Assembly: GCA_028023455.1 (NCBI GenBank)
Contig: JAQFVV010000010.1
Span: forward strand, 11,160,001 to 11,224,000
Length of the DNA stretch: 64,000 nucleotides
Source of the DNA: Epiperipatus broadwayi
Taxonomy: Eukaryota; Animalia; Onychophora
Direction: 5' to 3'
Shown here: positions 1-64,000 of the stretch, piece after piece
Layout of the letters: the number at the start of each line of letters is the position of its first letter
Position numbering within the stretch: position 1 is the stretch's first letter
Notes under the pieces: generated by a model
Told to the model about the DNA's origin: nothing
Database searches by the model: none
Seen by the model: the letters and a program-made list of their open reading frames with translations, nothing else
Translations under genes and position numbers: made by a program

Positions 1-699
1 AAACATTTCTGGATCAAATGTTTAACTCTGATCCTATTTGAGAATGAAAATGATCAGAATTGAAAATTTGATCCAGAAATGTTTAACTTTTGAGTCAAAC
101 GCTTTATTAATGCACTAATTCATGCAGAATATTCTTTCTCAATTACAAGACGTCTTCAGCGGTGAACAATTTGAATATATATATATTAATACAACAAAAA
201 AAAACAAACATAAAAATAAATACTGTACAGTAAACAAACTAAAAAAACAAAACAAAATCTTACTTTGAAAATATTTTTATTTTTATATAAGATGATTGAT
301 GTTCATAAATTCGTATTTATGAAATTACTTCAATCTTTTCAAACATAGTTCAGAAGAAATGTGTATTCAAATCAAATATAGATTTTTAAAAAAATTGAAT
401 TTTGTTTTATTTATTGATTATTCAAGTATAATTTTAAAGTAAGAATAATGAATCAATTACAGTAATCACAAAAATATAGCATGACCAATATGTACGTATT
501 TTATAATCACCAAAATAACATCGGGTGCTGGAAGTATTACATATATTATTATTTCAAAAATACCTTGAATTGTTCACAATATATTTGCAGAAATAAGTTC
601 TGTATTGCGCTAAATATTTACCTTTAAAATATCATCATTATTATTAATAAAATTAATAATAAACTCCTTTTTTCTTTTTAAAAAATGTGGTTCTAAAAA

Positions 700-1035
700 T
701 CATCTTTCATATATAAAATCCAATAAAAATATTGTCTTCCTTTTTTCTTTTTAAAAACTTTATTTATTCACATGAATCCATATATGTTTAGTTCAAAAAA
801 TACATAATTTCTGTCTTTCTTACATTTCAACTACTTTTCTATTGGTCATTACCAAGGAGGTATATTTATAATACTATATATTGTAGATCGTTGTTAATGA
901 TTACATAAAAGTAGTCGAAACATAGGGAAGATCAAAATAATGTATTTTTGAAGTGTATATATGGATTCATGTGAATAAATAAAGTTTTTAAAAAGAAAAA
1001 AGGATTATGTTTATTGGATTTTATATATGAAAGGT
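700..1035. repeat. Imperfect inverted repeat, about 100-bp arms (about 700-810 and 940-1035)
   Basis: ctttcatatataaaatccaataaa and tttttaaaaactttatttattcacatgaatccatata on the left are reverse-complemented on the right (tatatggattcatgtgaataaataaagtttttaaaaag; tttattggattttatatatgaaag). Confidence 0.75.
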
Positions 1036-1549
1036 CATTATATATGAATAAACATAAGGAAATAATTTCCAGAAAAAAACATTGTGGGTGACTTATATTC
1101 AAAGGCTGACTAAAAAAAGTTATATATTGCATAAAATGAATGTTTCAGAAATTAAATGAAATTGGATGAAAGAGTAAAAATGTGAGGAAAAATTTAAAAT
1201 TGGATTATAATTTAAATTGTTTGAAAGAGGGATATGTCAGAAGTCAAGATGTCCAATGGTGAGGTATTAGTTTTAAATCTGTTAAATAATGAAATGTCTA
1301 ACTTTATTTCACTTTTTGTATACTTTTTTGAAGAAATTATTTTATTATAGCAATTACTGTCTATTGCAATATGAGTATATATTATGATTTAGATTTTTCT
1401 TTATTAATACCTGATTCTTGTCTTTTTTATTTTCATCAAAAACATTAAGCTTGACATTTATTCAATGTGAACATTATATACATTCAATATCTATGACCAT
1501 TTAAAGTGTGTACTCTTCAACAAATTTAAATGAATAGGATATGACTGAT

Positions 1550-1750
1550 TTGGAGAGATTTATTAATAAACATTAAAGTTTCACAAATCATTATTAATAT
1601 ACTTTTATTAAAGTACCCTTGATGTGCCATATTTAATGAAAATTGATATGATTAATTTGGAGAGATATATTAATGGACATTAAAGTTTCACAAATCATTA
1701 TTAATATACTTCTATTAAAAAATTTTTGATATGCCACATCTTATGAAAAT
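1550..1750 (+). repeat. Two-unit tandem repeat, period about 109 bp
   Basis: ggagagat...acattaaagtttcacaaatcattattaatatactt repeated at about 1551 and 1660. Confidence 0.8.
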
Positions 1751-2016
1751 TTTAAGTTTTGATGTAATAAACTGAACTAGAATAATTTTTGAGTGATGAG
1801 GTTTATAAATTTAAAATATCATTCAAGAATTCAAAACAGAGATTCATTTCTATAACAAATGAAAAACTTTTTAGACAACTAATAAGTAGTTTTATAACTC
1901 TATATGGTTTGATGAAGTGATAGAATGGAATCCTGGTATCATGGCCCAGCTCTTATCACTCCCGGTGCTTAAAGATCTTATAAATTCTCAAGCAGTTATT
2001 GCACGATTAAAAACAA

Positions 2017-2122
2017 AATCCAAGTTACAACATTTTAAAATTTATTTCAAATAGTTTGAAGACTAAACTATATTCTTCAAACTATTTAAAATAAATTTAA
2101 AAATGTTGAAACTTGAATTTTT
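2017..2122. repeat. Short foldback, about 45-50 bp arms
   Basis: aatttatttcaaatagtttgaaga versus tcttcaaactatttaaaataaatt, extending outward to ccaagttacaacatttt / aaaatgttgaaacttg. Confidence 0.7.
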
Positions 2123-2140
2123 TTTAATCATGCAATAAAT

Positions 2141-2235
2141 TTCTATATGTCATAGCATCAGCCGGGAGAACCCGCAACAACCAACTGCTTGCTTGCAAGG
2201 TGGCTGCGCTGACCTCTCGGCTAACAACGCTTGAC
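2141..2235 (-). mobile_element. tRNA-derived short SINE, subfamily A
   Basis: Reverse complement gtcaagcgttgttagccgagaggtcagcgcagccaccttgcaagc...gcgggttctcccggctgatgctatgacatat matches six other copies in the window; A-box-like and B-box-like motifs. Confidence 0.85.
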
Positions 2236-2621
2236 TTATTTAAATACGAAATTCTGCAATAATTTTCAAGAGCTAACTTGGAGTCAGAAACGCTGCTTTT
2301 AAGTTTATAAATTTGCAAAAAATAATTTGAATCTTATAGTAATATACCATTAATTATAGTTAAGTAATAGTAATCATTTTTTATTATTAATTTTCAGCTG
2401 ATTTGAATATATTATTCAATAAAAATCATCATGTACACATACCATTTTATATATGGTATAATTTTTATTATTGTTGTTATCTCTGTTTACTCATATTATT
2501 TTACCTTAAAAAATAATATGATTTATTAAATTAATTCAGCAAAGGCAAAAAAAAAATCTAGAAATTAAGATGTAAGTTTATATATATATTACTATGGGAA
2601 CAATTATCTTAATATTTTCCT

Positions 2622-2720
2622 GCCGAGAGGTCATCGCATCCGCCTTGCAAGCATGTAGTTGGTTGCAGACGGTTGTGGGTTCGCATCCCAGCCGATGCTA
2701 TGACATATGAGAAAAAAAAA
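2622..2720 (+). mobile_element. tRNA-derived short SINE, subfamily A, 5'-truncated, poly(A) tail
   Basis: gccgagaggtcatcgcatccgccttgcaagc...gggttcgcatcccagccgatgctatgacatatgagaaaaaaaaa. Confidence 0.85.
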
Positions 2721-3851
2721 GTGAAAAAAAAAAAGTGCATCAGTAACTTATTTAAATAAAATTTGAAGTATATTTGCAGTTATTTAAAAAGAGTCATTCT
2801 ATTAATAGAATTTAGAAATAGGAAAATGTATAGCTTCATTAGATCTGTTTCTAAAATATTCAGTTTCATTACAAGTTTATAACAATATATATACATTCCA
2901 TTTATAGTATTAAAACTCCAGTAATAATAAAACTACATAATAAAACTACTATATTATATATGTTTAAAAATTATTCTTTTTTTATTTTCAATATTTTAAT
3001 ATTAAAATTAAATTTGTTGCTAAGCTCTTATTAATAATGTTTAACTTATCTTTTAGAAATGGTTTGCAGTTAAGATATAAAGTTACATTCTGACAAAATT
3101 TTTATCTCAGTTTGGTGGAGAATTTAAAGTTTGTTTTAAAATGTTTGTATTTATTAATGATTTTAAAACTACCAGTCAAATATTTTAGATTTCTACCCCC
3201 CTCCCCTCCCTTTTTACATCCCATTATTAATATACATAAAAAAAACATTTTTGTCATTGAAATAGTTAAAGAGTTACTTCATTAGCATATAAAATCCATA
3301 ATATATATATATGTGTGCTTTGCACACAGTTCATTATTTTTTTATTACTAAAATTTTGGATAAAAGTATCTTGATACTATAGCTGATGATAAAAATATCC
3401 AGGCACTATTACTGTTGAAGTATAACAATATTTAATAAGTAGTAACTTTAAGATTAGAAATGTATTATTAACAGAATGAATGTGAAATATACACACTATA
3501 GATGGTCTATTTCCATTATGTAATTATTTCAAAAATGAGTACGTACAATTACTTATATATTTTATCAACAATGGCAGTAGATACTTTTATTCAAATTGCT
3601 GTGGTTGTGGTACGAAAAGAAGTTGAATTTTAAACTGAATCTGTGCTCCAGATATGTGACCATACTTGAATGTGTGTATACATGTATATGCAGAGCCATA
3701 CATAGTAAGATTTATCGACATTCTAAACAAGTCAAACATTTGGCGCTACTCTCTTTTCTCTGCCACCAAATATGCAAATTATACATGACTACTAATGAAA
3801 TGATAGTAACAAATGTAAATATATAAATTTATTAAGCGCTAGCAGATATCT

Positions 3852-4225
3852 AATAATAACGTACAAGGCTAAAACCTTCGAAAGAAGAGCCTTAAAAATG
3901 CTTATGTGACGGCCAATCAGATGTAATAATAACTGCACATGGAACTGTCAATTCAAGAACACAAGCCAGAACCCAAGAAAAAGATGGGACCCACCTTCTT
4001 CTATAGATAAATTTATATATAAATTTAAGTATTCGGAATGCTTGAGCTGACTTATTTATATATAAATTTAAGTATAGAAGAAGGTGGGTCCCATCTTTTT
4101 CTTGTGTTCTGGTGTGTGTTCTTGAATTGAGAGTTCCACATGCAGTTTTTATTACATCTGATTGGCCATCACATAAGCATTTTTAAGGCGCTTCTTTCAA
4201 AGGTTTTAGCATTGTATGTTATTAT
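3852..4225. repeat. Foldback/MITE-like element with about 170-bp inverted arms
   Basis: gctaaaacctt...ccttaaaaatgcttatgtga.ggccaatcagatgtaata...aagaaaaagatgggacccaccttcttctata mirrored by tatagaagaaggtgggtcccatctttttctt...tattacatctgattggccatcacataagcatttttaagg...aaggttttagc. Confidence 0.85.
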
Positions 4226-5171
4226 GACTACTAATAAAATAAACTCAAATATGTTAAAAATAGTTGAAATAAATCCATATTAACATAACGCTGCAATAAT
4301 ATCCTCTCCTCCAATCAATCATTGCCATAATATTTGCTTACCTGCCTATTCTTTTAGTATATCTATGGGTACTTGCATCTGTAATGAGAAATGTATATCA
4401 CAATTTTGTTTGAAAGCAAATATGAAACATATAAAATAATAATTATTTTTATGGGGCTAAGTTGTTTTTTTTAAAAAAAAAGTCTGACACACAGTAATTT
4501 AAAATTATAGAAATTATAAGAAAATTTGTTGATAAGCAAATTTAAAAAAAAAAAGACAATAAACTGATTTTATTATATTTATAAAATCACATGTAAGTTC
4601 ATATCCAATTTGTTACCTATAAATATCAAAAGTTTTGAATATAATTTGATCTTTTATTAAGAAATATGTAGATGAGTTTCCTATTGGGATTAGACCTTGC
4701 ATTGTATCAGGTTTTCTATGAAATTAATCAGCAGTAGGTAGAGGGCATTAATCTAAACTGTAGGAGATATTAGAATAAAAAATTTTTATGCCAGTATAGT
4801 TTCACTAAATTTATTGCCTTATAGATACACTCTTACATAAATGTGTGTGCATTCGTTTTTAATTAATAAAAAGTAATTTTTTAATCAGAAGGAGGAGCAA
4901 TTAGATTAATTAAGCAAACTCTTTAAAAAAAAAAAACAAATCATATCAATCCCTAATAATATACAGGGCTTGTAGTTCTAAATATATGGATGGATGATTA
5001 AAGGGAGTTTGAAAATCTGGGTTTAAATCCCCTTTAATTACAAACTATCATTGGCAAAAATAAGAACTGATGCTTGATAATAATATATTATTTAGGTACT
5101 ATACTTGCTTTCAGTCAGAAAACTTGGGAATTAGTAATATTTATGTATTTATAATTCAAAAGATGTAAGAT

Positions 5172-5274
5172 GTCTTGCATTGGTGGTCGAGAGATCAGCG
5201 CGACTGCCTTACAAGCAGTTGCCCGGGTTGCGGGTTCGCGTCCCGGCCGATGCTATGACACTGGAAAAAAAAAA
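5172..5274 (+). mobile_element. tRNA-derived short SINE, subfamily B, with poly(A) tail and target-site duplication
   Basis: gcattggtggtcgagagatcagcgcgactgccttacaagcagt...gcgggttcgcgtcccggccgatgctatgacactgg(A)n. It is flanked by aaaagatgtaagatg on both sides (about 5157-5172 and 5271-5286). Confidence 0.9.
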
Positions 5275-5879
5275 GATGTAAGATGAGATAAAAAGCTTAA
5301 TTTATTTTCATTTATCTTTAGAATAATGGTAGAATCCATTAAGGATTTAATAGTCTATATAGATCTCTGCCAATTATACAGTTTTCTATACAGTTTTCAG
5401 TGATTCTTTTATTGTATTAACAGGTAGAGGAATGAAAATTACTGGTTACTTTATGCACTTTGTTTTATAGTAGTGAATGGAGATCTTTGGGAAGGGGGGG
5501 GGGGTAAAATAGAATATGACGTATAAAACAGAAATATAAAAAAAATTGTATTTACGATATCTCTTGTAAGAAGTATTTAGTAAAACTTTACTTAAAATAT
5601 ATATTTAGAAGATTGATATGAATTTGGTTTTACTATAAATAACGAAACGAATTCTTTTTAAACGACTGAGAATATTACATATTATTGTTAATAAATCTTG
5701 TATATATATATATTGGAGGGAGGGAGAAAGTTTCCCGTCTTATTATAAACTAAACTGAATTTATTTTTGAAAAAAGTTAAATAAAAAGGTTATTGAGCAA
5801 ATAAAGCACATCTCAATAAATGTTTTAGATGTTTTAAACTTACAAAAAGGATGTAATATTTCAATACAAGTATATATAA

Positions 5880-6315
5880 TATACTTCTATTAAAATATTA
5901 CTTATTCAGCCTGTATTCTGCTTATTCCTCTTCTGTGTATTAAAATGGGCTTAAGGTCCTGCATGTGAGGAGTCAGAATGACTTACAGTTAACATGCGTA
6001 TGACAAAAAAATTGACAAATAGGGGCTTTGAACATGCCATCATCAGATTTTCAATGATATGGATGGCTGAAGAGTTGGATAGTGGAGAAGATTGAAGCCC
6101 GTCCATTAAAATTTAAAGATTTTCTATCTTTAATTTAAACTGAGCATTGATTATATATGTGTGTGTGTGTGTGTGTGGAAGATGATGATCCGGATCAACT
6201 GATGACTGGTGGTTCAGCACAAAATATGTATATTGAAGATCATTTATCTTTTATGCATATATGTGGCCATGTCTATTGGTTGTTTGGATGACTAAAGGGA
6301 GCTACAGAAAAAGGA
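5880..6315 (+). mobile_element. Copy of the 463-bp HHR-bearing repeat family (family H463); degenerate HHR at 6195-6236
   Basis: Aligns by eye with 55490-55945 and 42735-43040. Motif tcaa-CTGATGA-ctggtg-gtt-cagcac-aAAA-tatgtat-a-ttga. Confidence 0.8.
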
Positions 6316-7233
6316 TGATAGAATCATGATTTTTTACCATAATATAACAATTTATGTTAATTAGGTTCAGCCTTTTGTTTTATGAAAGACAATATTAAGA
6401 ATGCACTATTGTTATGTTGATAAACTCTCTCTTATTAATCATATTCAGAGTATTATACTTTATGTTATTAAACCAGCTTACTTTGTTTTTAGATTTTGAA
6501 GCTGCACACATTTTTAAAATGTTTGCTTTTCTTGGTCAATAAGTAATTCAATATGATATAAAGTGATTACTAAAAATGTGTTCTTAAACTATTAAAATAT
6601 GGATAATTTTAATTCTTATATTTGTGTTGATAACTCTTTATAATTTAAATACTTTCCACTTACATTGTGTGTGTGGGTGTGTGTGTGTGTGTGTGGGGGG
6701 GGTAACTATCATAAGTGACCTCTATTATTTTTTAAATTTCAACAAATTGGAGCCTACATTTTATTTTTTGATCAAAGTTTTATCTTATTATTGGGATCAT
6801 TATCCACAAACATAAAAAGATGGATTTTTAATTTGTATGCAAAAATATCTAATTATTTCTTTGTGGTTTTTCACTGATTGCTTATAAATATTTTTTTAAA
6901 AATCATATTAAAATGAAAATGTTTTGAAACAATATTCAATTTGTGCATGTATGTTTCTTTAATGCCTTATAAAACATTTATAATATTATTTTCAGTAACT
7001 TCCATCTGATGAGTTTTGATAAAGAATTTTTTAAAACTGAATCTGTTAGTTGCTGCTTTTAGAAAAAATAATTTAAAAGTACTTGTTTTAAAATTTAAAA
7101 TTGTAATGACCCTGATTTTTATAATTTTTTTGTTGGTTTCATTTTCAAATTATATTCTATCTTTAAAGCATTTTATGAACAATTAGTGGATTTATATATA
7201 CATTTCATTCATTCATTCTTTTTTTTTGTATAG

Positions 7234-7281
7234 TACATTCACAAACATCATGGATCCAGGAGAAGATAAACTTGTTCACAA
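7234..7281 (+). CDS. Candidate start-codon exon (ATG at 7250: MDPGEDKLVH + AA, phase-2 donor)
   Basis: Acceptor ttcttttttttttgtatag at 7233 and consensus donor GTAAGT at 7282. Frame-compatible with the phase-2 acceptor at 57346. Confidence 0.55.
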
Positions 7282-7913
7282 GTAAGTAATTTGTAAAATA
7301 TTTTATATTGAATCAACTATTTTATAAAACTGGGTTACATTTATATATTATTTAGCAGTCTAAAATCATTTATATGAAAAAACATGGGCTTAAATTGATA
7401 CTGATTTTTTTATGCATATTAAAATTAGTTGGAATAAGATTTTAGTTAGAATTTGCTCTGAATATTGTATTTTTAAATATGGAAACTGAAATGTGTACAC
7501 AATGTAATTTTAAATTAGCATAGTGTAAAATGGACATGTAATAAACAATTTTTGAATTACAGATTATAATCCATTAATGTTTTCATTTGAATTATTCATT
7601 TCATTAATTTAACATCTGTAATCAGGGATTTTTATTTGTTTTACTTGAGAATCAATTGAATACATTTTTAATGTCTCAAATGTGAAATCTGTTCTTGTAA
7701 AAAAATAAGGCTGTGCAGAAAAACAGATTCCACATAAGAATATTTTAATCACAATTGATTATTTTATATCCTTAATAAGTAGAAAACAGTCCCTTTGTTT
7801 TCAAAATTTTTGTTTAGATTTACTATTTATGGCATTATAAATCATTTATTATTATGTATATTTTTTATTTTTATTTAAAATATTTTTTATATGCATTTAT
7901 TAGTAAAATATCA

Positions 7914-8142
7914 CTGTTATTAAAACAGGCAAAACTCACTATACGTATTGCCACACACAGCAAGCTAGAGTAATCAATGGATTCCAGAAGGCTTGTGCAT
8001 AAAATCCCCATCTGGTGCGTATTCATCCAATATCTTCAGACTAGTTTCTGGCTTGTGGCCTTCATCAGTGAAAAATACGTGTAGTGAGTTTTGCTTGTTT
8101 TAATAACAGTTATAAGCAAGCATAAGAAGTGGTGATCATGTG
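7914..8142. mobile_element. HHR-bearing repeat family H200: minus-strand copy joined head-to-head to a partial plus-strand copy; HHR at 8034-8073 (-)
   Basis: Minus strand tttca-CTGATGA-aggccacaagcca-GAAA-cta-GTC-tgaag. Same sequence at 22562-22700 and 54318-54721. Confidence 0.85.
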
Positions 8143-8959
8143 ATGTTTATTGGCTTAAAATATCACTGCATTAACCATATTCTTATGCATATTGTCATAA
8201 TTATTAACCAATAAGTTATAGATTGTAAGTAAAATGCTCAAAATTTTAAGAAATGATATAAAAATTTGAATAAAAATCGATAATGAAGTCTGCAAAAAGT
8301 GATGAATATGCAATAGTTATCCATTTGCAAATAAATATTTAGAGAAATTATGTAAGATAACATATCAACCTCAGAAAAAATGTAATAGATAATGCAGTAC
8401 CCTATATCTGACTCCATCTGTCAGGTTAAATATAATAATGCTACTTATTATGGTTAAGGAAAATTTTTAGGGATCAGCCAGGTAGAAGTGGAAAAATAAT
8501 AAGAAAACTAAGTTTGAGATAAATGAGACTAATATCAAAATAATAAAATGAATAGTGGCAAATTTAGTGTATAATAATATTTTACGAATATCTAATTTTT
8601 ATTGTGCACTTATTACTGACTGAATCAGAAGTTATTAACTTTATTATGGTTTTCTGAAAATTACTTGCCCCATTAGCTTTATTTGGTTGTGTAATAACTT
8701 CTTTAAGGCAAGGTGCACAAATTTTTGGACTTCAATTCACACAGACTTTGTAAGATGTTTAGGAGATTTCATTTAAAAAAGTATTTTTATTTTCTAATAC
8801 ATAAGGTACTCAATGTAAAGGAAAATAAGCTTTTAAAACCTGTTTCAAGCTATTTTAGAATGATGTCCAGTATCTTATATATATATATATGTACGGTTAT
8901 GTACTAGCATGGGCTGTAATTTGTTTACCTTGACTTTAAGGGATTCAAGAGCTTTTCTA

Positions 8960-9230
8960 ACATTATATTATGTTAGATTTATTTGGAGTTTCAATTACTG
9001 TTTGATGATTGAAATTTGAATCTGGGCGAAGATTGATAAGTTGCTTGTGAATACATCTCTGGATGGCTTGTCTATTCTCATCTTCAATGGGAATTAAGGT
9101 TGAATTCTGACAATGATCAAATCTGCATAGTTTGTTCTTCTTGTCTATTGGGAAGTTTATGCAATCAATATGCAACTCAAAAACTTGATTACTAGGTGCT
9201 TTAATACTATTCTTACTTCATGAGATTGTA
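8960..9230 (-). mobile_element. Possible degenerate DIRS-like RT/RNase H remnant
   Basis: Minus-strand translation ...SIKAPSNQVFELHIDCINFPIDKKNKL... resembles the DIRS RT C-terminal pattern KS.L.P.Q...FLG..IDS....I.LP.DK; frameshifted. Confidence 0.3.
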
Positions 9231-9639
9231 TCCCTAAATAAAAGTAGGTTTTGTAGATGTTTTGTGCTTTTATGCTGTTTTAGTATTTGTTCATTACCTT
9301 GTGAAGTTTTGCATAGTGATTCAATGACCCTGAGCTAGAGCTCAAAAATTATATGATTGACTTTCAGTTTTATATGATAGATGTCATCTGCACATTTATT
9401 AAATGCAACAACATACAAAATGATTTTTTAATTATTTCCATTTTTTAAATAAGTTCATCAGATAGACATAAAATAGATAGTTATACCTTTTTGTTAATTC
9501 TAAATTATATGTTCTCATAATTCAGTAGATAGTTATTATATAATTTTAATTTTATTGTTACAAACACCAGGATAAAGTCTACAAACAATAGACATTAATC
9601 ACCTTCAGTTTTGCTAATATATATATTTGTATAAACAAT

Positions 9640-9703
9640 GACCATGGTTTCTTGCTTTGGCACTCCTCAGAGAGGTGCCAAAGCACAAAACCATGGTCAG
9701 AGG
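9640..9703. ncRNA. Hairpin made of two opposed halves of a minimal HHR (family H-ACCATGGT)
   Basis: Minus strand cctct-CTGAGGA-gtgccaaagcaa-GAAAC-catg-GTC; plus strand gtgccaaagcacaaaaccatgGTC-agagg, which supplies the complement of cctct. Confidence 0.7.
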
Positions 9704-10444
9704 TTTGGGGGGGGGGTTTCCTGACAGATATTTTAAATGCTGGCTCTGGCTAAGCATTTATCACAAAGCTTGTTGAGGAATTGGCAATCCTCATTGTTTA
9801 TAACGTACAAGCTTAAGAGAATAAGGTCATGTGATCTATGACTCTTATTTTGCCTATATATTTGTATATCTGTTTTTTAATTAAAAATGATAATAACTGC
9901 ATAGTTGATGATATTATTTTCACTTTCATAAATTGAAATAATGATATTGTTAAAAAAAACATACCTTTTTACTCTATATATGCATGCAATGATTTAATGT
10001 GAAAATAAAGAATATTATAATTATAAATTATCTACCTATCTGCTTAGAAATCAATTTTTATGTGTGTGTTTGTATATTGTAGCAGCTACATATTACATAA
10101 ATGTAATATATCATTTTTCACATTTTCATATAAGATAATAGACATCTTATATAAAATAAGATTATTGTAATATTTGAATTGTGTATAATGATGTTGAAGA
10201 GGCTTTTGAGCAGAAAAGATTTCTCTGAAATTAGGAACTTCAGAACTGAATGGTTGTATTTTAATGTTTATTTTTTTTAGGAAAGGTATATAATATTTAA
10301 CTATCTTAGTTAGTGCTTTCTGTTATATTAATCACAAGTTTTTAATTAGTTATACTATAATCTGATTATACTTGTAGCATAATAAATATTTTTAAATAAT
10401 TTATAATTCTGTGTTTTATTTAAGTACAAGTATATTGTCTCTAC

Positions 10445-10535
10445 TTTTCACATATACCATGGTCATGTGTATCAGTTGTATAAGATGGAGTGGCTAGCTG
10501 TAGGAGCTTGGAAGTCTGAGTTCAAATCTCTTCCA
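10445..10535 (+). mobile_element. Partial H463 copy (tRNA-like segment only)
   Basis: ggtcatgtgtatcagttgtataagatggagtggctagctgtaggagcttggaagtctgagttcaaatc matches the post-HHR part of H463. Confidence 0.65.
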
Positions 10536-10779
10536 AGTTCTTTGTTTTATACCTAACTAATATGATTAGTAAGATTTCTAAAATGAAATTAATTAATTTT
10601 TTATCTTGCCTGTATATTTTTGTATATTAGCTTAGTGTTTATAAAATAAAATAAAATTTCATCACATATTCAAATTAATTTTGATCTAACTTAGCTAAAT
10701 GATGAAAATAAGTTAGGCTATGGATAGGCTATGATCCATAGTTATTCCTAAATAACATGGAGTAAGATTGTGTTTTATT

Positions 10780-12600
10780 GTATTGTTGCAAAACATTATT
10801 CATATTATGAGACAGTTATTTTTTTAATGAAAAATTGAGCATATTAACTTCATTGGATTAAAAATAAGACTCCAGTATTTGAAAAAGATTCATTTTGTCT
10901 ATTTCAAGAAAAAAATCCATTTTGATAAGTCAGAACAGTATTGTCAGCATAAATAAATTTCCTGCTTTCTGTTCAGAAAGATCCTCTGATGAATATATTA
11001 ACTAAAGTAACTGTAATATTAAAACCCCTAGGAAGACTGTTCTGTAAATGCCACTTTGAATTTTTTTATTGGAGAGCCATTTTTTCAAAGATTTTTTTTG
11101 GAGTTAAGAATTTTAGAATCTTTTAGAAAGTCATTTTTTAAAATCAAAACTATATGTTCAGATTAGAACAGTAAAGGTTGCACCAGTTTTTAATTTATTT
11201 TGAGACCTTTTTGTAATATATGTTGTTAAAGATGAAACTTGCTTACAGCAACTTCTTTTTAGCCTAAATCCTATTTGCTCTATAGGTAGATAGCTTTCAG
11301 CTATTGAAAAAAATTGTTATTAGGATTCTTTCATGAATATTGTAATAAACACATAATAATGACATTAGATGATGACTTTTTTGGATCATTGCCAAGTTTA
11401 TTTGATTTTATATTGCTATAATTTGCTTTTATGCTAAATTTTTGAAATAGTTTCTATACAAATGATATTATTGAATAGTTTTGCCAACTGTGCTTTTGCT
11501 TTAAGTTTTAAATTTTTTCGAAGCTTTGAAAGTGTTATCTGCTCTTGAAGTCTTTCCTGGTTGAAACCAATCCAAAGCACATTCAATTTTATCAACATAT
11601 ACAGATTTTATTAATGAAATATTGTAAAAGAAAAAACTTGTAAATCTGCTCCGATGATATTTTTTCTCACTTTGAGTTTAAAATTTGGCATATCAGATTG
11701 GAAACCTCATTAGCAGTAATAATTGAAGTTTTTGTGGAAGTTATATTTACAAAAATCAAATTTTCTTACCAATTACCAGATTGTCTAGACCTTGTAAATG
11801 TTCGATTTCCTATGGCCTCTATCTTTTCTCTTCTGATATTATCTAATGATTTTACAAGTTTGTCAACAATTTCTGGATTATTGGCAGACAAATATTGGCT
11901 ATAAAGATCACTTCTGTATTTGTTCCAGCCTCAAATTGCAACCTGGAATAAAATGCTTTTGATATCCATGAAGGATGGACATTCTGGAAAGATGAAACTG
12001 AAAACATTTTATTAATATTCTTTTCAAGATATCCAATATATTGACACTAGTTATCTTTTTTTTAAAATTTCACCTTGAACAGGATGACAAGAATGATTAT
12101 GTGTGGTTTATGTTGATTAGGAGAAATGACCTGAGTAATGTTAAAACATTTTTTGTCAAATAAAACATAGAAAATGTTTTGGTTCAAAATGATTGTCAAG
12201 TAAGTGCATATTGCTTAAATTCATTCATCTTCCTGATCATCATTTATATAATCTAAAATCTACTTTGAGAATCAAATTCTCCAGTGATTATAGAACGTAA
12301 AGGAAGATATGGAAGAGAAAGTAGAGTCTGTATGTGTTGGGAGATCTGTAAATACTGTTTACTTAAAAACTATCTATTTGAATTGTGATTGTAATATCAA
12401 AATTAATTTCTAGGGGTTATGATACAACTACTTTAAGGATAGCTTCTTTAGCAGTAGCATATTCAGTGAATATTGTACCCTGTTGGAGGAAATATTGCCA
12501 CACTAAACTTCTGGGGGTATTCAGTTAAATCTTATTGGTTAGTATTAATTAACATATAAATCAAAACAATTACAAAGAAAAAACAGCAAAATATAAAGCT
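10780..12600 (-). mobile_element. Degenerate Vingi/Ingi-like LINE (AP endonuclease plus RT)
   Basis: Minus-strand remnants: GEFDSQSRF (GDFNS-like), FSPNQHKP, FQPGKTSRADN, LPIEQIGFRLKRSCCKQVSSLTT, KLKTGATF, and RKFIYADN at about 10938-10966. Many stops and frameshifts. Confidence 0.75.
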
Positions 12601-14339
12601 GATATTGAATATTACTAATACATTCAAGTCTACTCTTCTTCCACATATTTCTCCACCAGATTTTGTAAGGGAAGTTACATTTATAGAATAAATATATTAT
12701 GCAAATTGCACTTTACCTTAATTCAAAATATAATTTGCTACTTGAATCAAGATCCCTCTTAGATTTTAAACTAAGAATAAAAATTAAAGAGTTATGGTAT
12801 AAAATGGAATTCTTATGATGCTCCAAACAAATCAATAAAACCATCTGGATTTGATCTTTCAAGAGGCAGTTAGAGTCTTAATAACAGATTGAAGATAAGG
12901 TGTTGCTCTCATTTGTTTTATTAATTGAATTTATCACCATTGAACCATATGCATGTAGGCTAATCCAAACTATAAATTCCATAATTAATAATTGCTAAAT
13001 CTGTGATTACAGAGGAGAATTGAAGGACTTAATAAAACCAGTGGTAATTCTAACTTCTAATTGGAATTTCTGCTATTTTTTTTATGATTTTTGGCTAATA
13101 ACTAAGTTGTCAAAAATACATATGCTAAATAAATACTATATTCCAGCAAATAGCATCTACTTTTATCTAACTAGAATATATCTGTATGTGTATATATTAC
13201 TATTATTGGGTGATGTGCTGAAGCTACTGGAAGATTTAACAAGTGGGGATGGAGGAATGGACTTCAGATATGAGGATTAGTTGTGAATAACAAATAAACA
13301 GAGCCTGATCAAGAATGCCCCCTGATGTCTTGTAGTGCAGGCTGTTGGTTTATCAAAAGCTAGATACTATTTCTGATATAATCTTTTCTCTCTCCATCTT
13401 TTTTTTTTTGATCACTTACATTAGTATAGGGACTAAATATCAAGAGCTTCTCATGCCATGGATCACTTTACTATACCAATAAGTCTGTATGTTTTGCAAT
13501 CATACTTCCATTCTTTAATTACACATGCAGAGTTTCTGACTCCATTTGCATTTTTCATTCATTTTTTTTTTTTTGTTAGTTTAAACCCTTAAGAATTAAT
13601 TAAGTCACAATGTGGACCGGCTTAGTAGGCTGACAATTCCTATTTGTGATTTTTTATTGAAACATTACAATCATTAATGGAGTCAAACCAAAGCTTGAAT
13701 TTGAGGTAGGAGTTTTAGTTGGATAAAGATTATATGTTTAGTCAGGTCTATTTAAAGATTTCTCTGCCTGTGTAAGGGACCTAGAAAATGTCTAAAAGTA
13801 ACTTATCTCACACAGTCTGATTAAGATTTTATGCCTCACCAGTTATTCGTTAAGACAATAAAAATAATAATATCAATATCAGTGGCAAGGCAAGTCACAG
13901 TGGTAATACTAAAGGTAAATATTTTAATTTTTTTTTCTAAATATAAGTGGATGGAGTGGGCAAACTTTACTTAAACATCTTCAAGACTTAGTCATAGAGC
14001 AGCACTAGTGGCTAAGGAGTTGTCAAGATTTTAATTTGATAAAGTTACTCTTAGTGGCTACAAATTTTTTTTTTGGAAGTGCTGAACAATTAATGAAAAG
14101 TTTAACTATAAAGATTAATTTAGTATCTTTCTATTCTTGAAATTGATCATGGTATCATTCCAATGTTAATGGTATTAAAACTTGACTTGCACACTGATAA
14201 CTGATAACAGTAATCAATTTTTAGTGCATGTGGCTCCAGCATTACATTAAGAACTGCAAGGTGTTTGGAAAAGCAGACCAATGACTGAAAGGAGGTTACA
14301 TGATGCTAGATCACTATAAAATCTAATGCCCTGTAGAGT

Positions 14340-14402
14340 TTAGCACAGTAGATAGAATGTCCAATTTGAGATCAGGAGTTCCAGGATCAATTCTGGCACT
14401 TA
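14340..14402 (+). mobile_element. Old tRNA-derived SINE head remnant
   Basis: agcacagtagatagaatg...gagatcaggagttccaggatcaattctggc resembles an A-box/B-box SINE head. Confidence 0.35.
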
Positions 14403-14789
14403 AAGCTTCTTATGAACTCTAATTTAGTATCTTGGATTTCACATTTGGTACCAAAGCTCATTTTATTAATGCATATTTGGTGCATAGCATTACCACAAGC
14501 AATGCTATTAAAAGATGAATTTTTCTACTTGGAGACTTTATTGCATATGTTGGTACAAATAGTAAACTTTGGCCAAATATGTTGGAAATATTGATATTAG
14601 TACCCTGTTATTGAATTGTTACACGACACATGGATTGACTATCATAAACATTTTCTAGACATAAAAAACCATTCTAAAGGAACGTGAATGCATCCACACC
14701 CAAAATATTGGCGTGTAAAAATTACATTATATTTAGGATATAGAATGCAAGGAAAATTTATATTATGCTTAGATAAGCAGATTGTTGAA

Positions 14790-16640
14790 AAGATCATAAA
14801 TTAGTATATTCCAAGATAAAAAATGATAATTGCATTAAGAAATAGATCTTATGCGAATCATATTCATAAGAAAATTGACATTTGTTCTTCAGAAATATTA
14901 TTATATCCTACTAAACTTCAGCAGCTATTAAAAAACCAAAATTGTTGATTGGGACTTTCAGAAATGCCATGTACTGAAGCATGAAATTGTTTTAAAGAGT
15001 GTGTCATGGATATAAGTAAATCTTGGATGAAATAAAAAAAAAGGAATTATGAGTGGTTTTCTGACAGCAATCTTAGTGAATTAATTAAAAAGAAACATGT
15101 GGCATATTCTGCAAGCCTTAATGATTTATTGATTAAAACTGCAAAGGAGTTTTGCTGATTATGTCCACTTTTTGGATGCATTGAAAGCAACATTTGAATC
15201 TGAAAAACAATATCAATATCATAGTTCTGTTGAATCTAGTAGGGGCTCTCTTTTATATGATAACAATGATATTTTGAACTGGTCGAAGAAATATTTTAAT
15301 CATTTTTTGAGTTGAGATGATGATTTTTATACATCTATTTTATTTACTCATTTAATTAGGATAAAGGTATCCAACTAGTCAAAACAGTTATTTGTAATCT
15401 TAAAAGTGGAAAGGCTCCAGATTCTAATGAGATAATTTTAAAATATGGCAATATATTAGTTTCAAAAATATTGGAATGTTTTAGGAGTACATAAATTCAC
15501 GAAGTTGCATTGCCTGATCTTAAGGATATTTCTGTTATTCCAATTTTTAAGAATAAAGAAATAATCAAAATAACATTGTATCATTCTTAATGACTGCTGC
15601 AAAATTTAAGGATTTTGTTTAATGGATTGCTTCCACTAATAAATGAATGTTTATCTGAGATTCAGTGGGATTTAAGAAAATCAAGAAACACTAGATATGA
15701 TTTTGTTACCAGGAAAATATAAGAAAAATGGTGGGAACTAAAGAATTATTTATATACTGCTTTTATTGATTTGGTCAAGATATTTGATTCAGTTAATAGA
15801 ACAATTCTATGGCATTGTTTTAAATTAGTTGGTCCCCTTCCCCCCATCTCAATGATTATTTGTATTATACAGCTTCTGTTTGATGGAATGAATAGAAGTG
15901 ATATTAGTACAAATGTAAAATTCTAAACATTGACAAGAAAACTAGTGTTAAACAAGAATGTTCATTTGCAAGATTGTTTTTTGAATATTATGGCAGTACT
16001 CTTGGGAACTGTTTGAAGTCAGCTTACAAATCCAGGATAAAGATTTGATGATGAATTTCAATTTGAATTAATTAAAAATGAAAATAAGAATTTCATCCTT
16101 TTGGATTCTGGATTTACAATATTCCAATGATTGTGCTATTTTAACCCACTTCAAAAAATAGTCTACAAAATGTACGTAATATTTTGAATGCAATATATAC
16201 AGATTTTGGTTTAATAATTAATCTTCCCAAGTCAAGTTTTTTATCAGCCAGTGATGAAAGAAATATTGTCAGCAACTTTTAGCTTCGATAGTCAGCAATT
16301 TGAGAATGTAAGCCAATTTAAATATCTTGGTAGCTTTTGAAGTAAAACAAGATGAAAATTAGATATTGAGGAGCAGCACAAGTGCCAATGTGTTACCGTT
16401 TTTAACATTTTAAAAGAAAGGGTGTTTCATCACAGTAAAGAACTACTACAATTAAATTATTTGTATAAAGAACTGTTATTTTACCTAATTTATTGCATGG
16501 AAGTGAGACTTGGGGAATAATGGCATTAAGAAAGTTTCATTTAAAATTGTTTCATAAAATGTTAAAAATACAATGGAAAGATCGTAAGACTAATCAATGT
16601 ATTTTTTAATTCGCTAGGTAGGATAATATAGAGTCCATTA
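14790..16640 (+). mobile_element. Degenerate RTE-clade (BovB-like) LINE RT remnant
   Basis: Remnants: KSGKAPDSN, EIQW.FKKSRN (QxGFRxxR-like), LYTAFIDLVKIFDSVNR, QYSNDCAILTH (YADD-like, about 16120), FKYLGS, LHGSETW. Confidence 0.8.
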
Positions 16641-16649
16641 GTGTAAAAT

Positions 16650-17480
16650 TATACTTTTAGTTAGAACGTAATAAAATGAGCTTGCTAATAGCTCTACTCA
16701 GCTTCTCTAACTAATGCTGTAAGAGAAAGCATTTAAATGATCTCTATCTAGAAACTCCCACATCTCCAAACTAGTTTCAAGCTATTGTCTCTCTTCAGTG
16801 AGGTGCTGGAAGCTTCAGACACTAGATCTAAAATATACCAATTCAAAGCCAGCATTTATCTAATATTTAACTATTAAGTAGAAAATCCGAAATTTTCAGA
16901 CATCTACATGTCTTCAAATCCAGCTATCTAACTTAAATAGCTATATGGGCCTGAGCAAACATCAGCTAACTCCTATATTAACAGCCATAGCAATATAGCA
17001 TTACCATAGTCTCAAAAGAAAAACTGTTATAGTAAAAAATCAAGTCATACATCATGTGACTCAGTTCTTCAAACTTGTATTACAAATGTAATAAAACAAG
17101 CTAGCTAATAACAATTCCAAACATTTTTTTATAAAAACGGGGAAAGCGTTTAAATGATCTCTGTCTAGAAACTCCCACATCTCTAAACTAGTTTCAAGCT
17201 ACTGGCTCTTCTCGGTGAGGCACTGAAAGCTTCAGACAGTAGATCTAAAATACTAACTTAGAAACAGCATTTATCTAATATAAATTAGTTTGAGATGTGG
17301 GAGTTTCTAGATAGAGATCGTTTAAATTCTTTCTCTTATGGAATTATTTAGAAAAGCTTGTGAAGAGCTATTAGCAAGCTCGTTTTATTATGTTTGTAAC
17401 ACAAACTTGGAGAATTGAGTCACGTGATGCATGACTTGGATTTTTTCACTATTACTTTTAGTTAGACTGGAAACATGAAA
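16650..17480. mobile_element. HHR-bearing repeat family H417: tandem minus-strand monomers (HHRs at 16764-16803 and 17181-17220) plus an inverted partial copy from about 17286
   Basis: Minus strand cctca-CTGAAGA-gagacaatagctt-GAAAC-ta-GTT-tggag and cctca-ccgagaa-gagccagtagctt-GAAAC-ta-GTT-tagag; aaactagtttc at 16768 and 17185 (417 bp apart). Confidence 0.8.
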
Positions 17481-17761
17481 TAAATGAACAATATGGGACT
17501 TCCTGGTGTTTTATGGTAAACTTGAGCATGATTTTTATGGAAGAGGTAGACCTCTTTATCTTATTATCTTAAAAGATATTCTAAAGAAGTGCAATGTTGA
17601 TTGTTTTTATTGGGATATAGTAGAGAATAAAATATATTGGAAAGCTACTATTAGATATATTATTGAAATATTTCAAAAAGAAAAGTTTTCTATAGGAAAA
17701 GTTAAAAAGACAGCATAAACAGAAAAATGAACTAGTATGTATTATATTTAAATGTACTCAC

Positions 17762-17887
17762 AGAGCCAACACAAAACTCATTTTTTTCTTTTTTCTCTCT
17801 TGGAGTTAGAATAGCCGTACTGGTTTGCGAGTTGTTGCTGCTGTTGGTGGAATTATCTTTCACATTTTCAAGTAAAGCATTCATAAA
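17762..17887 (-). CDS. Candidate 126-nt phase 0/0 exon (FMNALLENVKDNSTNSSNNSQTSTAILTPREKKEKNEFCVGS), unknown gene
   Basis: CAG acceptor, GTGAGT donor at 17761, one open frame, higher GC than flanks; the polypyrimidine tract is weak. Confidence 0.35.
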
Positions 17888-18319
17888 CTGTTTTACATAA
17901 TAAGATTTTGATTGATATCAGTTAATAATATGAGATCATGACAGCTGAAAAAGAATTTTCCAGAACTGAAAATCTTCTTCTCTTGAATGTTTTCATTACT
18001 TTTCTGTGATGAAAAATATTTTAAGAAGTGCAAAATTCACTCAAGACCATATGTGATTTAAGAACTGCTTTTAAAATATCTTTTTAAAAATTATTTCTGC
18101 AAAATTGTAAATAGCTGAAATTGAAAATTTGTCTCTGATATACATATGTGGGTGTGAAGATTTTAATAAATTTTATTAACATTCAATCGATTTTATTAAA
18201 ATTTGAAAATGAAAAATAAAGTAAATAAGCTAAATTTGATATTTCATCTATAAAATTATTTCTTTGTAATAAATATAATGCAGAACAATATTTATAACAA
18301 TACTTAATAATTTTCAAAC

Positions 18320-18830
18320 TATTAATGAACAGGAAGTTTTTCGCTGTTAATTCGTTATACATTGAAGTTTGGTGTAACTATAACTTAAACAGTGAACAAA
18401 CATTACACCAATTTTTTTCAGTAAATCATGATTTTTTTTGGCAACAAATGGATATATATATAATGAAAACTTTGAACAACAGACATCTTTCTTATCTAAG
18501 ATTTAGTTTTCAATTTAGTTTGCTTCTATTTTTTTTCTATCTCTAGAAATGAAAATATTTATTTTATTTAAAGTAACTTAGATTTGTATATGTGAAGCAT
18601 AAAAGCAGGACGCTGATTAATGTTCCTATAAAAAGGAAGTAATTTTGAAGCAAAACTGTGTAAGAATAACAGAAATATAAGTTCTAAATATGGAATCGTT
18701 CAATTCCTAATAGTGAAAACATTGTAGATATTTTTCAAACTATTCTCGTAAGTGTATATACTACTAATAATTTTGATCATGAGTTATTAACGCAGATTTT
18801 GAAAACAGAATAGTGTTGACGTCAAAAAAA
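18320..18830. promoter_or_regulatory. CpG-retaining patch, possible promoter
   Basis: Several CpGs in an otherwise CpG-depleted background; CAGGAAGT (ETS-like) at 18330-18337; perfect TGACGTCA (CRE) at 18817-18824. Confidence 0.3.
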
Positions 18831-19598
18831 AATAATTCAGAGTGAAATTACAATAACAGTAATAGAAATCTAAATGCTAAACATAGACTCATTAAATCAA
18901 TGAATAACATTGTCATGAATATTAGATGTTTCCACGAAAATTCCTGAAAGATATAGCAATCATGTGTATAGGGACTTCTGGGAACATTTTAGCTTTGAGT
19001 AAAGAATTAAATATCTTTATGATGTTTTGTGATTCTACTTATATTTACTTATCCCCTGCAATTTGTTCATCTTTATTAGATTTATTTTATTTTATTGGCA
19101 TACAAATATTATTTTTAATTATGAACCAGAAAAATAGAGGAGAAAAACATTAATATTGAAATGAAAAAAAAAAAAAATTTCTAAAAGTGAAAATTGTTAC
19201 TGATTTGAGTTTTAAATAAATCATTGATTTACTCCCATTTAAAAAATAATGAATTCAAAAGTGCACAGGTAGTTAAAGGGATTTTTTAGATGAGTTTAAA
19301 TGGGAACATTTGCTAAAATGGATTAATCAAAAGCAGTAACTTCAATGAGACCATCATTAGTCAAGCAGAATTTTTTGCTAAGTTTTCTGGTATAAGTTCT
19401 CTTCCCTGCAAAAGGGTTTATTACCAAAAAATTATAGTTCACCATATTTAAGAAAAGAACTGGATTAGAAAATATTATAAGGCATGTCGACTGATAGCCG
19501 CTCATCTCATAAGATCTATTTTCCCTAATCATTGATCTATGAATTTTTATTAGGATATTTAAATTTGTTTACATTTTAACTTTATGCTTTTAAATTTT

Positions 19599-19707
19599 GT
19601 CAAGCATTGGTGGTCGAGAGGTCAGCGACAGCTGCTTTACAAATGGTTGTCCCGGGTTGGCGGGCTCGCTTCCCGGCTGATGCTATGATCATGAGAAGAA
19701 AAAAAAA
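19599..19707 (+). mobile_element. tRNA-derived short SINE, subfamily B
   Basis: gtcaagcattggtggtcgagaggtcagcg...cccggctgatgctatgatcatgagaag(A)n. Confidence 0.85.
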
Positions 19708-21276
19708 GATGAATTTTAGTGTTCATTAAAATCTAACTCTACAGTATATACAGCATTTAATTCCATATATCATTTTAGGACTTATTTTTAATTTTTCCTG
19801 CTTAAATGGTTGAAAATGAACTTCTGGAACCAATTAATTTATTGTTTCAGACCTGATGGTATTAAAAAAAAATTGTCAAAAGAAAATAAATCTAGACTGA
19901 TATACATCAAAATAATAAAAACTATGTAGTATCAAAATAATATCTCACATGTAATTTTTACAGAATTTTATTTTTTTATATATTTACAAATAAAAATAAC
20001 AGTATTTTAAAAATATTATATATTATTTCATTATGGAAATGATTTATGAATGCATAATGTGTACTCAAAAATACCTGTTGCTATGTAAAAATTTATTGCT
20101 ACCCACAATCAAGTTTTCAATAACTAGTTAAGCTGAAGTAAACATGTGATTACACTTTATTTGAATGTATAGCAAATACATTTTTACTTGGCACATTGCC
20201 TTTAAATAAAATTCAACATTTATTTTTTTTGACATTGCTAAACTAGAACTAACTTTAAAATAAATGTCTGGATATGAATGAATTTTTTTTTTTTTTTTTT
20301 ACTCAAAACATTAAACGAAGCAAAAAAGAGAAAAGGCAGAATTTTGAGCTTTCTATTGTAAGTATTGCTTGACTTTTTTATTGTGTTGTGTGTTTACCAT
20401 GACCTGCATCAACTATGAAGATCTTTCTTGAATATGCTTATCAAGTATCTTGTCACTGTGTTTCTATTGGTTAATCTTTTCTAAGAATTGAGAACTTAAG
20501 ACCATATTTTTAAAATCTAGTCTTTTCTAAGATACTTTATTATCTAAAACTAACTGATCATAGCCTGTAATATATTTTTTGAAAATTCGAAATAAATGAG
20601 GTTTGGTAAGGAAGTTGAAAAAAATAAACTACTTTTGGGCATATATGTCCAAGATTAAAATATGATTTTATATTTTGGAAGAATTATAATTGCAACTTTA
20701 TTTCTGAGTATTTCAATATTAGTTAATTTATACTTCTTTTATGTTTCTAATTTTGTATTGTAGCTACTAACAGTGTCTCAGTGTAATCACTCATTATTTG
20801 ATATCTTCTGTTCTTCTTACCTTCTGTAGATTCTTCTAGCATATCCTTTATAATTTCTCTGCATCTAAATATATATAAATACCTGATGCTTTTATCTTTA
20901 TGGTACATTAGATGTGACAATATGTTAGATTATTTCCATCATCTATCATTAAATGTTGAATGCCTAGAAAATTTTAAACTTTTCCAAATACAAACAACTA
21001 TTAGTAATAACACACAAAAACAACACAAATTAGTAGGTTACCCAACATTTTGAGTGGTATTATTCTCCACTCTTCTTAGATGTTGCTGGCCTGAGCAGTG
21101 ACAATGCTACCATAGGAGTCGTACTTACACCTTTAGACTTTTGAATATTGAATTTTAAGGGAATGATCTAACCAATTGATTAGTGTTGTCTTTGTTTGTT
21201 ATTACTAATAACTATATTTGGCAAAGTTTAAAAAAAGTTTAAAATTTTCTAGACATTCAACATTTAATGTTAGATA

Positions 21277-21631
21277 ATGGAAAGAAGTATGGAGAGATGC
21301 ATCTTGGGAGTAACACGAAGAGATCGAAAACGCAATATATGGGTAAGAGAACAAACAGATGTTACTGACCTCATTGAAAAAATTAAAAGACTGAAATGGA
21401 GTTGGGCTGGACATATTGCTAGAAGAGATGATAATAGATGGACAATTCAAATCTTAAACTGGATTCCAAGAGATTGTAAAAGACCCAGAAAAAGACCACA
21501 TGTGAGATGGATGGATGAAATAAGAAAGTGTGCAGGGGTGGTGTAGAGAAGAGAAGCTAAAGATCGGAGAAGATGAATTGAACTTGGAGAGACCTTTATC
21601 CTGCAGTGGATTGATAATGGTTGATGATGAT
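21277..21631 (+). mobile_element. 5'-truncated RTE LINE 3' end, same family as 60215-63147
   Basis: ORF MERSMERCILGVTRRDRKRNIWVREQTDVTDLIEKIKRLKWSWAGHIARR...; ends gcagtggattgataatggttgatgatgatg like the element at 60.2 kb. Confidence 0.9.
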
Positions 21632-21849
21632 GGAAATAGTCCAACATATTATCACATGTGCTTTTATCGTTAGCTTAAGTTAACTGTTATTTGAAAAATT
21701 AATTTTAAAATATGAATAACATCTATCAGACATAATGCAAAACTACGAATAATGCAGCCAATACTATACTAAGAACAGTTATTTACATAACAATTCCCTC
21801 CCTCTTCTAAGAAATTTACCTGTAAATTTTCTGCTGAGATAAGGCAATG

Positions 21850-23000
21850 CTTACAGAAAGGAAAAAATATGAATTGATACCAATATAATCATTAATTATC
21901 TAGTCTTCTATAAAGCGTTACAGAAAAGAATTAATAATGATCTAAGGAAATATAACTGAGTCAGCCATGGAAAGCTATTTCAGCACTAAGAAGAAAATAT
22001 GGCCCTATTATTAAAAGCACACATCATTGATTATGTAAAAGAATTCTATAAAGGATTATAAAGTAATAAACAGTTATGACATCATATAATTATTACACTG
22101 TCATTTGAAATACTAGACATTTTAAATTGAGAGAATATATATGCATTGAAATTAGAAAAAATGAAGAACCCCAGGAAATGATGCAATCATCATAAATATT
22201 TTAAAAGAATCCAATGAAGAAAAAAGGTTATTATTAATTGATTGGAAGAATTCAGTAGTGATATCAAGAAAGATGATAAAGAAGATATTAAAATGTGCAG
22301 ATACATTAGTCTCCTATGAATCCTGTATAAGTAAATCATTACAAATTGCACACTAAAGATTTTGGCTTTAAGTAGCTAAAAAACAAACTGGATTTAAAAA
22401 TAGTTACAACACAAAGATCATTTCCAAATACTTAAAGAAATTTTATAAGAAAAGAATAATGAATATGAGTTGCTATTTTACATTGGATTTGTAGATTATG
22501 AAAAAATATTTGATTCTATAAACTTTCTGTTGTGATTAAAATTTGCAACATTATGACATAGGCAAAACTCTCCATACAGTAGTGCCACCCTGTGCCAAAC
22601 AAAGTAATCAATGGATGCAGAAGGCTTGTGCATAAAATCCCTATCTAGTGCCTACTCATCCAATATCCCCAGACTAGTTTCTGGCTTGTGGCCATCATCA
22701 ACAATTATGTGCTAGTATAGAGAAGGTGATTATGACATAGACTCACAAAATCACTAAATTCTGAAAAATATTTATAATAATGCAACAGCAATCATTAGCA
22801 ACAAGCTAATTCAATCTCACAATATGTTGTGGAATAAAATGGGGAGCAAAGAGAAAATAAATAAATGGAGATGATTTAAGTATTTTATATTTTTCGCATA
22901 ATATGAAGTGATTGTTTTCACAAATCATGCCTGAAAACTGTAAGAAATACTACATGAGCTATCAGATGTAAGCAAAAGAGTATAAAATAAAGATTTGTAG
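21850..23000 (+). mobile_element. Older, heavily decayed RTE RT fragment
   Basis: PGNDAIIINILKESNEE and GFVDYEKIFDSI remnants, homologous to KAPGNDGIIIDILKEAGEE in the 61.6 kb copy. Confidence 0.7.
22562..22728 (-). mobile_element. H200 copy inserted in the old RTE, with a 12-bp direct repeat flank
   Basis: attatgacatag at 22550-22561 and 22729-22740; minus strand tTGATGA-tggccacaagcca-GAAActaGTC-tgggg. Confidence 0.8.
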
Positions 23001-23349
23001 TTGTGAATTCAAAGTTAACAATTATAACTATTTTAATCTTATTTATTTAGTACATAAATTATTTTTATAGACAATTAACTATTATAAAGATATCTATAAT
23101 GGTTCCAACCAGGAATTAGATTTATTTATGACTTTTACAGTTCTTCAAGTCAGAGGTTGTTAAATATATTTTACTTATTGATAAAATTCAATAACATCTA
23201 GGAAAATTAAACTTAGCTTGCTTTATTGTTGGCTCTGGAAAAAATAAATTTATTTAGCGCTTCACAAGAAATCTATTTTTGTATTGCAATTTTTTAATTA
23301 TTCGAAGTTTCTTAACTAGAATTTCAGAAAAGAGATCTGAATTTGAAAG

Positions 23350-24180
23350 ATGCATAATATGCCTTTATTATAGGGTACTGATGAGTTTGATTGATTTAAT
23401 AGATTTGTGTATAAGTTCTGTAAGGCAGTTTGCTTTCAAATATCTTATGGAAGAATATGTAAATGAATAGGTAGACACTATAAGGAAATGGATTTGATTG
23501 TATTAGAAATATTTCTCATAGTAATATTTAATTTGTATATGTTTGTTATGGCATTTTTTAATCTAAAAAGGAGAAAAATGGAAGATGCTAAGGAAATTGT
23601 TCTTAGATATTTGCATTATAATACCATATAGTGTCATCAATGCAGCTTTTACAAAATAGTTATTGTTTTAGAAATTATTTTAGATCTTGGCTTTAATAGA
23701 TGAAAAAAATGAATAAGATTATGATCCAAAGTTTTTCCTAAATAGCACGAAGTGTGATAATATTTTCAGTTTACAAAATATATTTGTATTATTTAGAATT
23801 GAAGATTGAACAAGATGTCTTTGTGGGATATAAAGATTAGACTCTAGTTTATGAGATTTATTTTCAGTTTTTATATATTTATATAAAATATTTTTCAATT
23901 TTTTTGTAAGCTCGTAGCAATGTTACTAAAGTAGAATTTTTTGTATCGTTTATGTGGAGTATTATTAATAGATATATTTAATTAAGTAAAACATGAAAGA
24001 GCTATCTTGAGGGAGATCATTTATTAAATTTTTTTTATTTTATTAGCATCATTAGGAGTTTTTGCAGAGTCTTTTGTTAAGTAAATTCAAAGCTTTCCTA
24101 TGTTTAAGAATTTGCAAGACGGAATGGAGAACATTTTTTCAAATAGTATCTTAAGCTAAAGTTAGATCAAAAACCTTTTT
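23350..24180 (-). mobile_element. Second Vingi/Ingi-like RT remnant
   Basis: Minus-strand remnants resembling FDLTLA.DTIW, NDLPQDS and YKKFYFSNIA (KFIYADD-like). Confidence 0.5.
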
Positions 24181-26569
24181 CCAACTTGTTCAGAGCATGT
24201 TGGGTGCAATTTGTAATAGTATGGAAATAAGAGGTGACATGGGGAAGTGAGAAAACATCATCATCTATAAATATCACAAATATAAAATGAATAAATATAA
24301 AATATTAATGAGATCAGCAAAGAATAAAATTAAAAGGAGTGTACTAACAATACTTATAATATCACCATAATCAGTAATCAATAGCCATGCTTATCTAGCC
24401 ATTGCCAAACTTAGGCAAGATATACAGTTGTCATTTGGATGCACATACTTAGGTGCTAAAATATCCATCAGAATATAAAAACACTGGGATGCTGAATCAT
24501 AATCACCATCAAAGCTCTGACCATATAATACTATGAGTGTATCAGCCAATTATAAACTAAATTTTTAATAAAACAAAATACAGTGAATGGACTTTAAAGA
24601 TGATATCTTTGCACCATACAGAATTATCATCTGGATGTCCAAACAAAAACATAAACCTCTACATCCGTAAAACTAATGATTATGCTGTAGAGCTAGCTCA
24701 AGATCGTAAGATTCTATGAATTGTCATTGAACAGGAAATAAATCAATATATCAGCTTGTTCTACTTTCTTTTTTATAATTCTTTTTTAATAATACTAAGC
24801 TTCACTTTTTTGCATAAAGCGCAATTTAAAACTTTCTTTTAAATTTATTCTACTATAATTAAATAGCATAATTGGTATAATTTTAAAATCACTAAAACAC
24901 TAAATTGTAATGAAATTAGTCACACATACTACCAATTCCTGTAACAAATAGCTGGAAGAATAAAGACATTAACACCAAGATATATTTTAAATAACTTATT
25001 TAATAAATTAATTGATTAAAAAATATAATATTAAAATAAATGATATGATAATATGTTAATTCAAACTTATACATTTTATCAAATAATATATATAATTTCA
25101 TTTTGGTAAAGTGATTCAATTTGATTTTCATTCATTAATTTAATTAACTATTAATTCATTAAATTATTTCCTGTTAAATTGTTAAAAATTGGAAAACAGC
25201 TCTTTCATAATCAGAGATACAAATCTTTAAGTCAGCTAAAAAAGTTCTTTTGTTAAATTTTGTAGGGAAAATCAAATAAAAAGAAAAACATATCTCACAA
25301 AAAAATCTTAAATATAATAAAAATTAAATGATCTAAAAACCATTTTTATAATTTTAATAGGAAAAATCAAATGAATTAAAAAACATGTGTCAATTCATAA
25401 AACTAATAAAATTATTAATATTAATTGCTACTGAATTTAAAAACTTTATAAATTTAAATGTAATGTGCACATTAAAGAAAATACCCTTAATCATGCTTTT
25501 ATTTTTTTGAATCCTTTTTCAATATTTTTCCATATGGTTTCTCTTCTTGAATGCTTCTCAATTTTTTCCATTTGTGCAGAATATTTTCAGGTTTGACAGG
25601 CTAAACTTCCATTTTGCAATCTTATAATTTGCCAGTATATATATATATATAAAGATAGAGACACTCATGCTCTTGGTTGGAGATAAGGTTTGTGGCAAAT
25701 GAGTCTAGGGTATGTTCTCTTTATATTGTTTTTGTATGAAGCAGGTTACATGGAGGTTGATGACATTTAGCTCCTAGCAAAGGCATAGCATGTTCTTTAA
25801 ATCCATTTTAGAAAAGATTTTTCTAAACTAGTGTTGTGCTCTTCATGTATGAATTTTTACTTCTTTCTTCAACAACTGAGTCAGGAATGACATGCTCTAC
25901 TCAGCAGTTTGTTTGAGTCTCATACTGTTCTTTTTAACAGTTTGTTTATGACTGACTTCTGCTTACAAAAATTGAGGTCTAATGAATTACCCACATGTCT
26001 ATTTTAGAACAAACCTGTCTCCCATCAAGCACAATCATGTTTCCTACATGACACAATTGTGTATTTTTACAAAAAAATATTCTTTAGATACTTCAATTTT
26101 TTTATTAATTAAAAAAAAATCCAATTATAGTTTTGAAATTCCTCTTTAATTAGTTTTTTTTTTACAAAAGAAAAACAAGATAATCAGACTAATTACACCG
26201 ACCTGATAAACACTGCCTATTATATTGAAGAGAGATAAAATGAAAAGAAGAAAAAACAACTCTAATTATTTAAGCAAAATGTAACAAAAATTTTGCATTT
26301 TTATTTATTTTTTTCTCTTTTCTTTTAAAACTTTATTTATTTCTCTCTCTTAAAAATTAGAATTAAAATTTATGAAGTACAGTAATTCGCTGAAGAGAAA
26401 AATTAAAACTAAAACTAGTAAATAGATAAAATTATTGAAGAGAGAGATCAAAGAAATTATCTGATTTTATATTTTTCTCTCTCTTTTACAAACACAAATT
26501 ATAATGCAATTTCAAATATTCACATTATGTTTAAAATAATGTTTGAAAATTCTCATATTATCATGTAAT

Positions 26570-26900
26570 GAAGAAAATATTTAAATAAATACAGAAGTTT
26601 GTAATATTGGCATGGCCAGAGTTGGCCACCATCCATAATATTATACTAGAGATTTTAAGAAAATGAACTTTATCGAAAGAGTGTTATTTGTCACGAAGTA
26701 CATGCACCATTTCATTGCAAAAAAAATATTGTGCTTTTCAATTGAAAAAAGGTTTGCTCTGTAGATGTTACAATGTCACTTGAGGTGTTCCAGAATTGTC
26801 AGCATCATCCTTAAGATGAAATAAAGTTTTTCCAAGTGAATCATTAGTTTCACATACAGAAGCATGCTTTTTATAAGGTTATCAAGAAAACCTATCAAAA
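26570..26900 (-). mobile_element. Mariner transposase N-terminal remnant
   Basis: Minus strand FHLKDDADNSGTP resembles the F.LED..RSGRP motif; possible TIR remnant tatcaggtcggtg near 26190-26210. Confidence 0.4.
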
Positions 26901-26959
26901 TGGCTGAAGTACATTTTGTAATTTCTTAATAATAAAGGTACTTGAATTAAAAGCTTTTA

Positions 26960-27260
26960 ATAAATATATTCAACCAATGCTTTTTTATGGGTTTGAGACT
27001 TAATTGAAAAATAATGCAGAGATATGATTGGAATATGAATAAAAATAATACATATGTGAAAGAACAAAAACATTTACCTCATTAAAAATATTATGAACTG
27101 AAATGGAGATGAAGTAGCTATATTACTAGAAGAGATGACAGTATATGGAAATTGAAAACCCAATTATAAGAGTTATAGAAAGTTACCTCATGTGAAATGA
27201 CTGGATGAGATAAGAAACTTTGCTGAAGTGATATGGAGAAGCTGGATATTGAAGATATTG
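26960..27260 (+). mobile_element. Old RTE 3' end remnant
   Basis: gaactgaaatggagatga...tattactagaagagatgacag...ggatgagataagaaactttgctg aligns with 21380-21540. Confidence 0.65.
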
Positions 27261-27479
27261 GATTAAATCTATATGTCACAGTGTAAAGAAAATGGTGATA
27301 ATTTTAAAATATGGAATTTATTTAAACAAAAATATCAAATATATAGGTAATTAAAAATATATAATTGTTAAAGAATGTAATTTTTAAAAAAATTATTTTA
27401 CTCGGGTAAAATGTTTTAAGAGTATGCTTATGTGGATGTAATGAAAATATTTATAATTATGCATATATAACTAGATGGA

Positions 27480-28010
27480 TATAGATGTTTAAAGAGATTT
27501 ATTTAAATATCCAGGAGTATTAACATCTCAATCTGTTACAATCCCTGTATTAGTTTTTTTTTTTGGTCTATATTAAGATATTAGACCAGAATGAAACGTT
27601 AATATTTACTTTTTATTTATAGAGATTGCTTTGACAACAGATTGTAAATTCATGATTTCAGTAGGCTTTAGCTGTTGTCATGTTGCTTACATTAGTAATT
27701 CACCTAGCTTTGTGTGATATCAGATTTATTATCTAAATAATAATGAATATAATTAGAGTTTAAAACGTTTAAAAATGATTATTTATTAGTCTATTTTCAA
27801 AGTAGGCTATATTTATGTGATTAATGGGATTTATTTAAATTTCTAGGAATATTAAAATCTCACTCTGTTACATTCCTGTGTCAATTTTCTTGTCTATATT
27901 AAGATTTTTAACCAAAATAAAAGGTGGAATCCATCTTTTACTTATAGAGATTGCCTTGACAACAAATTTTAAAGTCATAGTTTGGATAGACTTTGCTGTC
28001 ATCATATATA
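27480..28010 (+). repeat. Diverged tandem repeat, period about 332 bp, abutting the Penelope-like locus
   Basis: gatttatttaaat at 27496 and 27828; gtctatattaagat and tatagagattgc.ttgacaaca are also repeated. Confidence 0.7.
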
Positions 28011-28019
28011 TACATTAAA

Positions 28020-28806
28020 ATGTAAACATTACAAGCATAAAGCTAAACTAGTCAATATATAATTAAAATTACCCCAAATCCAAAATTCAACCAGACCAGC
28101 ATAAAAATAATATTAAAACACTACCAAAGGTTTCACTGCTTCAAGCAGACTTCTCAAGTGTAAAGAACTACAAAAACTACATAATATATATAATATTAAA
28201 CATTACCCACAAATCCATTCACTTCCCACCGACCCTTAATATTAAAAGAACTCTTAAATAAATTAATTGCTTCAGAATAATAAATTTTCAATAATAAAGA
28301 TTCTTTAATTCTTCTTTTGATTTCATTTCTCTCAAAGAAGACAACCTTAGCTTCATCAAAATCAATAGTGTGGCCTGTATCTTTTTCATGGACATACAAA
28401 GCAGAACTAAGACATCTATTTTTAACTCTACTTTTATGAACCTTTATTCTTTCATTTAAACTCAAACTACTCTGACCTATGTAAACCACCAGGAATAGTC
28501 TTTCTATCAAAAATTTCTTTTGTATTATTTAATAAATTATTCAATGTAACACCCCTTTTCCAAGCAATTTTCTTATTTCCAAACAATTTACTATTTCTAC
28601 ATACAATTTTATAAGAAGACAATTTAAATGGCAAAGAAATAAAATCATATTTTTCTTTAACCTTTACATCCTTACAAATATTACTATTAAATAAAATACT
28701 TTTAACAAATTTATCAGAGTAACCAACGCTCAAGTAGTCTTTATAAAATTGATATTTTTAAAACAAAGCTACCCCACTAGAATTATTTAATTTATTATTC
28801 CTATAG
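28020..28806 (-). mobile_element. Inverted, truncated Penelope-like copy (GIY-YIG region plus 3' end; HHR-like motif at 28118-28161)
   Basis: Minus ORFs 28196-28510 and 28467-28733 nearly identical to 28947-29730, with an about 35-nt deletion in the GIY-YIG core. Confidence 0.9.
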
Positions 28807-28811
28807 ATCTT

Positions 28812-29567
28812 TTGGTGATTAGAAATGTAGAGACTAATTGTTTACTGTGCAGTCATTTGGTTAAAAGTAAAGAATTAAGATCTATAATTAAACCTGATAG
28901 CTATCAGTCTGTATCTCATAAAGTAGCTGCTTTAAGGAATTATTGTCATAGGAATAATAAATTAAATAATTCTAGTGGGGTAGCTTTGTTTCAGAAATAT
29001 CAATTTTATAAAGATTATTTGAGTGTTGGATACTCTGATAAATTTGTTAAAAGTATTTTATTTAATAGTAATATTTGTAAGGATGTAAAGGTTAAAGAAA
29101 AATATGATTTTATTTCTTTGCCTTTTAAATTGTCTTCTTATAAAATTGTATTTAGAAATAGTAAATTGTTTGGAAATAAGAAAATTGCTTGGAAAAGGGG
29201 TGTTACATTGAATAATTTATTAAATAATACAAAAGAAATTTTTGATAGAAAGACTATTCCTGGTGTAGTATATTTTATCCCTTGTTTATTTTGTAAGAAG
29301 GTTTACATAGGTCAGAGTAGTTTGAGTTTAAATGAAAGAATAAAGGTTCATAAAAGTAGAGTTAAAAATAGATATCTTAGTTCTGCTTTGCATGTCCATG
29401 AAAAAGATACAGGCTACACTATTGATTTTGATGAAGCTAAGGTTGCCTTCTTTGAGAGAAATGAAATCAAAAGAAGAATTAAAGAATCTCTATTATTGAA
29501 AATTTATTACTTGAAGCAATTAATTTATTTAAGAGTTGTTTTAATATTAAGGGTGGGTGGGAAGTGA
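28812..29567 (+). CDS. Penelope-like element C-terminal ORF fragment with GIY-YIG endonuclease (5'-truncated, RT core absent)
   Basis: GVVYFIPCLFCKKVYIGQS...LNERIKVHK...SALHVHEKDTGYTIDF...IKESLLL is the typical PLE endonuclease pattern. Confidence 0.85.
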   Translation: MVIRNVETNCLLCSHLVKSKELRSIIKPDSYQSVSHKVAALRNYCHRNNKLNNSSGVALFQKYQFYKDYLSVGYSDKFVKSILFNSNICKDVKVKEKYDFISLPFKLSSYKIVFRNSKLFGNKKIAWKRGVTLNNLLNNTKEIFDRKTIPGVVYFIPCLFCKKVYIGQSSLSLNERIKVHKSRVKNRYLSSALHVHEKDTGYTIDFDEAKVAFFERNEIKRRIKESLLLKIYYLKQLIYLRVVLILRVGGK

Positions 29568-29624
29568 ATGGATTTGTGGGTAATGTTTAATATTATATAT
29601 ATTGTGTAATTTTTGTAGTTCTTT

Positions 29625-29668
29625 ACACTTGAGAAGTCTGCTTGTAGCAGTGAAACCTTTGGTAGTGT
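29625..29668 (+). ncRNA. Minimal type I HHR variant with U3/A8 substitution in the Penelope-like 3' region
   Basis: ACAC-TTGAGAA-gtctgcttgtagcagt-GAAA-cc-ttt-ggT-A-GTGT: helix I ACAC/GTGT, helix II CTGCT/AGCAG, helix III ACC/GGT, GUA triplet. Confidence 0.65.
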
Positions 29669-29740
29669 TTTAATATTATTTTTATGCTGGTCTGGTTGAA
29701 TTTTGGATTTGGGGTAATTTTAATTATATATATACATATA

Positions 29741-30641
29741 CAAAGTGGTATCCAAAAATAACTAGAATTATTCTCTGGAAATGAGCACATTGTAGTACAT
29801 GCCTCTGCCAATAGATGCTTGTTACAGGAATCTTCCTGCTTTAGTTTTCCAACTGTCATCATTGACAGACATCATCACGGGATGTAGTAAATGTTTTTGT
29901 TAAATGTGTCTTACTTATTTGCCAATTTTTGTAATGTTTGGGAAGTAAAGTGAAATTCTGATTTCTGTTGGTAAAATGGCAGGGGAAGCAGTTATAATGC
30001 TTAAAACAGATTATAAGGAAGCTGCTCTGGAAAAAAAAAACACAAGTTTGAGTGGTTTAATGGAAGTGTCAAATTCACACCCCAAAAAAGTGTAGCAAAT
30101 GAAGTCCAATATCAAGATGCTGCTGATTTTTTTTCAATGCTAATGGGATTGTTCACTCAGAATTTATTTGTAATGATCAGTCATTTAACCCTACAAGTTC
30201 TGAAAGTTTGTGTGATGCGATAAGACATAAAATCTCTTTTTGTGGCAAAGTGAGAAATGCAAGATTCATCATGGAAATGCACAGTGCACAAAGCCTTGGG
30301 TGTGAAACAATTTCTAATTAAATTCATCATGACCCAGAATTATTCCGTAAGCCATATTCACCTGATCTTACTCTGTGTGGCTTCATTTTATTCTCTCAAA
30401 TGAAAAAATGCCTCAAAATTTTTTGTGTGTGTTTTTGGAAGTCGTGGGGAAAAAAACAATGCAGGTGTTAAAAGGCATCACTTTGCGATTCCAGACTACT
30501 TTGAAAAGTGAAAAATAAGTGTAGACCAGTACATTATATTAAATGGACTATACTTTGAAAGAGATTCAATTTATAACACCTAAAAATAAATTCATAATTT
30601 TTTTATCACAAAATTCTGGCATTTTTGGATCCTCCCTCTTG
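29741..30641 (+). mobile_element. Internally deleted mariner element with TIRs and TA flanks
   Basis: TA-caaagtggtatccaaaaataactagaatt ... aattctggcatttttggatcctccctcttg-TA; PYSPDL motif at 30352-30369. Confidence 0.8.
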
Positions 30642-32942
30642 TATAATTACATTATGTCATGATATATTTAGCAAGGGGGTGAGGTGATGTTATGTTGCTG
30701 AGATTATCTGAAATAGTTCTTAATTTCAGGACAAAATACATTTAGATATATTCTTTTTAGTTTTTTATATTGTACATCATATTGATCTAAGGAGGGGGAG
30801 TAATGTTATATTGCCAGGGCTATCTGAAAGATTTCCCAGGTTCAAGATGAAATATTATAGTGGTGTTGTAGTTGTTAATATTTTGCAAGCAGTAATATGA
30901 TTGATTACTTATTAATTCATGTATAGAGGCTTGTATGCAATTTGATTAATCAACTTTATTACATATATTGACTTATATCCTTGATATATCTTAGTATGTG
31001 AATATATTATTTCTAAATCAAATCATTCTTATGATCAGAAATTGCTTTGTGAGTTTACATAATATACAATATTGATGATTTATATATAGTATTGCTATAA
31101 TGCAAAATAAATATATTTATATATCATATTAAATTTTGATCGAATTCTGCCTAAGATTCCATTTAATGTATAATCCTCTAAATCGAAAAGAGAATTTGGA
31201 GTATGAATTTTCTCCAGGTAACATACACACCTTGTTACTTTGTCAGATTTTTAAATAATCAAACATTCAATTAGAATTTCATCATTGTAAATTTTTGTTG
31301 ATAATAACCCAATTAAACAATACTGATAGAAATTCTCTTCTGGATCTATTTATATATTTAAAATTTTGTTTCTTCTTCAGAATGAATTAATCGTCTAAAA
31401 ATTATTATATTTTTTTTAAAAAATTACACACACAAATATCCAACAATAAAACTTTTTTACTATTTCAAATTGACTCCTTCATGGTTATTTAGGAGCAATC
31501 TTTATAGTATAAGCCAAAAATGCTTTACATTATTTTGTTTTCTTCTCAATAATTTCTACATTATCTTAAATCATTTAATTTTTAGTTGAATTTTAAATTA
31601 GATCTTGGATTTTAATACCCATGTCTCTGAATCTTTTTTTTTTTGTAAGGCCAAAACATTTTGGGTTTTTTCCATACATTTTTGTTTTTGATGATGACAT
31701 CTACTCAATTATAGAAAATTATCATATCTATCAAAGAAGTAAATGTTCAAATATTCTAGAAATAATTATTTTTTTGTTTTACTTTCTCCATTTATTGTTC
31801 AGAGTACTAAATATTTTAAGAAACCTTGTTTTGATTTCTTTTTTTAGCTATATAGCTTCTTGGTACTGTTAAATTGTAAATTTTATTTTCACTAGACAAT
31901 TATAACCATTTCATTTTTACTTACATTATTTTTTTATATTTTTGAAAGGCAGAGAGAAAATAAATATAATACGAAATTGGCCATTATCATGCATGAAGGT
32001 GGAAATGGCAATAATAAAATCAATCCTGTCTTGATTACCGTAAAATAATATTTTTACATCTCAATATGGTAGTCAGAATTGGAAAAAGAATGATGGGTAT
32101 TTCTAGGAAAGAAAAGCCAGAATTTTTCCTAACATGTACATATATATTCACAGATTTCTTATATAAATACTCCTAAACCCAAATGCACACATGTATGTAA
32201 ACATATGCACACATTTATATTGTTGAACAGACATGTATCAGTAGGAGGAAAACTATTATTTGTTAATTTATTAATACTAATGTATATAGAAATAATTTTA
32301 ATCATTCTTAAAAATATATAAATTAGAGAAACAGAATTTTCTGTGTTTTAGTTTTATAAAATTTCCTATTAAGTCATCTTTTGCTAGACCAGTAAGTTGT
32401 TTCTAATCCATAGTGGACCTAATATAAGTTCCTTATACATTCTCATTTGAAAAACTTTTTTTTTTTTTTTGCTGATATTTGTAATATTGCAAAAATTTGC
32501 AAAATGATAAATGTGTTTAGAACACTTTTATAATTTTTTTTTTTTTTTTTGCAAAATATAACAAATTGCATCTAATAGTGAAGTATTTTCAAAAAATTGT
32601 TTGCTAATTACAGTATATGTAATTTGTTGCTTAAATCTGTCACCGATCTTTCAAATTATTATGTTTTAAGTAATTTTCCATTAGAATAAATTCTCTGATG
32701 CATACATAAGATTTGCTAACTGCTGTACAGTATACAATTTAAAATACATTTGTGAAAGTCATAAAACTGAAATAATCAAATAAATGTTCTGGGCATTCTT
32801 CCAGAAAAGGTAGCCTTTATAATTTAAACTTGGCTTTTATTGATGCATGATTTCCATATATAAAACATCATAGCATTATTAAGTGTTCCAAGCTTTTAAG
32901 TACATTATTATAATCTTTAACAACATTTAAATTTAAACCACC

Positions 32943-32992
32943 AAACATCACATGATCACCACAGTATGGAGAGTTTTGTCTGTTTTAATGAC
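32943..32992. repeat. Tiny H200 remnant with inverted junction
   Basis: aacatcacatgatcaccac (reverse complement of the H200 tail) fused to agtatggagagttttgtctgttttaatgac (H200 sense). Confidence 0.6.
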
Positions 32993-33364
32993 ATTTAAAT
33001 TTGTTTTATTTGGTATTCAAAAATATTTAAATCCATTTAAATAGTCCACTTCTTCAAAAGGGAGATGAGTGTGTCTTTTTTGTTTATTGAGAATTGATCT
33101 TTAGTCCAAGCCTCTTTAGTCTTTCACTTTCTATCTTCCCTCTCAGTGCAAAAAATTTCAGCATTTGACAAATCATATTTATGCCAAATTGAAAAAACAT
33201 AATTATCATTTTGCTGCTTCAAAATCTTTTGACTTTATTGGAGTCCTCATAATTAGATGACAGCAAGGCATATTAGGCTGAGAATATACCTATATAGTGA
33301 ATCCAAATTTTATATGTTCTTCATTAACACAAATTTATAGAAAAACAGAAGATATAGCAGTGGA

Positions 33365-33470
33365 TTTTTTTTTTCATATGTCATAGCATCAGCCAGGACA
33401 CGAACCCACAACCGTCTGCAACCAACTACTTGCTTGCAAGGCCGCTGCGATGACCTCTCGGCTAACGCTT
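33365..33470 (-). mobile_element. tRNA-derived short SINE, subfamily A
   Basis: T-run, then catatgtcatagcatcagccaggacacgaacccacaaccgtctgcaaccaactacttgcttgcaaggccgctgcgatgacctctcggctaacgc. Confidence 0.85.
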
Positions 33471-33689
33471 CAAGGATAGATGCAGGCATTTGTGGAGAAA
33501 TAAAACATTTTAGAGTACAAATATGCCAAAGCAAACTATATTTCTATTAATCTTAAAAGTGGGTCCATAATTTTGGAAGATCTTTTTACATAAATATACC
33601 AAACAAACCACATCTTTAAAATCTTAAAACTGGGTCCATCATTTAAGATGATCTTTTTACACACACATACACATGCCAAGTTACAATCT

Positions 33690-34140
33690 TTAGGGTCTGT
33701 ATAAACATATTGGCCCATAGATAAAGGTGGGTATCCACCTTTATTGTAAAAGGAGGTGCCTTGGCAGCAGATTTTGTTGATATTGGTATTGTTTAAATGT
33801 TGACTGCTTTCATAAATTTATATTGTAAACCTATCTAGCCTTGAGCATAAGTAATACATAGTTTCAGTGGAATTTGTTATACAGTAATTGACTAGTTGTT
33901 AGTTTGCTTTCAAACAGATTATATTTGCCTGTTTAATGAGGTTTATTTAAGCTTCTTTGAATTAATAATCTCTCTCTCTTTAATCAAGTTGCAGTCATTA
34001 GTGCCTATATAAACATATTGAAGTTAAAGGTGAGCATCCATTTTTATTGTAAAAGGAAATTGCCTTGACAACAGATTGAGATTGGTGATTGGTTTTGATA
34101 TTGGTATTATTTAAGTGTTGGCTACTTTCATGTATTTACA
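33690..34140 (+). repeat. Diverged tandem repeat, period about 308 bp, related to the 27.5-28.0 kb unit
   Basis: tataaacatattg at 33700 and 34008; shares aaaggtg..atcca and ttgccttgacaacagatt with about 27920-27965. Confidence 0.65.
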
Positions 34141-37049
34141 CACACACATATATTGTTATCGAAGATATGGTATGAGGGCGAGATGCTTCATTAACCCATA
34201 TGAACTGGAAAACCAAAATAGTATATAACTGAAAAAGAGAGAGAATGAATAAGTTGATTCCTTAAATGATGTGTATAAGAATTCTCTTATTCAAATGCCC
34301 CATGAATTGCAGCACTAAAATTGTAATGGAAAAGGAAAAGGCCCGGGAAGCCAATTCTTTAAATACCCCACAGATTTCCATATTCAAAATTGTAATGGTA
34401 CAGGGTGTGCAAGGTTCATCTTATTCAACATGTCCTCTAAGTTCTACAAACCTAGATTATATCATATAAAAAGTGGACTTTCAATTAAAAAGTGAGCAAA
34501 CAGAGAACAAGTAGCTTTCTCAGTTACGCATCAGACTTTACTGGCAATTGATATGGTAATGACTAGCTTTTGATATAATACCTTATAACTAAAGAAATCA
34601 AACTCATAACATAAACATAAAAAAAATGTATCCAACTTTATTACCTCTCTCAATCCTAAACTTACTTACTCTTAGAGTTAACCTTAAACATAACTAGTGA
34701 GACGTGATTACTTGCTAAAATATAAAGTTAGAAACAAAGAGAATGTTTTATTGAATCTAATTTTTAATTGCAAACAACTAAATATAAATAATTTATTTAA
34801 TATTTCTAAATTATTAATGTTAAAAAATATAACTGCTTATTAATGTTTGCGCAAGTGACCATTAGCATTTAAATATTCTCAGGGTAAAAATAATTAAGTT
34901 ATCAAAATCAAGTATTGCAACATGACCCATGTGTATGGATAAGTGATGAAATTCAAACCCAAAAAAAAATTCATAAAGTCATTTTATAACAAGTAGTATA
35001 TCTTTTATTTATGATCTATATATTCTCTCTCTCTTTTTTTAAGAATGGCAATAATAACAAAATAACAAAGCATAATATCCATTTTTATTTCATAGGGTTT
35101 TTACCTATATTTGTGACATTTGTTAATAATATTTAAGTTACATTTGTGTCTAAATGAGGACCATTCACTCCCTAAAAATAAGTAAGATATAACAATAACA
35201 ATAAAATTTTTAAAATCAAATGGTTCAAGATCAGATTAGTTCTTTAAGGTAGGATTATCTAACTGCTATCCAGATAAAAAAAATATTGAGATTCTCTTTA
35301 AGCTATATGAAATAAATAAATATATGTTTCTAAACCACTCTTCTCTTTTTTAGGGTGACCAAATGCACACTTCTTAAACTAATCTCTTTTACTTTATAAA
35401 TGGCCCTCAATTAAGACAAAAACATATTTTTGATACATTCCTCTGTATCATATAATTTTTAAGAATCTAGCAAGAGCTTTTATCATTAAGTTATAATAAC
35501 TCTAACAAATATCTTCCTATAATAAACTCTTATAAATAATAAAGGGATCTTTATGTTTATGTATATAAATACACGCATATATAACATTATTATAGCAGAC
35601 CTACTCCTCGAACATATCACACGATTATTGAATAACTACAAATTATTTGTTAACAAAAAAAAAAATTGATAATGACTATCACATGAAAATATTTATATTT
35701 AAATGGTCTTCCCCAAGCACAAATGTTAACAAAAATTCATATAAAACATCTATTATATTTTAGGCATATGTGCTATATATATTAAACATGTTTTTTTTAT
35801 TATAAAAAACTCAATACTAATAATAAATTAATAAAAACAATACCTGCTATGGGAACATTGATATGTGATGAGATATTAAAGAAATAATAACAACAACAAT
35901 GAACACTTCAATTTTTTTTGATTGACTTTTTAATATCTTTTTTATTTTTATAAATTGACAGTTATTTGGAAAATTTATATTTAGCCTTGCTTGAATCCTA
36001 TTAACATGGCAGATAATCTTTCTTAATGAACACATGAATTTCTGACTATTTAAAGTTGACTTTTCTTGAAGTATCCTTTCTGCTTGTCATACTGAGGTGA
36101 ACTAATAAAAATAACAAAATTATTTCAGATGCTTCTACCATTGCAATTCTTATTTTCATTTTCAGAACAAGGGGTAGCTGTCATTTTAAAACAATATCTC
36201 TTCTCTCTTCAGGTGTATGCTTGCAGATAACTTTTCCCATGTTTCAGGTGGAAGATTAGATTAGTTAGGGGGGAATAAGACAAGAGGGATCAACCCCAAC
36301 CAGAAACCTTCTTCTAGATGGTTATTCTTTGGCATATAAAATTAAGATAAAGTTCCTTTGGTTATTTTAGGTAGAAGGAAAAAAAATAGTGATAGCAAAG
36401 TTTGTTGTTACTAGTTTTCCAGTCTAAAAAAATAATTAAAAACACAATCTTCAATCTCCTTTTTCTTTATTGCATCATCAATTGCCATGGCATTTTTAAC
36501 TTAATACTTCCACGAGACATACTGATTTAAATCTTATTGTTAACTTATATATCTGTCTATTTTTTTATACTTTTTTTCTTAATATTTTACAATTGTTTAA
36601 AAAAGAATAAATAAATAATTTGGAATCTAAAATAGATATAAACAGCTCATGACACATATAAATAAATAAATACATATTTCTAAATCATAAATCTCTTTCT
36701 TTTTTTAAACAAGTAAATAGGTTTATCTGTAGATATTTGAATTATTAGTATTTTCTTCAGTGGTTTTCTATAGTTTTTTATTTACCTTGTATACATCATT
36801 ATCATTGCCAAAATTTACAATCACAAACATATATCATAAAATTATAGAAGAGACAAGAATATAATAATAATAAACAAAAAAAAATATAACAAAATTGAAC
36901 AAAGAAAAAGAAATTGCAGTGTTTTCTACCACAACCTTAAAAGATATTGTGATGCATATGAAATAATTAATTCTACGAAGGAAGATATATATATATCTAG
37001 TTAATAAAAGATATCCATTATGCCAAAAAAATCTCTGCCCTTTTTCATT

Positions 37050-37610
37050 CCCTTTTAATATATCTGATTTTCAGCACATACACATGGCTATTTACATTTA
37101 ATAAATGATTAGTAATAATCATTATGTGTTTATCAAAAAGTTGATAACATAAAAGCTGGGAGTGAAGTAAATTGATGCTTGAAAATAAAAATGAGACAAT
37201 TTGCTCTACATAAATACTCTTCATGTAATAAAGATATATATATATATATGAGAGATGATGACCTGGCCGAACCGAAGAGTGCTGGTTCAGCACAAAGTGC
37301 ATCTTGGGGGTTATTTGTCTTTTATTGTATCTTTATTTATATGAGATTATTTATGAAATAAAAAAGAATGGAAAAGTATGGAAATTGTCTATAAAAAGAT
37401 ATTATACATGGGAGAAAGAGATACATAAATAGCCATGTGTGTGTGTGTGTGTGTGCTGAAAATCAGATATATTAATCTTTAACTTGGATTAAAGTTTATA
37501 TCTGTGCTAGAGAAAATCTCTAGTTTAATAAATGAGTAGTAATAATCATTACGTGTTTATCAAAAAGTTGATAACGTAAAAATTAGGAGTGAAGTAAATT
37601 GACCCTTTTA
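37050..37610. repeat. Composite of an about 80-bp direct repeat, an about 40-bp inverted repeat and a partial H463 copy (degenerate HHR about 37267-37310)
   Basis: taataaatga.tagtaataatcatta.gtgtttatcaaaaagttgataac at about 37097 and 37527; atatctgattttcagcaca mirrored near 37450-37470; ccgaagagtgctggttcagcacaaag. Confidence 0.65.
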
Positions 37611-40600
37611 ATATATATTGTGACGGTGATGGGGTACTAGGTCACACAAGTAGGTACAATGTAACGTGGATTTTTGAAATATCAGGGTATGAGTTCTCTT
37701 AACACCATGACTAAATATAAATACTAAATACAAGATTCTTATCTTATACCAAATCTTATCTCAGGTTTAATTTTATCTTGTTTAAAATACAGAATCTTTT
37801 TTAATTTGAAATATCTTATCTTAGGTCTTAAAATATTTTTATCTTAGGGTTCAAATTCAGACTGAAATGCACTTGAAGCAAAAATGCTAATGGTAATACT
37901 TTAACTTCTTAAAAATATATAATAGCTATTACTTAAGCTATATATGGAACATCTTGTATTCTATCTTAACTTTATCCTTGATATTAATATTTTAAAAAGC
38001 AGAAATGGAACCATATAATAATAAAGTATTCAAATTCTTAAATAATACATAACGAATAAGCTGAAAAACATTTCTAAATACTCTTAATTTATTTAAATAT
38101 AATTATTTCATTTCTAGTAACTATAAAACACATACATCTTATATCTTTTGATGCACTTTTTAATAGGCAATAATATAGAATAATGCAGAAGGCAGTAATG
38201 ATATATTTTATGCTGCCAACTACATAACAAGTGCATTTGAAATAAAGTAAATATTGTCATATTTATTTTCTGAAAGTACAGGTAAAATAATTGATAAACA
38301 TAATGAATAAATGAATTGAAATGATGAAAACTTTATTTAAGTAGATTTTTTGATAAACAAGTGTGCTAGTGCAATAATGTCATAACGGCAATGAAACAAA
38401 AACATATTTAATTAATAATATAAAATCTTTATTTACAACATATAACAATCCATATAATAGAAATATTTATTTACAATAAGCATTATTACTCTTTTTAATC
38501 TACTATATTATATTGACAATTATTAACAAATTTATACATGGGTGTATCTTTCTTAAAATCATTCTTAAAAAATTTATAATCCAAGCTATATTCATTACCC
38601 AACAGTTTTCTCATCTATCAAATACAGTCTTGATGTCAAATATAGTACTTATAGAGTAACAACAATACATTTATATGCCTTTATCCAGGCCACTGGTAAG
38701 ATTTTTAATACTTTTCGGACCCAAAACAAGGTTGAAAAATCAGTATGGAGAGACTTTATACGTTTTTTAAAAAATAGCAATAAATATTATGCATGATAAC
38801 TACACAGTGATATAATACTAATGATACCTATGTTAAAGTGAGGAAATACAGATACTCAACACTTATAATACAATTTAATTGTAAAATTATAGCAGAACTA
38901 ATAATGAAGTATAAGATAAACTTGCCTTTAAATATTTGCAATATACTAAAATGTGTTCTAACATTGAAATTCTAGGCAAAGTGGATAAGGAAAATACAAA
39001 CTGGTAAATATATAAACGAGCATCTGTTAACTCTGTACAGGCAGTGCTGATAAATAAATGAACTGCACTCTCATTTATGGAGGGGCTAAATGAATATAAA
39101 AGTAATATATAACATCCACTTAAAACGTGCCTAAAGGAATAACACTAACAATATGACACATGGTGCGAGTAATAATAAATAAATGAATAATTGTACATCT
39201 CGCATGCACATACAAAAGGTGCATAATTCATTCACTTGATCTAATATTATATGTATACACCAACAAAACTATCATTGCATAACAATGACAATATTTAATT
39301 TATAAGCTATCTAAAAAATTCTCTCACATACACTGACATTCATATCACCTTCATTTATAAATACTTATCAAATTCATAAAAGGCTGTTATACCTTTGGTT
39401 ATGATCAATTATTTAAGCTTAACCAATAATTTACAAAACTCTAGAATAATAGTAAAACTAACTTCTAGAATAAACCCTTTTATTATATATCTGATCAATT
39501 CTGTTTCTTGGATATCAACATTGTAAACTATTTATAATATCATAAATAATATTAAGAATAATATACAATACCTAATTATATAGTACATAAATCATAATTA
39601 TAAATAGTTTCAAACACACTCAAAATATATATATATATATTAAATATAATACCATTCTTCAACTAGGAATCAAAGTTTTTTTTTTTTAATAAGGAAAATT
39701 ATCTCTTTTGTTCAAGTCCTTTTATTATTATTTTCTTTGGATGATAAAGCAACAGGTAGTCCTTCATTAAGGCAGAGAAAACACAATTATGAGGATTTAT
39801 AATAAAATTCCTTGAAAAATGTTTGCAATGAAATTTAACAAATTTAAAAATGAATAACAGGAGCTGACAGGAAATTTTTGAAATAGCATAAGGTTTCTTT
39901 TATAACGCATTTCTAATGGCAATGTAAATCGGAGGAGTAATGGACAAACGATAATATAAATTATCTTTTGTTTTTCATAAAATTTCTTATCATAAATTGA
40001 TATTTTAGTAATATTAATTATGATGCAAGCTTAAATTACTTTTCTAAATATAAAGCAATATATTTAAAGCAATAAGCAATTTGTAAACTATTTGAATAGA
40101 TAAATAAATGAACTTAAGATGAATAGACATGTTAATTCAATGTTAGCCTATCCATTTTAATTTGAAAATATTTGAATAAAGTCTTTCCTTTAAAACATTT
40201 CATAGGTTGATTTTTACGACTTGATTTTTCATTATTATTTGATAATATAAGTTCAAATAACAGTTCATTATTTTCATAGTTTAATTTAGCATGAATATAA
40301 TTTCTTTAGCAATTTAAATTAGTATTAATGACTAATTAAAAAATTAGATAATTATCAAAGATAATTGTGATAGCAAAAAGTTCGAAGTTGATTAATGTTC
40401 CAATATAAGAATAAAATAACATACTTCTCCTTATGTGCATTGTTTTCCATTGCTTCTTTTGAAAATTATTAGGTTTTTTAAACATCTTTATAAGATATAT
40501 TGTTTGACAAGCCAGCTGAAACATATATGTTAGTAGTAATATTGAAATGTATAACTCATCTCTTATTCAGATATGGGAATGATAATGAATTAAACAAACT

Positions 40601-41339
40601 TTTTAAAATTGACTTTTTAAAAAAATAATAGTTAAATACAAACTATCAATTTAAGTCAAAAATGAAATGAAGTTGAAAATTAATGAATGAGATTAGATTA
40701 AGATTTTTTGGTACTCACATATTAGTCCTGCTATTCCTTTTCATATTCATATCAATCCACTGCTAACTTTCTAATCTTGTGACCTGACCGAATAACATGT
40801 ACATTGAAACTTATATACACTTAAAATGATAAATTTGTCAAAATGGATCATGTGTACATGATATTTTTGCAACATTTACAAAATTATTGTAGTCTGAATG
40901 CATTTGTGAAAAGGCATAGCAACTCTAATACATGGCATTAGACTAAATCTGGAAAAGTACATTTTTAACAATACAAAAAATATAAATTTCACACTAAAAT
41001 ATTAAATATGACCCAGCATTATGCAATTCTCGAATGTTACTTTAAATACGGATATTTAAGCCTATCATGAAATTACAAAACAATCACTAAAGCAAAATTG
41101 GCAAAAAACAACAAAAAATAATACTAAAGTATTACTGCAGCATGTCTAAGTATTATATCTATATCTGATATGAAATTAGAAAATGCTTAAAATGAAAACA
41201 TACTTATCGTGTAATATATAACAGGAATTGTTATCATGATCAAAAAATCGTTTGTCTGTTCTACCTTATTTAAAGTAAATAAAATTTTGTTCCAAAATGG
41301 AAGCGTAAAGTAAAATCTTTTTTCAAAATGGAGACTTAC

Positions 41340-41940
41340 TTAACATGTCACACAAAAATTGTTGTAACCGGAAGCTCATAATTCGGCAGTTTTATAGGCT
41401 TTCCAACAGTCTGAATAAATTGTAGATTTCTCTTCCACATTTTGTTTGATGGCTTCTATCAGAGTTGCCACTGTTCAATCATAAATTCTTATGATGAAAC
41501 ACTCAACAGTCTCCCTGCAAAAGCCATCAAACATCCATTGTTCCAGAAGAATTCATCCATCTTGGGTTTTTTTTTTTGTGCAAAAAAAGGCTTGTCAATT
41601 TCAACAATTTTGTTAGGGCTTCCAATTTAACATTTTTCTCACTCTATCGTCGCATTGGTACAAATTACCCGTATATTAGTTATTCTAGTCTATTACAGTT
41701 TTGTCTATTAAACCAAGCTCTGTTTTATCCCATTCTAAGGATGTTAATTTGCAAGCCCAGCTGTAAATAAATCGGATTGATGTCAAAAATGGAATTCTGG
41801 AATCCTCTACCCACGTTCCCTTACAAAGGCTCATTTTATTATTACATGCTCAAATTTTACAATGCCATTGCTTGTCCGAAGTGTTGATATACTCGACTGC
41901 ATTGATTTCAGTAGCGAGTAAACTCCAAATGTTCATCATT
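41340..41940 (-). mobile_element. Decayed Merlin (IS1016/ISXO2-like) DDE transposase
   Basis: Minus strand MMNIWSLL...KGTWVEDSRIPF...FIYSWA...NKIVEID...EQWMFDGFCRETVECF...IKQNVEEKSTIYSDCWKAY; stops and frameshifts; no TIRs found. Confidence 0.85.
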
Positions 41941-42734
41941 TTGTACTTCTAAAAAAAAAAGTAGCATTAATCAGAAAATAGAAAAGTAAATCAGCACTGA
42001 AGTAAAAAATACTTTGAGAAGAACTTGTCTGAAAGAAATCTGGACAATAAATGAAAGTGTAAATTTATTATGTTATTGGACAGCATTGGATGAGATCGCA
42101 AGGTTTATTTGATGGGATCACAAGATTAGACATTGTGAATATGAAAAGGCATAGCATGCCTCCTGTGTTGCAGGTCTACTATGTTACTACCGATTTTTTT
42201 AATAATAGCATGTGTGTTTCTTTTATAAAACCACATGCATCGAGATTTTCCACTTCATTTCCTGTATCCAAACCAATCCCATTCTAGTATTTTGTCATAA
42301 TACTAGCATAATTTTAACTTTTTAATTGATCTGATCTTGAACATTATCAATCCAGATGATTCAACCATGTGTCTGTCAAGACCAACAATTACCACATAAT
42401 TAATCTTATTAATTCTGATAAAATTATTAAATAATTTTTTAACTTGGTTAAATTATTTATTTATTTTCAAATTAAACATTCTCTTATTCAAATATACTAT
42501 TTTCACTGTATTTAATTCTTACTTTATTCTAATCAAAAGCTTTTAATATTGGAAATTAATTTGATGTATCTTTTTTTTTAAAAAAAAAAAATACATTTTT
42601 TATAAAAAAAATTTAACTTTCAATATTTCACATGCATGCTCCAAACATTCAGACACACAAATATACTTTAAATATAGCCATTATTTTTAAATAATGAATG
42701 GGTATGACAATAATATTGGTACCAGCATAGGATT

Positions 42735-43040
42735 TGGACTTTTCATCTCAGATTTTCAATGATATGGATGACTGAAAAGTTGGAGGTTGGAGTAGATTGA
42801 AGCCTGTCCATTAAAGTGTGAAGATTTGCTATCTTAATATAAACTGAGCACTGATTATATATATATGTGTGTGTGTAGGAGATGATAATCTAGACCAACT
42901 GATGAGTGCTGGTTTAGTATGAAATACTTTTATGGGTGATTATTTATCTTTTCTACATGTATGTGATCATGCAAATCAGTTGTATGAGATAGTGTAGATG
43001 GTTGAAGAGTGCTTGAAAGTCTGAGTTCAAATCCCCTATA
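42735..43040 (+). mobile_element. H463 copy with HHR at 42895-42936 and B-box-like gagttcaaatccc
   Basis: ccaa-CTGATGA-gtgctg-gtt-tagtat-GAAA-tactttt-a-tggg. Confidence 0.8.
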
Positions 43041-44379
43041 TTTAAACAATGAAAATAAATTAGTTACTGACTAACATTTAAAACCAATTGAAATTGACAG
43101 TTAACCCAGTCTATTATATTTAATGTCTTTAAAATTTTAATTTTAATACTCTTACCTAAATTGGCATTTAATAAACTATAACTTTCAAATTTTTTATTTT
43201 AAAAATTAACAATTGAAAAATTTAACAGAATTAAATAACCATTTTTATACAACATGAAATAACTTTATCTATTATATTTACTCCAAACATGGCAAGGCTT
43301 TAAATTGACTTTTTTTAAATTCAATCTATCAATTTTATTCTTTCTACCAAATATTAAGCAATCTAAGTTTTTTTTTTTTAAAAAATAATTGATACCTAAA
43401 TAGGCTTATTTAAATCCAATAGTATTGAAACATTTAACTTAAGATTTTTATTATAATAGTACTAATAAGAAAATTCATTTATTATATTCGAAAAAAATTT
43501 TTTAATACTTTAAAACATATATTTAACCCACAGGGTTAAATATACGTTACATATATATATACACACTGATATCATAATCATCTATAAAGATGAAGGCTTC
43601 CAATCTTTACAATATATATATACACTTAAGTACACATACATATTTATCTATATTACTAATACATTTATTGATTATATGATAATCACCAAAAGACATTGAC
43701 ATGTGTCACTTTATGAATTTATAAATATGCAAGTTTCATTTATGTAATTGACCAAGATATTTACTAATACAGTTTTAAACTCCTAATTCTAAACAGACAG
43801 TAATCAATCACTATACATTCAATAAAAACAATGTTGGTTTAATATGGCAGTACAGTGCATGGGTAGCCATTACATCTGTTTAGAATTAAAGTTTCAGTTT
43901 AGTAAAGCTTTATTCTTTTGCTATCCATTAATAATTAAAAAAAAAAGACTAGAGATTAAAAACATTTAAAATTTTCAGTCTTTCTATAAAACAATTTTAA
44001 GTTGAATATGAAATGTCTTAGTGTTTAAATTACACTGTGGATATTGAAAATCTGTATATTTAAACAACCAAGAAACAAATATGTGTAATATTATACATTA
44101 TTATTACTTTTTTCAGTTGATCTTCATGATGAAAAGACATAATTATTTTGTGATATAGCATTAATTTGAAATGCTAAAATAAATTATATTAAAGATGGTG
44201 GCAAGCAGTGTTACATCTACCAGTCAATGATGATCAAATATTATCACTTGTTTTTAATACCTTATGGTTTAGTTAGCCCTAAATTATTTTTGGGGCAAAT
44301 CACAACACCTGTATATATATAATTAATTTAATTTCATATGTCTAAAATCAAATAAAAATATTTTTTAAAATGAATATAT

Positions 44380-46100
44380 ATATTGAGAAGAATTATTTTC
44401 GCCTCATACTTAGAGAAGATTGTCTTATATAATAAATATAAATTAATTAAAGTTACATTATTTAAAATTTAATTGATAATGTGGCAAGAAAAGTTAAATG
44501 TTTGGTAATTAAAAAAATGATAGTAATTTTTTTTTAATTAAATAAACTTATAAATCATGAGATATAAAATGTAGTAGTTAACATTGTAAAGTAAAGATTT
44601 CATTTGTTCTTTTTAAATTATTTTTTGTTTTTGTAACCCAAATGGTATTAAGATTGTTTTCTCATATTAAAAATTGAATTGTCAAGCGTTGTTAGCTGAG
44701 AGGACATCGCAGCCTCCTTGTAAGCAAGTAGTTGGTTGCAGATGGTTGTGGGTTTGCGTCTCGGCCGATGCTATGACATATGAAAAAAAAAAAATTGAAG
44801 AATTGTTAGAAAATGAGAAATATGGTGTGAGGTTTAAGGTAATGATTAGAGACTATTATTTGACTGGATAAATTAGACTGAAGGCTGCAGGTTCATTAAA
44901 TTTTAAATGGTCTGACTGTTGATTTTTGTAAGAAGTTGATATTATTCAGAATTTAAAATTGTAGCCTTATTGGTATACAATTTGAAGTGATAGTGACTGA
45001 AATTATCAAGGAATAATATAAAAGGACTGTTGAAATTTATGTGTGATGAAATATAAGAATGGATTTTTAACAAAAATGTTATTAAGTTTTACTGCTCATA
45101 CTATTATTAGAAATGAGAAATATATATTTAAGAGATAAGGTAATGACTTTGAGACATTCACTTGTAATTGGATAGACTAGACTGAAAATGGATTCATTAA
45201 ATTTAATTAGTCTGATTCTGTCAGTCTTGTCTGAAAATTTGGTATTTACAAAGTGATAATATCTAAAATTATTAGCTATTATCAAAAAATAGTAAAATCC
45301 AAAAGATTAGTGTAGCAGAAAAATAAATAATATTAAATCATTCTGAAAGCTGAGAATGACTTTTAGTATAAGTAACAATATGGAATTATTCATTGGTATA
45401 TACTAAATTTATCTGAAGCTGAGGGTCACTTAGTCACCAATGTAGCTAACTTCATGAAAATTATTTGAAAGGAAAGAACATGTCTGTTGTGGAAGCTTTG
45501 AACCGTCTTTAAATATATATTCTAGCTAGTAGCATGACTGACAACAGAAAAAAAGTCTAACTAGAATAACTATTAGAGAACTAAGAATATTGGTAATAAT
45601 AAAAAATGCCTTAATTTATATGTGCATATGTACATCTTTTAAAAAGAGTTTATTTTATTATTTAATCATATATAACCATAATCTATTAAGTTTTTGTATT
45701 AACAAACATTTTTTTGGTTAATACAATTTTAACCTTCAGGAGGGAGCGATCTTATTATAGTTTTGTTTGCTGCCACAGTAATTTGGGGAAGGGGATTTAT
45801 TGAAATAATATCTTTAATTTTAAAATAAATAAATGTTATTTGTGTGGTGGATTTATTGAAATAATATCTTTAATTTTAAAATGAATAAATGTTATTTGTA
45901 TGGTTACTATTCCTATAATAGGAGTGGAACAATTTCTAAAATCTGAAAAATAAATATTTATTTGTTCTTATAGTTTTAAAAAGCCTATCTAATTTTTATC
46001 TATCAATTATTAAAAAAAATGTGTGTGCTATTATGAATAAGTAATTAAAAATAATATGTAGTTATAGATACTATAGTGTATACAATTATATATATATTAT
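44380..46100 (+). repeat. Diverged long direct repeat, copy 1 (copy 2 at about 50260-51780)
   Basis: Colinear shared blocks: cttagagaag, gttatttaaaattta..tgataat.tg.caagaaaagttaa, ttttttgtttttgtaac..aaatggtatt, tgacaacagaaa, aagcctatctaat. Confidence 0.7.
44681..44794 (+). mobile_element. tRNA-derived short SINE, subfamily A, poly(A), probable TSD aaaaattgaa
   Basis: gtcaagcgttgttagctgagagg...tcggccgatgctatgacatatg(A)n; aaaaattgaa on both sides. Confidence 0.85.
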
Positions 46101-47099
46101 CTTGCTATCTTATTTATATTATATATAAATGTGAAAATTTGTTTGTTTGCTTGTGACTTTATAATTTAACAAATGTTAGCATCGATTTTAAAGAATCTAT
46201 TACGATTTTCATTCTTTTTTTTTGTATAGAATTTTAGTAGCATATAATTTTTTGCTTTAAATGTTTTTTAAAAAATTGTAATTTGCAATATAAATATACA
46301 TGCAAAATATATATCACAGCTGTTTTTGAATGATGTCATAAAAATCTAAAATTTTGTAAATATATTTTTAAATTAATTAAATTGTGTTTGTGTACATATT
46401 TAATTTCTTATTTGGATAATGATAATTTAGATCACTTATAATAATGAATTATGTTAAAGTAAAGTTTAAAATGGCACAGGTACAGCAAGAGAAATACTAC
46501 TGAATTTGATTTATTTTTAGAATGAAATTTATAAGCTTTTATGGATGTTGGTTTAATATATTTAACATATAAAAATGTGATTTAGAACTATATAATAAAC
46601 AGAATGGGTAAATTACTATGAAACTGTATATGATATTGTAGTCCTCTATGTAAAATTGAATATCAACCATTGGAAAATAAATAGTGTGCTTATCCTTAAG
46701 TCTAGAAAGATAAGATTTATCTCATTGGAGAATAACTATTAATTTATATTTAGAGAATATAGGAATAGATTTTTATTGCATCTTCTCATAGAATTATAAT
46801 GCATTTTAGGATTTGAAATGAGATCTAATAATTATTAACTTTTAATGTACTATATACCCTAGTCATCATTTCAGGATATACATACTAAAAATTTCATTTT
46901 TGTAGTTCATCACTAGCCAAAATGTTTTACATTTTAAAAAATATATGATGTTGCTAAGATGAGATTCAACAATAAACCATAAATGCATGAGATTAAAAAA
47001 AATATTATTATACAATATGGTAATATTATTAAGTATAAAGGAGAATATCAATCACATATGCATGAACAGTATAAAACGAGGAATAAAGTAAAAGCAATA

Positions 47100-50000
47100 A
47101 ATTGAGCTAAATATTTAAAGGAGACAAGTTGAGACTGCAGCACGGGTGACAAAGGGCTATGAGATTCATCTATATGAAATACTACTTTTAATTTTTACAG
47201 AGAAAAATAAAGTGATCATTAACTTATACAGTAATGAGCAAAAATAAAATAAAAAGTAGAGCTTGGTCAAAGCCAAGATCAACATCCAACTAAATCAGCA
47301 AAAATTGAGGGAATAGTCATAACAGAACCAATATGAGAAATATTATCAAAAAAGAGAAGATAATCAAAAGAGAGAAAAAATTCAGATAGTAATGATAAAG
47401 ATTGGTGAAAACAGACAAATGATGATAATAAGAGATTAAATAAAAAAGAGAAATAAGAAAGAAAAGAAAATCAAAGGATGATGAAGTTTTAAATTGGAAA
47501 AAGCAATCAAAATGGAGAAGAAATTCAGATGATGATGAAAAAGGTTGATAAAAGCAATTAAATGATGATATTAAATATAAAAGAAAAGATAATCAAAAAT
47601 GAGGAAGAATCTTCAAGAGTTTGTGCAGAATCTGACCAGAAAAATTGGGATAAGAAAATAGATATTTTATATCATGTGCAAGAATTAAAAAGAAAGGAAG
47701 TGAAAGGAGTCGATGAGTGAATGAAGAGAAAGGAGAAAATGAAGTTGGAAGAGGAGAAGAAGAAATAGTTAAAATGAGAGATGACAGAAAAAGTAATAGT
47801 GCAAGAGTGGGTAGTTGAACACACTTAATTTAAAAAAAGTTTGAAAGCAACCTGAAAGATTGTTAATTGAAAATTTCACAGATTTGAGAACAAGAATGTA
47901 TATATGCAGAAATATTACACGAAAAGATGAGACAAAAATGTAAAATACCAAAATCATTTAGTGAACCTGATCATAATATGATAATAAAACCTAGAGAATA
48001 TGGTTTATTTTAAAGATAAAGTTGTTTAAAGGAGATGCAGGGGATACTTCTATGGAACATCTTGACAGTTTGAGAACTTTTATTCATTTGGATAGATAAT
48101 AGCAGACTATAGCATTGGCCTGTGCTCAGCTACAAGGGTCAACAGACCACTGACAGAATTCATTATCATAGAAACCAATAGACTTCCAAGAATATAAAGA
48201 TATAGTACTTTATGAATACTGTGTTGGATATCATAGGAAAGATATTGAATAAGAGCTAGAAAGATTTGTATTTAGTTTTTCCAACATCAGATATCGAGTC
48301 TTAGAGTTGACTACACATGTTTTAATTCATAGCTGAATAATTAGAATCATCACATAAATATGCTATAAATTAAACCAAATGATTATGAGTACCAATATAA
48401 AGTCTATTAAACAGGTAGCAGTGTGACTGACTGAATCCAATGGACATGAGCCAGCAGATGCAAGAAGAACTTACAAGGAGGAATTTTGGACCTACTTATT
48501 TCTAAAACAAGAGAGAGTGTTAATATAAATTTATGTTTGTAAAAAAAAATAGTCTACAGAACTAAGAAAAAATCAAAAATGAAGGCATTTCTGAACATAG
48601 AAGAATAATATAAACCAGCAACAGTGTGGACAATATACATCCTATTCACCTTCACTATGTTCTGGTTCTATAGAAATTAAGACTGGTTTGAAACCAAATA
48701 AGTTACTTGGATTGTTCTTAAAATTGATGAACTTAAAAATGCTATCTAAGTATAAAATAAAATAATGGTATACAAATAAAATTAATGGGCTAATAAGTAC
48801 ATTAAGAATTAATATTTTGAAAACAATACTAAAAATTACTTTAGAGATTTAAATACCAACCATGTCTAAAATATTTGTCATGTCTTAATGTTAAAACTAG
48901 CATCTGAAGAAAATAGACTACAATATATGACCAAGTTAATATTTTTTTACTCTTATTAAAAAAATATTTTAAAGGGGAAATTAATGACAGATTAATAAGA
49001 AAAGATTAGCTACGTTTTAGAGTTGAAAGAAATAATTAAGGAGAATAATGTTTATTGATATTTTATGGATTCATGAGAGAGTCGGAAATTGTATTTTGTA
49101 GAGATATATTTATAACTAATTTGGTTGTTAGAGTCTGCATTTGTGGATCTAAACTGGTCACCTATTATAGCAGGTTTTTTTTTTTCCATTATCAATCAAC
49201 TGCTACAGATATTGTGCCTGATGCTAAAGCTAAGATATCTAGTTTTTATTACTGGAAGAGTTTTTACTAGATTAGTTGTCAACCAATGATGAAGAAATCC
49301 TGATTCAGTTTATTTTTTTATATCAATAAAGTATTTTCTGGCATCAATAATATGTTTCTTGGAGAAAGTGTTTCATTACTAGTTTATATCCATTTCATCT
49401 ATCTGTGGCTGTTGGTTCACATTAGGTAATATGAACTGATGGAAACTGATTTGAGAACTGTTTGATATTCTATATCATGGAGATAGGTATTTAATCCTTA
49501 CATGGATTTGATGGCTGTCAGACAATGATTTTTAAGAGGAAAAAAATAGGTGAAATAGATCAAAGCATTTTACCTGGTATAATAAATAAGCATTTTTATA
49601 CCAATCAGTGTCCACTACACTCGTGGCAAAATAATAGCAAGATTAAGTCTTCCAAGTAAGTCATAAACTAATCATTAATTTGAAAAATCCAGAATATATG
49701 CCACTGGCTTGTAAGAAAGCCATACCAATCATTATAAATCGTAAATTCTAGAAATTATCGCCCAACATGGATTTTCATATTTAATTAAAATTATAACTAA
49801 AAATAAAATATTAACGATCTTAAGATAAGGAGTTCAAATGTATTGAATTATCTACGTGTTTTCCTATTCTCAACTTATCCATCGCTAATTGGATTTCTCA
49901 ATATTGTACTCCTAAAATACTACTCATATTTGAACTCTAGACTTTACAAATAATTCCTAATTGTAACATTCATTTGTCTTTAATGGTTAATATACACTCT

Positions 50001-50150
50001 TTCCACATCCCTTTCCCTTTTCATATGATCCTTCCCCTTTTACCATGTTGTTCCTGAATTTCATTTTTACAATTCTTTGTAAACCTCTTATATAACTGTA
50101 TCTGTACCTTTTTTTTTGATGAATAAACTTTCATCACTGAGAAAAAAAAA
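47100..50150 (+). other. Purine-rich decayed coding-like region ending in AATAAA and an A-run; probable old retroelement, family not identified
   Basis: K/E/D-rich broken frames with degenerate internal repeats (47350-47650); gatgaataaactttcatcactgagaaaaaaaaaa at about 50118-50150. Confidence 0.3.
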
Positions 50151-50259
50151 AGTTATTGAAAGAGACTTAATTTTAATTTGACGGGTAAAGAAAAAAAATG
50201 ATTAAAAAAAGTGTTTCAAGATTAATCAGGAACAACCGTCTTTTTATTCTAGTCGGGGG

Positions 50260-51780
50260 GGGGGGGTAGATGAATTTTCTCTTCATGCTTAGAGAAGTTG
50301 GCTTATAAAATAAATATAAGCCAATAGTTACATTATTTAAAGTATAATGTGGAGGGAATGGAAATAATTTGTTTTCATGCTTAGAGAAGGTTGATTTATA
50401 TAATAATAAAAATATTGCTCACTAGTTCGTAAGAAGTTCGAACAGCCACTTATATAATAAATAGACAGGTTATTTAAAATTTAAATGATAATATGACAAG
50501 AAAAGTTAAGTGTTGGATAAATCAAACATGATATTAAATTTTGTTTAGTTAAATAATATATATGACGCTAAATATAAAATCTATCAGTTAAGATTATAAA
50601 AATAAAAGATTTCTTATACTGTACTGTATTTATATTTGTACAGAAGTATAAGAAAGTTGTGTAACTTTTTTTTTGTTTTTGTAACAAAAATGGTATTGGT
50701 TTTTTTTTTTAAATATACTGTGTATTAAGAATTAAAGAATAGTTAGAAAATATGTTTAAGACAGAAAGTGATGAATGTAGTTTTAATTAATATGACTATT
50801 GGTTTTGGTAAGAAATTAGCATTATTCAGAACTTAAAATTTTAGCATTATCTGGTTAACCCCCCCCCCCCATATGTCATAGCATCGGCCGGGAAGCGAAA
50901 CCGCAACCGTCAGCAACCAACTACTTGCTTGCAAGGCGGCTACGCTGACTTCTTGGCTAACAACACTTGACTGTTTTACCATTTTAAGTAATAATAGCTG
51001 AAATTGGTATTAAAAAATATTCAAAGGACTATTAGAGCAGAAATAGAAATATTAATTCTTGAAAATTGATAATGACATTTAGTATGTGTAGTATTATGAA
51101 ATCATTCAACAACATAAGCTTGCCTAGAGTTGAGATTTGCTGACCCTTCATCAAATTTATATAAGAAGAAATAGAATATCTCTTGAAGAAACCCTCAACC
51201 ATCTTGAAATGTGTATTCCATCTAAAAGCATAAATGACAACAGAAAGAAGCATGAACTTGAATTGCTATTAGAAAACTAAGAACACAGTTAATAGTAATA
51301 AAATGTCTAGTGTGTACGCACATATATTGTACTATAGATGAGCTCCCTATTTTTGTTGTTTTACTATTGAATCATAAAGTGGTATAATATATTAAGTTGT
51401 ATTAACAAAATAATTTTTTTTTTTATCTTCAAAGAGAGAAAATTAATCAATTCATTTTCGACTTTTAAATTAAGAGGGAGGGGATTTAATTGTATATACT
51501 TGCTTTTTTATTGTCATCTAGTTTGGAGGGATGAGTTATTGAAAGAATATCTTTATTTTAGATGGTTACCATTTCTATTATAGGGGTGGAAGGCTTTTCT
51601 AACATCTGAAAACTATTTTTTTTTGTACTTTTTTTATAATTAAAAGAAAGCCTATCTAATCTTTATATTAGCTGTTAAAAATTTAATGAATAAGTAATTA
51701 ACAATAATATGTAGTTATGAATGTATATATAATTAAATGTATAATTTTTTTTAATCTTCCCACATCATTTGATTAAATTA
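50260..51780 (+). repeat. Diverged long direct repeat, copy 2
   Basis: Colinear with 44380-46100. Confidence 0.7.
50859..50971 (-). mobile_element. tRNA-derived short SINE, subfamily A, with a G12 run in place of poly(A)
   Basis: C12 at 50859-50870, then atatgtcatagcatcggccgggaagcgaaaccgc...ggctaacaacacttgac. Confidence 0.85.
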
Positions 51781-53160
51781 ATTGTTATTATAATTTAATC
51801 TCATTGACTCATCATTAATTCATACATACATTTTGTTTTAAGCAATGTGTGTGTGTGTTTGTGATTGGTTAAAAAAGAAATTCAGAGTGACATGCTTGTT
51901 CTATGCAATTAATGGAGTGTGTGGATTAATATAAGTGTCTGATTGTGATGTCAGTACTGGAACATCTGCAAATTGAAGAACCTGCTATACTATCAATGTT
52001 ATGTATGAATTAGAGAAGAAGTCTAGAAAGATTAGTTTTTCATCATCTTCTATGTTCTCATAAAATTATGATACACTTTGGTATTACAAATGAAATCTGA
52101 TAGTGAGCACAAGTTATATTACCTTTTTATGCATCAATGTGTAGCCTATGTATAATAGAAGTATATATGGTAATTATCTCTACCCAATATTCTTGGAAAA
52201 CTTATTTTCCATTACAATATATATATATTGAAATTATAAACCTAATAATACAGCAAGCATATAATAAAAAAATGATTATAATTCCAAAGATTAAAAGAAG
52301 TTAACATGATTTAAAATGAAATGAATCCATGAAAGAGTTAGCTAATAAAAGAATTAAAATATATTTTCTTTAGATTAAAGTTCATTTAATGATTAATTAA
52401 ATAAATTCTAAATATTGGAGTAGATATTATCATGTTATTAATCAACTTTTTCTAATATTGGAGTAGATATTATCATGTTATTAATCAACTTATTAAAAAG
52501 TCATTTAAAAGATAATACTAATAATTTAATAATTGATAAATTATTTTAAGTTAATAATAAAATAATATATTTGAATTTATTGTTGACTTTTGAGTCATGA
52601 TACATGAGTTTTTTTTTTTTTTTTGATTGATTGAATACTTAGGATAGATTCTTATAGAAAATTTGGTTTTGAAAATGTAAAATGGATTGCTTTGAAAATT
52701 TTGAACAGATTTGCAAAAATTTATATCAAATTGTCTGAAAATTTCTTTTTGCTCCTTAAAGACAATGCTATTCTCAGTATATCATTTTCTAGTGAATGAT
52801 TTGAAAAAAAATTTTTGGTTGTTATTATTTATCTAATTCTTTTGTAAAATTCTTATTATTTATCCAATGCAATTTAATATTTTACCAATTCAAAAATATT
52901 TAGATTACTATGATTTAATAAACTAGTCAAACTTTTTTTTCTCCATGTGGTATGCCTTCAAAACATATTTAAGTCATGTAAATAAAATAGGAAGCTTTAA
53001 AATAGATGTAATGGGCAAATGCCTCATTTCTAACTCAAATGAATATTACAATATCACTAAGAAAAATGACCTTAAATTAATTGGAAGTTCAGAGATGTCC
53101 AACATCAAAATATGATATCAATAGTATTTAAATCAATCAATGATAAAATATCTTTATATA

Positions 53161-53426
53161 ACAGCAATAATATATATAATAATATTCAAACAAAGCAGTT
53201 AAAAATTTGTAAGTATGAGGTTTCAAACATAAACTAATCTTATTTTAAATTGCATATGTGATTATTTATATAGATAAATAAGCAATTCAATTTACAGCAA
53301 TAATATATATAATAATATTCAAACAAAGCAGTTAAAAATTTGTAAGTATGAGGTTTCAAACATAAACTAATCTTATTTTAAATTGCATATGTGATTATTT
53401 ATATAGGTAAATAAGCAATTCAATTT
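53161..53426 (+). repeat. Near-perfect 133-bp tandem duplication
   Basis: acagcaataatatatataat... starts at 53161 and 53294; one visible mismatch (gataaa/ggtaaa). Confidence 0.9.
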
Positions 53427-54317
53427 TGCATTTTATTATCATTGGAATATGCACTAAACATATTAAAATTAATAATTTATTTAATGACAAAAATTCATTA
53501 GGTAACAAAAGTTTTGTCAGTTTAATTTCTATAAGATATGTTATTTGTTTAAAAAAAGACTAAATAAACAATGCAATTGTAAAAACAAAAAATATTAATA
53601 AAAATTCATATTACACACGTATGAGATAGTAAATACTAGATATCTCATAAGATTAAACATTTAGAAGAGTTGCTATGTACTATTATCACAGAATGACTAA
53701 TCCAGGAAGATGTGTATAGAATAGTTTTGTGGTTTTAAATAATTTATACATTTAATGAAAACTTTATAATAAAGATGATGTAATGAAAGAATAGATTACT
53801 GAATACAATTTAACGTAGTAGATTTATTCTAGTTCTTTTGTGCATATGGTAAACATAAAGTAAATATTTCTTTTAAAATTATAATGGCAGTCAAAATAAA
53901 ATTAATCTGAACAATCTTTATAAATATTTAGAGATAACAGAATAACACTTTTGCCTAAGTTTGAATGGAAATCTTTTGTTTTAAAGATCAAGATAGAGAA
54001 TGTATAAACCCCAAGAAGGACTATATTAGATAAGAATATTCATTAGTTAATATTTGTTGTATAGATAAAATTGAAAATATGAATAAACAGTCTAAATTTT
54101 TTATATAATAATATCTAGCAAAAGCGTATAGTCACTATTCATATGTATATATATATTAAAAACTCAATTTATTGTTATTTAATGAAATTTAAAATGTTAC
54201 TAACAATTTAATTTATATTTTAAATTTGTAAGAGCCTAAAATTATATGCAATAAACTAACATTAACAAGCAGCAAAAAGGTAATTTATCTACTTTATATG
54301 ATGATAATAAATTCCGC

Positions 54318-54721
54318 TATACGTATTGTCACACACAGCAAGCTAGAGTAATCAATGGATGCCAGAACACTTGTGCATAAAATCCCCATCTAGTGCCTAC
54401 TCATCCAATATCCCCAGACTAGTTTCTGGCTTGTGGTCTTCATCAGTGAGGAGCTGACGGCCACAAGCCAGAAACTAGTCTGGGGATATTGCATGAGTAG
54501 GCACTAGATGGGGATTTTATGCAAGCTCCTCACTGATAAAGGCCACAAAACAGAAACTAGTCTGGGGATATTGGATGAGTAGGCACTAGATGGGGATTTT
54601 ATGCACAAGCCTTTTGGCATCCATTGATTACTCTAGCTTGCAGTGTGTGGCAATACGTATAGTGAGTTTTTCCTGTTTTAACAACAGTTATACACAAGCA
54701 TAAGAGGTGGTGGTCATGTGA
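54318..54721. mobile_element. H200 palindromic locus: minus copy (HHR 54412-54451), partial plus copy (54459-54522) and full plus copy (HHR 54527-54567)
   Basis: Minus strand cctca-CTGATGA-agaccacaagcca-GAAActaGTC-tgggg; plus strand cctca-CTGATAA-agggccacaaaaca-GAAActaGTC-tgggg. Confidence 0.85.
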
Positions 54722-55065
54722 TAATAAATTCCTTTAAAAAATTTAAACTAGGTTATTTATGATGATAATAGGCTAAAAAAATTGATTAAAGTTAGATGAT
54801 AATGAGTAAATAAATTGATAATAAAATGTAATCTCTGCTAATAAATGATGTAATCGCTAATAATCTGTATTTATTCTAAACCATAAGAAAGTATTTGCAG
54901 ATTATAATCGTAGATCAGCAATGACCCGAGAGTGCCAGGTTAATCTCAATATTCCAGCATCTAAACAGAGGCATACTGCAACTGTAGATTATTAGATATA
55001 CTAAATGCTATATTGTTTAAATACAAACATAGCATATATTTCTAAACTAGATGTAAGTAGAAAGG

Positions 55066-55945
55066 ATTTGAATCCAGACTTTCAAGCTCTCTTCAGTTAT
55101 CCAATCCATCTTATACAAGCGATACACATGACTACATACATATGAAAAAGATAAATAATCTTCAATATACATATTTCATGCTGAATCAGCACTCATCAGT
55201 TTGTCTGGATCATCATTGCCCATATATATACAGTCAGTACTCACTTTATATTAAAATAGTAAATCTTTAAACTTTAATGGACAGGTTTCATTCTTCTTCA
55301 CTCTCCAAGTCTTCAGCCATCTATATCATTGAAAATCTGATGATCCAAACTAACTGGTGAGTGCTGGTTCAGCACCAAATACATCTATTGGAAATCTTTT
55401 TTTTCTCACATGTATGTAATCCTGTGTATCCATTGTATAAGATGGAGTGGATGACTGAAAGGAGTTTGGGTTCAAATCCCCTCTAATTACTTCTAGCTTA
55501 AGCATATATATTTATACTTGTATTTGAATATTACAGATTCAATATGTATTCTTCCTATTCCTCTTCTATGTATTTAAATGGTCTTAAGGTCTTACATATG
55601 AGGAGTCCGAATGCATACGATCAACATGATTATGTCAATAAAATTAGAAAACAAGACTTTGAACATGCCATCACCAGATTTTCAATGATATGAAAAGCTG
55701 AAGAGTTGGAGAGGGGAGAAGATTGAAGTCTGTCCATTAAAGTTTGAAGATTTGCTTTTTTAATATAAACTAAGCACTGATTATATATATATGAGGCAGA
55801 TGGTGAACCAGACCAACTGATGAGCATATATTGGATATTATTTATCTTTTTCATATGTATGTGGTCATGCATATCGGTTGTATAAAATGGAGTGGATGAC
55901 TGAAGGGAGTTTGAAGGTCTGGGTTCAAATCCCCTCTAATCAAAT
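55066..55945. mobile_element. H463 locus: minus copy (55066-55343, HHR 55162-55203) head-to-head with a plus-strand HHR-to-HHR tandem (cores at 55354 and 55817)
   Basis: Minus strand CTGATGA-gtgctg-att-cagcat-GAAA-tatgtat-a-ttga; gggttcaaatccc at 55468 and 55921. Confidence 0.85.
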
Positions 55946-56775
55946 GCTATATTGTGTATATATATATGTGTAACTTTTAATGAGTCATCATATGTATATA
56001 TGAATACAGTTTTTAACTTCTTGTGAATGTGTTTCACTCAATATATTTATAATAGTACTGAAGTTTTGGATTAATATTATCTGGATAATATGGTTGGTTC
56101 AGAAACTGACCACATATGAATCAAATTTTATGAAACCGTGAGATAACTATCAGAAAAAAATTTAAGAGAACATTAAAATTCTAGCTTCATTAATAAACAT
56201 AAACAGCAGAGCTTCTCATTTATATTGAAATATTTTATAAAATATGTCAATCAAAAAAAAAAAACCTGACAAATTAATTACCAATTTCTGTAAAATAATT
56301 AATTAACAGTTAAATTTCAATCTAGGTGATCTGGAGTCAGTTTTGTCTGTAGAAATAGCTTCTAAATGATCCGCATCACCCAGACAATAATTTTATTATA
56401 ATAATAAAATTGGTTGTATTATAATAATAGTGAAACACATGGAAGAATCCAGACCTTTTGTCAATAATTTTTTTTTATCCTAACACATGTACAAGTGTTG
56501 ATCTTGGGTATTTAGGCATAACATTTTTTAATAAATTTTCAAATTTAGTTCACATTGGGCAGTTAGACCATTCTATGATTTATGTTATATAGTAATACTT
56601 ATAATTTATTTTGATAAATTTTCATCATTGCATAACCTTAACTCTTAAGCAAGAATATCACAATCCTTGCATTATTGCTTATATGTTGAAATCATTAACG
56701 AATTTGCTGGCATTAGTTTTAAAATCTGTACTTATATGCAAATTGTCAATTTATGTGTTAGTAAATACATAATAA

Positions 56776-57165
56776 TGCATAAATATATAAATAAGTAATT
56801 AAATAATAATTACAGTAAGGCAAAATAAGCATAAAATAAATTTATTAATCTGCTAAGCCAAGTTTTCAATATGGAGTGTCTTTGTCAAAGTATGTCTGAG
56901 AGTGAGCAAAATATATCGGCATTTCTGCTAGCATAATGAGATAATTACAGTGGGCATAAATTTTAATGAGTTTGTATGTTTGCATATGTGATAATTGAAA
57001 TTATCTCCATATGCTGGCAGAAATGCTGATACATTTTGCTAACTCTCTCAATCATGCTTTGACAAAGATACTCCATATCAAAAGCCTGGCTTAGCCAATT
57101 AATACATTTATTTTATGCTTATTTTGCCTTAGCATAATTATTATTTACTTATTTATATATTGCAT
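56776..57165. repeat. Foldback with about 170-bp arms just upstream of the zinc-finger exon
   Basis: aaggcaaaataagcataaaataaat...gctaagcc...atggagtgtctttgtcaaag mirrored by ctttgacaaagatactccat...ggcttagc...atttattttatgcttattttgcctt. Confidence 0.85.
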
Positions 57166-57346
57166 ATTGCCTAGTAATAACTTTTTCTACCTTTAAATAA
57201 TGCATAAATGTATGCTTGAATGTATATAAAAATGATATTATGAAATAGAATTTTTAGTTTCTAGTAAAGATTTACTTTAACTTATATTTAATTTCAATTT
57301 TAATGATATAAAAATATATTAACATATATTTTCTTGTTGTTTTCAG

Positions 57347-58199
57347 TAAATCTCGTCATTTGCATAATACTGAGATGAAAGCTGATTCGGGACCTTCAAC
57401 ATCAAGAAGAAATACTTTCAAGAAGCAAAAGTTAATGCCTTCAACTTCACAGGCAAAAAAATGCTTCTTCGATCTCCAAGATTCAGAAACAAATGAATCC
57501 CAGGATGACAGTATTGGAAACAATAGTGAAACAAGTACCACTCAATTAGAACAGGAGAGCAAAGGACACGATGATGACAGTTCTGATGATCAACTTCTTT
57601 CAGACAGTTCACTACCACCAAAAAAGAAAAAGAAGTGGTTACGAAGCAGAACCTCACCTACATGTCCACAATGCGGCCATGTATCTGCTAGCAAAAAAGC
57701 TTTAAAAACCCACATGCAGAGGTTACATCCTGAGCATTTGAATTCGGGATTATTAGAAAAAAGTTCTGTGGTGGGTGATCCAGATGTGTTCAAAAAATAT
57801 AATCATGGAATTAAATCAGGAAAACTATATAAAGACTGCTCACCGAATTTATATCCCAAGACAAATATTGAAAAGCATTCACTTACTACTTCTGAAGAAC
57901 AAACATACCACTGTACAAACTGTAACAACACATTTCAACATGTAGTTAGGCTAGATTGTGATAAAAAGGGTCTGAATAGAGAAAATCCTATTCAATGCAG
58001 TCACTGTCACTTCACTTTTCATCAGCTCAAAGAATTAAAAGGAACTGGATCAAGTGCTAATATTAGCACACTGACTATTACTCCAACTGATCCAAAATCA
58101 AAACAATCAACAGCAGAACCCAATCCTCTTCCAGAAATAAACATGCATGAAGTATTTGAAAAATCATTAACATACTATCTAGATCATAATGGTACATAG
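57347..58199 (+). CDS. Large coding exon of a C2H2 zinc-finger protein (one intact finger, two degenerate CxxC units, acidic/Ser-rich region, basic NLS-like PKKKKK)
   Basis: Acceptor ttttcttgttgttttcag at 57346; open frame to the stop at 58199; CPQCGHVSASKKALKTHMQRLH; CTNC and CSHC units lack the His pair. Confidence 0.75.
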
Positions 58200-59439
58200 T
58201 AATATTCATAAATACGTACCTTAGTAAAGGTATTTTATCTTCAATGATTGCTAATGAACTTAAATATTACCAAAGTTTATTCATGTACATACACACATCA
58301 TATACAGGCGAATGTGATATACACAACGTTTAACATAATCAACATTTGAAGGAAAGGTCTTTCATTGTAAAACAAATTCTGTTGTTATTATTATTTAGAG
58401 AATTGAGATTTTGCTGATACAAAATTGTGATATATAACTTAGTTTATACTCTTTTGGGTAATGTTAAGAAGATATTTCAATTGTAAAAAAAAAAAAAGAA
58501 ATATGATTGTCTTATTTTATTTTTTCATTAAGATCTTTCAAATTTAATTATATTATTTACTAACCAATTGCATTCACATATAAAATTTTATCTGGATTCA
58601 ATTTCATATATATGCTCAGGTTAGTGGAATTTGTCTTCTTTGTTATTAAATCAATTTACTTTGAATAAATTATAAATGAAAACTTTTATGTAGACATTCC
58701 ATTATTTACAAAAAAAAAAAGAAATTGTGAAATATTATTATCAAGATTTGTCCATTCATTCTCAGAAGTAATGCAATTATGATTGTTAAATGTATTTAAA
58801 GTTTTGCATTATGAGATATTTGGTAAGTAAGAAAAAGATGAAACAATGTTTAGAATATTCTCACACAAGCCAAGGATTTCTCCAGAATCTCCCTAGAGAA
58901 GAACAGTGAAGAGAAAACAATACCTTCCAGGTCAGTCACTTATTAAATTGTAATGATTTATATATATATATATTGTGTCTAATTAAGAATAGCTAGATAC
59001 CCATTTACCAATCAATGATTGGATGGATAGCTAAATTAGTTATAAATTGAATTTAAAAAAAAAAAAAAAAGTTTATTTTGAAATCCTTAGTTACCTGAAT
59101 AAATTTTAAAATTCAATCTAGATTTGAACTCCATGTTATGGATGTAGCAGATAATTAAGCTTATTACTGCATCACAAGAATTTTAGGATAGTTACTTCAT
59201 ATATATATTGATTGTAAAATTATGAAAAATTAACCAATTTTAACAACTTATAAAGAAGGTTATGGTATATTAAACACTTGATAATTCTATATTTAAATCA
59301 AGAATTAATTTTTCACAATATTCTTATAGAAAAGGATGATTTTTTTAAATGTGCAAGCACACACACAAACATGCATATATATGTACAATGAATTTTTGAT
59401 CCATTTTACTCACTCTGCATTCATTGTCTGCTTTCTTTG

Positions 59440-60175
59440 ATCTCAATATTTCAAAACTCAACCAGATTAGCCAAGAAAATAAAATCTAAACACTACCAAT
59501 GGATTCACTGCTACAGATAGACAAGTGTAAAGAACTACAAAATAACAACATATTTAAACTAAGCATTACCCACAATTCCAATTAACTTTTAAATAAGTTA
59601 ACTGTTTCAGAAGCATACATTTTTAATAATAAAGATTCTTTAATTCTTTTTATTTCATTTCTCTCAAAGAAGACAATCTTAGCTTCATCAAAATTAATAA
59701 TGTGACCTGTATCTTTTACATGGATATATAAGGCAGAACTAAAATACTTATTTCTAACCCTACTTTTAAATAAGTATCTTAGTTCTGCTTTATATATCCA
59801 TGTAAAAGATAGAGGCGACATAATTAACTGGATGAAGCTAAGATTGTCTTCTTTGAGAGAAATGAAATAAAAAGAATTGAAGAAGCTTTATTATTAAAAA
59901 TGTATGAGTCTGAAGCAGTTAACTTATTTAAAAGTTCTAATAATAATGGTGAATGGGAGGTAAGTGGAATTGTGGGTAATGTTTAGTTTAAATATGTTGT
60001 TATTTTGTAGTTCTTTACTCTTGAGAAGTCTGTTTGTAGCAGTGAAATCATTGGTAGTGATTTAGATTTTATTTTTTTGGTTAGTCTGTTTGAGTTGTGA
60101 ATTTGATGTAATTTTGATTATTTATTGACTAGTTTAGCTTTATGTTTTTAATGTGTATATTTTCATGTATTCATT
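59440..60175. mobile_element. Second Penelope-like locus: minus fragment (59440-59770) head-to-head with plus fragment (59770-60175); HHR-like motif about 60017-60060
   Basis: SALYIHVKDTGHIINFDEAKIVFFERNEIKRIKESLLL homologous to the 29 kb ORF; ttgagaagtctgtttgtagcagtgaaatcattggtagtg. Confidence 0.85.
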
Positions 60176-60214
60176 ATTTTTTATATTTTATTTTAAAATA
60201 GCAATATTTTGCAT

Positions 60215-63147
60215 ATCATCATCATCATCATCAACCATTATCAATCCACTGCAAGATGAAGGTCTCCAAGTTCAATCTATCTTCTCCGATCTTTAGCTTC
60301 TCTTCTCCACATCACTCCTGCACACTTTCTTATTTCATCCATCCATCTCACATGTGGTCTCTTTCTGGGTCTTTTACAATCCCTTGGAATCCGATTTAAG
60401 ATTTCAATTGTCCATCTATTATCATCTCTTCTAGCAATATGTCCAGCCTAACTCCACTTCAGTCTTTTAATTTTTTCAATGAGGTCAGTAACACATGTTT
60501 GTTCTCTTACCCATATATTGCATTTTCGAACTCTTCTTGTTATTCCCAACATGCATCTTCCCATACTTCTTTGAGTAGTCTGAAGTCTCTGTATTGCTCT
60601 TCTATTAAGTGTCCAAGTCTCAGATTCATAAGTAAGAATAAAACACATTTATTAAAAACCTTCCTTTTCAAACACATAGGCATATTTCCTTTTAGTATCA
60701 AGTTATTTCTACCAAAAGCACTCCAACCAAGTTTAATTCTATGATTAATTTCATCCATTATGTTTCCATATGTATTAATAATCTGACCAAGATATTTGTA
60801 ACTTAACTTTTTCTAACCATCATAATCAAGCTTTATTTTCATGTTTTGAGAAAATCCATTAAACATTACTTTAGTCTTTTTTAACATTTATCTTTAATCC
60901 TACTTTACTACTTTCATCTGATAACTTCTGCAACATTTCCTGCAGCTCTAAAGCATTATTTGCACAAACAACTACATCATCTGCAAAATCTAAATGATTT
61001 AAATAATCTCCATTTACTTTCACTCCTTTAGCTTCCCATTTTAATCCACAAAATACTTCTTGCAGCACAGCTGTAAAAAGTTTTGGAGGTATGGAGTAAT
61101 CCTGTCTTACACCCTTCTCAACGTTGACTTTCCTAGTATCATTATGTAATCTAATTGTTGCTATTGCATTTTATAAATATTCTTTAAAATATGACAATAT
61201 CCTGGATTTATTCTTGATGATCCAATGCTTTAATCACTGAAGAAATGTCTATAGAATCAAATGCCCTTTTATAATCTACAAATCCAAAGCATAATGGCAA
61301 CTCATATTTATTTGTCCTTTCTATAACTTCTCTCAATACCTGGATATGATCTACTGTACTAAAATCACTTTTAAATCCAGCTTGTTCTCTTGGTTAGTGG
61401 AAATCCAATGTTCTCTGTAGACGAGTTGTAATTATCTTAGTAAAAATTTTGTATGAAACTGATAAAAGGCTGATAGGTCTGTAATTTCTAATATCTTCTT
61501 TATCACCTTTTTTAAATATTAATACTGCATTCTTCCAATCATCCGGTACATCTTTATCATTTAGACATTTGGTATATAACTTTGCTAAAAAAATTTCTAT
61601 TTCTTCACCTGCTTCTTTTAATATATCAATTATAATTCCATCATTACCTGGAGCCTTTCCTTTCTTCATGTCTCACTTCATTTAAAATCCAGGGCAATTC
61701 GGAAGATGTAATAGATATAGGAGGTACTTGTTCTTTATTACTATATAATTCTTGATAAAAATCTTCTACCAATTTCATGATGTCATCTCTCTTTTTAGTA
61801 ATAATTCCATCTTTTTTTCTTATTGCAGATATAAATTTCCTACCAATACCAAAATGTTGTTTTACATTCTTAAGACTTTTATTTTCTTCTACAGCTTTCC
61901 TTGCTAGTTCACAGTTATACTTTCTTATATCATTTTCAACTCTTTTCCGCACCATTTTACACAATTCGAGATATTATCAATTCTTTTTAATGCATCATTT
62001 TTGTATATCTTCATATTCCTTCTTTTCTTCACAAATTCTCTAGTCTCAGTAGAAATTTTATTGGTCAATTGCTGCTTTTTTCTACCAACTATCTTTGTTG
62101 CAGTTTTTAAAAGTGTATCAGTTATTTTCATATTAATTTCATTCAAATGTGAATCATGTTCAAAATCTAATACTTGAAACCGATATGTAAGTTCTAATTT
62201 AAATTCATTAGAACGTTTCTGAAGATTAGGAATATCAACTGTAAATATTGTTTTTCTTAATAATTTTTGTCTCTCTAGTTTTACATTAACACGTATCTTA
62301 CACCTTACTAATCCATGATCACTTTCTGTGTTAAATTTATTAAGAACATTACAATCTTGAAATATATATTTCCTGTTAGTCAAAATATAATCCAATTCTG
62401 CTGTACCTTCATTTGGATGCTTCCATATCCATTTCCTTTTAACATTTTTCTCAAAAAAATAATTCATAATATAAAGTTTTCTTTTTCTGCAAACTCCACA
62501 AGTCTATGTCCTCTCTCATTTCTATTACCATAACCAAAATTACCTACAACACTTTCATCTTTCATTTGTTTACCAATTCTAGCATTAAAGTCTCCCATAA
62601 CAATTTTAAAATGTTGTTTATTCTGATCAAAAGCCTTTTGTACATCCATATAAAAATCTTCTACTACTTCATCACTATGAGAACTTGTTGTGGCATAAAC
62701 CTGAATTATCTGCATTTGGTATCTGCTATTAAGTTGTATAACTAATCTTGCCACTCTGTCTGATACACCATCAATTTCCACAATATTGTTCTTCTACTTT
62801 TTATTTATAATGAATCCTACTCCACTTGTATTTCCAATATTTGTGCCTTTATAATAGAGTATATGTCTACTTTTAAATCAATTGTCTCTTCACCTTTTCT
62901 TCTAACTTCACAAAGTCCAATAATGTCCCATTTAATATAAGAAAGTTCTTCTAATTCTTGCAATTTTTTTTCACTTGAAAGTGATCTGCAGTTGTAAGTA
63001 CCTAAATAAAAAGTCATCATCAAATGGCAGCCTGAGTCCACAATCAGGGAATTCTTAGCACCCTCTGCCTTCGGCCACCTACCACTGCCTTGGTTGGTGA
63101 CCTTACAGTCTCCTGGGAATAAGGGCCATGCTTTATTTTTGTCTGTC
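60215..63147 (-). mobile_element. Near-full-length RTE LINE with stops and frameshifts (APE plus RT), (GAT)n 3' end
   Basis: ORF pieces GTYNCRSL, WDIIGLCEVRR, IVMGDFNARIG, ELDYILT, KAPGNDG, YRPISLL, HLDFADD, LTYESETW, KIKRLKWS; (ATC)n at 60215-60233. Confidence 0.95.
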
Positions 63148-64000
63148 ATAATTGTATATATATATATTGGAAAAATATTTATCATCTACAGAAACATTCA
63201 TTCTGCCTTATCAGGCACTGAGAAGAAAGACCATGGTGTTTCTTGATCTTAAACTCAGAGGTAAGAAGCTAATAAACTCATTACACTGGCTAATGCATGT
63301 TGGTGAGAAGCCATCCAAGTTCGTATACTATATGAATAATCTCATAGTAATAACAGCTGCAGCGACAAGAACGTATGGAATGGACATTAGGAATTTGCCC
63401 TGCTCGGTTCCTTTAAGGCCTCCAAGAGGAATCAAAGGGTCTCCTTTCAGTTAATAGCAAACTCCTTTCTGCAGCCTATATATGTATATTTTGCATATAC
63501 ATATATATATTTTAATTTAAAACATTTCTAAAAAAGTCGTATATTTTTCTCTATTAATTTTTATACTTCAGAAATACTAAATGTTTTACCTTTTTTTAAA
63601 GTTAGAAATTATTAACTTTGTCCCAATTTTTTTCACTTTGCTAAACATGTAAAAAGAAAGATCAATTGAAATATAAAATTGGTCCAAATTTTATTTTTTA
63701 CTTAAAAAAATTTAAATAATTGAATAAATTATTTTTTATAATAATGATTATAGTATTTATTTAAAAAATATTATTTAATCATTATAATTAATTTTAATTC
63801 CAATTTTTAAAACATGTAATTATTGTATTATTAAAATTATATATATACTGTAACTTCATAATATAGACATATGTTCTATCAATAAGTGTGGAATGTTTCA
63901 AATTATATTATCTGAACCGTACTTAAAGGTGATGATGGTTAAGTTGTACTTTATATGTACAGTATTTCAGTGAATAATCATTAATTTTTATTATCTGTAA

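Follow-up and report, generated by a model that had tools for sequence, protein, structure and literature searches.

The locus at ~55010-55941 of the window, a 64,000-nt stretch of Epiperipatus broadwayi DNA with a GC content of 27%, is a decayed insertion of an abundant repeat that bears a hammerhead ribozyme (HHR) and that was copied by the machinery of Penelope-like elements (PLEs). It adds a new and clean case to a kind of element that has been published, and does not found a new class. From sequence comparisons we consider it likely, with a probability of about 0.8, that the repeat is a PLE-derived "non-LTR retrozyme", mobilised in trans by a PLE reverse transcriptase (RT) and endonuclease.

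The repeat family and the locus in the window

The consensus unit of the repeat is 474 nt long, non-coding and present in high copy number. The majority-rule consensus was used as the coordinate ruler to which all unit positions refer. When the 5.6-Gb assembly was searched, the CpG-restored 42-nt HHR (CCAACTGATGAGTGCTGGTTCAGCACGAAATACGTATATTGG) gave 59 exact occurrences, and 6,676 occurrences with ≤2 mismatches (reversed control, 0). The 14-mer from the 5′ part of the HHR (CTGATGAGTGCTGG) had 50,049 exact occurrences, against 1 for its control, a count that suggests a repeat family of ~10^5 copies. A first look at the genome yielded >8,456 candidates for the repeat. At least two subfamilies can be told apart, and at least four of the other organisms sampled have relatives of the repeat. 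Annotation of the repeat accounts for ~1% of the genome. The sequence-only reading had proposed a non-autonomous non-coding retroelement family, and this proposal is supported. No meaningful ORF was found in the 474-nt unit. A relic ORF starting at the AUG within CUGAUGA, as in the Anolis PLE, runs for 49 open codons in the consensus; it was dropped because other frames run similarly open and no natural copy keeps the ORF. Thousands of short contigs of other organisms, 80-95% alike to the repeat, were also observed, in four of six weak contig-only runs of uncertain type, possibly RNA; neither ends nor interpretable joints could be seen in them.

Copies had been placed in four regions of the window, and they are present near 5868-6303, 37237-37323 and 42698-43044, and at 55054-55940. 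The first is a near-full (+) copy (5868-6303; unit positions 11-443), next to which a tail fragment lies inverted, on the (-) strand (5852-5886), and another copy lies near 37237-37323. The (+) copy at 42698-43044 is 5′-truncated (unit positions 137-474); its HHR core is intact, helix II has decayed to G·U pairs and helix III is broken.

The locus at ~55010-55941 is one composite insertion. Its (-) arm (55010-55344), inverted and 5′-truncated, carries family positions ~182-474 at 55054-55344 (88% identity by BLAST to the family ruler) and a tail of ~43 nt, at about 55010-55053, that aligns to unit positions 1-~45. Then, on the (+) strand, come an upstream 5′-truncated direct copy (55338-55489; unit positions 313-474), which is the pseudo-LTR of the (+) array, and the full unit (55492-55940; unit positions 3-472), which stops at the first 3′ terminus, without the tail. 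The 3′ module of the upstream copy (55436-55489, (+) strand) contains an A-box-like motif and a B-box hairpin and ends at the TAATTAC terminus; that of the full unit (55885-55940, (+) strand) contains an A-box-like motif and a B-box, with its terminus at TCTAAT. A 14-bp direct repeat, AAATGCTATATTGT, is found at 55003-55016 and at 55942-55955. The composite as a whole may have been inserted with this repeat as its target-site duplication, but the assignment is ambiguous because the left copy touches the tail end or overlaps with it.

The hammerhead motif

In the reconstructed ancestral unit there is a minimal type I hammerhead, canonical and of the PLE kind, with a palindromic helix III, so that this part of the sequence-only reading was borne out in the ancestral sequence. 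Its CpG-restored consensus was also right, as TG/CA mixtures are observed in the alignment columns at both CpGs. The core was scored at its defining positions, namely C3 U4 G5 A6 N7 G8 A9, G12 A13 A14, the A15.1-U16.1 pair and H17 at the cleavage site, and it is complete in the CpG-restored consensus and in the 59 exact copies (CUGAUGA-(helix II)-GAAA-UACGUAU-A↓UUGG). G10.1-C11.1 closes helix II, which is formed by GUGCUG/CAGCAC with a GUU loop. Helix I is open-ended and consists of CCAA/UUGG, to which a predicted outer stem is added. Helix III is an 8-nt palindrome, AUACGUAU, that has no loop and therefore allows no closure within one molecule.

The hammerheads of PLEs are of a minimal type whose helix III is a palindrome, and they work as dimers (Cervera and de la Pena 2014, PMC4209133). 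The motif found here resembles them in its long helix II (6 bp), its short helix I (4 bp, extendable by the outer stem), its palindromic and loop-less helix III, which implies dimeric action, its massive copy number, its placement in the repeated pseudo-LTR part, and the occurrence of dual motifs on opposite strands, 100-700 bp apart (PMC4209133). It differs from them in having no unpaired nucleotide between A9 and 10.1, and in being located in a 474-nt non-coding unit and not beside an RT/GIY-YIG ORF. Cleavage by the published PLE minimal hammerheads was poor in vitro, and HHRs with a loop-less helix III escape standard descriptors (PMC4209133). No match to the Rfam hammerhead models, Hammerhead_1 and its relatives, was obtained in the window at the gathering threshold, or in ~50 decayed copies (the locus and 19 family loci) at E≤10. 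The scans produced only chance matches of miRNA/snoRNA models to the inverted arms.

In the window, the HHR core pattern had 4 matches, vs 0 in 100 shuffles. The claim of local HHRs stood as far as the copies are concerned, but the motif is not intact in any of them at the locus, being mutated or deleted in 3 out of 3. The alignment row of the (-) arm (55162-55203, (-) strand) has intact CTGATGA and GAAA cores and retains helix II with a G·U pair; helix I is down to 2 bp after the loss of two pairs, the palindrome of helix III is broken (TATGTA), and cleavage is predicted between 55166 and 55165. The HHR remnant of the upstream (+) copy (55350-55391) reads CTGGTGA (A6 to G) and CAAA instead of GAAA (G12 to C), and is inactivated. 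The remnant in the full unit (55813-55834, (+) strand) has lost 20 nt, unit positions 337-356, which span helix II to GAAA. The two (+) cores, with starts at 55354 and 55817, are 463 bp apart, as had been noted. At ~12% divergence from the consensus, the window copies are neutral fossils, and the three hammerheads of the locus are dead.

The covariation proposed for helix I did not withstand analysis: in 20 copies, 2 cells were changed on both sides, against 4.8 expected in shuffles, and the TCAA/TTGA pair at 6195 is a single cell. Neither double changes nor paired cells exceeded the shuffles within the family (20 copies). This absence of within-family covariation is expected of neutrally decaying copies.

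Insertion architecture and proposed mobilisation

The architecture was analyzed in 77 arrays, from 29 loci and the window. The 3′ ends fall at unit positions 455-474 in 48 arrays and at 29-49, with a peak at 43-45, in another 19. These are two fixed termini 43-45 nt apart, each reading (A/T)ATTACA, at 112 and ~155 nt downstream of the HHR cleavage site predicted at unit positions 362|363. Unrelated flanking DNA directly follows ATTACA at the copy ends, where no poly(A) or simple-repeat tail was found. The 5′ ends are variable (positions 1 to 436), and the predicted cleavage site is not among them; positions 379-436, which comprise box-region sequence and the stretch just before it, hold 23 of the 77. 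The unit had been described as hammerhead-delimited, and this description has to be abandoned in view of the fixed 3′ termini at the two ATTACA sites and of the lack of 5′ ends at the cleavage site; the motif order is indeed circularly permuted relative to an HHR-to-HHR monomer. Apparent clusters of 5′ ends were observed at unit positions 379-383 and 174-192. The former coincides with the predicted 3′ foot of the extended helix I, and conceivably it records that the folded or cleaved HHR domain limits the template on its 5′ side in vivo.

The usual layout is a 5′-truncated copy, a full unit and a "tail" of ~43 nt, often with a head-to-head inverted truncated copy. A pseudo-LTR arrangement, with a short upstream piece followed by a full unit, and in some cases by the tail, was seen in 16 of the 77 arrays; others have longer partial units. 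Head-to-head inverted pairs are numerous in the loci and the window, and among the first 100 HHR matches listed there were 9 head-to-head, 3 tandem and 0 tail-to-tail pairs. A 20-mer from the 3′ module occurs 13,645 times in the genome vs 4,193 for a 20-mer that crosses the boundary; hence, ~31% of the 3′ modules run on past the first terminus genome-wide. Most insertions measure 1.05-1.6 units or are head-to-head pairs, and arrays of >2 units are rare, with thousands of dispersed loci. HHR-to-HHR tandems nevertheless exist elsewhere: 788 exact pairs at a spacing of 459-489 bp, some of them triple, were found genome-wide (control, 0), so that the lack of other tandems, which would have spoken against the sequence-only reading, was not observed. 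Tandems are a minority, ~5-12% of the HHR-bearing copies. Searched automatically, 5 of 44 clusters had a flanking repeat of ≥10 nt, a weak enrichment over the 3% in controls, and target-site duplications are mostly unrecognisable.

Three PLE hallmarks are not seen with non-LTR elements, namely pseudo-LTRs, an adjacent inverted 5′-truncated copy and a tail of 30-40 bp (Craig et al. 2021, PMC8557442), and the tail corresponds to the sequence that separates two internal sites, downstream of the HHR, at which the RT starts (Frangieh et al. 2024, PMC11167929). The repeat shows each of the three hallmarks, the two 3′ termini bracket the tail, and the context is AT-rich, as in the published footprint (PMC8557442, PMC11167929). 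The tail (43-45 nt) is slightly longer than the published 30-40 bp (PMC8557442), and the distance from the HHR to the first start site is ~110 nt vs ~85-92 nt in the Anolis element (PMC11167929). ATTACA is common to both termini, which are preceded by a GGG/CCC hairpin and not, as in Anolis, by an AC-rich stem-loop (PMC11167929). The internal-initiation model proposed from a single lizard element finds an independent echo, in the genome of an unrelated animal, in two sharp ATTACA termini located behind a conserved hairpin.

One proposal regards the retrozymes of animals as non-autonomous derivatives of PLEs (Li, Clavereau and Pollet 2026 preprint, bioRxiv 10.64898/2026.07.22.740005). Like the animal non-LTR retrozymes, the repeat is non-autonomous, low in GC and non-coding, carries a type I HHR, is partly tandem and co-occurs with PLEs (PMC7229834, 10.64898/2026.07.22.740005). 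A dimer-dependent HHR, as predicted for the repeat, is also seen in amphibian retrozymes (10.64898/2026.07.22.740005). The unit of the repeat, 474 nt, exceeds the published 170-400 nt (Cervera and de la Pena 2020, PMC7229834; 10.64898/2026.07.22.740005), and its insertions are mostly 1.05-1.6 units or inverted pairs and not multimers.

In the mechanism that we propose, the element has no gene, and the RT and endonuclease of a PLE would act on it in trans. Reverse transcription began at one or the other of the two internal ATTACA sites, 43-45 nt apart, and these two start sites account for the two alternative 3′ ends and for the ~43-nt tail. Copying of an RNA of more than unit length generated the upstream 5′-truncated copy (the pseudo-LTR) and often a second, inverted and truncated arm, in head-to-head orientation. 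Two HHR motifs, from a tandem transcript or from two RNAs, may pair as a double hammerhead, which would cut after the A that precedes UUGG. The T-loop-like GGUUCAAAUCC hairpin before the first start site may belong to the recognition module of the PLE enzyme, and not necessarily to a Pol III promoter.

PLEs are extremely abundant in the genome, with 127,214 first-look candidates, and a GIY-YIG ORF is present in the window at 28812-29567. The PLE family from which this ORF comes is young and hugely abundant, differs in its 3′ UTR and has a variant core. In 30 loci of this family, the one that was sampled, neither similarity to the unit at the DNA or protein level nor an autonomous PLE with homologous ends was found, and the family was rejected as the partner of the repeat.

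The 3′ module and alternative explanations

A-box-like motifs are located at 55440-55450 in the upstream (+) copy (AGATGGAGTGG) and at 55885-55895 in the full unit (AAATGGAGTGG), and a B-box/T-loop-like motif (GGTTCAAATCC) at 55469-55479 and 55922-55932, which makes 2 matches vs 0.09 expected. The B-box (GGTTCRANTCC) is matched at 11/11 positions in the consensus and in the two window copies, and at 10/11 in the sister subfamily. The A-box reaches 8/11 in this subfamily and is out of register in the sister subfamily. The B-box hairpin adjoins the first 3′ terminus; it is the 3′ end of the unit as inserted, and not the 5′ end, that holds the box module. With ARAGORN, no tRNA fold was detected at the default and 90% thresholds in the window, the 29 loci or a consensus dimer, and at the 70% threshold only scattered spurious calls appeared; the Rfam tRNA model had no match in ~50 copies or the consensus. 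The sequence-only reading had given the element its own Pol III promoter. Of this claim one good B-box stands, but the A-box is weak and unconserved, and no tRNA fold was detected. We doubt, on these motifs, that the boxes form a working internal Pol III promoter that would be regenerated by the pseudo-LTR of each insertion. If such a promoter works, the repeat would be a true "SINE of Penelope-like elements", transcribed by Pol III, processed by the hammerhead and mobilised by a PLE; no published description of the combination of Pol III, hammerhead and PLE was found.

An HHR-delimited retrozyme, with an internal tRNA-type Pol III promoter, self-cleavage, circularisation and rolling-circle RT, would account for the well-conserved B-box, the A- to B-box spacing of 37 nt, the T5 run after the HHR and the enrichment of 5′ ends near the boxes, and both the >1-unit arrays and the 788 tandems match the rolling-circle expectation. 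The schistosome Sm-alpha repeat reportedly carries tRNA-like Pol III boxes (Ferbeyre et al. 1998). Sm-alpha/Sj-alpha are SINE-like hammerhead repeats (PMC2770079), and the repeat analyzed here is like them in being a high-copy short repeat with a type I hammerhead. It is unlike them in that its box module follows the HHR and closes the inserted unit on the 3′ side, in that no tRNA fold was detected and the A-box is weak, and in its PLE-like footprint. The rolling-circle explanation is improbable: besides the failure to detect a tRNA-like fold and the poor A-box with its lost register, the T4 (191-194) and T5 (378-382) runs would stop Pol III before the 3′ start sites, the 5′-end cluster at 379-383 precedes the A-box by ~35 nt, a distance too great for a type 2 start, and the termini are away from the cleavage site. 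Linear multi-unit transcripts account for the arrays equally well. Box-like motifs, a very high dispersed copy number and some tandem arrays would also be found in an ordinary SINE of tRNA origin that a LINE had mobilised, or in a satellite amplified by unequal crossing-over. However, a tRNA-derived SINE head with A and B boxes is not present at the 5′ end of the unit, where the module is instead at the 3′ end, and neither is a LINE-type 3′ end (poly(A), simple repeat or LINE tail). Two termini 43 nt apart, pseudo-LTRs and head-to-head partners are reported to be absent from non-LTR insertion (PMC8557442), and the arrays seldom exceed 2 units and are found at thousands of dispersed loci. Amplification as a SINE or a satellite is therefore hardly credible.

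A PLE-mobilised repeat could also carry its HHR as a passenger that was inherited from the end of an ancestral PLE and has no role in propagation. Mutations in the HHR had no effect on PLE insertion in vitro, and none of the Anolis RNA reads ended at the HHR site (PMC11167929). No genomic 5′ end is found at the cleavage site here, and after insertion the HHR decays like its flanks (identity, 0.83-0.85). Yet between the masters of the two subfamilies the HHR is far better conserved, with differences at 1/42 positions vs 18/102 in the downstream flank (Fisher p = 0.014; subfamily consensus read by eye). The sole change in the HHR, C to U, keeps the pairing as G·U, and the core positions are canonical throughout, in a family of this size. 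That the HHR is conserved more strongly between subfamilies speaks for a role of the ribozyme in propagation, despite its being dispensable for insertion in vitro, and a passenger HHR, while conceivable, seems unlikely to us. In the life cycle of the repeat the motif may thus be of use.

The repeat provides a large natural data set (~10^5 copies) in which a dimer-type hammerhead and a Penelope footprint are combined in a small unit that can be dissected; its value is that of a clean test system and of an aid to genome annotation, and no new class is opened. In the 3′ hairpin, a candidate compensatory change was observed, with GGG/CCC in one subfamily and GAG/CTC in the other.

The composite locus and the ancestral hammerhead

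The region 55003-55962 carries three copies of one non-coding repeat with a hammerhead (HHR). A minus-strand copy (55054-55344, the unit continuing for ∼43 more bases to ∼55010) lies head-to-head against a partial plus-strand copy (55338-55489), which precedes a full plus-strand unit (55492-55940). The hammerhead-like core pattern had four matches in the window (27% G+C, from a 5.6-Gb assembly) and none in 100 shuffles, and both plus-strand cores of the locus begin at the positions given, 55354 and 55817, 463 bp apart as the sequence-only reading reported. All three hammerheads are damaged. In the upstream plus copy (55350-55391), two essential positions of the core are changed (CTGGTGA and CAAA); a 20-nt deletion has removed helix II through GAAA in the full unit (55813-55834, plus strand); and the minus copy (55162-55203) kept the core, but two of its helix I pairs and its palindrome are gone. 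The layout fits a single composite insertion, with a tail (∼43 nt past the first 3′ terminus) on the minus arm and none on the plus array. A 14-bp direct repeat on either side of the composite (55003-55016 and 55942-55955) is a possible target-site duplication, but its left copy adjoins the tail, which makes it ambiguous.

Searching the source genome gave over 8,456 first-look candidates for the repeat; the 40 copies that were scored were 76-82% identical to the window copy. The majority consensus of 35 aligned full copies (474 nt) was used only as a coordinate ruler, on which the predicted cleavage site is 362|363. At the hammerhead, two dinucleotide columns of the copy alignment were TG/CA mixtures, the mark left by decayed CpGs. 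Restoring both CpGs in the family consensus gave exactly the motif that had been rebuilt from the window. All defining hammerhead positions are present in the restored consensus: the core C3-A9, a 6-bp helix II closed by G10.1-C11.1, G12 A13 A14, the A15.1-U16.1 pair, A17 before the predicted cut, and a 4-bp helix I extended by a predicted outer stem. Helix III is an 8-nt palindrome, AUACGUAU, without a loop, and therefore cannot close on itself in a single molecule. The family hammerhead is of the minimal, dimer-type class described for Penelope-like elements (PLEs) (PMC4209133).

The genome holds 59 exact occurrences of the 42-mer CCAACTGATGAGTGCTGGTTCAGCACGAAATACGTATATTGG, and 6,676 when up to two mismatches are allowed (reversed control, 0). 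The 5′ 14-mer of the hammerhead, CTGATGAGTGCTGG, was found 50,049 times (control, 1); since ∼29-40% of sampled copies retain it, this suggests roughly 1.2-1.7 × 10^5 copies of the family and its close subfamilies.

Ends of the unit and the insertion footprint

The ruler was mapped onto 29 family loci and the window, and the pieces were chained into 77 arrays. The 3′ ends were bimodal, 48 falling at unit positions 455-474 and 19 at 29-49 (peak at 43-45), and both clusters far exceed the uniform expectation. In the junctions read, both termini lie at (A/T)ATTACA and give way to unrelated flanking sequence; neither poly(A) nor a simple repeat follows them. The 5′ ends ranged from unit position 1 to 436, and across the 77 arrays all of them lay more than 10 nt from the predicted cut. 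Hence the proposal of a hammerhead-delimited monomer does not hold: the 3′ ends lie at two fixed sites elsewhere, and no 5′ end maps to the cut.

In the commonest complete layout, a short piece whose start falls at 379-436 precedes a full unit, with or without the ∼43-nt tail. Many arrays also had an inverted 5′-truncated partner, the 5′ ends facing each other; among the first 100 hammerhead matches listed there were nine head-to-head pairs, three tandem and no tail-to-tail. Genome-wide, a 20-mer of the 3′ module occurred 13,645 times versus 4,193 for a 20-mer crossing the first terminus, so that about two thirds of the units end there. Published hallmarks of PLE insertion are a pseudo-LTR (a truncated tandem copy upstream), a neighbouring truncated copy in inverted orientation and an optional tail of 30-40 bp, and the three together are stated to be absent from insertions of non-LTR elements (PMC8557442). 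In PLEs, the tail was shown to be the interval that separates two internal start sites of reverse transcription, both downstream of the hammerhead (PMC11167929). Judged from its ends and layout, the insertion footprint of the family is Penelope-like. In this family the first start site lies 112 nt past the predicted cut, compared with ∼85-92 nt in the Anolis element, and the second is at ∼155 nt.

Two clusters of 5′ ends were noted in intervals picked after viewing this small sample. One, at 379-383 (6/77; L002, L009, L010, L017, L018 and window 10445), lies 17-20 nt past the cut site, where the predicted extended helix I has its 3′ foot. The other, near a T4 run at 174-192 (9/77), consists mostly of inverted arms and includes window 55344.

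Further HHR-to-HHR tandems, on which the earlier proposal depended, do occur: 788 exact pairs at 459-489 bp spacing were counted genome-wide, some of them consecutive (control, 0). Tandem hammerhead arrays exist, yet they form a minority, roughly 5% of hammerhead-bearing copies after correction for motif decay and ∼12% of arrays in the local sample. A sister subfamily, compared by eye from the commonest genomic strings, has a unit of ∼490 bp with TTGGTGATTATTAATCTTTTCTACATGTGTGTGG after the hammerhead; an exact 20-mer of it is kept in about 10,000 copies, and it includes arrays with at least three hammerheads.

On sequence features, the element would qualify as a PLE-type minimal hammerhead, as a PLE-mobilised non-autonomous insertion and as an animal non-LTR retrozyme (PMC7229834), showing the testable features of each. 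Vertebrate non-LTR retrozymes have recently been argued to derive from PLE pseudo-LTRs (preprint 10.64898/2026.07.22.740005). It does not pass as a tRNA-derived, LINE-dependent SINE when tested for the features of one; the retrozymes named here are those for which the derivation was argued.

Possible roles of the hammerhead and the box module

Identity to the consensus averages ∼88% across copies, the hammerhead being preserved no better than the sequence on either side, and inserted copies decay neutrally. A formal count on 20 copies detected no covariation above shuffles, in line with neutral post-insertion decay; the helix I covariation suggested from the window was at shuffle level, its TCAA/TTGA example being a single cell. 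Among 39 deletions of at least 5 nt in 35 full copies, 17 overlapped unit positions 306-371 (p = 6e-5), and most of these remove the perfect helix II hairpin, as at 55813-55834. Deletions have a hot spot in the hammerhead region, consistent with hairpin slippage or with reverse transcriptase skipping the hairpin.

The hammerhead could function in the life cycle of the element. Between the two subfamily masters it differs at 1/42 positions, versus 18/102 in the downstream nucleotides (p = 0.014), the single difference being a C-to-U change that retains a G.U pair, and a canonical core is found in a very successful family. However, the 5′ ends of insertions do not map to the cut site, cleavage by PLE minimal hammerheads is weak in vitro (PMC4209133), and the Anolis hammerhead is dispensable for insertion in vitro (PMC11167929).

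The sequence-only reading inferred that the unit has its own Pol III promoter. The B-box stood: GGTTCAAATCC, present in the window only in both plus-strand copies at the 55-kb locus, matches GGTTCRANTCC at 11/11 positions, in a hairpin that ends ∼10 nt before the first 3′ terminus. The A-box is weaker: AGATGGAGTGG matches its consensus at 8/11 positions and the sister subfamily has AGATAGTGTGG, without the AGTGG part. The B-box region of that subfamily keeps 10/11 positions, with a change of GGG/CCC to GAG/CTC that is possibly a compensatory pair in one pairing register. Neither ARAGORN nor the Rfam tRNA model detected a tRNA-like fold in the window, ∼50 copies or the consensus, and the T4 and T5 runs within the unit would tend to terminate Pol III before the 3′ start sites of the next unit. 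A working internal promoter is therefore unlikely, and we read the module primarily as part of an RNA element that the PLE enzyme would recognise at initiation.

In the consensus, a stretch of 49 open codons begins at the AUG of CUGAUGA and ends shortly after the first 3′ terminus. It recalls the Anolis PLE, in which the ORF begins at the hammerhead. Other frames have comparable stretches, and none of the natural copies sampled keeps this frame, so it was rejected as an ORF.

Other hammerhead and Penelope-like sequences

An inverted head-to-head pair of PLE 3′ ends (28020-29735) contains a GIY-YIG ORF (28812-29567, plus strand); a hammerhead-like motif ∼60 nt past its stop codon has a variant core (CTTGAGAAG...GAAAC). 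Genome-wide, this PLE family, the one compared, gave 127,214 first-look candidates, with many long frames still open. Neither its ends nor its protein resemble the hammerhead repeat, and it was discarded as the partner. A different hammerhead-core family, called H200 in the sequence-only reading, lies at 8045-8068 and 54423-54446 on the minus strand and reads CTGATGAAG[G/A]CCACAAGCCAGAAA. Just outside a family copy, a near-threshold Rfam Hammerhead_1 match (L012:2180-2220, minus strand; 31 bits, gathering score 34) is evidently another hammerhead repeat family.

A solo 55-nt fragment of the 3′ module (4986-5040) lies ∼140 nt upstream of the window's sole predicted tRNA gene, tRNA-Val (TAC) at 5177-5254, probably by coincidence.

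Window 55338-55945 matched thousands of short contigs at 80-95% identity in sequencing runs from four differently labelled organisms, the pile-up being deepest over the helix II segment. The family or its hammerhead is therefore common to related species.
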